DNA from: Eledone cirrhosa
Taxonomy: Eukaryota
Assembly: GCA_964016885.1 (NCBI GenBank)
Contig: OZ024746.1
Location: 19,716,001-19,780,000, forward strand
Reading direction: 5' to 3'
DNA length: 64,000 bases
Shown: positions 1-64,000 of the stretch, piece after piece
Layout of the letters: each line of letters begins with the position of its first letter
Position numbering within the stretch: the stretch's first letter is position 1
Made by a program: the position numbers and the translations under genes
The notes under the pieces: model-generated
Told to the model about the DNA's origin: nothing
Databases searched by the model: none
The model's input: only the letters and a program-made list of their open reading frames with translations

Positions 1-183
1 CATTAATTCAAAAGCAAACTGGACATTGTGAATCTACAAAATAAATTGAAGAAAAATTAGCAAAGAAAATATGGGTGAGAGAGTGAAGGCATGAGTACTG
101 AGTAGAGAAAGAGGATCAAAGATTAAAATAGAGACATACACAATAACTGGTATTAATACAGATTATGTAGTATTATTTTTGTG

Positions 184-460
184 GAGGTGTGTGGCCTAGT
201 GGTAAGGGGGATGGACTTACAATCATAACATCGTGGGTTTGATTCCTGGACTTGGTTGTGAGTTGAGTTCTTGAGCAAAACACTTCACTTCATGTTGCTC
301 CGGTATATGCAGCTGAAAATAATTACCAGCAATAGCTGGGAATTTAACCCTGTCATGGAGTGTCATCCTGTCCAGGAGGAAGTCTTGTACTCTCAATCGC
401 TTCATGCCAAAGAAACCAGGGATAAGTGTTGGCCTGATGAGCCTCCATGATCAAGACTTT
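184..460 (+). mobile_element. tRNA-derived SINE with CORE-like central domain (family B)
   Basis: A-box-like gtggcctagtggtaag, B-box-like gggtttgattcctgg, then gttcttgagcaaaacacttcacttcatgttgctcc and ccctgtcatggagtgtcatcctgtccaggg. Homologous copies at ~12195-12475(-), 30820-31160(-) and 45150-45415(+). Confidence 0.75.
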
Positions 461-779
461 AACTTAGTATTGCTATACTTTTTAAGCACATTTTACTCAT
501 TGTTCACTTTAGATATGTCTTCATTCATCTAAGACAACTAAAGAACTAAGACTACAGAACACGATATTGCAGAAATGGTTGCCAAGATACCAGCAATTTT
601 GTTAAAGATTAGCAGTATACCTTGAAGATCCTTTTCTCTGGCTACCCACCTTCCCTCCCATAATATATGTATAAATTCAGCTAACTTAAACAGTTTTTCT
701 CAACGTTTCAATGAAATACGGAGAAATCAAAAACAATTAGCCCTCACAGTCGTTAATTGCCTTTGATGTGTATGTCAGT

Positions 780-1010
780 AGAAGACTGCTTGGCTATACA
801 GCAGCATTATTATATTCATGTATCCTTTACAGTTACTTTCTATATCTATCTATGCATGTGTATATATATTTGTGTGTGTGTATGTATATGTGTATATATA
901 TGTGTGTATATGTATAAATATATATATAAATATATATGTATATATATATATATACCCTTGCAAGCAGGGAAGAGCGGACGTAAAATGATGATGATGATGA
1001 TATATATATA
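780..1010. repeat. compound (TA)n/(TG)n microsatellite with a short family-C SINE 3' tail (955-1000)
   Basis: Direct reading: acccttgcaagcagggaagagcggacgtaaaatgatgatg embedded in TA repeats. Confidence 0.85.
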
Positions 1011-1101
1011 TGATAGCTGTCCACTCATCTCTAAGGGAGCCCATCACTGACTATTAAAGGGAATCATGTTTGTAACATTTTTAATATATATATATATATA
1101 T

Positions 1102-1315
1102 ATATTTATTAAAATAACGGATTAAAGTTTAAGCAAAGAATTGTTGCTTTCACCCTTAACGGGATCTCATTAAGGATGAAAGCAGCGATTCTTTGCTTAT
1201 ACTTTAATCTGTTATTTTAATAAATATTTGCTCTTGGGTTCTTATATATTTGATATATATTTATCTTTATCGAGCCTTCTTCGGATTTCAGTCTTCAAAT
1301 TTATTATTATTACTA
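1102..1315 (+). mobile_element. short retroelement 3'-end fragment (probable PLE tail) with a 5' fold-back palindrome at 1102-1227
   Basis: Inverted arms of ~55 bp around acccttaac-gggatctc-attaaggat; GAAA then AATAAA downstream; flanked by (TA)n. A second copy without the inversion lies at ~4460-4617. Confidence 0.55.
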
Positions 1316-1559
1316 TATATATATATATGTCATCATCATCATCATTTAACTAGGAAATGTTGGATGGGTCAACACTGACCAAGTCAGTACTCAAGAGAAG
1401 CTACTAAACTCTCAGAAGGGCTAAGGGTGTGAACCTCACCCATGAATATTCCCACACTGCACCAAGTGTCCACGCAGGCTAGGTAGCTACATCACAATTA
1501 CAAAAACGTCCGAGTGCATTTTATGGCAAGACCAGCACTAGGGAGTTTATCATGCCTTA

Positions 1560-2045
1560 GACATAACTGAAGAGCCCTCCAGATTGATATTATACATCCA
1601 TTGGAGTATACTTGCTTCATTTCTTTTTAGTCTTCGTAGGTCTTCTGCAGTCAGGGTCCCAGTCTCGTTGCCATGTGGCATTGCAGTTTACATACAAGCA
1701 TTATATAGTCTGCCCTTTACACTAAGAGAGAATCCCTTTGTTGTTAGCAGGGATACTATTTCACTAAAATTCATCCAACCTATTTCTGCCCTGGTTGTAT
1801 TGGGTTACATGATACCAGTATCAGGCAGAAGCTTGACCTAACCTTTAAAAGGAACTACAACCATTTAATCCATTGCTTTATCATTTCTGTCACTCTACCA
1901 ATTTTAATATTAATCATTTCTTACATCAACTCCAGGACTTGACATACTTTCAGAGTATCCTCCCTCATTAGGTCACGTAGTTAACAAATGTTGTCAAGAA
2001 CCAGTGGGGAACCTCCTTTGCAATTGAATGAATCTATTTCATGTG
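1560..2045 (-). mobile_element. decayed RTE-clade LINE, RT C-terminal/thumb region
   Basis: Minus-strand translation RAEIGWMNFSEIVSLLTTKGFSLSVKGRLYNACM*TAMPHGNETG resembles the RTE motif GWxKFREL...KGRLYxACVRxAMLHGSETW; stops present. Confidence 0.7.
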
Positions 2046-3003
2046 TGCTTACTTTCTACTTTCTGTCAGATGTTTTATTCTGGCTTTACCTGAGTGTTTT
2101 CCAGTGTTTGGCTCGAGTTATGGAGGGCAGTTGCTCCCCTATTCTCCAGGATTATATGCCCATGCTCCAAGTAACCTATCCAACTTTATTTCATCTTTAA
2201 GGACTAACCCCATGAGATTTTATTTATTTATATTTTGTCTTTAAGTTTTCCTTCACTTTAATTATTTCACCAATTGGCAGCACTTTTTATAATAGATAGC
2301 CATAAAAGAAACCAACTTAATGTTTCTATTTTGAAACCAATTATATAAGCTTTGATAATCATAATAATACACAAACGAGCCAGTCAAAATAGTTTAATGT
2401 AAATAAATAAAGCTAAAGCATATAAATAATTCTCAAAAACTGCCAGAAAAAAAAGTGATATTGTATGTCAGGCTTCACAGGATACAACAGCAAGAAGTTG
2501 CCAACTTTGTAGCATAAAAAAGAGTGAGTCATGAATTTATCTGCCAGTCAAGAAGCAAGTGATTTTTAACATGAAGAAAGAAAGGTGAGAGAGAGGAAGA
2601 GGGGAGGAGGGATGGGTGAGAGAGAGGAAGAGGGGGAGGAGGGATGGGTGAGACCTAACCTTCATGGTTGAATTGTTAACAAGAAACATTTCTTTGTTAA
2701 CCATTTTAGCTTTGACAGTTTGACATGTTATAATCATTGACTTCCTAATATCCATTTTTTTCTTTTAAAGTAAATTATTTAGATATTAAGTACACAACCC
2801 AACTTAATTTAATGTTTCATATATTATAGGTTATCATCTTCAACAGTTTTCCATGCTGGTATTATCATCAACAAGAAAAAGCCACATATAAATAATAGAT
2901 TGGAAATACAAGTGAATTGGCTACTATAACATCTCCACACATATGTATTTTAGATAGTTAGGGAAGAACACATCGAACATTCATTTTGTTTTGAACTGTT
3001 TTG

Positions 3004-3053
3004 TTTTTACATTTGAAAAGAGGGTTGTAGCCCTGAAATATTATGTTGAAAAA
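3004..3053 (+). ncRNA. degenerate minimal type I hammerhead motif, U3-A8 core variant
   Basis: acat-TTGAAAA-g-aggg-ttgtag-ccct-GAAA-tatt-atgt; helix I acat/atgt, helix II aggg/ccct. The downstream tail recurs at ~57320-57410. Confidence 0.45.
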
Positions 3054-3393
3054 TGCCAGGTAAAAATTACTTTATTTTGTTTTATATGTCATCTTTCACC
3101 CTTTATATATTTCTATCACATTGTACTGGCTTTCTGAAACCTATCAGTCATTTATTACATCATCATCATCATCATTTCATTTTACATCCGCTTTTTCCCT
3201 GCTTGCAAGGGTGGGACAATACATATCTCACAATACTTCATATTAACTATACTACTTTATATATATATATATATATAGATATATATATATATATATATAT
3301 AACCAAAGATTAATATGGTTCATTGATTACTCAATGAATATAATTTTACAATAGATTAAAAGCACTCTACCAGGAAGTTTTCTGGAGTTATTA

Positions 3394-3629
3394 ATATTAT
3401 TCAAAATATTAATAAATGAAGACATTCACATAATCAAAATATATGTTTTATTATATATATATCGAAATCATCATCATCATCATCATCATCAACGTTTAAC
3501 GTCCGTGTTCCACGCTTGCATGGGTTTGGACGGGGGTATTCCCACTTGAGGCAAGAGTGATTGTCTTGAAATATATATAATAAAACATATATTTTGATTA
3601 TGTGAATGTCTTCATTTATTAATATTTTG

Positions 3630-3637
<8 letters not shown>
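3394..3637. repeat. ~70-bp inverted repeat (PLE-tail-like) interrupted by a family-C SINE 3' fragment (3468-3567)
   Basis: Arms 3394-3463 and 3568-3637 are reverse complements. The right arm begins GAAA-tatata-TA-ataaaac and resembles the tail after the HHR at 23690. Confidence 0.75.
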
Positions 3638-3673
<36 letters not shown>

Positions 3674-3762
3674 ACCTCCGATTCAACCCGGAATAACGTA
3701 CTATATATATATATATATTAGAAAGTGATTTTTTTTACAAAATGAAAAAAAACGAGTGAAAG

Positions 3763-4444
3763 TATAAGGAAAAAAGATAAAATCGAAAATGCAACTGGAT
3801 TCTTTTTTTATAAAAATTTATATTTATTTGGTTCCTTTACCAGTTTCGCAGTTCTTCTGCTTTTCAAAAGTAGAATTGAGATGGAGGGTTTGTGGTTTTT
3901 CTCGCATCTGGTTGGTGTTTGAATGTTACTTCTGTTTTATATGGAAAAAAAGTGGCTCGAAATGCTAGGTTTTTAGAGAAGTAATTCGGTTGGTGAATAA
4001 GTATAATAAATTTTGCGCCAGTTCGCGTTACAAAGTTCTTATTATATTTGCCTTCAAAAGAGGGGGGGGGGGGAGCTCAAGTTGTTTTTTTCATATATGA
4101 GTGAAGTTTGGTTATATACGAAAAAACAACCTGAGCCCCCCCCCCTCTTTTGAAGGCAAATATAATAAGAACTTTGTAACGTGAACTGGCGCAAAATTTA
4201 TTATACTTATTCACCAACCGAATTACTTCTCTAAAAACCTAGCATTTCGAGCCACTTTTTTTCCATATAAAACAGAAGTAACATTCAAACACCAACCAGA
4301 TGCGAGAAAAACCACAAACCCTCCATCTCAATTCTACTTTTGAAAAGCAGAAGAACTGCGAAACCGGTAAAGGAACCAAATAAATATATATTTTTATAAA
4401 AAAAGACTCCAGTTGCATTTTCGATTTCATCTTTTTTCCCTATA
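3763..4444. repeat. long near-perfect palindrome (~335-bp arms, ~11-bp spacer), probable inverted PLE pseudo-LTR pair
   Basis: 3763-4100 is the reverse complement of 4111-4444 with few mismatches; each arm has an HHR-like motif followed by AATAAA. Confidence 0.9.
4334..4376 (+). ncRNA. minimal type I hammerhead motif, U3-A8 core variant (mirror copy on minus strand at ~3832-3873)
   Basis: ctt-TTGAAAA-gcag-aagaa-ctgc-GAAA-ccgg-TA-aag: helix II gcag/ctgc, palindromic helix III ccgg, UA cleavage site, short helix I ctt/aag. Confidence 0.6.
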
Positions 4445-4686
4445 TATATATATATTGTTTCAGAAGATCCAGTTAAGGGTGAAAGCAGCGATTCTTTGCT
4501 TAAACTTTAATCTGTTATTTTAATAAATATTTGCTCTAGGGTTCTTATATATTTGATATATATTTATCCTTATCAAGCCCTCTTTGGATTTTAGTCTTCA
4601 TATTTATTATTATTACTATATATATATATATATATATTTATAGAGAGAGAGAGAGAGCATGGAAAATAGACGTTAAATGATGATGA

Positions 4687-4729
<43 letters not shown>

Positions 4730-4734
4730 TCATC

Positions 4735-4985
4735 ACCATTTTATGTCCATTCTTCTATGCTATCATGGGTTAGACGGGTTGTCCTGTTGTGGGCGATGCA
4801 AGGTTAGGTGACCATGTCTTGTTCATATGGAACTGATTTCTACAGCTGGATGCCCTTCCTAATACCAACCTCATTTATAGTGAGTACTGTGTGCTTTTTT
4901 GCCGTGATACTTACACGACCACTTTACAGCGTGGACTGGGTGCTTTTTTGTCATGACACCTACACAACCACTTTACAGTGGGAGG
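4735..4985 (-). mobile_element. family-C SINE (Meta-like domain, GAT tail), 3' part
   Basis: tacagctggatgcccttcctaa (reverse of ttaggaagggcatccagctgta) plus 2-3 degenerate 48-bp internal units. Confidence 0.65.
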
Positions 4986-6307
4986 GTAGGGTGGGGCCAT
5001 ACTGTCTATATGCTTCAGCGTCTGCTTGGGAGGTCGGGTCTTCTGTATTACTATATATATAAACACAAACATATGTTTTTAGTGTTATAAACAGAAGAGT
5101 ATTCATTGAATGCTACTTTGAATTTCTTGATGGTCAAGCATGAGAGTAACAATGAAATAAATTTTCTGCTTCCAATATGCGTGCTCATGTGCAAACACTC
5201 GCACACACACTTATACAAACATGTACACAAAATAGCAGGCTCATTCTAATAACAGTAATATTGTAATATTAAGGCTGACTTGTATAGCAGTTTATACAAA
5301 TTAGATTTGAAGTAAATGAGCTCACAACTGAGATTCATTAGAATGTAGGTTAGAAAGCTTTGTGAGATTCATTCTCTGTGTTCAAATCAAGCTGAGCTTA
5401 ACTTTGTCTTTCATCCTTTTGATGCCGATAAAAAATTATCAGTCCAGTAATGGGGTCGATTCTTTCTCACTTCCTCTCTATCACTTTTTCCTTTTTTCTC
5501 TGGAAGTAATTGGCTCTGTTCAAGACAATGTCCATCACATTGTAAGAAATGCTATACTTATTAAAACATCTATCTACTTATCTACCTTTCAGAAAGAAAC
5601 GTTAACTCAGTGAATAGAACAATTTACTGTAACTAATTCTGTCCTAATCTGTTTAACATTCAAATCTCCCAAGGTCAACTTTGCCTTTCATCTCTCTAGA
5701 ATTAACAAAGAATCAAACAAAAAAAAGTGCAAATATCTGTAATAAATTGGATTCATTGTACAGATGACCAAGATAGTTGAGTTAGCAGCTGACCAGCTGA
5801 AGGATTTTTATTTCAGTTTGTGTCTTATGTCAAGACACAACTTCACATAGCTGCCATTAGTGTATTTTAAAACAGATGATGACTTGCAAGTGTATAAAGT
5901 TTAATTATGTTAGAAAAGTTACCTGTAGTAAAAGGACATCCTAATAAAGAATTTGTCTTTCACTCATGGAAAACAATAGGTTAGTATTTGCAAGAAATAA
6001 AGATAATTGTTTCTAATATAAGTACAAGACCAGAAATATTTTTGGTGGGAAGGGAACAGTTGAATAGATCAATACCCAGTCCTTGACTTGACCTCATCAA
6101 TCCTGGAAGGATGAAAAACAAAGTTTACTGTAGCAAGATTTGAATTCAGAATGTAAAGAGCTAAAACAAATACTGTGAGGCATTTTGCCCTAGTGGTAAG
6201 AAACTCTCAGGAGAGTTGGACAGCGGAAAAGAACCTGCCTCAATTAAGTGTTTCAGCCCTTAATTTCTATCTTCTAACAATTCGGTCAATCCACTACCCT
6301 AAGAAAT

Positions 6308-6490
6308 AATGGTCTCTAATTTAGACACAAGGCTAATAATTTAGAGGGAGGGGAAAGTCGATTTAATCAACCTTGGTGCATTGTTAGTACTTTATTTTAT
6401 TTACACCATAAGGATGAAAGGCAAAGCAATCCTCAGTGGAATTTGAACTCAGAATGTAAAGAGACGTAACTCTATGCCACAAAGCATGTC
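6308..6490 (-). mobile_element. older Nin/Deu-like SINE copy (family A)
   Basis: aaggatgaaaggcaaagc...ggaatttgaactcagaatgtaaag; another old copy at ~6005-6185. Confidence 0.65.
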
Positions 6491-6624
6491 GGAGGAACTT
6501 CTCCCTGATTGACCTCCACTGTTTTCTGTTTGGTTTTAGTCATGTCTTCAGGGGTGTAGCTGTACTCATCACATTTGGCTACATGATATCAGTAGTAGGC
6601 AGAAGCCTGGCCTGACCTTTAAAA

Positions 6625-6760
6625 TGAGGATGGTGATGATGGTAGTGGTTATAGTGGTAGTAGTGGTGATGATGATGATGGTAGTGTTGGTAGTTGTGGT
6701 GGTGGTGATGATAGTAGTAGTAGTAGTGGTGGTGATGGTGATGATAAAGATAATGAGGAT
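6625..6760. repeat. degenerate (RGT/GAT/GGT)n trinucleotide repeat
   Basis: Direct reading. Confidence 0.85.
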
Positions 6761-7065
6761 TTCTAACATCGGCCCCAAATGCCCAGATTCTGTGGAGAAG
6801 GTATAATTGATTAAATCATGAATGGTAATACCTTGCAGTATTGATCTTGAGAAGATAGAAATAATAAATCAAACTAGGAGGTAATTTAATCATACTTTTC
6901 CACATGTACCTACATTGTGAGTAGAAATCAATATCATATTACTAATTTCAGGTGCTATATAATGTAGTATTTAGTTCTTAGGGGAGGAGGATAAACCCTA
7001 ACCAGGATTATTGACATTGGGAAGGGCATCTGGCAATAGATACCATGCAAAAACCGGAATGTATA

Positions 7066-7103
<38 letters not shown>

Positions 7104-7479
7104 AGACACGGTCCAACTAAGTACTGACTTGGTCTGTAATGACCCGTCCAACCCTTGCTAGCAGGGAAAATTGACGTTAAATGATCCAGTTGAACTGACA
7201 GGATCCCCATGCAAGACTAACCAAGCTTATGGATATTATCCAACCATCATGCTCAGGATCTACTTCTGGGTACCCCCTGCCAGTTGGTTTTGCTCATAAA
7301 ATCTCTCTCAACATCAAATTTAAAACCCCACTGTACACAAACATATAAATGGATGCCACCAATCACATTAACAAATTCATAGGTAGATGCATATAAATAT
7401 GTATTCTTACATAATACACACAGGTATTCATACACACAGATATATATATATATATCCAGGCCGAAACAAATGAGATCGT

Positions 7480-7842
7480 GTAGGTGTCACGACAAAAAAC
7501 ACACAGTCCACGCTGTAAATGTGGCCGTGTAGGCAACACGGTAAAAACCTCCCAGCCCCACACTGTAAATGTGGTTGGTGTTAGGAAGGGCATCCAGCTG
7601 TAGAAAACCCGCCAGACAGACCACGCTGTAATGTGGCCGTGTAGGCAACACGGTAAAAACCTCCCAGCCCCACACTGTAAATGTGGTTGGTGTTAGGAAG
7701 GGCATCCAACTGTAGAAAACCCGCCAGACAGTCCTATGCGAGCAAGACAACCACTCTTGCCTCAAGTGGGAAAACCCCCGTCCAAACCCATGCAAGCGTG
7801 GAACACGGACGCTAAACCTGATGATGATGATGATGATGATGA
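7480..7842 (+). mobile_element. family-C SINE with an internal ~113-bp duplication and (GAT)n tail
   Basis: Two copies of ...gttaggaagggcatccagctgtagaaaacccgccagacag; ends cccatgcaagcgtggaacacggacgctaaacc(tga)n. Confidence 0.75.
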
Positions 7843-7857
7843 TGTATATATATTCAT

Positions 7858-7895
<38 letters not shown>

Positions 7896-7940
7896 TCATA
7901 CACACACACACACACACATATATATTTATTTATTATTATT

Positions 7941-8210
7941 AGTGAGTTCAAATCCCGCCGAGGTTAACTTTGCTTTTCATCCTTACGGGGTTGATAAAAT
8001 AAAGTACCAGTAATGTACTGGGTAATTGCTGGCCTTGTGCCTAAAGAAGAAACAATTATTACTATATAGAGTTATGGCCCTTTATGGTCTGAGTTCAAAT
8101 CCCGCCGAGGTTAACTTTGCCTTTCATCCTTACGGGGTTGATAAAATAAAGAACCAGTAATACACTGAGTTTTTGCTGGCCTTGTGCCTAAAGTAGAAAC
8201 AATTATTACT
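7941..8210 (+). mobile_element. two tandem 5'-truncated family-A SINEs
   Basis: gagttcaaatcccgccgaggttaactttgc(c/t)tttcatccttacggggttgataaaataaag...gaaacaattatt occurs twice. Confidence 0.85.
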
Positions 8211-9210
8211 ATATATATATATATATATAATTATATACACAGATTTATTTATGCATACATACACATGTATTCATGCATAATAGCCACATGTATTCATACG
8301 TAATACACACATATCTACATGCATATATACACAAGTGTATTCATCCATAAATGTACACATTTATCCATACATATATATTCACATTTATTCCTGCATACAT
8401 ACACACATGTATACACACACACATATATGCATATATTGGTACATAAATACACAATGTATTCTGATATCACACACAAACACACCGAGACCCACCCACACAC
8501 ACGCATGCAAATGACTTCAATTCCCTAGTGTGTTAGGTAAAAGGGAACAAGGACAGTCCTGCAGCTTCTTAATTTCCTCGGTTTCTGTTGTAATCATCAA
8601 GATAAGTATTAAGAATACTTCAATATCTCCATTCATAGAGTTTTTGTTGCTTGCTTCTTTGTTTTTAATTGTTGTTGCTGTTATTGTTGTACACAGAGAT
8701 TATATGGCTGAAGTATCATCACCTTGACAACAAATTACAGTTAATGGAAATCTCTCTTTGCAAATAATAATAATGTTGTTGTGTTCTTACAAGTATTACT
8801 GTCAGCAATGTGAATGATCCAGGTAACAATAGAACTGACCAACTAGAAAAATAACCAAGTTTATTGGAGTGCTGTATAAGTGTGTGTGTATGAGAGAGGA
8901 AGGGGAGAAGGGGAGAGAGAGTTAGAGATAACAAGGGGGAGAGAAAGATAGGGAGAGATACAGGGAGTAAGGGAGAGATAGAATGACAGAGAATGATATA
9001 TATATAGAGAGAGAGGGGGGGAAGAGGGGGAGAGGAGATAGGGAGAGGGGGGAGAATGTGAGAAAATGCATGTATGAATAGAAAGTATAAGATATTGAAA
9101 AAGTGTATATGAAAAGGTGCTGTGTGTGTGTATATATATATATACTAACACACATACATATATATATATAGAAAATAAGAGATAAAGGAAGGAGAGAAAG
9201 TGATATATAG

Positions 9211-9246
<36 letters not shown>

Positions 9247-10339
9247 GTATGTGAAAGAAGACAACGGACAGAGAGAGAATGGATTTGTGTGAAAGCTATG
9301 TTTACATGAGGGTATGTACATGTGTATATTGGTTTTTTTAACAAGCAAGAAACGTGTGGGTGTGTATATTTGGTTTGGCTGTGTGTGTGTGTGTTTGGCT
9401 ACGTGTGTATGTGTGCGTGTTTACAAAGTGTATTCATGTAGTTTAAGCCTTGTTTACACAGCTCCACCGAAGCTAAAGTAACACAGGACACATAAGACAT
9501 ACATGCCAGGTTCAATGCAATGCTTTACAATAAAGAAAATGAGATACCACTTCCTTTCATATCATCTCCACCAGCACCACCACAACTAACACCACCTCCA
9601 TCACTGCCACCAGCACTATCATCATTATCACTGCCATCACCACCATCATCATTTCCACCACAACCATCACCACCATCATCAATACCACCACTGCCACCAG
9701 CACCACCACCACCATCACCACCATGATTTCCTTTTAAAAGGTTTTTACAAGTCAATGAGAGTAAGTTGTGGAGCGGAAATGCAAAAACAATAGCAATTTA
9801 GGAAAAGTTTTCATTTGTTGAGCTCCTTTCCCACCACCACCACCACCCCAGCCACAGCCACCACCACCACCACCTCTCCCATCTTTCACTCAGAAATGAG
9901 GTAAGCAGAAAATGTTTAAATACAGAAAACTGTAAACATTCTGTCTTAGAATTATGAAATAGGTTTTCTTTTCATTTTCTTCCATTTTGTTATGACGGCC
10001 ATTAAAAATAGAATCTTGTTGATTTTTAATTAAGCAAGGAACTAGTCTAATTCAACTCAAAAACTACATTGAAAAGTGCAGAAAACGGAAACTGAAAAGG
10101 GCCACAGAGTTTAGTTTACATTAGAATTACTTTGTTTTCAAGTTTATTATAATTTATTTTACACTTTTGGATTAGATTTTTCTTTTTTCAAAATATCATC
10201 ACCAATTCTATTATCAACCATATTACAAGGTTGTTCAGTTCTTTGAGGAATACATCTTTTAAAAGGTCTAAGTTGTTTCTAACTTGTTTTCATTATCATT
10301 TCTTTTCAGATAAATGATGTCTCATTTCTTTTCAGATAA

Positions 10340-10635
10340 ATGATGTCAGACATCAAGCTAACTCAGCAAATGAAAATCCATGCTGTAATCATTGCCTCGA
10401 TGGCAGAGTATAGTGATTTAGAGATTGAAAGTTGCGTGGTCATTTGTTAAGTTTACAAAGAGCTAAAAGCCAAACATAAAAACCTGATAAGGGTCCTATT
10501 ACTACCAGAACACCTGAATTTGTATGAAAGGTGCAGAGAATTATCGATAAGAACCCCTGAAAGTGAATTAGCATCATTGCTAAGAAGCTCAAGGTTTCAA
10601 GGTACACTATCGGAAGAATTGTGCATGAGGACAAT
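10340..10635 (+). pseudogene. Tc1/mariner-superfamily transposase relic (N-terminal HTH region)
   Basis: Fragments MSDIKLTQQMKIHAVIIA... and RTPEFV*KVQRIIDKNP*K*ISIIAKKLKVSRYTIGRIVHED resemble mariner/maT-type DNA-binding domains; stops and frameshifts present. Confidence 0.6.
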
Positions 10636-10666
10636 TTTGATCTTGACAGCTTTTTAAAACTGTGTG

Positions 10667-10702
<36 letters not shown>

Positions 10703-10784
10703 AGCAAGGAGAGAGAGAAGATCAAACCTTGTTCAGAGATTGGGGGTGGGGGGGGGGGGGGGGCATTGTTTGATGAAGGGGGGA

Positions 10785-10985
10785 CCCAGGGCATTCAACC
10801 ATCTTGCTCAAGGTCTACACCTGGGTGTCCTGCCAGTTGGTTTTGCCAGTAAAATCTGTCTAGCGATTCTTTCTTGAGTCATTCTAATCATATGCCCATA
10901 GTATCAGAGTTGTGATCTCTCAATTCAGAGAAGTAGTGACTATCTGGAGCGACTCCCTGATCTCAGAGCTATGCACTCTATTGAT
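10785..10985 (-). mobile_element. RTE LINE 3' fragment
   Basis: Reverse complement is homologous to 11760-11890; a third piece lies at ~7185-7300(-). Confidence 0.6.
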
Positions 10986-11754
10986 TAAAGTTACTCAAAA
11001 AACCCTTCAGAGGAATCCCATTTCAGCCACTTGTATTTGCAATCATATTCTTTCTGTCATTACCCAAGATTCTTGACCACAGGTAAAGGTTGGCACAAAT
11101 ACTGAAATGAAAATTGCAACTTTGGCTTTTACACCTACCTCCCTTCTTCTGATTACTAAAGGTAATCAAAGTAATTTTATACACCAAAATAATTCCACAA
11201 AGTGACATTTCCCAAACTTATGCACTTTATGATAACATTTTAAAAAATAAATAAAAAGCTCTCAAAATCTTAAATTAATAGCCTTGATGAACAAAAATAT
11301 AATAATTAAATTATGACAGTCAGAAGACATAACAATTGACTGATTTACAGGTAGACAGAGTGATCAATGGTAAATCAATAGTTTAAGCTATGTGTGTGAT
11401 TTGTTTCTGCCAATAATCAGGATTTATTTGTCCTCACTACATCACTCTGCTACTTTGACTAGTCAACCAGAAATGCCTGTGATATGTTGACATTATATAG
11501 CCTATAGTTATTTAATTAATACATTGATTCTATAGAATAAAGATATTAGTCTACCAATAAATCAATAGACTAGAACATGTGTGTCTCTCTTTATAGTTCT
11601 GAATATTCTGTTATCAGGAACCAATTGCTGCTGAGAACACTTAACACTGTTATACTGTTCTATCATCTGGATCAAGTCACTGAAAACATAGCTGAAGATG
11701 AGAGTCAAAATTTTTATTCTGACAACCAACTATTTTGTAAACAATAAATCTATC

Positions 11755-12005
11755 TTTTTCACCACATCGAGAGATCACAGCTCTGATATTACAGGCATGT
11801 GGTTAGAATGACCCAGGAAAGAATTGCTGGACAGATTTTATGGGCAAAAAACCAGCCGGCAAGAGACCAAGCAAGATGATTGGATAACATCCATGAGCTC
11901 AGCTGGTCTCACTTGGGGATCCAACCGGATCAATTTGAGATGGTTGCTTCTGACAGGACCTGCAGGAATGAGTGTTTGAAGACTTTACCTCAACAACCCT
12001 GTAGA
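11755..12005 (+). mobile_element. RTE LINE 3' end
   Basis: Translation HIERSQL*YYRHVVRMTQERIAGQIL...GKRP...WLDNIHELSWSHLGI matches the RTE C-terminal LRWxGHVxRM...GxRxxGRP pattern. Confidence 0.65.
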
Positions 12006-12194
12006 GATGAAATGCAAAGCTAACCTCAGCAGGATTTGAACTCAAAACATAAAAGGACGTAACTATATGCTGCAAATCAATCATATATAAGAAAATCTCA
12101 TAAGTAACATGTAGCTGAGTAGTTCTTAATTGAGTGTTATGTTTAATAATCAAGACAAATTTTTTTCCTCAACTCTCTTTAAAGAACAAGTCGA

Positions 12195-12475
12195 AAATCT
12201 GTCTCAAGCCTAGAGGCTCATCAGGCTGGTGTTTATCCCAGTTTTCGAGGCATGAAGTGACAGAAAGTACAATACTTCCTCATGGTCAGGAAGCCAGTCC
12301 ATTGCAGAGTCAAACTCTCAGTTATTGCTCGTACTCATTTTCAGCTGAGTATACAGGAGCAATGAGAAATAAAGTGTTTTGCTCAAGAACACAAAACACA
12401 ATTCAGTCCAGGAATCGAATTTACGACATTATGATCGTAAGTCCAACACCCTCACCACTTAACCACTTACTTCCA
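12195..12475 (-). mobile_element. family-B CORE-like SINE
   Basis: Homologous to 184-460 in reverse orientation. Confidence 0.7.
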
Positions 12476-13964
12476 CTAAACCAGCATACCATTTAATAGC
12501 ATCTTCTGTCATCATCTCTTACAACCAACCATAGCTATCTTCTTTGTAATGAATTTACTGTCTGACACCTAAACCTAACTGAGGTACTATAATATTTATC
12601 TTCTCATCCTCCCAACCTGGATTAAACTGTTTAATTGTACCTCCTTGGAAAAGCCTTTTTTTTTTTAACTTGCTTACTCCATAGTTTTTTTTTAGTTTAT
12701 TTTCCTATCGAGAATTAGCAACAATTTAAATCAAACATTAACCCTATTAACTTCAAGTTATTCCTAATTATCCAACTGTCAATGAACATTTATTTTACAA
12801 TTAGTTTCTTAGACTAACAAATAATAATGAAAAAAAAAAATGTTTATGCTTAGCTTTCTATAATGGTTTCTGGTTTAGGCACAAGGCCCACAATTTTTGA
12901 GGAGGAGAAAGTCAACTCCAATGCCTTACTGGTGTTTTATTTTATCGACCCCATGAGGATGAAAGGCAAAATTAAATTCAGCAGGATGTATAACTATATG
13001 CTACAAAGCACGTTGTGTGACACTCTACCAGTTACTGCTAATCCACTGCCCTAGCTTCCTATAATAGAAGTTACCCATGCAATATAACAACCACCACCTC
13101 CACCACACAAAAAAAAGCCTTTAACAAAAACAGAGCAAAAAATAATCCTGAATTGGTAGTAATTCAAAACAGTTTTTTTTTTAAATATCTAATTTGTATT
13201 TGTATAAAAAAAAAAATCTTTGAAATCCAGCAATAACAAAAAATAGCAACAATAACAACAACATCTATGGAACAATTTACTGCTGAACTGTTCCATAGTA
13301 GTTAGTTACATGTGTTATTTTATCAAGGAGGTGTTTGCTGCTGAATACAAACTTCAGAGCAGTTTGCTTTTCTCTGAATTTACAAAATGGCTAAATATTT
13401 TCTGTAGTAAAATTAAAACTATCAAATTTCATCAAGTTACTCCCATTTCCTACTTTTCTTTTAACCCAGGTCCTAATGAAGCAGCAAGGAAAATTTTTTA
13501 AAGAAAACCCAAGAGGTTAACCAGTATGTATGTAGGTGTATGTGTGAGTGTGTTTGTATAAATATGTGTATGTATATGTAAATGTGTGTGTATGTATACA
13601 AATGTGTGTGTGTATATATATATATGTGTGTGTATATGTATATATGCATTTATAAATGTGTATGTGCATATATAAATTTCATCAACATCATCGTTTTTAT
13701 GTTCGTTTTTTTCACACTTGCATGGGTTGGACAGGCCCTTGAAATGTGTGTATGCATATATGTATGTGTGTATGTGTATGTATATATATATGTGTGTGTG
13801 TACACATGTGTATGCACACATGTACAAAGAAATAGTTTTAAAATACCAAGAGAGTATTTTACAGCACTAAACAATTCAGCAAGCTAAAGAAATATTCAAC
13901 GTGGAATTGTACGGTCAGTTTACACTACTATTCCTTAATCACTAACATTATTAATTCAAATCCC

Positions 13965-14478
13965 GGTGGATTGGCAGTATCGGTAGAGAGTCGGACACCA
14001 TGCTTTCCAGCATAGTTACGTCCCTTTACGATCTGAGTTCAAATCCCGCCGAGGTTGACTTTGCCTTTCATCCTTACGGGGTCGATAAAATAAAGTACCA
14101 GTAATGCACTGGGTAATTGCTGGCCTTGTGCCTAAAGTAGAAACAATTATTAATTCAAATCCCAAAGGGCGGTGGATTGGCAGTATCGGTAGAGGGTCGG
14201 ACGCCATGCTTTGCAGCACAGTTACGTCCCTTTACGGTCTGAGTTCAAATCCCGCCGAGGTTGACTTTGCCTTTCATCCTTACGGGGTCGATAAAATAAA
14301 GTACCAGTAATACACTGGGATAATTGCTGGCCTTGTGCCAAAAGTAGAAACAATTATTAATTCAAATCCCGCCGAGGTTAACTTGGCCTTTCATCCTTAC
14401 GGGGTCGATAAAATAAAGTACCAGTAATACACTGGGATAATTGCTGGCCTTGTGCCAAAAAGTAGAAACAATTATTAA
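13965..14478 (+). mobile_element. stack of three young family-A SINEs (two full-length, one starting at the B box)
   Basis: Head ggtggattggcagtatcggtagag (A box), gagttcaaatccc (B box), Nin/Deu-like gactttgcctttcatccttacggggtcgataaaataaagtaccag, and an (ATT)-like tail. Confidence 0.9.
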
Positions 14479-14859
14479 TTATACTTACTATTCAATACCA
14501 TAATTAATTAGTAATCTCATACTAAATAATAAACTACTTTAGAAATAACTTGTTTTAGTCTTAAGAGAGATTTCCTTGTTAAATCTAAGTGATCAGACAG
14601 ATTCTCAAGAGGTATTGAAGTTTGTATAAACATTCGCTACTGAGGAAATATTGTTGTCATAATCACAACTTTTTTTTTATGGTTAGAACAAACAATACTT
14701 TAGGATTTTCTATAATTTTGTAAATTAATCAACTTCTTCCCTTAGAGCAAAAAAACATTATCTGAGAATTAAAAACTATCAAGTGTTGTTGGCAAGTCAA
14801 AAGATTTAATTATATGAAATGATTTGGAGCATTGAGTGTATAAATATTTCATAAAATTG

Positions 14860-15053
14860 TAGAGAACTTGAACTCAGAAATAACTGTAAAAACAGCCAGC
14901 TGCTATGATGATCATAGCAAAGAGTTGGGTTAAACAAAACCTCTTAATGAATGGAAGAGTGGCCAGAGAGAGGTTTTATTTAATCAGATTCTTTGCTATG
15001 ATCATCCTAGCAGCTGGCTGTTTTTACAGCTATTTCTGAGTTCAAGTTCTCTA
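14860..15053. repeat. fold-back inverted repeat, ~85-bp arms
   Basis: tagagaacttgaactcagaaa...catagcaaaga pairs with tctttgctatg...tttctgagttcaagttctcta; inner arms aaaacctct/agaggtttt. Confidence 0.85.
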
Positions 15054-15835
15054 CCAATTTTACAAAAGATTTAAGTTGTAAATCAACAGAGAATTAAATA
15101 GATTAAAGGAGACAGTGATGGCCGAATCAGTGAGTAATAGTGGTTACATTCCATATTCTCTGAGTTCAAATCTTGCCACGGTCAACTTTGTTTATATCGA
15201 CCTCAAATAATTAACAAACAAAAGTCACAAAATGAACCCCAAAAACAAATTAACGTAATTCATGAAAGAACTAATTTTTTTACAACAGTTTCACAATCTT
15301 TCAGTATAGTAAAAGAAGAAAAAAAAAAAAAACTATGCTAATAGTGGAAAGTACTTCTGTGAGAGAAAGAGCAAGAAGAACCTAAGTGAGGAAAAAGGGG
15401 GAACTGGTAATGTTAGATCTCCAACTGTTACTCTGGTGACACCAGATTGGAAAGGAGTGACAGTACTGCAGACTCATCCAATAAAAGCAGTACTGGAAAA
15501 CAGATGTTGATATGGTTATTATTATATATATTATTACTACTTTACTATGAGGGTGGTGGATTGGCAGTGTCGACAGCATCGGTAGAGCGTTGGACATGAT
15601 TTGCAAAATATACTTACATTCCTTTATGTTCTGAGTTCAAATCCCACCAAGGTTAGGATGTCGTTACGGAGTCGATAAAATAAAGTGCCAGTAATGCACT
15701 GAGGTCAATTTAATAGACTTTTACTCCTCCAAAATTGTTGGTCTTATGTCTTAATCAGAAACCATTATTACTATTTAACTTCCAAATTTTTCCCCTTTTC
15801 TTTTTAGAAATAGGTAAATATTCAACTTCATCTGA

Positions 15836-16022
15836 GTGGATTGGCAGTATCGGTAGAGGGTCGGACGCCATGCTTTGACGCATAGAGTTACGGCCCTTGC
15901 AATTCAGAGTTCAAATCCCGCTGAGGTTAATTTTGCTTTTCGTCCTTACGGGGGTTGATAAAATAAAGTACCAGTAATGCACTGGATAATTGCTGGCCTT
16001 GTGCCAAAAGTAGAAACAATTA
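15836..16022 (+). mobile_element. young family-A SINE
   Basis: Full head-core-tail, subfamily with ctttgacgcatagagttacggcccttg; an older copy lies at 15550-15770. Confidence 0.85.
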
Positions 16023-16619
16023 TATACACAAACACACACACATACACAATTTATTTGATAAGCAAAACCTTTTAACTGATACCTTTTCATTAGTTTCTTT
16101 ACACAAAGGTGAGATAGGTATTATATCATGGCTTGACCAGTTTGACAACTTAACAGTGTCACTATGGGTTTATTTTGATATAAAAGAAAAAGAAAAGAAA
16201 GTCAAGTGAATATTGAACACAATAAATATATCTCATCCTAAGTATAATACTATTTACACCAAAAGTGTGTTTCAGTTTTAAATAGTTTCCTTAAATAAAT
16301 AATTCTACAAAATTGTAGTATACATTTATTAACTTGAATGTATCACACAAACATGAATAAATATGGTTGAAGGAAAATACTGTTGAAGAGCATTCTATAC
16401 AATAAATACAAATACAGTACAGTCTTATACAATTCCCCAGTTGGTGGCTGTTGCAGTCTGGGTTTGGGAAGGTGGGCAGAGCAAATTCGGTGTCACGAAT
16501 TTGAAGGGTTTTTTGCGAGTTGGTTTAGTAAGAGTCAAGAGTTCAAGTTGGCATTTGGTTTGAGGGGTTTGCTAAGTGTTTTGTAGACAGATTAGAGCAA
16601 TAACAGTCTTATTTACTGA

Positions 16620-16910
16620 GGTAGTCATAGGGGCACCGTACTGACATGACATTTGTAGGCATATCTTAAACTTGGTGGAACCCATCTCCTTTCCAGGTCT
16701 GAATACAGTAGATGTCTTCCAGAGAAGGATAGAGAGAGAGAATGGAAGTGAAAATGAGATATAGAGGAAGAATCCACCTCAGTACTAGACTGGTATTTTT
16801 TTTTATTGACCTTGAATGGATAAAAGCAAAGTTGACCTCGGTGGGATTTGAATTCAGAGAGCAGATAACCAAAACTAATACTACAAAAGCATTCTATCTG
16901 ACGTTCTAAC
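16620..16910 (-). mobile_element. family-A-related SINE with an alternative long 3' tail
   Basis: Nin-like core joined to ...ttccagagaaggataga.../ggtggaacccatctcctttcca; homologues at ~48300-48610, 49430-49680 and 62540-62790. Confidence 0.65.
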
Positions 16911-18619
16911 GACTGAGTATATGATAAATTTTTGTGAGGTAAACTGTTTTAATAATCAATGCAAATTTCTAAATTTACAAAACTTTCCAACCTATCCTAA
17001 AATAAAGGGGGGAATAAACACATAAAAGGTATATAGCAAATTACAAACACATAAAAACTGTGAGATTAATCCTAATATAATTGAATATTCCTCCAAGTCC
17101 GGTATCTTAATTAGTACCAACCTGTCCATTTCATAATTTAAGTAATTAGGAGTTTATATCCTAGAAAAATAACAAAATATAATTCTCATAAGTGAACAAA
17201 CAGCTATAAGTAAGGATATCAGTGAAGGACCTTAAAAAGCAAATAAGAAAGCTGAAAAGTTTTATCTAATTTTCAGCTATTTTTTTAAAATATTGATTGA
17301 TTTTCAAGTCTCAGCTTTTGAGGTAGACATGTCAAATGTAATTAACTGAGCTGATAGCAAAGAATAAATAATATGCTAATCATAGATTTATATTGATTAA
17401 TTAGTCTTGAATGAAAACACTCAACAATTAAAATATTTATATAAAATTTCTGAGTCAGTATTTCTAATATTAGGTCACTAGTATTGGGCTTTTCATAATT
17501 GTTGCAGAATTTTTTTCTGGCTGGATACCCTTCTTATCACCCATCATTTTAAAGCATCAACTGGGTGCACAGGGTGTATTATCTGTGCCACCAGTTCTAG
17601 AAGGTTGTCCTACTGGATTCAAGAGTCCTCTCTCCACCCTGTATCAGAGTGTCTGCTCTCCTAGTCGGGTTGCATTTACTATGGCTTGCAATATTAAAAT
17701 ACATGTATGATACTGTAGTTACCTTACATGATAGACCATTAGCCTTAATAAAATGAATATACAGTGCATATCAAAAAGGCTATATTTCAAATGACCATAT
17801 AATCATACAGTAACTTGTAAAACACATGTCTGAATATAAAGTTTTATAAATTTTTATAAAGTTATTTACATATTAAGCATTTGTAAAAATTGTAAAGAAA
17901 ATCGGATGATTTATATAAAATTATACAGCTTTGGGATTATAGTCAAGGAACTAATGAAGAAATCACTGGATAGTCAGAAACACTACAATAGCTGCTAAGG
18001 AACCAGTTTATTTATAGTGGTTCAAATAATAAAAGGTTGTTCAGACCGAGAGAGAGAAAGGGAGAGAGGATTCACCATGAATCACATAAACTACCAAGTT
18101 AAACCTACACAGAGAATTAACCTGACTAGTGTTGTTGTGTTATTGATTATGCAGTAAAGTAATTCTGTCTGATAGAAAAAAAAGAAAAAAAGGAAAGCAA
18201 GAAGAAAATACAAAAAAAAAAAAATGAAATAAACTTTATGACTATGAAGCCATGCTCTGGTTCACTGATCTGGTAGTGTGAGAGAAAAAAAAAAAGGCTT
18301 CTGAAACATCAAGGCTTGGGATAATAATAAAAATAATAATAATATCTAAGAGAAATTTGAGGAGCATTATATTTAATGAACCATCAAAAGATATATGGCA
18401 GCTGGGATTGGCAAGTCTTGGGTGACACTGTTTTTACAAGTGATGTTTTGTGTCAACTTATATATACATATTCTAGTCATTTAGTATATTCTAATGAGTC
18501 AAACTATAAACAAAATAAACCAAATAATATATATGTTAATGGCTGTGTAAGGTGATACTGTTTGTTGATGTAATGATGTCAAAATAAGCAGAAATCCTTT
18601 ATCATGAATTATTATTTAC

Positions 18620-18682
<63 letters not shown>

Positions 18683-18854
18683 TCATCATCATCATCATCA
18701 TTTAATCTCCATTCTTCCATGCTAGCATGGGTTAGATAAGTTGCACAAGTCAGACCAGGTGACTGTGTCTTGCTCATACAGAACTGGTTCTGGCATGATG
18801 TCCTTCCTAGTGCTACCCATATTTACAATGTCTACATTTTGTTCCAGTCCAAGC

Positions 18855-19590
18855 TGATCCGATTTGGCCCAATCTGGTTCGAAGCAATCAAATCTGATCC
18901 AGTCTGATCCAATACAGCCTAATCTGATCTGGAGCAATCTGATCCAGTCTGATCCAATACAGCCTAATCTGATCTGGAGCAATCTGATCTCAATCTGATC
19001 CAATACAGCCTAATCTGATCTCAATCTGATCCAGTCTGATCCAATACAGCCTAATCTGATCTGGAGCAATCTGATCCAGTCTGATCCAATACAGCCTAAT
19101 CTGATCTGGAGCAATCTGATCCAGTCTGATCCAGTCTGATCCAATACAGCCTAATCTGATCTGGAGCAATCTGATCCAGTCTGATCCAATACAGCCTAAT
19201 CTGATCTCAGTCTGATCCAATACAGCCTAATCTGATCTGGAGCAATCTGATCTCAATCTGATCCAATACAGCCTAATCTGATCTCAATCTGATCCAGTCT
19301 GATCCAATACAGCCTAATCTGATCTCAATCTGATCCAGTCTGATCCAATACAGCCTAATCTGATCTGGAGCAATCCGATCCTGCCTGATCTCAATCTGAT
19401 CTGGTTTGATCCAATCCAGTCTGGTATGGTCTGGTTTGATCTGATCTGGTCTGGTCCGATTCGATCTGGCCTGATATGGTTTGATCTGATCCAATCTAGC
19501 ATGATCCAGTTTAATCTGATCCAGTCTGAACTGATCCAGTCCGATCCGGTTTCATTTGATCCCGTCTGATCCGATTTAGTCTGATCTGCA
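18855..19590. repeat. pentamer-based minisatellite (CTGAT/CCAAT/CCAGT) with 35-45-bp higher-order units
   Basis: Recurrent ctgatccaatacagcctaatctgatct(ggag)caat; degenerates rightward into mixed pentamers. Confidence 0.9.
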
Positions 19591-20110
19591 TAGGGGGTTC
19601 AAATTAGCAATGGTCGTGGGTGTTCTGAAGGTATAGTTGCTCTGTGATTGCTATTTTCTTTCTTTTTGTTTTAAAGTAATAAATGTTTGCAAAATAAATA
19701 AATATTACAGCCTCTTATTGTTGATTCTCAATGAAACTTGTTAAAAGCAAAATGGGTTTAATATTCAAAGCTTTCCTTTAAATGCCATAACTGATTCATA
19801 AAACACGTTACCATCCCTGTTTTAAACATATTAAATAAACCTATATAAATTTTCCAATTATGTTGGCTGTTGAAATGGTTAATATTTCTCACGTTCACTT
19901 CACTCTTCATATTCCATTAACTCTTAATGCCCTACACCACATAAAACCACATTAACAAGTATAAAACAGCAAACAATATGACAGCATCACACTAAAGATT
20001 AAAGTTTATAGTTTACTGCAAATTTTCTCAATCTGTCTGGTAGTAAAGATACTATAAATATTTGAATTATTATTATTATTACTATATATATATATATATA
20101 CACACACACT

Positions 20111-20189
20111 CAGGATGTCCCAAAAAATGCATACACATATTTATTAAAATGCTGTTGAAGTATGTATATATTTTTGGGGGGACATCCTG
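20111..20189. mobile_element. 79-bp Tc1/mariner-type MITE
   Basis: TIRs caggatgtcccaaaaa / tttttggggggacatcctg in (TA)n; second copy at 47712-47786. Confidence 0.75.
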
Positions 20190-20804
20190 TATATATATAT
20201 ATATATATATAGTGCTGTAATGACTTCATTACAGCAGACTTAAAAGTCATACCAACTAAATTTACTGTTTCCTTTCTTACCAGCAACAAACTATCAAATA
20301 CAATCAACCATTACACTAGACCACATAAACATACATGAGGTACATCAAGCTTCAACTACTCCAACCCCTGTCATTATATGAAAACCATCTCCAAACACCC
20401 AGACACATATACAATGCTCCACAGCACTGTTACAACAACAACACTAAAAAAAAACTAATTTTTCCAGACAGCCTAGACAAATATAAAACAAAACCCATAC
20501 AATGAAATACTGCACCAACAACAGCTCTTTAGCACCAAACACTGAGATGCACATCACTAACAATAAGTGCTGAGGAACAGCAACTACTGTGATCTGACAG
20601 AATGAATCATGCTCGCCTTCACTCTGACCATCATCAGAATCTATGAGTATACAGAAATAAACTGGGCACTGCAGTGCAATATGTAATGACTATCACACTG
20701 CACCTGATGTATAATTCATCATTCAGCCAACTACCCCTATGCCATATGACTGTTCAATAAGGGCTGACCTTTTTTTTTTATTTTTATTTTTTTGTTAACC
20801 GATC

Positions 20805-21045
20805 AACAAGATCCTAGACCTCATTCGGTTATCAAGAGGGGTGCAACTCATCAGATCTAACCAAGGAAACAATGTTTCTATTGGTCTTTCCATTGCTGAT
20901 ACAATCTACCAGTTGCAACTTCTGGCAGAAAGAGCAATGTGAATAAAGTGTTTTGTTCCAAGACACATCACCCAGTCTGAGAATCAAACTGGCAACCTTA
21001 CGATTGCAAATCTAAATCTAATTCTCTAACCACTAAGCCATGCAT
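20805..21045 (-). mobile_element. CORE-like SINE variant (family B2)
   Basis: Shares aaggaaacaatgtttc(c)attggtctttccattgctgatac with 41220-41570(+), 59545-59636 and 60765-60895. Confidence 0.6.
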
Positions 21046-22374
21046 CTGTACAACACAACTGTAAGGGTTGATCTATGACTACAACACAACTACACCACAT
21101 AATTTTGTCAGATAAGAATTTAATCTTTAAATCAAAGTGGGACACAGTTGTAGAAGTCTCTAAATAAAATTAAAATTACCTAAGACAGCTAGAAAATAAC
21201 ATGAGTGGAGAGTGTCGTTTAGTTTCATACAAGTAGCATTCATTGTTATAGTTATGTCTAAAGAAAAGATAGAGGCCATTAGATATGAAAAATATGAAGA
21301 CAGCTTACATGAAAAAAAGATAGATTACACCACTACATATTGTACCACAACTATTATTACTAATAATAATTATTTCTATTATAGTCACAATGCCAGCATT
21401 TTTGGGAAGGGGAAAGTCAATTATATCGATCCCAGTGCATTACTGGTACATTATTTTATCAACCCCGTAAGGATGAAAGGCAAAGCAAATCTTGGCAGAA
21501 TTTGAAATCAGAATGTAAAGGGCCGTAACTATATGCCACAAAGTAAGCTGTCCAACACTCTACCAATGACTGCCAATCCTCTTATCAGGAGAATAAATAA
21601 ATGATGACTGGGTTATTTCATTGGCCTAAATTGTAATTTTAGAACTACACTAAAAAGTAATCTTAAGTGCAACTTCAGAGGAAGTATCAAACAAAATATT
21701 TTGAAAGTATTAAAAATAAAACTTACAGCAGAGGTAATGAACATAAGCTAATGTAATTTACAATCATGACATATTTAACAGTGTGTTTTTGTGTGTGTAC
21801 ATGTGTATGTGTGCATGCATGCGTGTGTATGTATGTATGCATGTGCATGTGTATGAGTGTGCACATGTGTATGTGTGTGAGTATGTGCATGTATGTGTGT
21901 ATGTGCATGTATGTGTGTATGTGCATGTATGTGTGTGCGTGTATGTATGTGTGTATGTCTGTTTGTGTGCATGTGTGTAAACCTACCTTTGAAATATATT
22001 CCAAAGGCAAGCCTAGATACTGATAGCACCTGTTCTCTTTATGCACAAACTAGAAATCTAAAATTATAAAATTACACTAAAAATACTCCACCCTATTCAT
22101 AAAAACACTAATATATATATCTTCTGTCACTCCTACCTGATTTGCCCACTAACTCCAGTGGTGGTGGCGGCAGTGGTGGTGAGGGAAGGGACATTTTATC
22201 AAGTGTTCAAGAAGGCGGAAAAGAAATCTACAGATGTTAGTTAAGAACAAACTAAAATAGAAATCCCAACACACATATATGATTAAAGAGAAGCCACAGA
22301 AAAGACAAAAAAAAAAGAAACCAATAATATTTAGATACAAACAAGCTGATGGGTACTGTCCCTCTTACTCTTTG

Positions 22375-22427
<53 letters not shown>

Positions 22428-22607
22428 TATGTGTATGTGTATATATACATATATATCAGATTGGAGGTGGTAAAAACCAGTTAGAGAAGTCACAGAAAAG
22501 ACAAAAAAAAAAGAAACCAATAATATTTAGATATGGACTTATATACAAACAAGCTGATGGGTATTGTCCCTCTTACTCTTTGGTGTGTATATATATATAT
22601 ATATATA

Positions 22608-22800
22608 TATAGGAATGAATAGGACCCCGACGGCTGAGCTCAAGCCATTTCGATGGCTAATTAGTCCAGAATTAGCTGTCGAAACGGCTTGAGCTCAGCC
22701 GTCAGGGTCCTACTCGTTCCTATTACCCACTCTACTTCCCTAAGTATTGAGTACTTTGGTGCGTTATGGTCCACCTGGTTCCTTACCACATTTCCTTCAT
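22608..22800 (+). mobile_element. short element carrying the 3' half of an HHR, with a 5' fold-back palindrome (22608-22723)
   Basis: aattagctgtc-GAAA-cggcttgagctcagccg-TC-agggtcc; the 5' side is the reverse complement of this sequence instead of CUGANGA. Confidence 0.6.
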
Positions 22801-22857
22801 TATATATATATATATATATATGAATATATGTGTGTGTGTGTATATACATATATATTC

Positions 22858-23046
22858 ATATCAGATTGGAGGTGGTAAAAACCAGTTAGACCATTACTCA
22901 CCAGAGTACTCAATACTTGGGGTAGTAGAGTGGATAATATGAAAAAAGTCAGGACTCCCACGGCTGAGCTCCGGCTGTTTCAACAACTAGTTCAGATTTA
23001 GCTGTTGAAATGGTCGGGCTCAGCTGTTGGGGTCCTGAATCTTTTT

Positions 23047-23047
<1 letters not shown>
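22858..23047 (-). mobile_element. diverged second copy of the same family, tail-to-tail, also with a 5' fold-back (22942-23047)
   Basis: Minus strand ...gaaacagccggagctcagccg...tattatccactctactaccccaagtattgagtactctggtgagtaatggtc aligns with 22681-22771. Confidence 0.65.
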
Positions 23048-23084
<37 letters not shown>

Positions 23085-23492
23085 AAATAAGATTTTGCTT
23101 CAAGCATAGCTTTATACAATATGTATAGAAATTTCGTATTTCTAAAGAAATATGGTGTTAGGAAGCTGTAGCTATGCAAACACTGGGGCTAACACCCTCT
23201 GGTGGTGTCCAGCAGAAGCAAGGGGGACAACCGTCTGAGGTTTGACTGGCCTTCGTCAGGACGGTCCCTCCCACTACTTGCTACTGCTGGACTTAAAAAC
23301 AGTCGAGAATATATAGTTTTCTTGTCTGTGTAAATGAGGTGATTAATCTCATTTGCATATGAAGCTGCATAAGTTGGCGCAACTTATAATAGAAAAGAAA
23401 TAGGATTTCTCTTCAAGCATAGCTTTATACAATATGTATAGAAATTTCGTATTTCTTTAGAAATACGAAATTTCTATACATATTGTATAAGC
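23085..23492 (-). mobile_element. 313-bp structured unit bounded by ~68-bp direct repeats, with a degenerate HHR (retrozyme-like non-autonomous element)
   Basis: Direct repeats 23085-23152 and 23398-23465; serial hairpins; minus-strand gggaccgtc-CTGACGA-aggccagtc-aaa-cc-tca-gacggttgtccc at 23224-23268. Confidence 0.55.
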
Positions 23493-23648
23493 AAAGGGAT
23501 ATTTAATTTGTTGGTAATTCAACAAATATATATATTTATAACTGATTCGACACGCTCTCTTTCCCTTCTTTCCTTTTACTATCCAGGAAAAACTTGAACT
23601 GTTAAGATCGTCTTCCTGGATATGTCAATATTTATAAAACAAACTTTG

Positions 23649-23710
23649 TATTTTATCTGATGAGAGCGTTCCAAAGTTTTGGTACCCTTGAAATATATAT
23701 AATTGAATAA
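23649..23710 (+). ncRNA. minimal type I hammerhead motif in a PLE-like 3' tail
   Basis: attttat-CTGATGA-gagcgttccaa-agtt-ttggtaccctt-GAAA-tatata-TA-attgaat. Helix II 9/11 paired, palindromic helix III, AATAAA directly downstream. Confidence 0.65.
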
Positions 23711-23749
23711 ATATGGTTTTATAAATATAGTTTCCATTTATTAATATCA

Positions 23750-23792
<43 letters not shown>

Positions 23793-23795
23793 GCG

Positions 23796-23862
<67 letters not shown>

Positions 23863-23865
23863 GCG

Positions 23866-23905
<40 letters not shown>

Positions 23906-24027
23906 AACCCATGCTAGCGTGGAAGATAGACATTAAACAATGATGAGGATGATATATATGTGTGTGTATATATGTATATATATGAGTGTATGTGTATATA
24001 TATATACCTTTTCTATACCTTTCATCT

Positions 24028-24077
<50 letters not shown>

Positions 24078-24124
24078 CACACATATATAAAATATTAAAT
24101 AAGAGAGTTCAAAGTTTTAATTAT

Positions 24125-24313
24125 AATTGTTTCTACTTTTGGCACAAGGCCAGCAATTACCCAGTGTATTACTGGTACTTTATTTTATCGACCCCGTAAG
24201 GATGAAAGGCAAAGTCAACCTCGGCGGGATTTGAACTCAGAATGGCAAGGGCCGTAACTCTATCCGTCAAAGCATGGCGTCCGACCCTCTACCGATACTG
24301 CCAATCCACCGCC
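24125..24313 (-). mobile_element. young family-A SINE with TSD
   Basis: Flanked by a direct repeat aagttttaattataattg (~24112 and ~24316). Confidence 0.9.
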
Positions 24314-24711
24314 CAAGTTTTAATTATAATTGCATGTAACATGTTACACAAATGACCAGCTTTAAGTCATAAGCAGTTACATAATAGTTCTGTAACAATT
24401 AGAAAGCTTATAGCTTATAACTTTTATAGCTTCTGTTGAGCAATTCAAATCCAGAATCAATCTACATGTATTACTCATGGACACATACACACGCTTATAT
24501 ATAAATCATATGTATACATAACACACGTACAATACATTTAAATACATATAAAAGAATCAACAAGACTTATTATACATCTAATTGTGAGATATATAAATGA
24601 GAAATTTACAAATATATTTCTTTGGAGCAGAGCAGGGGTTGGTAATTTATGGGCTACACACAGCACACAAGTTGCTTTCTCTTGGCCTCTGTCTTTTTCA
24701 CATTTATATAT

Positions 24712-25030
24712 CATCATCACCATTTAACGTCCATTGTTCCACGCTAGCATGGGTTAGACGAGTTGTCCTGTTGTGAAATAGGCCAGGTGAGGTGACCATG
24801 TCTTGCTCATACAGAACTGATTTGGGCTTGGTTTCTACAGCTGGATGCCCTTCCTAACGCCAACCACATTTACAGTGAGTACTTGGTGCTTTTTGTCGTG
24901 ACACCTACACGACTACTTTACAGTGTGGACTGGATGTTTTTTATCGTGTCACCTACATGACCACTTTACAGTGCGGGCTGGGCGCTTTTTGTCATATCAC
25001 CATCATGACCACTTTACTATGTGGGCTAGG
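24712..25030 (-). mobile_element. family-C SINE with 3-4 internal 48-bp units
   Basis: (CAT)n end, ccacgctagcatggg hairpin, ctggatgcccttcctaac, repeated actttacagtg.ggactgg.tg.tttt.tcgtg.cacctaca. Confidence 0.7.
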
Positions 25031-25390
25031 GACTTTGGTAGGAGAGGTAATACAATATGCATGTGAATTATGGGCAAAACTAAAATGATATATCAAAAGC
25101 TGACCATTACAAAAATAAGTTGCTCATCCTTAAGACAATAAATAGAAAGTCATCTGAAAATCATTATTTTTTTGCAATAATATCTATTTATTATCTGTAA
25201 CTTAAATAGGGTGGTGGATTGGCAGAATTGGTAGAGCGTTGGACAACATGCTTTGCAGCATAGTTATGTCCCTTTATGTTCTGTGCTCAAATTCCGTTGA
25301 GGTTAGCTTTGCATTTCATCCTTAATATAATAATATTAATTAGGTGCATTTAGTAACCTATAGCAACCAGCAGCAGAGACCTCTCTTTAA

Positions 25391-25609
25391 CCCTTTATCA
25401 TTTAAACTGGCCATATCCGGCCAGAATTCTCTCACCTATTTCTGTTCAAACCGACCGTAACTAGCCACACATACTGATGTTAAGGTCTTGTTTTCAAAGT
25501 AAATAATATCATCATCAAAATCTCAGATTTCATGTGAATAATTATGTGAGATAAAGTCTTTACTGCGAAAATACAATAGTAGATATAGAGTAATGTGAAT
25601 GCTAAAGGG
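25391..25609. mobile_element. piggyBac-like MITE
   Basis: TTAA on both sides; TIRs ccctttatcatt / aatgctaaaggg. A degenerate relative lies near 62000-62166. Confidence 0.75.
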
Positions 25610-26022
25610 TTAAAGTCTCCCAAGCATAATATTTGATATGTTGGGGTGGTTTGTCATATGCAGAGCCCTGTTCATATTCCAGCAGAAAAAAAAACAAAGA
25701 AAAGAAAGAAAAAAGCAGTAATAACCAGTTTTCCCATTATGAAACCTCACTAAGAAGTATTATTCCAAAATGGACTCAAAAGACTTAATCTTCAGCTACG
25801 TGATAAACATTATCATCATCACTGTATAACATTAATTTTTCCATGCTAGCATGGGTTAGACAAGTTGTCCCATTGTGAGACAAGTCAGGTCAGGTCACTG
25901 TGTCTTGTTCATACAGAACTGTTTTGGGCTTTGTTTCTATGACTGGATACTCTTCCTAACACCGACCACATTTACAGAGTGGACTAGGTGCTTTTAATTG
26001 TGGCATCAAAACGACAATACTA

Positions 26023-26195
26023 ATAATTGTTTCTACTTTAGGCACAAGGCCAGCAATTACCCAGTGCATTACTGGTACTTTATTTTATCGACCCCGTAAG
26101 GATGAAAGGCAAAGTCAACCTCGGCGGGATTTGAACTCAGATAGTAAAGGGATGTAACTATGCTGGAAAGCATGGCGTCCGACCCTCTACCGATA
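26023..26195 (-). mobile_element. young family-A SINE
   Basis: Near-identical to 13965-14150 in reverse orientation. Confidence 0.85.
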
Positions 26196-26290
26196 ATAAT
26201 AATATATAAAATTGCTTTGCTGAACATGGCCCAGCCCATTTAATATTGGGAAATACTAGTGTACAAGGCTGGACTTTTACCTGCTGACAC

Positions 26291-26544
26291 CAAGCATGTC
26301 AAACTGAGGGTCTTCCGAGGGCCACATGGGTCACACATGTGTTGTCTGAGGGTCACATAGGTCACACGTGTGTTGTCTGAGGGTCACATGGGTCACACAT
26401 GTGTTGTCTGAGGACCACACATTACAACTAATTTTTTAAATTTTATATTATGAAGATAAAACATGTTCGCGCTGTAAAAACCTTTGTGCGGGCTGCAGGT
26501 GCGCTTGTAAAGGGTCGCATGCAACCGCATGTTTGACATGCCTC
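26291..26544. mobile_element. hAT-like MITE with an internal ~30-bp tandem triplication
   Basis: TIRs caagcatgtcaaac / gtttgacatgcctc; internal ctgagggtcacatgggtcacacatgtgttgt x3; no clean TSD. Confidence 0.6.
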
Positions 26545-26650
26545 CCCTAAGCTATATGAAATTTGAGACCCTTCTCTAAAAAATATTTTGGTAAAATAAT
26601 TTCAAATAATTATACATGAATATTATTTTTTATATTAATGTTAAAGGGTA

Positions 26651-26697
<47 letters not shown>

Positions 26698-26711
26698 TTA
26701 GTGGTAAAAAA

Positions 26712-26816
26712 TAAAAACTAATGATAAAATAAATATATATATTAATAAATGAGGCCCCCCTCGAGGGTGTGGCCCTAAGTTATAGCTTAGTTAGTTTATA
26801 GATAAGTCCAACACTG
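26712..26816. mobile_element. DNA-transposon terminal fragment (Harbinger/hAT-like)
   Basis: ~100-bp sequence repeated at ~40705-40806, ending taagtcca(a/g)cactg. Confidence 0.5.
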
Positions 26817-27059
26817 CCAGTCAGCTAATCCAAAGCTTAAACACAGTATTAATGTGAAATTTCAGCACTTCTGTTTAGTGTTTAGTATGTACTAAACAAC
26901 TAGACAAAGTCAAAGAGAAATTTACCAATAAACTGAAGACAATAACAACAATAAAAATAAGGGCAAAATATTGTTTTAGAAAATTACAAGCAACATGTAA
27001 CCCCCTCCCTCCCTCCCCAGCCAGGCAAACAACATGAACACCTTAATGTTGGGATTGAG

Positions 27060-27480
27060 TAATGCTGGTGCCATAATAAAAAACACCCAGTCTATATAGT
27101 AAGGTGGTAATGCTGGTGACATAATAAAAAAAGTACCCAGTTTATATAGTAAGGTGGTAATGCTGGTGACATAATAAAAAAAGTACCCAGTTTATATAGT
27201 AAGGTGGTAATGCTGGTGACATAATAAAAAAAATACCCAGTTTATATAGTAAGGTGGTAATGCTGGTTACATAATAAAAAAAGTACCCAGTTTATATAGT
27301 AAGGTGGTAATGCTGGTGACATAATAAAAAACACCCAGTTTATATAGTAAGGTGGTAATGCTGGTGACATAATAAAAAAAGTACCCAGTTTATATAGTAA
27401 GGTGGTAATGCTGGTGACATAATAAAAAAACACCCAGTTTATATAGTAAGATGGTAATGCTGGTGACATAATAAAAAGCA
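27060..27480 (+). repeat. 48-50-bp minisatellite (~9 units) inside a family-C SINE (SINE continues to ~27612)
   Basis: Unit aatgctggtgacataataaaaaaagtacccagtttatatagtaaggtggt, followed by gtggttggcattagaaaggacatccagctgtagaaa and a (GAT)n tail. Confidence 0.9.
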
Positions 27481-27619
27481 CACAGTAAAGCTGTAAAGTG
27501 GTTGGCATTAGAAAGGACATCCAGCTGTAGAAACCAAACCAAAAACATAAGTTTTGAACAAAACATGGTCACCTGGAAAATAGGCATTAAATGTTGATGA
27601 TGATGATGATGACGATAAG

Positions 27620-27657
<38 letters not shown>

Positions 27658-27979
27658 TGATGTTGGTGTATATATATATATATACCAACATCACTATCAC
27701 CATGTTACATCTGTTTTCTATGCAGGCATAGATTGACCGATATATGAGTAGAGTGTCACATTATAGACATCCTGAGTGGAAAAAAACTTTGAGAGTTTTG
27801 GTTTTGAAAGTGTGAGGATGAACATACGCATACATTCTTGAGTTGCACTTATTTAACAAGTGATTGATCTGAGATGGTAGGTTGAGACTAATATAACAGT
27901 GTCATGTATATCTATAGTTGGATTTCTGATGTATATCAGGAGGTGATGATAGTGAAAATTGTACTCAATGCGTTAGAAG

Positions 27980-28046
27980 CTTCTACATGACTAGAACTGT
28001 TTCATTCAAAAGAAATCATCATGAAACAGTTCTAGTCCTGTAGAAG
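27980..28046. repeat. fold-back palindrome built on an HHR-like motif
   Basis: Minus strand a-TGATGA-tttc-tttt-gaat-GAAA-cagttctag-TC-atgtag; arms cttctaca.gactagaactgtttcat / atgaaacagttctagtc.tgtagaag. Confidence 0.6.
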
Positions 28047-28387
28047 TTATTCCTATAATAATACTAAAAAATATATATATATAAATATAATTCCGGTAAA
28101 TATGATGACTAATCAGCATCGAAATATGTATCACAGCTCTACACAGTTCCATAAATAAAGGATTTTTAAACATCTACACTGAACTTCACATTTATCCTTA
28201 TTGGCAGTATTGGTAGAGGGTCGGACACCATGCTTTGAAGCATAGAGTTAGTGTTCTCTAGTGGAGGTGTTTTAACTACGATGTTTATATCATCAACGGA
28301 GAGGGAGTACATTATCAGGGTTAAGGGGTCTTCTAATTGTTCTTTAAGTTTAAGTTTACTGTCCCACCATACCATGAATAGGTTAGC

Positions 28388-29499
28388 TATGTTGATGATA
28401 TAAACATCGTAGTTAAAACACCCCCAAGAGAGAACAGTCAGGAATTAGAGAAAAACACAATGGAAAGCATCCAGCAAATAGCTAACTCCATCCACCAGAG
28501 TATTAGAGTTACTATAGACTACCCAAGCAAACACCCCAACCATCGATTACCTGTACTAGACACAGAGCTCTGGTTAGATACCATTAATAACAAAAAACAA
28601 ATCCTCCATTCCCATTATGCCAAACCCATGACTTCCAAATATCTGATCCACCGAAACTCAGCTGTTTTGGACCATACCAAAATCAACATACTGATTGCGG
28701 ATTTGGTACGGGTGATGAGAAACGTGTCCCGCATGTGCAACCCCGAAGAACTAGAGAGACACATACAACACTTCATCCACCGTATGCAGTTCTCTGGTTA
28801 CAATCAGAGAGATAAAATCAGAGTGTATAGAGGAGCCAGAACCAAATGGGGAAAAATGGTAAATAGTGACACAAATGGGACCTGCTCCTTGTATAGGAGC
28901 AAATTTTGGAATAGAATTGAAAGAACTAAGAATAAAGCTAATAGAATAAACTCATGGTATGATAGCAATAAATACCAGAGTGTAATGTTCATCGATACAA
29001 CCCCTAGAGGTGAATTAGCTTACAAAATTAGAAGGGCCCTAGATAAACATAAACTCAATATTAAGATAGTAGAAAGACCAGGTACCTCCATAAAAACACT
29101 TTTCAAAGACCTCCCTGTATAGATAAAAAATGTATAATCTGTAAATTAAGCCCCCATATTAACTGTAAAACTAGAAATGTAGTATATAGCATAAGATGTA
29201 CTGAAGGACAATGTAGAGATAAAAATATAGTGTACATAGGTGAGACAGCTCGTAGTATAGGGGAACGGATAAATTAACACTGGTGAGACCTTCAAGATAG
29301 TAAAGAATCATCTGTACTCTACCAACATGCTAAAATAGAACATAAGGGTAAATTAGAGAACATAGAAATAAAAATAAAATCTACACACAGAAAAGACGCA
29401 ATGTTTAGACAAATCACAGAGGCAATAAACATAAATGAATTACAACCAAAATTAAATAGAAAACATGAGTGGAACAGCAACATCACAACCTACAATTGA
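28388..29499 (+). pseudogene. PLE reverse transcriptase (motif 5 to thumb) + C-terminal GIY-YIG endonuclease, disrupted
   Basis: In frame from YVDDINIVV (28388) through ORF 28460-29122. After a frameshift near 29100: CIDKKCIICKLSPHINCKTRNVVYSIRCTEGQCRDKNIVYIGETARSIGERIN*HW*...QHAKIEH...RQITEAININELQPKLNRKHEW. Stops at 29275 and 29284. Confidence 0.9.
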
Positions 29500-29700
29500 G
29501 GACAAAATGAAAACACACATGCACATAGAACAAACAACCAACCAGTAACATGTAAATAAACAAATAAATAAACGAATATAAACACACACAGACACCCGGA
29601 TGTAACACATGCGCAAACTAAGCATACAACACACACACAAAAACAAGATGGCGTAGGACAGAACAAAGGAGAGGCACAAAAAACAAAGAAAAGAATCCCC

Positions 29701-29746
29701 CAGTCACTGAAGAGGTCACAGAATGTGTGACGAAAGAACTTGACAA
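29701..29746 (+). ncRNA. minimal hammerhead motif in the PLE 3' UTR
   Basis: gtca-CTGAAGA-g-gtcaca-gaatg-tgtgac-GAAA-gaact-tgac; copies at 38111-38156(+) and 37188-37233(-) read GAAA-gaac-TT-tgac. Confidence 0.65.
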
Positions 29747-29886
29747 TATATAAACAACCACCTGGTTGTGGAACCAACCAACCGGAAATTTATAAATTCC
29801 TAAATTTATAAATTTATTATAATAAATTGAAGTGAAAGCAACTGGTGCGTGTGTTTCTCATTGGCAACATGACCCTCCCAAAGTAT

Positions 29887-29959
<73 letters not shown>

Positions 29960-30819
29960 TGTGTGTGTGTGTGTATGTGTGTGTGTGAGAGAGAGAGAGA
30001 GATAGTGAAAGTATTGTTGCTGAATAATAAAGTTAAAAATTCTGAGAAAAAGTTGCCAAATTGTAAAAGATAGGAGAGATAAATTCTACACAATAGCTGT
30101 TACCTACGATAACCTATATATCTGTATAGCATCCTACCTTTTTGTATTATCATGGATAACACAACAGGAATATGATGTTTGCTGGACCCCCACCCCTGGA
30201 CAAGGGGGGGGGGGGTACCCCATCCCACCCACCCCAATATATATATCTAGTCTAATATGCTGAGATATATAGTAATATAGAAAGTAAGACCATAGTAGGA
30301 AGAGGCAAAGGTGATAATATTGATTCATCATCATCATCATCATTATTAACGTCCATTTTCCACGCTTGCAATGGGTTATGGGAAAAAGGAATATCAGATA
30401 TGGTGGGTGGGGGTGTTAGATGTAGTAGTAGTGTTCACATGTGAATGTGTCTCTGAAAAGAAAAGCTCTCTCACACACACACACACTCACACACACACAC
30501 ACACGCACACACACACGCACACATAGCCCAGCCAGCTGAAACTCCTGTGGTGGGTGCATGAATGGATATGAAAAGTAGTTGCAGATAGTGGAGGCCAGAA
30601 GCAGCAGCAGCTGTCTATAGTGTATTGTACAAACTGTTTATACAGCTGATTCCCAGTGACACTGTGACAAGGACCACTGAGTGAGCTGTCATTCCTGCTT
30701 GTGATTCCAGCCAACAAAGGAATGGACCTCTCTCTCTCTCTCTTAATATTTGATCAATGGAGCAGCCTTCTTGTGAAATTAATATGTAAGTGGTTGAACA
30801 TTCTAGACATATATAAGTC

Positions 30820-31165
30820 TAAAGTCTGTCTCAAGCCCTGGGTCTCATCCTGGTTTCTGAGACTCCCTCTTGGATATGATGGCAGTCCATCTCTGGGTTA
30901 AAGCCTGCCACGAGCTCAGAGTCTCACCAGTCTGGTGCTTATCCCAGTTTTCTTGGTATGAAGTGACTGAGAATACTTGACTTCCCCCTGGACAGGACCC
31001 CAGTCTATCGCAGGGTTAAACACAACGCTGGTACTCATTTTTAGCTGAGTATACTGGAGCAAGATGCAATGAAGTATTTTGCACAAGAACACAACACAAC
31101 CCAGTCCAGGAATTGAACCCCTGACATTATGATCCTAAGTCTAACATCCTTACCACTAGGCATGT
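30820..31165 (-). mobile_element. family-B CORE-like SINE
   Basis: Homologous to 184-460 and 12195-12475. Confidence 0.7.
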
Positions 31166-31399
31166 GTACCCTTAACATAATTCAGGAGATTCAGCCAAAC
31201 AAGTACATTCTTTGAATTACAGGTACAGTTCATTCAATGGGCTTCCAAACAGTTTCCATCTACACAATTTCACTCACAAATCATGGATCAACCTGAGGTT
31301 CAGAAGGTAAATTACACTTGCTTAAGATACCCTGTAGTGGGACTGAACCCGGTATCTAATGATTGTGAAATGTATTTCTTTAACATTTGACCACGTTTG

Positions 31400-31586
31400 A
31401 TAATTGTTTCTACTTTAGGCACAAGGCCAGCAATTACCCAGTGCATTACTGGTACTTTATTTTATCGACCCCGTAAAGATGAAAGGCAAAGTCAACCTCG
31501 GCGGGATTTGAACTCAGATCGTAAAGGGACGTAACTATGCTGGAAAGCATGGCGTCCGACCCTCTACCGATACTGCCAATCCACCG
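31400..31586 (-). mobile_element. young family-A SINE with 16-bp TSD
   Basis: gaccacgtttgataat on both sides. Confidence 0.92.
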
Positions 31587-32044
31587 ACCACGTTTGATAA
31601 TGACAAATAAACAACTATTAACTGGCAGCAATAATAATTATACGCTGTGACAAAACTATAAAGAACAATGTAAGTATGTCTCATTTAAAAATGTAAATAT
31701 TTTGTAAAATTGAATAAAATGTAAAACTGATCAAGAATGAAAAAAAAAAATAAATTTTAATTCTAATGCTTTTTACACTTCTCATTTCTTTTCTAATCAA
31801 CAGTTTTATTTAATTTCAAACTTTAGAATTTCCCTTTTCTCATAGGATATAAATTTATCGAATGATACAGACATTGAAGAAGTGACATTTCTGCAAACAA
31901 CAACAATGTTATGTATTTTGTGATACAGCTCATAGAAAGATTGAGTTTCTAGTTAGCTGTTGTGTATTAATGAAGAATGTTGAACACACTGGAGAGAACT
32001 GTTCCTGGTAAGTTGTTCTGGCTAGAAACTATTTAGGTATGTAT

Positions 32045-32185
32045 AAAGAAGAAGAAAAGAAAAAGAAAAAGAAAGGAAGAAGAAAAGAAAAAGAAAAAGA
32101 AAAAGAAGAAAAAGAAGAAGAAGAAAGGAGGAAGAAGAAGAAGAAAAAGAAGAAGAAAAAAAAAGAAGAAATAGAAGAAGAAGAA
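32045..32185. repeat. (GAA/GAAAAA)n purine tract
   Basis: Direct reading. Confidence 0.85.
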
Positions 32186-32427
32186 TCCAAACTGGTCCTG
32201 TGGGATACATGGTACGGAGTGGTAAGCAGGACCAGATTTAGACCTTGGGGTGGGGGTAGTTCAGGTTTGGTGGGTCCCTCATATAACAACACACACACAC
32301 AAATATCATCAGCAACAGCACCATTTAACATCCATTTTGCATGCTAGTTTGGGTTAAATGAGTTTTTTTAGCTGTTTCTGGCTTGGTTTCTATGGCTGGA
32401 TGCCCTCCCTAATGCTACCCACACTTA

Positions 32428-33110
32428 CAGTGTGCACTGGGTGTTTTTTGTTGCAACACCTACACAACCATTTTATAGTGTGCACTGGATGTTTTTTGTT
32501 GCAACACCTAACAACCATTTTATAGTGTGCACTGGGTGTTTTTTGTTGCAACACCTAACAACTATTTTATAGTGTGCACTGGGTGTTTTTTGTTGCAACA
32601 CCTACACAACCATTTTATAGTGTGCACTGGGTGTTTTTTGTTGCAACACCTAACAACTATTTTATAGTGTGCACTGGGTGTTTTTTGTTGCAACACCTAC
32701 ACAACCATTTTATAGTGTGCACTGGGTGTTTTTTGTTGCAACACCTACACAACCATTTTATAGTGTGCACTGGGTGTTTTTTGTTGCAACACCTACACAA
32801 CCATTTTATAGTGTGCACTGGGTGTTTTTTGTTGCAACACCTCCACAACCATTTTATAGTGTGCACTGGGTGTTTTTTGTTGCAACACCTACACAACCAT
32901 TTTATAGTGTGCACTGGGTGTTTTTTGTTGCAACACCTACACAACCATTTTATAGTGTGCACTGGGTGTTTTTTGTTGCAACACCTACACAACCATTTTA
33001 TAGTGTGCACTGGGTGTTTTTTGTTGCAACACCTACACAACCATTTTATAGTGTGCACTGGGTGTTTTTTGTTGTAGCACCAAAACGACTACTTTACAGT
33101 GTGGACTGGG
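32428..33110 (-). repeat. 47-48-bp minisatellite (~14 units) inside a family-C SINE (SINE 3' end ~32320)
   Basis: Unit agtgtgcactgggtgttttttgttgcaacacctacacaaccattttat, adjacent to ggctggatgccctccctaatgc and catttaacatccattttgcatgctag. Confidence 0.92.
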
Positions 33111-33299
33111 GACCTGGGTGGGATGTTATGACGTGGGTGGTGTATGGAAGGGGAGATGGAGAGGAAGATGATGCATACTAGATGTATGCTTTAACCTGAG
33201 CACATGAGAAGGTGGATATTTTGTATTACTGAATACTGGCCAGGAAGTGAAGGTGGTAATGGTGGAGAGAGTATGTGAAGTAAGAGCCCAGTCTATGTA

Positions 33300-33875
33300 A
33301 GAAATTTATGTATTTGAGATTTTGAAAAGCTCTTAAAGATTTTGAATTCAAATAGTGTAAAGTGTGTCAACCTGTTTGAATTGATCCCTTTCTGAGTGAC
33401 AAATATTCTATTCATTGGTTTGGTCTTGTGGAAGGAACTGTGGTGATGATCATCACAGAGCCCTCTAAGACTAATGTGACACAATATCCCTCTTAGATAA
33501 TTAATTGCAAGTTGATGGCTGCAGTAAAAATGATATGGACAGAGAGGGAGTTTCAAAAGATTGCCATCCTAAGGAAGAATGTCTAAGAGAAGTGTTTAGT
33601 GAGCAAGGGAACCAAGATAGATGATGACAGGAAAAGAGATTAGCAAGTTGGGAATACATTGTAGCCAGTGCTGTAGAGCTGACGATATTGTAGTAATAAT
33701 GGAATAAACGGCAGAGTGAGGAGACAGAGGTTGGAGGTGTGGTTGGCAAGGGACTTCCTGTCAATTATGTGGGTGGCTTTTCTTCTTTTTTTTTTTCCAT
33801 ACAGTCTAGGATGTTGGTATATGTAACAAAAGCAACATACCCCATCTGGAAGCAGTGCTCTATTGTGGAGCTAAA
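33300..33875 (-). mobile_element. decayed CR1/L2-group LINE 3' region
   Basis: Minus-strand SVSSLCRLFHYYY...SSTALA and STIEHC resemble the conserved xxVASLxLFYRYY and RPxxEYCS motifs; heavily degenerate. Confidence 0.4.
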
Positions 33876-34366
33876 AGTACATTATATTTATTCACTATGG
33901 TCCAATGTCAAAAGGGTCAATATAGACTACATTTATTCCCAACAAATTTTGCAGTATCAAATTTAAGAGACAGACCACCTCATAGTCCTGGCCTGATAGG
34001 ATGGAGAAGACATTGCCGAGAGTTAAAAGTTGGTGGGACAGAAGAAGCATTTCTGTCCCCTTTAGGGACAGAAATACTTATTTGAATGTGAAATCACCTG
34101 CTTTAGAAGCACTGCCATCCAAGCTGAAGTGGCATTTGAAACTAAACATCCCAACTTATCCAGACAGTACAAAGTTTCTAAATTATGTGACTAAATAGAA
34201 TTATTGAAGCAGCATACACTAGTAGAGTTTACAATAGAATGTAATTTCATTACCATATTTCTAATGAAAGACACAGGCTAGGATTAGAAATAATTTTGAA
34301 AATAATCAAGATTTTGAAAGAATTTAGTAATATAACTAACTTTTTTTCGTTATTAAGTTATTTAAG

Positions 34367-34540
34367 GGCAGTGGATTGGCAGAACTGGTAGAGGGTCGGA
34401 CGCCATGCTTTGCATGATCTGAGTTCAAATCCCGCCAAGGTTAACTTTGCCTTTCATCCTTACGGGGTCGATAAAATAAAGTACCAGTAATGTACTAGAA
34501 TAATTGCTGGCCTTGTGCCAATAGTAGAAACAATTATTAA
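34367..34540 (+). mobile_element. family-A SINE
   Basis: Head, B box, Nin-like core and tail; small internal deletion. Confidence 0.85.
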
Positions 34541-35120
34541 GTTGAGGTTTGGAGTTTACATAAAATTATGATGGAAGGTCTTTAGATAAATATAAACACT
34601 TTAAAACAAATATCTTTATATCATGTGAAGGTGTATGACTTAATGGGATTTGCAGTTATGAGGTTATGAGTTCAATTCCTGGACCAGGCAATGCATTATG
34701 TCCTTAAGCAAGACACTTTATTTCATATTGCTCTTTCTGCTTCTTTCCACTTGATTGGTATTATATTTATTGACTCCAAAAGGTTATAAGCAAAGTTGGC
34801 CCAACCAAGATTTGAACTTGAAGTGCACACAAGCCATTCTATCCATTGCTCTCTAGCACTGCCAGCCAATTCATCACCTTACAGTGTAAGTTGTTTCAAC
34901 TAACCAATGACTGCAGAGGATATACAAGAAATAAACAAACACAAGAGTGGCTGTTGGGTGATAGACACCATGAATATTCAAATGTACTCAGTTAGTTGGG
35001 AGTGAGAGATGAGAGAAGGGGAATGGTGAGGAGAAAGTAGTGTGTAGCTTAGTGATTCAGGTTAATAGACAAGAGAGGGGCACACACATACACAGAAGCT
35101 AATATATATATATATATATA

Positions 35121-35212
<92 letters not shown>

Positions 35213-35784
35213 AATAGGCTAATAAAAGTCAGGCTTGTCAGAAGAGAAAAAGGAGTGGCTGACTAAAAAATTGTCATAGTAGGCAGAGGGTTATCATAGA
35301 ATCTGTTCAGAAAAGAAAAGACTGCACCCTTCAGCAACTTTTTGACAAACATCAACACAAATATGCCAAGACACCCCTGTACTAGTAGTGGTGAGTGAGA
35401 TGGGTGGCAGCTCAAGAGTCCATGCACTGCTCAAGAAAAAATAGTACAAACTAACAATAAAAAAAAAGTAGTTTTAAATGTAGAACAATCATTTTGACAA
35501 AAAAAAAAAGATTATTTTTCTCTGACACACACAAAAAACAAACATTATTTTCATGATCTCCATTGTTGTCATTAGTATTTCTAGCACAGACTTTATAATT
35601 AGTTGCACTATTGTTTCCATCATTATCATCATTATCATCATTATCATCATTATCATCACCATACATTAATATTTACTGTAATTACTATTGTTGCTATAAG
35701 TATTTAAAATGTAGTCATTGTTATCATCCTTCATCTCACCATTTAACATTAAATAGTTAACCTAATTAACATATTATTATTAAT

Positions 35785-36184
35785 AATTATTTCTACATTA
35801 GGCACAAGGCCAGCAATTACCCAGTGTATTACTGGTACTTTATTTTATCGACCCCGTAAGGATGAAAGGCAAAGTTAACCTCGGCGAGATTTGAACTCAG
35901 AATGGCAAGGGCCGTAACTCTATGCATCAAAGCATGGCGTCCGACCCTCTACCGATACTGCCAATCCACTGCCCATATTATTATTAATAATAATAATAAT
36001 AATTGTTTCTACTTTAGGCACAAGGCCAGTAATTACCCAGTGCATTACTGGTACTTTATTTTATCGACCCCGTAAGGATGAAAGGCAAAGTCAACCTTGG
36101 CGGGATTTGAACTCAGATCGTAAAGGGACGTAACTATGCTGGAAAGCATGGCGTCCGACCCTCTACTGATACTGCCAATCCACC
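35785..36184 (-). mobile_element. two adjacent young family-A SINEs of different subfamilies in (AAT)n
   Basis: 35785-35973 (TSD catattattattaataat) and 36000-36184. Confidence 0.9.
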
Positions 36185-36348
36185 TAATAATAATAATAGC
36201 ACATAAACCATTTGATGGATTTGGTGTTTTATTATTTCACTTTCTTGCAAAACATGTTAAATCAAGTTTATTTGGAAAATAAATGTGTGTATGTTGTTAT
36301 GTTTGTATGCATGTGTGTAGGTGTATGTTTGTGTTGTGTGCATGCGCA

Positions 36349-36379
<31 letters not shown>

Positions 36380-37039
36380 TGTGTGTGTGTGTGTGTAAAT
36401 ATATATATTGTATATGCTCACTTGTAGCCAGACAGCCAACATTGAGTTACATATGATGGCAAGCATAACAAAAACAAATACTATTACATGTAAATACATA
36501 TCTGATGACAACACATCAAATAATTGTTACATAATAACTTTGATATCTTTGAAATGTGCATAACAGAATGATATAATTAACTGAAGATGAATATGTGATA
36601 CCATCTCGCTTCTTTTTTTATGTATGTATATATATGCATATGTACATATATATACAAGATTGAAATCACTGGATCTAAACCTTTATTATTATTATTATAT
36701 ATATATAAATAAATATATATGCATAGAGAGGAGAAAAGAGGAGAGAGAAAATCCAATATGCAGAAGTAGGTAGGCTATTTTACTCATTTCATTGAAAAAA
36801 AAATCCATTGAAAAAAAATCATGAACATCCCACTATCAATTAATGGATATTTCTAATTATCCACTATGGCCAAATTAACTAATTTATTAAGCAAAATCAA
36901 TGCATAAGTAAATATTTATATTTAATATATATACATATAAATGAAAAATGAATAACGAACAATAAAGAGTAAGTGAAAATTAAATGGTGCGCGTGTTTCT
37001 TTCTATTGGCAATATGACCATCCCCAAATATAATATATA

Positions 37040-38300
37040 GTTATACTTTGGGAGGGTCATGTTGCCAATAAGAAACACACGCACCAGTTGCTTTCACTTC
37101 AATTTATTATAATAAATTTATAAATTTAGGAATTTATAAATTTCCGGTTGGTTGGTTGGTTCCACAACCAGATGATTGTTTATATATTGTCAAAGTTCTT
37201 TCGTCACACATTCTGTGACCTCTTCAGTGACTGGGGGATTCTTTTCTTTGTTTTTGTGCCTCTCCTTTGTTCTGTCCTACGCCATCTTGTTTTTGTGTGT
37301 GTTGTGTGCTTAGTTTGTGCATGTGTTACATCCAGGTGTCTGTGTGTGTTTATATTTGTTTATTTATTTGTTTATTTACATGCTACTGGTTGGTTGTTTG
37401 TTCTATGTGCGTGTGTGTTTTCATTTTATCCTTAATTGTAAGTTGTGATGTTGCTGTTCCATTCATGTTTTCTATTTAATTTTGGTTGGAGTTCATTTAT
37501 GTTTATTGCCTCTGTGATTTGACTAAACATTGCGTCTTTTCTGTGTGTAGATTCTATTTTTATTTCTATGTTCTCTAATTTACCCTTATGTTCTATTTTA
37601 GCATGTTGGTAGAGTACAGATGATTCTTTACTATCTTGAAGGTGTCGCCAGTGTTCATTTATCCGTTCCCCTATACTACGAGCTGTCTCACCTATGTACA
37701 CTATATCCTTAAGAATATAGTGTACATATAAAATAGAACATGCTAAAATAGAACATAAGGGTAAATTAGAGAACATAGAAATAAAAATAGAATCTACACA
37801 CAGAAAAGACGCAATGTTTAGTCAAATCACAGAGGCAATAAACATAAATGAACTCCAACCAAAATTAAATAGAAAACATGAATGGAACAGCAACATCACA
37901 ACTTACAATTAAGGACAAAATGAAAACACACACGCACATAGAACAAACAACCAACCAGTAACATGTAAATAAACAAATAAATAAACAAATATAAACACAC
38001 ACAGACACCCGGATGTAACACATGCACAAACTAAGCACACAACACACACAAAAACAAGATGGTGTAGGACAGAACAAAGGAGAAGCACAAAACCAAAGAA
38101 AAGAATCCCCCAGTCACTGAAGAGGTCACAGAATGTGTGACGAAAGAACTTTGACAATATATAAACAATCATTTGGTTGTGGAACCAACCAACCGGAAAT
38201 TTATAAATTCCTAAATTTATAAATTTATTATAATAAATTGAAGTGAAAGCAACTGGTGCGTGTGTTTCTTATTGGCAACATGACCCTCCCAAAGTATAAC
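37040..38300. mobile_element. inverted (head-to-head) dimer of PLE 3' halves, ~1.26-kb palindrome
   Basis: 37040-37706 is the reverse complement of PLE ~29225-29889 (GIY-YIG open: YIGETARSIGERINEHWRH); 37737-38300 is the forward copy of ~29323-29889. Confidence 0.93.
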
Positions 38301-38364
38301 AATATCGGTTTCAACACACGTTTTCAGATAAAGAATCTTGCTAAACATATTCAGAAACAAAATA

Positions 38365-38375
38365 TATTATATATA

Positions 38376-38458
<83 letters not shown>

Positions 38459-38489
38459 ATATATATATATATATATATGTGTGTATATA

Positions 38490-38542
<53 letters not shown>

Positions 38543-38635
38543 ATATATATATATATGTGTGTATATATATATGTGTATATATATATATGTGTATATATAT
38601 ATATGTGTGTGTATATATATATGTGTGTATATATA

Positions 38636-38714
<79 letters not shown>

Positions 38715-38730
38715 AGATATATATATGTGT

Positions 38731-38762
<32 letters not shown>
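38365..38762. repeat. ~400-bp (TA)n/(TG)n microsatellite
   Basis: Direct reading. Confidence 0.95.
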
Positions 38763-38765
<3 letters not shown>

Positions 38766-38859
38766 CATCATCATTGTTTAACGTCTATCTTCCTCGCTAG
38801 AATGGGTTAGATGGGAATTGTCCCACTTGAGGCAAGATTGATCAGGTGACCGTGTCTCG

Positions 38860-38921
<62 letters not shown>

Positions 38922-39439
38922 TAGATAGATAAATATAAGGAATGATGTGCTTGTACACAGAGATGCTATAAAATAGCTTATAAAATAAGGTGGAGACCCT
39001 TTAAAGACAGAAAAAGAAGTTGCCATCAGCTACTGTAAGGAATTGAACCCCAAACCCCATGTCTTCCAGATTCCGGCTATGTCAATGACCATGTTAAGCT
39101 TGCAGTTTGTCTAGCTACATGCAGGAATGTCTTTGATCCAAACTGAGTGAATCTGTAATATATTAATTAATAGACAAGTAATTGTCACTTATACCTGCCA
39201 AGTAATTTTGTCATTTTCCTTTTGCATGTAAACCAAACATGCACATGTATGTATGCATTAGAAGAAATTAGACCACAAAATGATACTAGAGCCAGTTTAA
39301 ATTATTACAATAGTTTGTTGTTGTTGTTATTATCATTTTAGAATGGATGGGAGCAAATATGCACATATTTTAGCAATTAAATACACCCGATATATTCAGC
39401 TATAAACCCCAAACCATAATAATACTACTACTAATAATA

Positions 39440-39635
39440 ATGGTTTCAGCAATTGTACGGGAGGGGAAAGTCGATGAAATCGACTCCAGTGTGTTACTGG
39501 TACTTTATTCCATTGACCTCATAAGGATGAAAGACAAAGCTCTCAGAACATAAAGGGACATAACTATATGCCACAAAGCATGTTGTTCTACGCCCTTACT
39601 GATACTGCAAATCCACCACCATAGCAGACTTTAAT

Positions 39636-39677
<42 letters not shown>

Positions 39678-39890
39678 TGTTTCTACTTTAGGCACAAGGC
39701 CAACAATTTTGGGGGCGAGGGGAAAATCAATTAAATCAACCACAAGGCATTACTGGTGCTTTATTTATTGACCCTGTAAGGATGAAAGGCAAAGCTAACC
39801 TCAGCGGGATTTGAACTCACACCGTAAAGGGCCGTAACTCTATGCCGCTAAGCATGGTGTCCAACGCTCTACCGATTCTGCTAATCCACC
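39440..39890 (-). mobile_element. two family-A SINE copies separated by (AAT)n
   Basis: Core aaggatgaaag(g/a)caaagct and head ends aatccacca at ~39618 and ~39890. Confidence 0.75.
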
Positions 39891-41219
39891 AATAGTAATT
39901 TCTAATGTAAGCACAAGGCCAGCAATTTGGTGGAGAGGAAAATTGATTATATTGAATAAATTAAAGTATTAGTCAAGTACTGGGGTCAATGTGATCAATC
40001 ATTCCCCTTCCCTTTCATCAAAATTGCTGGCTTTGTGTCTAAATTAAAAACCACTATTAATATTATTATTATTATTATAATTTTATAACTTTCATCTCAG
40101 ATTATAGCTGATTATATTGGGTGTATTTAATTGATAAAACGTATGCTTATTTACCCCTGCCTCACCCTCCAAAAAAGCCCCACAAAGTTAGTTTCAACAT
40201 ACACCCCACTGCCATATCCCCACCACCACCACCAGACACAATTTTACAAACACAAAAATACTTTACTTAATTGCTTTCCCATTGTTTCTTAAAGGTCAAA
40301 TTTACTGGCAAATCTTATGTTCTTTTTCATCCTCTTTCTTTTCAGAGTTGTGGCAATAAACATGGATTCTTTTTTGTTTTGTTTTTTTTTAAGAAAAACT
40401 AGTTTTGTAATAAAGTAGTGTCTCACATATTTAATAAAGTGAGTGGAAAAATTTAGATTAACTAAGATTATCTCCGCAGTAGACAACATTTTCAGTTATA
40501 TTGGTTCTCTGTTTTGCAGATTAAGGCTGTCTAAGACCAAGTTCTATTGTCTATGGCATAAACAATAGAACTTGGATAGACTCTATGTGGTCTCTATTAA
40601 TCATAATAAATAGCTTTATGAATAGGAAGAAACTTAGAAAAACTTCTTTGATATTACTACATAATATCAATTATTATAAAACATATCCAAGTTGTCAGAA
40701 GAATAAAAATTAATGATAAAATAAATATATATTTAAGAAATTGAGGCCTCCGAGGGTGTGTGGCCCTAAGCTATAGCTTATTTAGCTTATAGGTAAGTCC
40801 AGCACTGAACATAAGAGACTGTGCCAAAGTTATACATAATCTACCTCATTGTTAAAGATTCTCTACAGAATAACTACATACATATGTATATACACTGAAA
40901 GTAAAAAATTACATACATATACACTGAAAGAAGAAAACTACTAGCAGCTGCCAAAACAAAGTTATACAACAATGTAAATAGAAACGAGAGAAGAAAAAAA
41001 GAAACTTCTTTTGCATCTTGATTAATAATTCTATTTAAAACGTTTTTCTGTGAAAACAGAATATAATGCAGGTAGATTTAATGGTGAGTGTTACAGGTGC
41101 AATACTTGAACATTACACCAAACATCACATCTTTCTAAAATGATTGTTTCACAAATTACAAACACATGAAATCTAGTAATAGGAAATAAAAAGGAAGCAA
41201 AAGTATTCTTTTGTATCAG

Positions 41220-41570
41220 TGGGTGATGTGTTTTGACCTTGAGCAAGAAACTTTATTTCACGTTGCTCTTTCTGCCAGAAGTTGTGACTGGTAGATAGTA
41301 TCAGCAATGAAAAAAACCAATAGAAACTTTGTTTCCTTGGTTTGGTTTGATGAGCTTCCCTCCACTCAGTAAGCGAGAGAGGCCTAGGATCTTATCAATC
41401 ATTGACCTTGAGCAAGACACTTTATTTCACGTTGTTCTTTCTGTCAGGAGTTGTGACCCGTAGATAGTATCAGCAATGAAAAGACCAATGGAAACATTAT
41501 TTCCTTGGTCTGATTTGACAAATTCCATCCCTGTCCGGTAAGTAAATAAGGTCTGAGGTCATGTTGATCA
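41220..41570 (+). mobile_element. tandem dimer of family-B2 SINE bodies
   Basis: gaccttgagcaaga(a/c)actttatttcacgttg...ggtagatagtatcagcaatgaaaa occurs twice, ~170 bp apart. Confidence 0.7.
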
Positions 41571-42030
41571 TTTTTTTGGTCTTTTGAGGGGCTCTATCTA
41601 AGATATTAGTCTATTTCCATGCTACAAGCATAACCCCCAAATGTTTGCAGGAAGGGGTCCTTAACGCGATGATACTATGATCAACAGGTTGACTAAATAA
41701 AAAAACATAAAAGAAAGGAAAGAGAAAAAAGGGGAAATCAGTGTTTGTGGAGGATTTGGACAAGCTATTATTGCAAGTTGTAGTGTGACATGGGTTGGAA
41801 TGATAAGGTAGTAGAGAAAGAAACGCATATATGACAGCTGAGATGGTGAAACTGAAGTAAAGACAGGGGTGGGGGTGGATATGAAGAGATGTTTAAGGGT
41901 GTTTTACAGTGTCAGACACATAATCAATTGCAGATGTGAATAGTGTCAATTATTTTTTTCTAAATAACTTAGCAGATTAGTGTGGAATATTTAAAATAGA
42001 ATACCACATATTATTTTTCACACACACACA

Positions 42031-42097
<67 letters not shown>

Positions 42098-42985
42098 ATA
42101 TATATATATATATATTATTCCAATTTCCTTTTTTTTTATTTTTTTATAATGAGGAACCATGTATGTGTGTGGTGTATCATTTATTTATAGAATTTTCATC
42201 ACCATAAATTTATCCATGCATCTATCAAACCTGCTTTACTGTTCCTTCATTAGTCTCTTTCTATGGTCTATCAACTTATCTTCACCAGTTCCCACTCTTA
42301 ACACTTTTCCATCCAATCTATATATTCGATTCACATTACATAATCAGACCAGGCTGCTTACATTGAGTCAAGTCGATGCTTTAGGTCATGACCAGTTGAT
42401 TTTTTAAAAACTCACATGAATTTAGCCGCTTTTGTAAATGCACATCACACTAAATTTGTCCTTCTCCAACCAACAAGCATTATACATAGACCTTTTACAA
42501 GCAGCAGAGACTAGGTACTTTATAGCCAACAAAGGAAATTCATTTCTAAATGTTTTCTATACTCCTGATCATTGCCTAATATATATATATATATTTTGTT
42601 TGACCTGTTTAGCTTGACTTGTTTTTTGGCTTAGGTGGTTAATGCCTTCTTGACCACTTTTCAGTTTGTATGGCGCTTTAACATATTGTTTAGCTCTAGT
42701 TTTCTTAACTATTGGAGCGCTTGCCAGCATTTCTACGATTTTGCGTTTCATTTCGCTTTTTCTACCAGCCGAAATACGATTCTCGCTGAATATATATATA
42801 TATATAACCAGTAAGTATGTTTTTGAAACAGCGAGCGAGTTTGAAATTAGAAATAGAAGCTTTCGCCGTATTTTAAACTAAAGACATTTTAGCCTGATAA
42901 TGGGGTTTAGAACCCTCTAAAACATGGCAAAAGCTTATATTTATATAAACAAATGCATATTTCCCTAAGTATATCATCTGTATAC

Positions 42986-43158
42986 ATGAGGGTCGACTGA
43001 AAGTTCATAGACTGACCAAGATACTCTCATGGAATGACCGAATGAGGTTTATTTTTCAACATACTGTCTGGAAAGAAGCAATGCACTTATTTAATAAGAA
43101 GAGTTGAAATTAATGCATCCTTCATAGTCAGCTTATGAACTATTTAGCCGACCCTCAT
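42986..43158. mobile_element. mariner-derived MITE
   Basis: ~31-bp imperfect TIRs atgagggtcgactgaaagttcatagactgac / gtcagcttatgaactatttagccgaccctcat. Confidence 0.75.
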
Positions 43159-44180
43159 ATAATTTATTTCTCTCTATCTCAAGCACTTTCATTTAATGAG
43201 ACACCGATAGTTAAGAATTTGAGAGGTGGGGAGGAGCAGGGATTTTTTTTTAATCCATCTCCACTCATTCTTTGTGATCTTTATAGTGAAATTTTGATGA
43301 AAAATAAATGGTTTTTTTGCAATAATAGAATGAAACACTTTGACTTTCAAAGAAAAAGAAAAAAGAATCTCCAAAACTATTATAACACAAATTTTCTTTT
43401 ATTTCGTTATTTACTTATTTATTTATCTGTTTATTCAGCAATAAAATAAAATTATGTAAATATCTGCAAGCATTTCAGAGAGAAAGAGAGTGAGAGAGAG
43501 ATGTCTTTGTCATCAAAACCAGTTTTATAAGTGGCCAGGAGTATTTTTATGACAACCAAACACAAGATGATATCAGGTCATCAAAAGTATAATCACTTTT
43601 AACAGCAGCAGCAGCAGCAGCAGCAGGGAGATGAGATAGAGAGGGGGAGAGAAGACAAAATTTAAAAACAAAGAAACAAAACTGCATTTCTTTGTGTATG
43701 TGATGTGTATTTGTCTTGCTAACAACAGCTGAAACCAACATCACCTGTTCCCATTAATCAGTTTCAGCCCACACCCTTTTTCATATCTTTTCCTTTCCTT
43801 TTATATCATTATCAGAACCATACTATTAAAGATATTTATTATTATTATCATTATTATTATTATTATGACCCCCTTCCCTCCCTTAAGTGACATTTCCTTT
43901 GGCTACAATTAAACACTGGGAAATACTTCAAATTGCAAATAACAACAACAATAACCACAACAGCAACACAAATTCTAGAACAATAAAGGTAACTTCCATA
44001 AACAGATTCCACTGATAAAGTGTCCCAATATATCCTTAGAATGCCAACTCCATAACACAGCTCCCTAAAAAACTGCCTCACTTACTTACACAACAATGCT
44101 ACACACAATAACAACACCTGCTGTCTTCTCCTCCAATGGGAGACTGATTGGGTTTACTGACCACACTTTCAGACAGCAGC

Positions 44181-44286
<106 letters not shown>

Positions 44287-45149
44287 CTCAGTCACTTCTC
44301 TTCTTCCCCATAACGTCTCTCCACCTTTCCTCTTTCTCATCTCACATGTTTTCTCTCTTTTCTTTGTTGCTATTTATTAGTCTTTGAAGTTTTCTGGATG
44401 GTAGGCTTAGCTATTGATGGCTAGACACTCTCTCAAACCACAATGTTGCACACTCAGCACAAATGTCCCCCTTACACTGCATCATACAATTACTACATAA
44501 CATAATATCAATAAAAACTAGGCATAAAAAGGCATTCTTAATCTCAAATTAGTAGAAAGTCTTGAAATTGGTGACCAAAAAGGACAGCAATTTATACATG
44601 TGCAAATTGCAGCAGTAGTAGTAGCAGCAGAAATGCAGTTCTTAATCAGTAGCATCAGTAATCCTTCACCTTCAGCACAAGATGCCCCTCGCTTCTTTCT
44701 TTTTTTTTTTTTTTGCAATGGGTGAAGGTATAAAATAATTTTTACACTTGAATATAATAGGTGGTTGTTATGATTTGACTTATGGAAATATTGATCTAAA
44801 CTAGCCAGATGTAATTATAAAGATTGAGAAAATCAATCTGACAATTTGTAGAGGCTTTTATATTATTATTTGACAAGAATCTTCCTCTAAAAAACAGTTG
44901 AAAGAATATTCAGTTTACAAAGATTTTACAAATGAAGGTAGCAAAGATATCTCAAATACAAACAAATATTCTGAGTTAGAAATGGAACTCTTAGTAATTC
45001 TGTTCATGGAAGCAGGGTAAGTCTGGCATATGGTTGCAAGGCTATGTGTTGTTGACACATGTGGAGATGGGTTTAAGAAGAAGAGTGTCAGCTATGTAGG
45101 AATGTGCCTGTTGTTAAATGACATCATGAATAGAGTTGATGCATAAAAG

Positions 45150-45415
45150 GGTGTGAGGGATATAATGAAATTTGGGGTTACACGGTCATAATGTCATAGG
45201 TTCGATTCCAGGACTGAGTTGTGTGTTGTGTTCTTGAGAAAAACACTTTATTTCATGTTACTCCAGTATACTCAGCTGAAAATGAGTTCTAGCAAAAGCT
45301 GGGGGTTTAACCCTATAATGGGCTGGCTTCCTGTCCAGGGGGGAGTCTTGTACGCCCAGTCACTTATTGCCAGGGTAAGCACCAGCCTGATGGCCTCTAG
45401 GCTCAAGACAGACTT
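45150..45415 (+). mobile_element. family-B CORE-like SINE
   Basis: ggttcgattccaggact...gtgttcttgagaaaaacactttatttcatgttactccagtatactcagctgaaaatgag. Confidence 0.75.
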
Positions 45416-45834
45416 TTTAAAGAGCTGATAGAGTGAGAGTTAGTGAGTATTACAGTACTGCAATACAGACTGACAGAAGTTTCAATCTAAGAGAGAAGAC
45501 ATAAATAGAACTTATATGTAAGCAACTTAAATAAAAGATTTCCCATGTCAAACACAGCTGAATGTTTTGTGAATATCAAATGTGACATCACTGCTGTCAC
45601 TGCAGTTCTGAAGATCTTGTCTTAATAGATTTAAGTGTAAAGAAAGTGAAAGTGTGCTAGTGGTCATTGAGAAAGGAAACAAGTTGAAAGGAGAAATAAA
45701 GAAGGCTGTTTGGCTGTGTTTATGAATGTTTCCAGAGAGGGGGGGGGGGGGGTTATTTAGCATGGTTCAGCGAGAATGCTCTCTTTTTGGGGGGAATGAG
45801 ACAAGTTGGATTGATTTTGTAGAGATCAGGATAA

Positions 45835-46710
45835 TGTTGAAAATGAACATGACAGAAGTGGGCTGAGGACAGAACCTGGGTGGATCCCTATATGCACACT
45901 AAATCTATCACTGTACTTGATACCAGCTCTTACCATGTATAATTGCACCTCTATTCATGGCTTGCACAGCCCCACAAGCCATTCATCTACACTTATCTTC
46001 CTTAACACCTGTCAGAATAAGGCCTTTTCTAGATAAATAAATGCTAGATACAGAGGCTTACTCTTAGCCAAGCAATTCTAACGAATACTACATACAGAGG
46101 CTTACTCTTAGCTAAGTACTCCTAACAAATGCTAGTTACAAAGGCTTACTCTTAGCTAAGTACTCCTAACAAATGCTAGTTACAAAGGCTTACTCTTAGC
46201 TAAGTACTCCTAACAAATGCTAGTTACAAAGGCTTACTCTTAGCTAAGTACTTCTAACAAAAGCTCATACAGAGGCTTACTCTTAGCTAAGTACGTCTCC
46301 TGCAATTACCACACAAAGAGGGCTTCAGTAGTATTTCTACTAGGCATAAAGTTGGACTGCATCTCATCTAGTTTAATTCTATCCCTAACTAATAGTGCTG
46401 TATCTTTTTGAGTAACTCTTATAACCTGAGCCATCAACTTAATACCTTTATAGCTCTCTCTAGCAGATTTTCTTTGCCTTTGTAGCAGTTCATGATGATA
46501 CTGCTATGCCAGTCATTAAGTATGACACCATCCTGTATTACTTGATTGATTATGTGCGTGACTTGCGCAGGGGTAACCTACCATACTGGATATTCTTAAC
46601 ATTTCAACATCTCTAGCAGCCAGTCCAGCTGCTTTCTCTGCCATTATATCCTTAATCAAATTGTCGACCATACTGATTGTCAACATTGATGACTGGTCTT
46701 TCATTTGGGT
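45835..46710 (-). mobile_element. decayed RTE-clade LINE RT region
   Basis: Minus-strand pieces EKAAGLAARDVEMLR, DEMQSNFMPSRNTTEALF, YLAKSKPLYLAFIYLEKA and GIHPGSVLSPLL correspond to RTE RT motifs 0, 2a, 3 and 4. Confidence 0.8.
46050..46292. repeat. 44-bp tandem repeat (~5.5 units) inside the LINE RT
   Basis: Unit ggcttactcttagctaagtactcctaacaaatgctagttacaaa. Confidence 0.9.
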
Positions 46711-47004
46711 TTACTTGGGGCAATTCTCTTCATTCAACAATCTCAAAATAACTATAACATAATCAACTATAATCTCTCACAAAACTGATGCACTGGGGGT
46801 CGATTTAATGGATTTTCCCCTCCCCTCAAAAAATTGTTGGCCTCGTCCCTAAATCAGAAACCATTATTAACGGAATGATGGAAGAAATGCCTTCTGAAGT
46901 TTTTAGTTAAATCCTTTTATATATTATGTTTAAATCCTAACAGGGTACACCAGTCAAATACTGAGCCCTATTAATGTTTGGTATTGGAACTAATGCAAGA
47001 AACC

Positions 47005-47063
<59 letters not shown>

Positions 47064-47591
47064 CGACAGCAGCGGTGGTGGTGTGGTGGTGATGGTAGTA
47101 GTAGTGGTGGTGGTGGTGGTGATAGTTGTAACCAGCACAGCAACAGTAAGGTCATAAAACAAACCACTCCTGTTTGTAACAATGACTAACATTGTCACCG
47201 TCTTCCTTGATAAATACAACAACAATAACAACAATAACAACAATACAAAGTGTGTGTCAGTTAAAGTAATGGCGGTGGCAGTGGTAAAGAAGAGAATGAT
47301 AGTAATAAAAGAAGAAAGAAGTGTATAAAATTACAAAGACTGAATACTTTACAAATATTAAGTGCTTTGCAATAGTAAGACACAGAACCCCTAATTCTAT
47401 ATCACTATCACTAGCAACTTATACCTAGAAAACAACATACATAACAAATATATGTTCACCTAATTTCATCTCCTAACCCTAACCCTCAACCCCCACCACT
47501 ATGCTAACAGTTTCACCTAAACCTGTCAATGAATTTATAGTTTTTTTAAACATTTATCAATGCATTTATATGAGAGAAAGACAGACATTAT

Positions 47592-47668
<77 letters not shown>

Positions 47669-47679
47669 ATTTTTGGGAC

Positions 47680-47711
<32 letters not shown>

Positions 47712-47717
<6 letters not shown>

Positions 47718-47786
47718 GTCCCCCAAAATGTATACACATTTATTAGAATGCTGTTGAAATGTGTATACATTTCTGGGGACATCCTG
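47712..47786. mobile_element. Tc1/mariner-type MITE (same family as 20111); orphan TIR at 47665-47684
   Basis: tagggtgtcccccaaaatgtatacac...gtgtatacatttctggggacatcctg. Confidence 0.75.
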
Positions 47787-48889
47787 TGTATATATATATA
47801 TATATATATACAGAGAGAGGGGGGGGGGGGGGGGGGCAAATAGACAGACAAGTAGATAGCCATAGAGAAAGAGAGGAAGTGAGGTGAAGTGAGAGGAAAA
47901 GTGAAATACAGATATGAAGGTAACAGAGAAGCAATGAAACAAAAACAAAAATAATAAAGTTTGAATGGGGAGCAAATGGTGCCAAAGAAAAATAACAAAA
48001 AAAAAACAGGAAAAAGGACAAGAATTATTGGAGCGAAGAGAAAGAGATTTAGAGAGAAAGTGAGAGAGAGAGAGAGATAATTATACTAAGAGATATCATC
48101 ATCATCATCAAGCAAAAAATGAAAAGAGGGAGAGATTGGTAGAAGTAGGAGAGAAGTGTATAGAAACAAAAGGAGAAACAAAGGAAAAATAATGGTTTCT
48201 GATTTAAGCACAAGGCCAACAATTTTGGGCGAGAGGGGAAAGTTAATTACATCGACCCCAGTGTGTTGCATGCATGCTCCCATAACTCCCAAGAGAATCG
48301 TGGGGGCACTGTAGCGATATATGCCATTTCTAGAGCAGTTTTTAAAACCTGGCAGAGCCTATCTCTTCTTCAGTTCTGAATACAGCAGAATACTTCCAGA
48401 GAAGGATAGAGAATGAGAAAAGAGAAGTGAGAAAGAGATATAGAGGAAGAATCAACCCTAGTACTTGACTGGTACTTTTTTATTGACCCTGTAAGGATGA
48501 AAGACAAAGCTAACCTCGGCAGGATTTGAACTTTGAATGTAAAGGGCCTTAACTATATGCTGCAAAGCATGTTGTCTGACACTCTACTGATACTACCAAT
48601 ATGCCACCCTCAACAATGGCAAAATAATAAAATGGAATCAAATGAAGAAAAATAAAGGCAAAGGTGTTAGATTCAGATCATAAAATTGTGGGTTTGATTT
48701 ATTGACTGGACAATGCATTGGGCCCTTGAGCAAGATGCTTCATTTTACAATGCTTTCCACAATAGGACTGGGAATCCAATCATTAAAATACCCAAGAAAC
48801 CTCATAAGAGGCCAGCTAAAGCACCAGACACACTGACTAGTTTTTGAATACTCAAATGACACTTTTCTACAAAAATTTCACTTCAAATC

Positions 48890-48951
<62 letters not shown>

Positions 48952-51733
48952 CACACACATAAAAACACAAAATTTAATTGTCACACATTGAAAGTTTTTT
49001 TTTTCAAAATTATTTGAATCCACATATATTTACTAAAAATAATCTACAATATATTCTTTGCTCTACTATCAATATTTTCATACACTACTATTTCTAGAAA
49101 AGCTGACCTAAGATATATAAATCACCAATGTCATTTTAGTAACAAAGTGTATCAATTTCGTCCAATTCAAATATAGAATGTGACCTATTTTCAGCAAAGT
49201 AAATTGAATAGGCTTATTTATGCTCCATTAATTAAGCCTGGCATTTTTTCTTTTCTTTTTTTATGAGGGAACTTGAGATATAAAGTTTGAGGCAATTTTC
49301 ACAACCAAAATAATGACTATATAGATGCTTTAGTGTTTAGCTTAGCCTAGCATGTAAAAATTAGATATTTTGCTACTCAAACTTTAATTATGTTATAAGA
49401 GCAAGCATGGTCCTGTAATCCCTGAAGGAGTCATAGGAGTGCCATATTGGCATATGGCATTTTTAAACCTAGTGGAATCCATCTCCTTTCCAATTCTGAA
49501 TACAGCAGATTTCTTCCAGAGAAGGATAGAAAGTGATAGAGAGAAGGAGTGAAAAAGAGATATAAAGGAAGAATATCCCCAGTACTAGACTATTACATTT
49601 TTTGGTTTTTATCGACTTTGAATGGAATTTGAACTCAGAAAGTAGAGAGCCAAAATGAATACTGCAAAGCATTCTATCTCATGTTTCAGCACTTTATTTT
49701 ATAAGAGAAGCAAAGCAATTAAGGTGTGCATATGAATTATTTGATTAGAAAGTTTAGATGCGATTCCAATACCCCAACTAACCTTTTTTCTCCTCTTTAA
49801 TAGTCCATGTGAAAGTTACTTAAAAAATTAAGTGTGATTGCTTTTAAGGTGTAGTGGCTTTTATAATTAATCCACAAACTATAGCCTCATTATGATTTTT
49901 TTTATTGAATTCCTAGATGATGGATAACTATGTGTAGTGATAACACAGGATAATCTAATTTGTAATTAGAACTTATGTCCATATCTAATTGTAACATAGA
50001 TAGTATGATTGTGCTAACCTGTTCAGAAATCAAATACATGTTTGACCTCACTAATCTGGCAAGCTAGAGACCAGCCAGGTATCAGAGTAGATTTTCTGAA
50101 CCAGTGAAACTAAAGGTAAAAGATAATACATATACTACTTTCTACATATTTCTACATCTCTACTTTCACCAAAATGAATAATAAAACACAAAAGTATACC
50201 ATTTTTTAAACAAGTTTTATCTCGTTTATTGTATTTTATTACATTCTAGTTTCTCCCTCTCCACTCCCTATAGCTTACTCTTCTTGCCCTGAACCACATG
50301 CACTACAGAAAAACTACACAATCCACTATGAATACATATACTGTACTGCATTACTGATACAGATACAACTTACATAGGCCTAAACCTAGTTCAGGTTTAC
50401 TGGATTTCTTTATGGCTCAAATTTACTGTACAATAGTAGAAAGAGGAAAGAACAATAAGCCTACTGTTACCTTTAAAACATGTCAAAATTATGAATAAAA
50501 AGCAATAATTTATTTACCTTCACTACTCTAAATCCACTTCCAAAATGTATTTTATGTTTCTACATGTAATTCAAATTAAAGCTAGTACAGCTAATATCTG
50601 GCAAGACTGGGTCATCTTGTAGGATACTTGGGTTATCATTTGTATGACATCTGGAGAAGATTCTAGATGCTGTTACAGTGTTGCTAGACATTCTAATTGG
50701 TAATCCTCCAAAACATCAAAATGTTCTTGTAGAGTTACCCCTTTCGTGTATTTAGGCTTCTCTTTGACAAGAGCTTCTTGAATTATATACACGCACTCAC
50801 TCATCACTTGTTGCTCAGATATAAAATTTCTTTGCTCAAACTATGCTATTAATTAGTCAGTTGCCAAGTGAATACACCTGTCAATTAAAAACATTTCCTC
50901 ACTTTCTGCATTGTTCTTCTCTTTGTTGATGTTCCCCTGTACCACACTTACAATTTCTTCATTTGTCATTTGATAAACAAACATTTGAGTCAGTGCTCAC
51001 CTACATTTGATAGTTCAGTGATTAGCAGCAAATATACATCTAACCTGAGATCTGTAAACATTGAATTAGGGATCTATGCGCTAAGTTCAACATTTCTTCT
51101 ACTTAGTTAAAAACATATGTACATATCATTAGGTATCAATCTCGTTCTAAATATATACATTACTCTCCAGGAAATTCATTTAAATAAAAGGAATCCGCTT
51201 TGTGAAAAGGTTTGGAACCACTGATATACAAACTTGCTTCCAATATGTAAATATTCAAATTTACAAAAACAAAAGCCCCCCCCCAAAAAAAAATTAAAAT
51301 AAATAAAAAAGAAAGAATTGCAGCAGCCTAACCTAACTAGCAAAGGGCGGAGAAACTCAGGAGAGTCAAACAGCCATCCAATAAAGATTTTTTTTTTTTT
51401 GTTTGTGACACAAGAGACTCCTAGTCTTCATTAAGACATCTCTCTAGGAGAAGGTCACTCTGATATAAAACCTGCAACTTCAGTTGCATCCAATGATGTA
51501 GACCAGTTCTTCTTTTTGGGTAAATGCATTCAATGTTCAGAGAGTGGGATTGGCCCCATGCAAAGCCTTTCCTTACTTAAAAAAACTTTAAACACAGGCA
51601 TCACTTGATATGTGACATTTTTTGTAATGCATGACATGGCTGGCCATAAGCAAGTCCCTAGAAGGACTAAAACACCATGTCTAAGATGTTCATGCTTAAG
51701 TATCAAGCAATGGCATTACTCGAAAGAGTTGCA

Positions 51734-51777
<44 letters not shown>

Positions 51778-52563
51778 GAGAGAGAAATAGAGAGAATTCA
51801 TAAGCCTGTCTATGTACATAAGAGTTAACAAAAAACATCAATTACACAAACATCAATTACTATCAATATCTATTTCAAACATTAGAGACCAACTGATATT
51901 TATCTATGAAATGTGTTAATTGTGACTAAATACACTTCTCAAAATTAGCTCTTCTGTTCTAAAACACTGGTTTAGGCTGGTTAAATGGAGTTTTGAAAAT
52001 GATATGGAACTATAACAGCTAATGAGTTCACAAGTTAATTGTAACATCATGACACAATAAGTGAAGCCAACATCAAGGTCAGTGAACCAAGCCAACAACA
52101 AATTGCTCTTTCTAGTGTTTAACTGATGTTAGCAATTGATGAAATTACAATAAAAAAGGAATGTTAACAGAACAGCTGCAAGGGTGCTTTTAACACCACA
52201 GAGCCCTAATAATCCTATTATCTATATTATATGTGTGAGTGTATGTATAAAGAGGAAACGAGAGGGAAGGAGGAGAACATATTTATAAATTCTAAACAAA
52301 GAGTGCTTTTTTTTACATGACACTAATTCATTGTTCACATGTTCCTTCAGGTATTGGGAAGAGAACTGGACAATGGTTCAAATCCTTGAACCTTAATGTA
52401 CCCCCACATTTAACCCAATCACAGCTGATTTAATTTTTCTTCATATATTTTAGATATGCTGCTTGTATACTATGTTTTAATTAAGCCACTATAATAAGAA
52501 ATAGTATTTTGAATAATACATATTTTATAGACACCAGGAAGACAAAATTCCAAGACAGGCAAA

Positions 52564-52730
52564 CAGTGCTGGATTTAGGACAAACGAGGCCCTGAGCTAG
52601 TTAAGTTATGAGGCCTCTTACTTGGGCCCTGAAAGAGGTAAACATTTTTTCTTGGCAGGAAGATGGGCACCCCTATCCAACAGGGCTTTGTGCTTAAGCA
52701 CACCTAAGCACAATGGTAAATCCTACACTA
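52564..52730. mobile_element. Harbinger/hAT-like MITE
   Basis: Imperfect TIRs cagtgctggattta / taaatcctacacta; internal gaggccct motifs. Confidence 0.5.
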
Positions 52731-53022
52731 CAGACAAAGGTAGGCTGTTGAAGAAAAGCAATAAATTGTGACAAGTCAACAAACCCCCTAGCTGCTTTAC
52801 AGCTTCCCTTGCTTCCCATTTTTCCTTTATCCTTTTTTATGCTTATTTTGCCTCCTGTTGACTTTCCTGATTTAAAATCCTTTTTTTAATTTTATATTTT
52901 TAAAAAATTTTAATTATTGCTTTTATATTCATTTATCTCTGCCTTGTTTTGTGTTTCTCAACTGTAAGAAGTACTAGATGATTCCCCTGGTTTGCCATGT
53001 CTTACTAGCTCTATACAGACGT

Positions 53023-53058
<36 letters not shown>

Positions 53059-53639
53059 CGGTTTCTACTTTAGGCACAAGGCCAGCAACTACCCAGTACA
53101 TTACTGGTACTTTATTTTATCGACCCCGTAAGGATGAAAGGCAAAGTCAACCTTGGCGGGAACACATTGAGTGTTGTCAAGTTAGAATGAGCTGGAATAA
53201 TTTAATCTAAGAATATTACCTGCAATGAGAAGATATTTCTCTCTTTTCAGCTCCATTCCACGAAAATGGAGCTAGCCATTATTATGGCTTAAGAAGAATT
53301 AGAATAATATCAATAATAATAGGGGGAGGGGCAAGAAAGACATCTTATTTTAGAAGAAATTAAGATAACCATCCACTAAAATAACACTGAAATATTTTGA
53401 CATTGATGATGGCTGCTGCTAAGAAAATGACAAAACAGCTGCAGCAGTAACTGGATAAAGCAGGGAGTAGAGTATATAGTAAGGAACTCTCAGGAGAACT
53501 GGGCAGAAGGTCTTTAGAGAAGGAACTAAATGTTGTCCTGTGTTTTGCCATTAGTTTAATTGTTATTCACCAGGATTTGAACCTTATAATGATTTAGCAC
53601 TATTATATAATATCATAAATACATTATAAATAAATAAAG

Positions 53640-54045
53640 CAGTGGATTTGCAGCAAAGAGTTATGGCCCTTTACGTTCTGAGTTCAAATCTCTCCCCCCA
53701 CCCCCCCACCCCGATTAACTTTGCCTTTCATCCTTACAGAGTCAATAAAATAAAGTACCAGTAATGCACTAGGGTAATTGCTGGCCTTGTGCCAAAAGTA
53801 GAAACAATTATCATAAATACACCTGGGGCGGTGGATGGGCAGAATTGTTAGAGCTTCGGACAAATGCTTTGCAGTATTTGTTCCGGCTCTTTACTTTCTA
53901 AGTTCAAATCCTGCTGAAGTCAGCTTTGCCTTTCATCATTCTGGGGTCAATAAAATAAAGTACCAGTAAAGAACTGGGGATCGATATAGTTGGCTTTCCC
54001 CTTGCCCTAAATTACTAGCCTTGTACTTAAAGTAGAAATCATAAT
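53640..54045 (+). mobile_element. two consecutive family-A SINE copies
   Basis: Cores at ~53718 and ~53922. Confidence 0.75.
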
Positions 54046-54332
54046 ACATACACCAAAAATATTAAAGGTTTAAAATTAATAGTATAAACAATAAATACAA
54101 TACTAAAGACTCCACAGTTCAACAAACGAATTTTAATAACTTAGCTATCTGTCCAAATTTATTCAGCCAGATGGTCTACAGATTATAAAAATACAACTCT
54201 AGACTTCTTGTAATCCTTTTCAACTAAAATAGCAACCACTAAATTATAATGAAATAACTTTGTCATCCCAAATATAAGAGAGCAAAGAAATAAGATAAAA
54301 TAAGTAGAGAACTTAAAGACAAAGCTGGTAGC

Positions 54333-54579
54333 CAGGACCAGATTAAGCGGGGGAGGGGGGGGGGGGGGGGGGGGGGTAAATACCCTGGGCACCCCTTGTC
54401 AAACAGAGCCCCCCCCCCAGAACATCCCTGGGTCCCCACAAACCTGAACTGTCCTGAACACCCACAAACCTGAACAGCTCTGGGTCCCACAAACTTCAAC
54501 TGAACAGGCCCCCCCAACCTCGGCTGCCCTGAGACCCCCAAATCTGAACACCCTTCTCCATGGTTTAAATATGGCACTG
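54333..54579. mobile_element. GC-rich MITE-like element
   Basis: Ends caggaccagattaa / ttaaatatggcactg; similar start caggaccagatttag at 32227; internal cccacaaacctgaac repeats. Confidence 0.4.
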
Positions 54580-54747
54580 ATGGGAGCTAAAATATAAAAC
54601 TGTAGAATTATATTAAATGTAGATTGGTCCCAAAACAGAATTGTTTGTTGGGAGACAGTGAAGCCAGAGAAAGACTGATATAGACTTTGTTATTTTAAAA
54701 AGAAGAAAAGAAAAAAGAAAAATGATGGATATCTAGTATTAATAAAT

Positions 54748-54934
54748 AACTGTTTCTACTTTAGGCACAAGGCCAGCAATCACCCAGTGCATTACTGGTA
54801 CTTTATTTTATCGACCCTGTAAGGATGAAAGGCAAAGTCAACCTCAGCGGGATTTGAACTCAGATCGTAAAGGGACGTAACTATGCTGGAAAGCATGGCG
54901 TCCGACCCTCTACTGATACTGCCAATCCACAGCC
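54748..54934 (-). mobile_element. young family-A SINE with 18-bp TSD
   Basis: ctagtattaataaataac on both sides. Confidence 0.92.
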
Positions 54935-55267
54935 CTAGTATTAATAAATAACATGACTTGTCCTTTAATCCTGACAGTGACAGAGAATTGGATTAGATTG
55001 GCTTCATGGCTTTCTCACAGTATGATAGGAGAGAGAGAGGGGGGGGCTAGGGAAGAGAGACAGACAGAGAGAGAGATGCACGTTCACATTATCTGTAACA
55101 GAAGCAGCTTGTCAAAAGCAAATGAAATTGTTCAAGTAGAATTTAAGCAGACAAGATGTCATCCGAAATCTCAGAAGACTTCCAGCAAAGGGGTGGCCAT
55201 TTACTGGATATGACAATACTACAACTAATTTCTGAACCATAAAAATAGAAAGAGTGAATTCAGCTTG

Positions 55268-55274
55268 ACAAGAA

Positions 55275-55325
<51 letters not shown>

Positions 55326-55432
55326 AGTGTGTGAGTGTGAGTGAGAGAGAGAGAGAGAGAGAGAAGTGTGTGAGTGAGAGAGAGAGAGAGAGAAGTGTGT
55401 GAGTGAGAGAGAGAGAGAGAGAAGAAGTGTGT

Positions 55433-55489
<57 letters not shown>

Positions 55490-55828
55490 GTGTGAGTGAG
55501 AGAGAGAGAGAGACAAGAAGTGTGTGAGTGAGAGAGAGAGAGAGAGAAGTGTGTGAGTGAGAGAGAGAGAGAGAGAGAAGAAGTGTGTGAGTGAGAGAGA
55601 GAGAGAGAGAAGAAGTGTGTGAGTGAGAGAGAGAGAGAGAAGTGTGTGAGTGAGAGAGAGAGAGAGAGAGAGAGAAGTGTGTGAGTGAGAGTGAGAGAAG
55701 AAGTGTGTGAGTGAGAGTGAGAGAAGAAGTGTGTGAGTGAGAGAGAGAGAGAGAGAAGAAGTGTGTGAGTGAGAGAGAGAGAGAGACAAGAAGTGTGTGA
55801 GTGAGAGAGAGAGAGAGAGAGACAAGAA

Positions 55829-55866
<38 letters not shown>

Positions 55867-56064
55867 AGAAGTGTGAGAGAGAGAGAGAGAGAAGAAGTAT
55901 GTGAGTGAGAGAGAGAGAGAGAGAAGTGTGTGAGTGAGAGAGAGAGAGAAGTGTGTGAGTGAGAGAGAGAGAGACAAGAAGTGTGTGAGTGAGAGAGAGA
56001 GAGAGAGAGAGACAAGAAGTGTGTGAGTGAGAGAGAGAGAGAGAGAGAGAGACAAGAAGTGTGT

Positions 56065-56100
<36 letters not shown>

Positions 56101-56114
56101 AGAAGTGTGTGAGT

Positions 56115-56148
<34 letters not shown>

Positions 56149-56225
56149 CAAGAAGTGTGTGAGTGAGAGAGAGAGAGAGACAAGAAGTGTGTGAGAGAGA
56201 GAGACAAGAAGTGTGTGAGAGAGAG
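55268..56225. repeat. punctuated (GA)n array: constant (ac)aagaagtgtgtgagtga motif separated by variable-length GA runs
   Basis: Roughly 30 units by eye. Confidence 0.92.
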
Positions 56226-56689
56226 GGGGGAGGGAGAGATGTCATTGTCACCCACCCAATTTAATTATATTTCAAAAATAACTTATGGAAGAAGTGTTCA
56301 AAAGTGAAAAACACTTGAAATTTGAATTATCATCATGATAATCATTTTAAATGTGAAACTAATACCACCACTCCCCCGCCGCCACCCTCATCAGCACCTC
56401 AATATTGTTACTGTTATTTTCTTAAACTACTTAATAGATGAAATAGAAACCAAACAGTCTATTAGATTACACAATAACAGTTGAATTCAATTTCTGTATG
56501 AAGAAATGAATATAATTATATAAAAGCTCATATTTTTGTTGTAGTGAACCATATTTTCTTTTCATACGTGTATAATTATTTCAATTGATTAATAAACTAT
56601 CTTTGGAGGAAATGTAGTTCCTCAGAAGAAATTTTAATCAACTGAAATAATTTCTCCAGTTCAGCTGGATTTGAACTCAAAGCAAAATA

Positions 56690-56864
56690 ATTTTGGCACA
56701 AGGCCAGCAATTACCCAGTGTATTACTGGTACTTTATTTTATCAACCCCATAAGGAGGAAAGGCAAAGTTAAGCTCGGCGGGATTTGAACTCAGAATGGC
56801 AAGGGCCGTAACTCTATGCGTCAAAGCATGGCGTCCGACCCTCTACCGATACTGCCAATCCACC
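56690..56864 (-). mobile_element. young family-A SINE
   Basis: Near-identical to 24125-24313. Confidence 0.88.
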
Positions 56865-56887
56865 AATGTGTTCTTCCCTAACTGGTC

Positions 56888-57230
56888 TCATCATCATTAA
56901 GTGCTAGGTCTTTCCAGATATCGGCGATCATGGCTCTCCAGTCCATCCTGTTGTCAGTGTTCCTGTTGAGGTCACCCTCTTTCGTTCTATTCTTGTTGAC
57001 ATATTTGTCCAGTTTGTCTCTGTAAATGTTGTTCGTTGTCTTCCTTGTCTCCTCTTTCGAGTCATCTTGCCACAAAGAATCAGCTTCTTCAAACTGTCTC
57101 TTCTGTTTATGTGGCCGAAGAATTCCAATTGCCTCTTTCTAATAGTACGGACAATAGATCTTTCTATGCCTGCCAGTCTTAAGACTTAATCGTTGGTTTT
57201 CTTTTCCATCCAAAATATTTTGAATATTCT
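56888..57230 (-). mobile_element. RTE LINE 3' end
   Basis: Translations QLEFFGHINRRDSLKKLILCGKMTRKRRQGRQR and DNRMDWRAMIAD, followed by a (GAT)n tail. Confidence 0.8.
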
Positions 57231-59654
57231 CTAACTGGTCTAAAATATGCATCTGTATACCATAGGCATGTTTACATCATACGCACCTGTATATATATAT
57301 TTCATAGGCATGTGTATATACTGGGTAAAACATTACTTTGTTTTGTTTTATTTGTCATCTTTTGCCCTTTATATATTTCTACTACACTGTACCAGCTTTC
57401 TGAAATATTTATCATGTACTTCTTTTTATTCAAAAGATGGTTGGGTGAAACTTGAGTGAGATTTGACTGCTATTTCAAACAGGTCAAATGATCATATAGA
57501 GGCTCATACATAATTAATTGGAATATTTTTTGTTTTATTTTGTTTTAGTTCTTTTTTTTTAAATCTGATTCTGAACTGAAGACCAAATAAAAGAGAGCAG
57601 GCAAGTGTTAAAAAAAAACAAAGTAAGAGACTCCAAAGAAGTAAATAACATCTGTATAATATCAGATTTATATTTTTGGAAGTAATGGCAACTTCTTAGA
57701 AGTAAGTTAGTTGTTTTAGTAGGACAGGAGTTACATAGATAACAGATAAAAAAGTTTTTGTTTTCATTTTGTTTTTTAAGTTACTTTTTTTTTTTTTCAT
57801 AGTAAGGAAATGAAGGCTTGCTATTGGATGCTGTCTGCCAGTACAAACTCACATAAACAAACATGTATGACTCACAGAAGGATGTTCCTTCCCTCAGCAA
57901 CAACCAAGTAAAAGGGAGTGAAAAAAATAGAAATAAGCAAGAAGTGAAGGTAGGGTAGGTGTTTGTATGTATTGAAACAGGGGTGGGGGTGGAATAGTGG
58001 CCTGCTGACCTATTCCAGAACACCTTATGCTCTTCTGCCAATCCCTTTCCTCAAACAGAATTCACCAGAGTGAAGTGGTTGTAAGAGAAAAAGGAAGAGG
58101 AAGAGGAGGAGAAAGAGGAAGAGGGGGAGGAGATAGACATCTGATAGCACCAAGCCAACCACTTCAGAGAGTTTTGTAAGACATAGACTGCTAAATCTCT
58201 CTCTTTATACAGATAAGACTAAGGGATAATGTTCCTCCTACAGTCTTTTTATAGCAATAATAACAAAGAAAAAAAAACAACAAAAAAGCAAACCAAGATA
58301 CAGGAGTGCTTATCTGACAACCCCAGCATGTGTGAGAAAGGGGTTTGTGAAAACTCCATTGACATTTTCATACATATCTTGACAAAGATCATGATAAAAA
58401 CTAGAAATTATTAAAAATAAACTTTCCCTATCTCACTACCCCATATCATCATCACCATCCCCATTATTATCATCATCAGATTTAAAAGTTTTTCATCCCA
58501 TGCTGATAAATGAGTACAAGCAGCTTTCTGGGGGTTTCTCTTTTTTTCCCCATGTTACCAAGTACAGTGATCATTTGCTGGCATGTTCTTGATTCCTTGA
58601 CTTCAATAATTTTACAAATGAGTCATTAAACCAGTAAATTATGACAACACCTTTCAGGTTTTTCTTCCTTGTCAACAAAAGTTTAACAGAGGTCAAGTTA
58701 ACCCAGTTAGTCTGTAGCTGTAGTCTCTTCTCACAGAATGTTGACACTAACTACTATTAGCTATTTTGGTAGAGATAAAATATAGAAATTATGCTTGGGG
58801 AGGGGGAGGGAAGTTTTATTGTTTTAGTAATATTTGGTCATTTATTTTTATTTTTTCTCTTTTTTTTTTTTTACCAAGCAATATTTTATTTCTTTGAAAT
58901 AGAATCTCTTTAATAACAATTATAACCACCGCCTCTAATAACCACAACCACACATACACATACATACATACTCAGACTCACACACCCACACATACAGACT
59001 CAGACACACACAGACGTACACATACACCCTGCTACTGCTAGCAATCTTTAAAACAGTACCTATTCTCATATAATAGAAAACACATTGCAGAATATCTAAG
59101 TATAGATAGTGAGGACATCACTATTAAAGTAAATTCATATACCATGTCAACAAAAAAGCTTTAAGTTTTTGATTTGTTTGTTTGTTTGTTAATATAGAGT
59201 TAGCTGCCCGCATGTGCGAGCCCCACAAGGTGGAGTAGCTGTTCCAACACGTCTCCCTCACTGTGCTCCGGGCCAATGTATTCTCCATCCTGTTGGCCAG
59301 GAGCAAGAGACAGAGGGTAAGTTAATTTCCTCTTCTCACCCCACTTTCACTCGTTTATTATAATACTGCAGCAGCAACCACTACCACAATGGATCTGATG
59401 GTTTTTGATATGCTATACATATCGCCACAAATATAGACCTTTTTTTTTTAAATACAGTCAGTTGAAAAATATCCTCTGAATTTTGGTTTAATTTAAATGT
59501 TCAATTAAGGAAAGCATAAGAAGAAGTCAACTAATTCCATCAATTGAGAAGATCCCAAACCTCACTCGCTTACCAAGTGGTGTGGAACTTGTCAAATCGG
59601 ACCAAGGAAACAATGTTTCCATTGGTCTTCCCATTGGAGGAAGTAATGAAGTTA

Positions 59655-60665
59655 AATATTAGGATCATTATCTCAAAAATGAGATGACACAATAAATATT
59701 AGGATCATGACCTCAAAGATGAGATAACACAATAAATATTAGGATCATGGACCTCAAAGATGAGATGACACAATAAATATTAGGATCATGACCTCAAAGA
59801 TGAGATGACACAATAAATATTAGGATCATGGACCTCAAAGATGAGATGACACAATAAATATTAGGATCATGACCTCAAAGATGAGATAACACAATAAATA
59901 TTAGGATCATGACCTCAAAGATGAGATAACACAATAAATATTAGGATCATGTACCTCAAAGATGAGATGACACAATAAATATTAGGATCATGACCTCAAA
60001 GATGAGATGACACAATAAATATTAGGATCATGACCTCAAAGATGAGATAACACAATAAATATTAGGATCATGGACCTCAAAGATGAGATGACACAATAAA
60101 TATTAGGATCATGACCTCAAAGATGAGATGACACAATAAATATTAGGATCATGGACCTCAAAGATGAGATGACACAATAAATATTAGGATCATGACCTCA
60201 AAGATGAGATAACACAATAAATATTAGGATCATGGACCTCAAAGATGAGATGACACAATAAATATTAGGATCATGGACCTCAAAGATGAGATGACACAAT
60301 AAATATTAGGATCATGGGCCTCAAAGATGAGCTGACACAATAAATATTAGGATCATGACCTCAAAGATGAGATGACACAATAAATATTAGGATCATGACC
60401 TCAAAGATGAGATAACACAATAAATATTAGGATCATGACCTCAAAGATGAGATGACGCAATAAATATTAGGATCATGACCTCAAAGATGAGATGACACAA
60501 TAAATATTAGGATCATGACCTCAAAGATGAGCTGACACAATAAATATTAGGATCATGGGCCTCAAAGATGAGATGATAATAAATATTAGGATCATGACCT
60601 CAAAGATGAGATGACACAATAAATATTAGGATCATGACCTCAAAGATGAGATGACGCAGAATAAA
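59655..60665. repeat. 40-41-bp minisatellite, ~25 units
   Basis: Unit aaatattaggatcatg(g)acctcaaagatgagat(g/a)acacaat, with no unique spacers. Confidence 0.95.
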
Positions 60666-61677
60666 TGTCATCAATGTTATACTGCAATCCCTTGCAACCT
60701 ATTAAACGTAAAATACATATATATAACAGGAACGATGATGATGATGATGAAGGAAGGAAGACAACTGAGAAGATCCCAGACCTCATTTGCTTACTGAATG
60801 GAATGGACCTTGCCAAATCAGACAAAGGATACAATGTTTCCATTGGTCTTTCCATTGATTGATACTATCTACCGATCACAACTCCTGGTAGAAATTAAGT
60901 ATTATTACAACTTAATGAAGGAAGAATAAAGCTACAAGAATAACCCAGTACAAGCTGTAAAGTGATTGGTTACTGTGAAACAGTAGTTGTGTCAAGGGAA
61001 TGACAACCTCCCTAGTGTTGGTGATCTACAGGATAAAAACACCCAATATGTGCTGTAAAGTAGTTTGTGTTAGGAAGGTCCAAAGAAAAGGTTGGGAGGA
61101 CCCTCAAGTTGTGTCAAAGACACAGCGACCTCTTTAGTACTAGTGCTACAATAAAATACACTTGGTAGAATGCAGAACCATATGTAAGCAAGATGCAAAC
61201 CCCTAGCCTATCTGGGAGATCAGTTGCCCTGCTTCAGTACAGACTTGGCCTGTGAAGACCTGCCCAACACTTGCTATCAGAGAAAGTGGAGGTTAAATGA
61301 TGATGATGATGATGATATTACTATAGCCAGAAAAATCTGGAAGAAACTGTATCATTACATACTTATGTATATGAATATATTCTAGAGTATTTCATTTGTT
61401 TATAGATATTGTTTTTCATATAACCCACAGCTCACTCAACACATAACTAAATAAGCTGCTTTAAAAAAAATTGAAGAATCAGAAAAGTACCCCCTCCCAC
61501 CCCCAAATAGTGTATTTTGTTTAGTAATGATTGGCAAAAAAATTGGAAAATCTAAGTTTCAGTAGTTTCTGAGATAGTAGAATGGATGCCCTAAAAACAA
61601 CATATAATGTTTTGGCACTTGGTTTTGTTGGGAATGATAATAGAGTTCACAATAACTCAAACAACAAATACAAATAG

Positions 61678-61893
61678 TGGTTTCCGATTTAGGCGCAAGG
61701 CCAACCAGGGGGAGGTTAAAGTCGATTAAATGAACTCCAGTGCATTACTACTGGTACTTTATTTTATCAACCTCGTGAGGATAAAAGGCAAAGCTAACCT
61801 TGGTAGTATTTGAACTCAAAATGTAAAGGGACATAACTATATGTTACAAAGCATGTTGTCCCATGATCTACTGATTCTGCCAATCCACTGCCC
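61678..61893 (-). mobile_element. older family-A SINE
   Basis: ggataaaaggcaaagctaaccttgg...tttgaactca...gccaatccactgccc. Confidence 0.75.
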
Positions 61894-62999
61894 TTAAGTG
61901 AAGATGTTAATAACAATGAAAACAAACATTTCTTCAAAGTTGTATATTGATATAACAACAGAGAGGAAACCAAATTGAGTATTTTTCAGAGATAAAGTCC
62001 TGTAGACAGGTTCAAACCAGCTATAACAGGTCAGTCATATTGATGTTCTCAAAATAAATAACATCAAAATCTTATAGATTTAATATTATATGAGGTAATT
62101 ATGTAAGGTAAAGCCTTTACCATGGAAATATAATAGTAAATATAGAGTAATGTAAATACTAAAGGGAACCCTAACCGGTATACAGCAATAAAGTTGGTCA
62201 CCTCCACAACTATCACCACCACCACCATCCCTATCAGTAAACATAAATTAAAAGGTAAACCTGATGTCCTTTGTCAGGTATTTGCAGAGAGTGCTATATC
62301 CTAAACAATGATGACTAACTATCAATTTTTTGCTACAACAATATAGAATGCTATCTTTAAACCAAAAGATATTATCTGGAGAAAGTAGCAACACAAATGT
62401 GGAAAAGCCTGAAGGAATGTTGTAAAGAATTGGCCAGTTCTCTGTATTAATTATTTCACCCGAGCTTTACTTTCAGATTATTTCTAAACCAGTGAAAAAA
62501 AAAAACCTCTCTTTAATGGTATACAGCATTTCTTGGGCATTTTAAGCCTGGTGGAGTCCATCTCTTCTCCAGATTTGAATTCAGCAGATTTCTTCCAGGG
62601 AAGGATAGAAAGTGAGAAAGAAATATAGATAGAGGAGGAATCGACCCCAGTACTAGACTGGTACTTTTTTTTTATTAACCTCAAAAGGATGAAAGGCAAA
62701 GTTAACCTCGGCGAGATTTGAACTGTGAGAGCAGAGAGCCAGAACAAATACCATAAAGCATTCTATCCAGACTCTGCCAATCCACTGCCTGACCTCTGTA
62801 ATAGCTATACATAAAGAAACAATCTGAAGTGAACCCAGCAAAAATACTGACATATATGAATATATAGTATCACAAGTCTTTAAATAACTGCAAGGACACC
62901 TGGTGGGATCAGGCAGATAATTCCTCTTCTGACTAAACTATCTTTTCTCCCACACATGAAACAATTACTTGAGCAGAGGTCAGGAAGTATGTGTCATAA

Positions 63000-63460
63000 T
63001 TCTAGACATCAAAAGAGCAGCTTTTGATATAGTCAAGCACAATAGATTCTATACCAAGCTGAGATCAAAAAGAATGAATATATGGGGAGGGGTATAGACT
63101 TAAGTTGATGCAAAGCTATCTTAATGGCCAATATCAAAATTGTTATTTCAGGTCAGTCTTCTGATCAGTTATCAATGCTTCACTATCACAAAGCTGAATA
63201 CTTGGTCCACTTTTCTTAGATGATCCTGTCAATGCCTGTGAAAACAATTTGTTATTTATATTATGCTATTTTTGCACCAATGCTTAAACATAAAATGTTA
63301 GAATGAAAGCCTGGGTACATGACTGGAAGGTGACATTTGAATCATCAAAGTACAAAGCAATGGTTTACATCAAGGAAAACACCCCTACCTCCTATTTAGA
63401 AATTGTAAACTGTTTAAGAAAAAGGAATTTGAAATTTTGGGTGTTACCATATCCTGAAAT
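63000..63460 (+). mobile_element. decayed CR1/L2-group LINE RT fragment
   Basis: Pieces AAFDIVKH, LGPLF and KAWVHDWKVTFESSKYKAM (cf. WxxxWxVxFxPxKC). Confidence 0.6.
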
Positions 63461-64000
63461 GCTACAAAAAATTACAAACAAATTAGATACAGAAGGAAGA
63501 GCCCTTGTTTAAAGTATTACGGTGCATGTCTGTTTGTCTTTTCTGGATTAATGTTTCAAATAACATACTCTAACAACTCAATTTAAGAAGCTATATTGCC
63601 AAAATATTGACATCAACAGCTTACATAATAAACAAGAGACAAGTTTCTGTAACAACATTACTCTACAAAATACAGATAAGTTACAACCCATTCAAACTCA
63701 GAGCTATGTTATCAGCAGTATGAAAGACATCGTTTGTCTTGTGACGTCTAATGCTATACCCTCTCTCTCTAACGGGAGCTTTAGTACTTTGCTATCAACT
63801 TATGGTATAAACTTCCAGAAACTGTATTTGAAGTCAATGAAACAATAAACTTTCAAAAGTCAAGTGCGCAGATATCTTTTGAGCTTAAATGTCGAACAAG
63901 GTTATAATTCATGAATACACATAATGAAAAATACCCACCTTCAAACAATAAAAATTACCACACTTCAAAGACAAGACAACCGTGGTTATCTGCAGGGAAG

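Follow-up and report, generated by a model that had tools for sequence, protein, structure and literature searches.

The 64,000-nt window analysed here, the whole stretch of Eledone cirrhosa DNA under study, contains two minimal type I hammerhead motifs, designated A and B, whose cores carry U3-A8 in place of C3-G8. We consider it probable, at roughly 0.88, that these are the hammerheads found at the 3' pLTR of two families of Penelope-like elements (PLEs), that U3-A8 is a state inherited within those families, that full-length tandem elements are likely to cut their precursor RNA slowly and as dimers, and that the truncated copies in the window are likely to be silent. Both motifs belong to dispersed repeat families of the 3.0-Gb host genome, in which a first look yielded 2,495 candidate copies of A and 1,822 of B. 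The best-scoring copies of A are 94-100% alike and those of B mostly 81-88% alike, and thus family B is the older.

The motifs in the window

Motif A (4332..4375, plus strand) was established by direct reading and has 4,930 exact matches in the genome. Positions U3 to A9 read TTGAAAA (4340-4346), helix II is a 4-bp stem, GCAG/CTGC (4347-4359), and there follow GAAA (4360-4363), CCGG (4364-4367), U16.1-A17 (4368-4369) and the helix I partner (4370-4375). A palindromic ACCGGU replaces helix III, and there is no extra base after A9; cleavage is predicted to occur after A17, at 4369. The core is repeated, as the earlier note had seen, in the mirror arm, where a copy of the motif occupies 3832..3875 on the minus strand (U3 at 3867). 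This copy differs by C to T at 3842, inside the helix III palindrome, which is thereby weakened (self-duplex -3.2 kcal/mol vs -8.3 kcal/mol for motif A).

Motif A and its mirror copy lie in the arms (4136-4444 and 3763-4071, respectively) of I1, an inverted repeat of 309 nt with 98% identity. Comparison with the 3' end of the full-length element L232, described below, shows what this structure is. The left part (3719..4103, minus strand, 81% to L232) is a 5'-truncated family A 3' end that reaches the true element end at a (TA)n tract, and the right part (4114..4444, plus strand, 83% to L232) an inverted second copy that lacks the last ~45 nt and is again followed by (TA)n. The I1 arms and the comparison of ends also mark out a one-sided tail of ~44 nt (3719..3762, minus strand), present on a single arm only. 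On this sequence evidence the insertion reads as a 5'-truncated end with its inverted copy, within a (TA)n tract. A one-sided tail of this kind, and the whole layout of truncated 3' end, inverted copy and tail, are described for PLE insertions by Craig et al. 2021 (PMC8557442). In whole-element folds the window copy of A pairs fully with its mirror, whichever strand is taken, and in a read-through transcript the hammerhead is predicted by the folding model to be buried in a long (309-bp) hairpin. An abundant repeat, with 30 matches across many of the loci compared, adjoins the right end of the insertion (4457-4535); the same repeat makes a small palindrome at 1120-1209.

Motif B (3004..3052, plus strand; 257 exact-pattern matches among the copies in the genome, where the candidates number 1,822) is a minimal hammerhead without loop 3, which is reduced to A-U-A-U. 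Its core, TTGAAAA (3013-3019), is followed by an extra G after A9 (3020), by helix II, AGGG(T)/(G)CCCT (3021-3034), with A10.1-U11.1 at its base, by GAAA (3035-3038), TA, and U16.1-U17 (3041-3042); helix I is ACAT/ATGT (3009-3012/3043-3046). Cleavage is predicted after U17, at 3042. Direct reading thus bears out both UUGAAAA motifs of the earlier note, the core of A at 4340 and that of B at 3013. In an alternative register for B, G8-A9 would lie two bases later, with additional bases at 7 and ahead of G12; it was not adopted, as it calls for three insertions and would give U3-G8 in most copies. The fragment that hosts motif B (2861..3250, plus strand; 69-77% to L032, L112, L139 and L170) is a 5'-truncated family B 3' end that begins in the last GIY-YIG codons. 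The remnant of the GIY-YIG frame reads IIINKKKPHINNRLE, and the motif stands ~100 nt after this decayed frame. The fragment is split at about 3156-3217 by another short repeat and ends near (TA)n. A short second piece of family B, consisting only of sequence downstream of the hammerhead, is found at 57324-57405.

The window was scanned with a descriptor for the type I minimal hammerhead that allowed any letter at positions 3 and 8 and required a palindromic loop 3. Motifs A and B were its sole matches; the mirror copy and three canonical-core hammerheads in the window are missed because of the loop 3 requirement. In 60 block-wise Markov shuffles of the window the strict descriptor gave 0 matches, and a loose descriptor gave ~0.2 matches per shuffled window over all states of positions 3 and 8 and 0.03 for U3-A8; the presence of the motifs is far above chance. 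In an Rfam 15 scan (E<=5) a hammerhead family is absent among the 150 of 164 matches listed, which are miRNA-like and lie on palindromes and microsatellites.

Family A

Family A is a Penelope-like element of the C-terminal endonuclease (EN) type, with a reverse transcriptase (RT) and a GIY-YIG domain between direct terminal repeats. The best evidence is the locus L232, where an open frame of 938 aa contains RVT_1 (E 2e-6; 28.0 bits, slightly below the 29.6 cut-off) and GIY-YIG (28.3 bits, above the cut-off), in the order RT, a cysteine linker of the form C-x4-C-x2-C, and GIY-YIG. This frame is flanked by direct repeats (at least 250 nt, 99.6%), each of which carries motif A in the sense of the frame, 4,979 nt apart. 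Compared with other copies, this one has a short gap in its endonuclease, which may therefore not be active. In the longer copies of the family the motif is preceded by RT and GIY-YIG frames of the same sense; L143 has both domains in a single frame, and the motif follows the GIY-YIG frame by ~0.9-1.5 kb in L022, L029, L092/L143, L144, L145, L146 and L153. By its cysteine linker family A may belong to the Neptune clade, a tentative name that goes by this motif. Two other loci with same-strand pairs of motif A, 3.9 and 4.8 kb apart (L141 and L142), proved not to be full-length elements.

Among 30 unselected A loci, none has a same-strand A partner within 1.5 kb, and six have one on the opposite strand. 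A non-LTR retrozyme was rejected as the identity of family A on the first of these counts and on the lack of a tandem array at the locus. Two further arrangements of family A were noted in the genome. On contig C8 (39.5-40.1 Mb; L011, L015, L017-L019, L026-L028) a palindrome of family A is part of a unit that recurs at intervals of ~50-160 kb, a large tandem segmental duplication. At L005/L014 (C3:91.763-91.766 Mb) two outward-facing family A ends enclose a fragment of a non-LTR element, whose endonuclease motif we take to be the restriction-like RPDG type.

Twenty-four of the best 30 of 150 scored GIY-YIG matches in the genome belong to C and D, two sister families of A whose endonucleases share 52% and 46% identity, respectively, with its own.

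Family B

The longer copies of family B consist of a decayed GIY-YIG frame with the motif downstream, at 118-133 nt after the GIY-YIG remnant in L139, L163, L170 and L178. Judged by these sequences, family B is a second, different PLE family. GIY-YIG remnants, and no full-length element, were found for it among the genome loci. When family A proteins were compared with family B loci by tblastn, an RT-like match was obtained in L139, but on the opposite strand, and it was not assigned to B. The B endonuclease is 22-35% identical to those of A, C and D, over short stretches only. The nearest relative seen is family G (L193), with 44% endonuclease identity. No hammerhead was recognised for families G, E or F, whose 3' ends were either not reached or not recognised. 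Family E (L230:775-4062, in C1:83812000-83820000) is a more distant PLE whose 1,096-aa open frame comprises RT, a cysteine linker and GIY-YIG; the 3' region of the element enters a microsatellite, and a hammerhead was not recognised there.

The earlier note had held that the helices and flanks of the two motifs are unrelated, and this stands: outside the core A and B have nothing in common (best blastn E 0.046), and they come from two different PLE families. Since the endonuclease of B shows such low identity to those of A, C and D, and over short stretches, U3-A8 probably arose independently in B.

The state of positions 3 and 8

U3-A8 characterises both family A and family B and is not a product of decay. 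For family A, a 32-nt pattern with all letters fixed except position 3 or 8 gave 5,014 matches in the genome, of which 4,930 (98%) are U3-A8. Another letter at position 3 is found in 47 (27 C, 11 G and 9 A), every one with A8, another letter at position 8 in 37 (20 G, 10 C and 7 T), and C3-G8 in none. For family B, the exact pattern gave 257 matches, with U3 in 229 and U3-A8 in about 227 (about 88%); the 28 without U3 are 27 C3-A8 and one C3-G8. A looser pattern for B found only four copies with G8, of which two have C3 and two U3. Exact patterns favour young copies near the window's own, and C3-G8 subfamilies at a greater distance may have escaped these counts. The earlier note's proposal of fixed variants rather than decayed copies is upheld, and a C3-G8 consensus, which it had named among the findings that would speak against it, is not what either family has.

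It had also described the double change as compensatory. That description is borne out only in part, as a B subfamily has amplified with the C3-A8 mismatch (27/257). Both motifs, and the majority of each family, have the YUGANRA and GAAA...UH boxes and a Watson-Crick pair between positions 3 and 8; the C3-A8 subfamily of B lacks the pair. The closeness of the two motifs (1.4 kb), offered as further evidence, has no force, as ~8 such pairs are expected by chance genome-wide (4,930 A copies x 2.8 kb / 3.0 Gb x 1,822 B candidates).

Single changes within young family A, ~0.9% at position 3 and ~0.7% at position 8, reflect the master sequence only and not selection. In family B, 1/319 core letters are off the column majority, vs 23/232 in helix II and 32/116 in loop II, in 29 of 30 blast-picked copies; this low core divergence counts in favour of the main reading but is confounded by the A/T-richness of the core, since variation is low in A/T columns of the flanks as well, and by the choice of copies for their likeness to the window.

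Sister families and other core variants

Families C and D keep U3, U4, G5, A6, A8, A9 and the ACCGGU palindrome of family A, and differ from it in N7, loop II and the flanks; one helix II pair is changed on both sides between A and C, from G-C to U-A. Core and palindrome thus persist among families whose endonucleases are 46-67% identical and whose flanks have diverged. As U3-A8 is common to A and to its sister families, it is inherited and old within that clade. Family C (L218:1313, L219, L222, L223) is the most abundant sister family counted, with 6,253 matches; among the first 100, U3 is present in 98 and A8 in all 100. In 98 of the same 100 the normally invariant A13 is replaced by C, giving GCAA for GAAA, and no A13C hammerhead was found in a literature search. 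Family D (L215:760, L225:718, L227:779) has 680 matches, with U3-A8 in 96 of the first 100; it has U7, its helix II has two opposed U residues at the base, and its direct helix I is only ~2 bp long.

The C3-A8 copies of family B (L126, L140, L154-L179) were placed in a midpoint-rooted tree built from 86 loci, reduced to 81 copies by the removal of 5 duplicates; positions 3 and 8 were masked. Of the 25 C3 rows, 22 fall on one branch, with support 99/88. The tree needs five label changes at C3, against a mean of 21.6 when labels are shuffled, and 0/500 shuffles were as low; in this sample C3 copies were deliberately over-sampled and some rows contain unrelated flank. Since the C3 copies cluster on one supported branch, a master with an unpaired C3-A8 has spread. 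For both C3-A8 in B and A13C in C, either the change is tolerated or cutting is dispensable.

Canonical C3-G8 hammerhead families coexist with these in the same genome and window. One is a further PLE family, with hammerheads at 29707 (plus), 37199 (minus) and 38117 (plus), including one inverted pair; GIY-YIG remnants are found at 29033-29496, 37435-37803 and 37736-37909, and the hammerhead lies ~200 nt past GIY-YIG and has a non-palindromic loop 3 (GAAC). Between motifs A and B is an unrelated palindrome, I2 (3389..3642, no strand assigned), the arms of which, from GAAATATATATA onward, contain a third hammerhead family, of the canonical C3-G8 type, but no more than its 3' half; the centre of the palindrome is an unrelated short repeat. 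Relatives with CTGATGA or CTGACGA cores are found in L009, L032, L087, L217 and L221. The window also has young tandem arrays at 59653-60655, 32425-33110 and 27059-27477, with units of 40, 48 and 50 nt and 95-96% identity.

Proposed mechanism and alternatives

In the scheme that we favour, a transcript spanning both terminal repeats would hold two motifs, which could pair through their palindromes (ACCGGU in A, AUAU in B) to form helix III. U3-A8 would take the place of C3-G8 in the core, and the RNA would be cut after position 17 in the dimer; the scheme is modelled on PLE hammerheads already in the literature. A 2017 study by Lunse et al. reportedly shows, to go by its title, that variants of PLE hammerheads are cleaved as dimers. 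The placement in the pLTR, sense to the RT and GIY-YIG frame, is seen for A in both repeats of L232; B stands after a GIY-YIG remnant. When two A motifs are cofolded, both helices II form together with the intermolecular ACCGGU helix, at -19.1 vs 2 x -5.7 kcal/mol. For B the cofold did not give a hammerhead dimer, and the AUAU duplex is at +1.6 kcal/mol. Helix II is present in every fold. Helix I is short; it forms in the B monomer and is absent from the predicted A monomer and A dimer, and in A it amounts to 3+3 bp by inspection. Because the window copy of A is fully paired with its mirror and the window copy of B is a lone truncated one, these particular copies are likely to be silent.

It is possible, although we think it doubtful, that the motifs descend from PLE hammerheads in which cutting is no longer needed. 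U3-A8 would then be a step of drift, and the motif would either serve as a signal (structural, for dimerisation or for protein binding) or simply be carried along. The amplified C3-A8 subfamily of B, the fixation of A13C in family C and the weak helices of family D all point this way. PLE minimal hammerheads are, moreover, reported to cut poorly even as dimers, in a study that leaves room for other functions (PMC4209133), and Naiad PLEs are described in PMC8557442 as having spread without canonical hammerheads. Against it is the retention of core and palindrome across families A, C and D, while their flanks diverged. U3-A8 and U10.1-U11.1 are described as tolerated, in the part of Perreault et al. 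2011 (PMC3088659) that deals with such changes, and the coexistence of C3-G8 families in the genome implies that the core has not been generally lost. A related and slightly more tentative idea is that the genome holds a natural allelic series of PLE hammerheads losing the need to cut, with the motif kept for pairing of RNA copies or for binding of an element protein. The members of such a series would be the C3-G8 families, the U3-A8 families, the family with both U3-A8 and A13C (>6,000 copies) and the amplified subfamily with unpaired C3-A8.

Slow cutting of dimeric precursor RNA by full-length elements nevertheless remains our preferred reading. It is very improbable that the motifs are chance look-alikes in AT-rich repeat DNA, or that the palindrome is a foldback or MITE-type DNA transposon. 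TTGAAAA as a bare word occurs 21 times in the window, the monomer folding energies of the motifs are unremarkable (z -0.75 to -1.65) and a long palindrome makes up the A insertion; however, the full descriptor is almost never matched in shuffled sequence, the arms derive from the 3' end of an element with RT and GIY-YIG, of which L232 is a full-length example that refutes this reading, and only the six of 30 unselected A loci mentioned above have an opposite-strand partner nearby. Least probable of all is that individual C3-G8 copies decayed once inserted, by two changes from C/G to T/A. Such changes would follow the usual drift from GC to AT, but this reading is refuted by the counts of C3-G8 (0/5,014 in A and 1/257 in B) and of U3-A8.

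Comparison with known hammerheads

The U3-A8 variant is itself not new, and families A and B are two more families of a variant already described. The earlier note took it to be rare. Among PLEs it is not rare: Cervera and de la Pena 2014 (PMC4209133) give a U3-A8 descriptor with about 1,300 matches in Schistosoma PLE hammerheads, for which they report low dimer activity. The note's remark that CUGANGA searches miss such variants is right in so far as searches of that form alone undercount the hammerheads of this genome, to which two families with >5,000 copies are added here, and does not hold as a gap in method, since that descriptor was already published. A natural U3-A8 is also recorded, and cited as active in vitro in earlier work, by Perreault et al. 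2011 (PMC3088659); the covariation is the same, and section 8 of that paper makes no tie to PLE ends or dimer-dependent forms. Neither an octopus nor any other entry for the present families was found in the part of supplementary file 2 of PMC4209133 that was examined, and a literature search on octopus Penelope hammerheads gave none on these motifs, judged by title and start of abstract.

The closest published systems are the Cercyon PLEs of Schistosoma mansoni (PMC4209133), which share with A and B the covariation of positions 3 and 8. They occur mostly as single truncated copies, with opposite-strand pairs 100-700 bp apart, as do the families in this genome; the host and the PLE families differ. 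With motif B they have in common an extra base after A9, the lack of loop 3 and a palindromic 15.2-16.2; B differs from them in A10.1-U11.1 for the usual G-C and in a shorter helix II. The supplement also contains a PLE-linked motif, S. mansoni(4), with an identical UUGAAAA core and one extra base. Motif A is nearer to the PLE entries of the shrimp Marsupenaeus japonicus and of Saccoglossus in the same source, which likewise lack the extra base after A9 and have a short helix II, GAAA followed by a 4-nt palindrome, and A at position 17. Those entries have a C3-G8 core, whereas motif A combines their plan with U3-A8. The usual PLE hammerhead has both an extra base after A9 and G10.1-C11.1; A has the G-C without the extra base, B the extra base with A-U, and both exceptions (no extra base, and a non-G-C 10.1/11.1) are present in the published alignment (PMC4209133).

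At the level of the element, family A resembles the Neptune/Nematis-type PLEs with C-terminal GIY-YIG that are treated by Craig et al. 2021 (PMC8557442). The likeness extends to the order of RT, cysteine linker and GIY-YIG, the hammerhead near the 3' end, the inverted truncated copy, the one-sided tail and the microsatellite targets. The cellular role of PLE hammerheads is stated there to be an open question, and the part of the present results able to help with it is the natural series of core variants. Related families in one genome differ at positions 3, 8, 13 and 10.1/11.1, and all of them have spread; they are ready-made constructs with which the need for cutting can be approached.

Follow-up and report, generated by a model that had tools for sequence, protein, structure and literature searches.

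The window analysed here is a stretch of 64,000 nucleotides from Eledone cirrhosa (GenBank assembly GCA_964016885.1, contig OZ024746.1, positions 19,716,001 to 19,780,000), and locus coordinates given without a label are those of the window. An (AG)12.5 microsatellite at 23060..23084 forms the target side of an insertion whose first arm, arm A, has its RNA sense on the minus strand. Arm A starts at 23085 and comprises 1.2 units, namely one full monomer (23085..23397, minus strand; 90.7% identical to the natural copy L004) and a second, 5'-truncated monomer (23398..23457, minus strand). Its 3' end, which is the fixed site A of the family, runs into the microsatellite and is exact only to ~5 nt because of T/C microhomology at the border. 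A short inverted arm B of ~30 nt follows (23458..23489, plus strand) and ends in the site-B zone, at reference position ~295; the two arms are joined at a small palindrome native to the family. The right border is marked by an adjoining insertion of another, younger hammerhead repeat (23489..23748), which is a separate element. We conclude that this stretch is one decayed two-armed insertion of a dispersed tandem repeat family with a unit of ~322 nt.

An earlier note on this DNA had seen ~68-bp direct repeats 313 bp apart and had taken them to be part of a ~1.2-mer of a repeat family. Both observations agree with the anatomy of arm A: the repeats span 75 nt (23078-23152 and 23391-23465), are 89% alike at a spacing of 313, and are created by the truncated second monomer. 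The period is 313 nt because the family's 321-322 nt are shortened here by an 8-nt deletion. The (GA)n setting that the note described holds on the left side (23060-23084), whereas the right end abuts the other hammerhead repeat at ~23489. Likewise, the terminal fold-back is present in the sequence but is the second cDNA arm (B) rather than part of the monomer.

As had also been proposed, the body is highly structured and non-coding. The 313 nt fold much better than shuffled sequence (z of -6.9 on the minus strand and -5.8 on the plus strand), and the longest stop-free frame in a natural multimer of 744 nt is 77 aa, indicating that the family is non-coding. A long bulged stem (23207..23292, minus strand) is the extended helix I, with the hammerhead at its apex. 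This stem and the hairpins tgtaaatgag/ctcatttgca and ataagttg/caacttat, all listed in the note, are present in the window copy, but ggtgttag/ctaacacc is not a hairpin of the family: the 8-bp match results from three substitutions that only this copy has.

The family was searched for in the host genome (3.0 Gb, 1796 contigs). The window stretch yielded 3200 first-look candidates, of which the 40 scored were 88-91% identical. A 22-nt end motif occurs exactly 1421 times (control, 0) and is exact in 65 of 137 segments not selected on the motif, and from these two figures we estimate ~3,000 end segments. Two main subfamilies can be told apart, and at near-fixed columns the copies deviate from the commonest letter by ~4.4%. 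Most are dispersed 0.1-2.8-mers with inverted arms; the units are arranged head to tail, in arms of up to ~900 nt, and two intact cores stand head to tail at 10 loci. The expectation that the sequence would be multicopy and occur as head-to-tail multimers is thus borne out, the longest case being an array of ~11 units of subfamily II that ends at site B (G000:C2:83920630-83923934, L214-L220). Within this array, units five apart share a deletion, and units 3/8 and 4/9 differ by 5.7% and 4.2%, compared with 8-15% for most other pairs; part of the array was later duplicated as DNA. Seven near-identical copies lying ~60-105 kb apart (L046-L052, G000:C1:143.35-143.80 Mb) represent a segmental duplication and were counted once. 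There are no LTR-type ends, the direct repeat being a partial second unit of random length, and no poly(A) or repeat tail lies within the unit. A search of the unit for a simple pol III box gave no match, and none of the indexed public RNA runs searched was listed with the family sequence. In its DNA the family has what characterizes a non-LTR retrozyme: a non-coding tandem monomer in the range of 150-450 nt with one hammerhead per unit.

Family positions (r) are counted on the natural copy L004, which is 322 nt long, has its RNA sense on the window minus strand and has the cleavage site after r170. In aligned copies the hammerhead reads, in order, helix I, CUGANGA, a 4-bp helix II, a 7-nt loop, GAAA, UGCA, AUA and helix I again, where UGCA is palindromic and AUA is the triplet; family copies thereby carry the CUGANGA, GAAA and NUH required of a type I core. 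Helices I, II and III comprise 6 bp, 4 bp, and 1 bp plus the palindromic tetraloop, respectively. Helices I and II form in the MFE folds of natural copies, and the hexamer of helix III pairs with itself at -4.7 kcal/mol. At its base, helix II has A-U or U.U where G-C is usual. Both subfamilies are fixed for the complete core and its three helices. Exact 33-nt cores number 827 in the host genome (209 and 618 in the two subfamilies; controls, 0), and among 152 units taken from loci selected without regard to the core, 90 keep all 11 core letters plus H17, so the restored CUGANGA...GAAA...UH that the earlier note had proposed as a check is found. Judged from the letters, the family bears a complete canonical type I hammerhead motif with a one-pair palindromic helix III and is predicted to produce a self-cutting RNA. 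Its layout matches that of the canonical metazoan type, which requires a dimer for cleavage (PMC4209133, PMC7229834).

The window copy departs from this pattern. Its hammerhead remnant (23231..23264, minus strand) retains helix I (23264-23260 / 23235-23231), CUGACGA (23259-23253) and helix II with the 7-nt loop (23252-23238), but 8 nt are missing between 23238 and 23235, comprising GAAA and most of helix III. Deletions of at least 5 nt in the core occur in 4 of the 152 units, the window copy included. Alignment with family copies also shows that the earlier parse of helices II and III was wrong; the core had been read as 'aaa-cc-uca' lacking G12, whereas the aaa belongs to loop II/helix II. 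The copy is indeed predicted to be unable to cleave, as had been suggested, but because the 8-nt deletion took GAAA and helix III rather than for want of G12, and in itself it amounts to a dead fossil. At 23236 public contigs stop matching and then read on as a complete core; the three contig sets come from one sample, perhaps the assembly's own, so this reading is not independent support.

A search of the window with Rfam found no hammerhead at the gathering cut-off and none at E<=10, and the Rfam hammerhead models gave no match at E<=0.5 in six family loci, at least one of which (L030) has a damaged core. RF00163 does detect another hammerhead family in the host genome. Other Rfam matches in the window and the family were set aside as microRNA-like noise.

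Variation among lineages bears on both the fold and the core. Fifteen lineage-level variable sites avoid stems, with a mean pairing of 0.335 vs 0.593 (p=0.0005; 45 single-copy folds); they were taken from 22 by dropping the hypermutable columns r94, r253 and r291 and four indel columns, with N7 retained. An alignment-based fold (RNAalifold), only 14-32% paired on these decayed copies, did not support stem avoidance (p 0.35-0.57). Within the core only N7 varies at the lineage level: in subfamily I, N7 is C42 T12 A8 G3, while G8 is G63 A3. We infer that selection on structure and core acts among active templates.

Insertion anatomy was read from 226 arms. Site A (~r322+5) is the end point of 116, and another 75 terminate in zone B (r265-303, with most at r282-295). 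These two fixed 3' ends lie ~38 nt apart, at ~118 and ~156 nt past the cleavage site, and delimit what in Penelope-like elements (PLEs) is called the tail. Dinucleotide repeats, chiefly TA, are entered by 103 of the 116 A ends and 62 of the 75 B ends, compared with a background of 5%; those at A ends are TA/TC/CA runs. None of the 226 arms ends at an internal TATATAT, a better match to the target, and the start sites are therefore not set solely by target likeness. The 5' ends are random, giving arms of random length with polarised ends. Because insertion ends lie in (TA)n/(TC)n, these are microsatellites in which target-site duplications are not readable. Tail-only pieces of 37 nt, cut at r286-287, were seen at L061, L115, L119, L148 and L273; all except L115 have a common upstream sequence, probably another repeat that inserted later and split the copies.

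Back-to-back arms, mostly meeting within a few bases, are present at 44 of the 73 loci that were selected by their A end and at 39 of 57 fresh loci selected by the core alone; an arm exceeds one unit at 28 loci in each sample. In the A-end sample, 24 of 75 pairs were unclassifiable; of the remaining 51, 47 combine an A arm with a B arm (25.5 expected), and a re-analysis with more loci gave 48 of 54. The 57 core-chosen loci gave 25 of 26 (13 expected; 13 of 39 unclassifiable). With this near-obligate A+B pairing, the known one-ended tail becomes a rule that can be counted, and the rule predicts two coordinated priming events.

The family thus combines a tail at one end only, partial tandems and an inverted 5'-truncated copy, the marks of PLE insertion. 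PLE insertions are described by Craig et al. 2021 (PMC8557442) as having partial tandems, an inverted 5'-truncated copy, a (TA)n bias and a tail of 30-40 bp at one end only. In the anole Poseidon element PAc, the tail is the segment between two internal sites at which the RT begins, and cleavage and extension occur on both DNA strands (Frangieh et al. 2024, PMC11167929). EN+ PLEs likewise have two internal RT starts downstream of a hammerhead and AT-rich or (TA)n targets (PMC8557442, PMC11167929). The Eledone family differs from them in having no ORF and in its hammerhead, which is canonical with a long helix I rather than of the minimal PLE type; in addition, both of its start sites have a short TA/T likeness to the target. 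PAc uses its start sites in vitro without strand preference, whereas strict A+B pairing was counted here.

Autonomous elements with RT and GIY-YIG are plentiful in the host genome. Long stop-free frames with an ADKG motif occur at L181:3809-6622 (938 aa), L182:1688-4219 (844 aa) and L183:875-4162 (1096 aa); a scan of L181 and L183 found RVT_1 in both and GIY-YIG in L181. One family, D (RVT_1 + GIY-YIG), has a hammerhead with a 4-nt palindrome, followed by site B ~120-126 nt and site A ~165-171 nt after the cut, and its member L196 is an A+B two-arm insertion in (TA)n with the same layout as the retrozyme family. Judged by geometry, family D is the best partner candidate. The two share only a 9-nt word near site B, which could be due to chance. 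Young members of family D (L184, L185, L188, L194, L196) have the hammerhead 380-410 nt past the stop codon. A third hammerhead family shows A+B at all 10 loci with both ends visible, out of 17. This family (L221-L238) scores above the RF00163 cut-off, is >1.3 kb long and has two 3' ends ~109 nt apart, with A+B arms in (TA)n.

No sequence-related autonomous PLE was found among 50 GIY-YIG loci (the 30 best and 20 with long frames; 150 scored of 10,596 candidates). The 92 free 5' flanks available from 205 loci have no shared ORF upstream of the repeat, and no RT-EN ORF joined to the repeat, as an autonomous PLE would have, was found there. L206 was considered as an autonomous copy and rejected, since a SINE-like stretch separates its upstream GIY-YIG piece from the repeat.

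Taken together, we regard the stretch, with high confidence, as a decayed two-armed insertion of a non-coding 322-nt type I hammerhead repeat, i.e., a non-LTR retrozyme, likely copied by a PLE in trans. The family is a new one with unusually clear PLE integration footprints; as far as DNA allows these features to be checked, it has all those of a retrozyme and behaves as a non-autonomous PLE. Mobilisation by PLEs, which the earlier note could only cite, is now backed by the A/B ends and A+B arms. In the mechanism that we propose, the PLE protein would nick both strands of a (TA)n tract, and each nick would prime reverse transcription from a separate internal position on the RNA. Both cDNAs would then extend toward each other and join via a few matching bases, and both arms would derive from one RNA molecule or one source locus. 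Less firmly, the one-pair palindromic helix III may allow dimeric cleavage by two hammerheads within a tandem transcript, and the monomer may be ligated into a circle around which the RT rolls to give arms of more than one unit.

Other origins of the repeat appear much less probable. The copies could be 5'-truncated pLTR ends of an autonomous PLE not found here, the tandem being the pLTR's own partial duplication. The hammerhead with its palindromic helix III, the tail, the inverted arms and the TA targets are all PLE features, and two other hammerhead families of the host genome are long, non-tandem 3' ends. However, all arms beyond one unit, up to ~900 nt, continue into a further unit, as does the array, and the 92 free flanks share no coding continuation, the GIY-YIG piece at L206 lying behind the SINE-like stretch; we consider this origin unlikely. 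Mobilisation of a SINE by a LINE, with L1-type twin priming as the source of the 5' inversions, is very unlikely. LINE-moved elements do have a fixed 3' end, random 5' truncation and inversion, and the copies fit this description. Twin priming, however, inverts a non-overlapping upstream part, whereas here the arms overlap in sequence and have fixed start sites separated by 38 nt; the tandem units and the lack of a poly(A)/repeat tail or simple pol III box match also argue against a SINE. Least probable of all is a repeat spread as DNA (MITE, Helitron-type or satellite) that resembles a hammerhead by chance. Inverted arms and TA targets are also seen in MITEs, and part of the ~11-unit array was duplicated as DNA, but random arm lengths, polarised ends and a fixed core with three helices in both subfamilies are not expected of such a repeat; a similar descriptor matched 3 times across 30 random 64-kb windows.

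Within the preferred reading, mobilisation by a PLE in trans, the nature of the template is the point on which explanations diverge. Arms cross the cleavage site (0 stops vs 80 crossings; in a second sample 2 stops in 86, with ~3 expected), and a cleaved linear monomer is therefore an unlikely template. Three patterns of 5' ends did not hold up: a pile-up at the cleavage site was an artefact of the window's deletion and vanished with an intact reference, a depletion around it (1/201 in r164-184) was not repeated in the core-chosen sample, and a pile-up at sites A/B, considered as a circle signature, was mostly a reference-edge artefact, the residual excess being weak (45 of 167 stops, p=0.03). 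Subfamily letters agree at 497/566 comparisons within arms (0.88) and 708/818 between arms (0.87), where 0.50 is expected. Rare letters are common to both arms at a rate of 0.0038 vs 0.0008 expected (26 of 78 loci) and to tandem units at 0.0062, about half of these from two loci. The shared subfamily and rare letters indicate one template molecule or one source locus, although later conversion may contribute. In 98 partner arms, the stop rate climbs past ~270 nt from 0.05-0.19 to 0.27-0.5 per 40 nt.

A circle accounts for the crossings, the shared letters and the rise in stop rate, and a uniform uncut multimer does so equally; between a circle and an uncut multimer as template we see about even chances. 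The multimer reading differs from the best explanation in the template alone: the same PLE insertion would use an uncut linear read-through transcript of tandem loci, with the hammerhead a passenger or acting outside insertion. We give this close to an even chance. Ribozyme mutants of the anole element leave insertion unaffected, and the in vitro reaction mainly uses unprocessed RNA (PMC11167929). Multimers of 2-3 units and the one array of ~11 exist as sources, and a rising stop rate after ~270 nt is also expected if sources are limited in length. At L111 a G12 change is common to both arms; this is one case, and ~9 of 43 shared letters are expected by chance, but if the change was in the template, the template's core was dead, a hint against ribozyme processing. 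On the other side, successive units of one arm are as similar as the two arms are, which a circle predicts and a linear template explains only with very uniform units. Moreover, the 92 free flanks show no common 5' flank carried along, and lineage variation spares the core apart from N7. A more specific proposal is that each insertion arose from one ribozyme-made 322-nt RNA circle primed twice at once: a PLE dimer would nick the two strands of (TA)n, one subunit would start at A and the other at B, and both would roll past the ligated junction until the arms meet back to back. We hold this tentatively, as less likely than not. If true, such a double-primed circle would give direct evidence from the genome that PLEs mobilise retrozymes from circRNA templates, as has been proposed, and would add an obligate A+B asymmetry to the PLE mechanism.

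Comparison with described retrozymes places the family among known metazoan forms. Metazoan non-LTR retrozymes (axolotl Rtz331/353, mussel, coral; Cervera and de la Pena 2020, PMC7229834) have the same non-coding tandem monomer of 170-400 nt with low GC and likewise one canonical type I hammerhead per unit. HHR_Amex1 has the same single-pair helix III with a palindromic tetraloop, and U.U at the helix II base is found both in HHR_Amex2 and in a sub-lineage of the Eledone family. Those retrozymes form long arrays, whereas the Eledone family consists mostly of dispersed copies with inverted arms. An RNA circle has been proposed for retrozymes (PMC4209133, PMC7229834), and dimeric PLE hammerheads are reviewed in PMC6765202. 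As mover of animal retrozymes, PMC7229834 names PLEs only as a strong candidate; the word 'inverted' is absent from its main text as available, and here the tail and the A+B arms are seen directly. On the question of which enzyme moves animal retrozymes, the Eledone family, with its thousands of copies, shows the PLE footprints directly for an RNA of 322 nt that encodes no protein, and this short RNA is a natural minimal PLE substrate.

Frog and other vertebrate retrozymes have been tied to PLE pLTRs by homology, with the mechanism left open and invertebrate lineages barely sampled (Li, Clavereau, Pollet 2026, 10.64898/2026.07.22.740005). They share with the Eledone family the co-occurrence with EN+ PLEs, the monomers, dimers and rare multimers, and a similar unit length; their link to PLEs is homology and co-occurrence, whereas here it is insertion anatomy and no homologous pLTR was found among the loci searched. 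Non-autonomous elements of Chlamys such as MRC1 (PMC8557442) have the same status as PLE derivatives, with pLTR-like and head-to-tail insertions; unlike the Eledone family, they resemble their autonomous partner in the 3' end, and most have no hammerhead. The literature searched held nothing on the family, on octopus retrozymes or on A+B pairing; supplements and Repbase/Dfam, outside this search, may list the lineage.

Several other elements lie in the window. The neighbouring repeat at 23489-23748 has 2533 candidates in the genome and is ~96% identical to its best relatives. It is a two-arm A+B insertion of its own, with a minus-sense arm at 23489-23550, a plus-sense arm at 23555-23748, a type I hammerhead at 23651-23707 (plus strand) and a tail of ~90 nt. 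The element measures at least 1.1 kb, shows no tandem arrangement and was not seen joined to an ORF. An assignment to the 3' end of PLE family E was rejected, since in L191 the repeat does not run on from the ORF. Two decayed pieces that resemble the GIY-YIG of PLEs lie at 29155-29463 (plus strand) and 37441-37773 (minus strand). Related near-perfect palindromes of ~105-115 bp in TA tracts, MITE-like in form, occur at 22609-22723 and 22943-23045, and similar sequence also flanks family copies L088 and L099. Inverted 64-nt arms (22717-22780 / 22880-22943) surround a TA tract, with similar flanks at L098 and L100. Finally, SINE copies, which we take to be tRNA-like and some of which are tandem, are found at 7943-8215, 13964-14480 and ~24100-24300.
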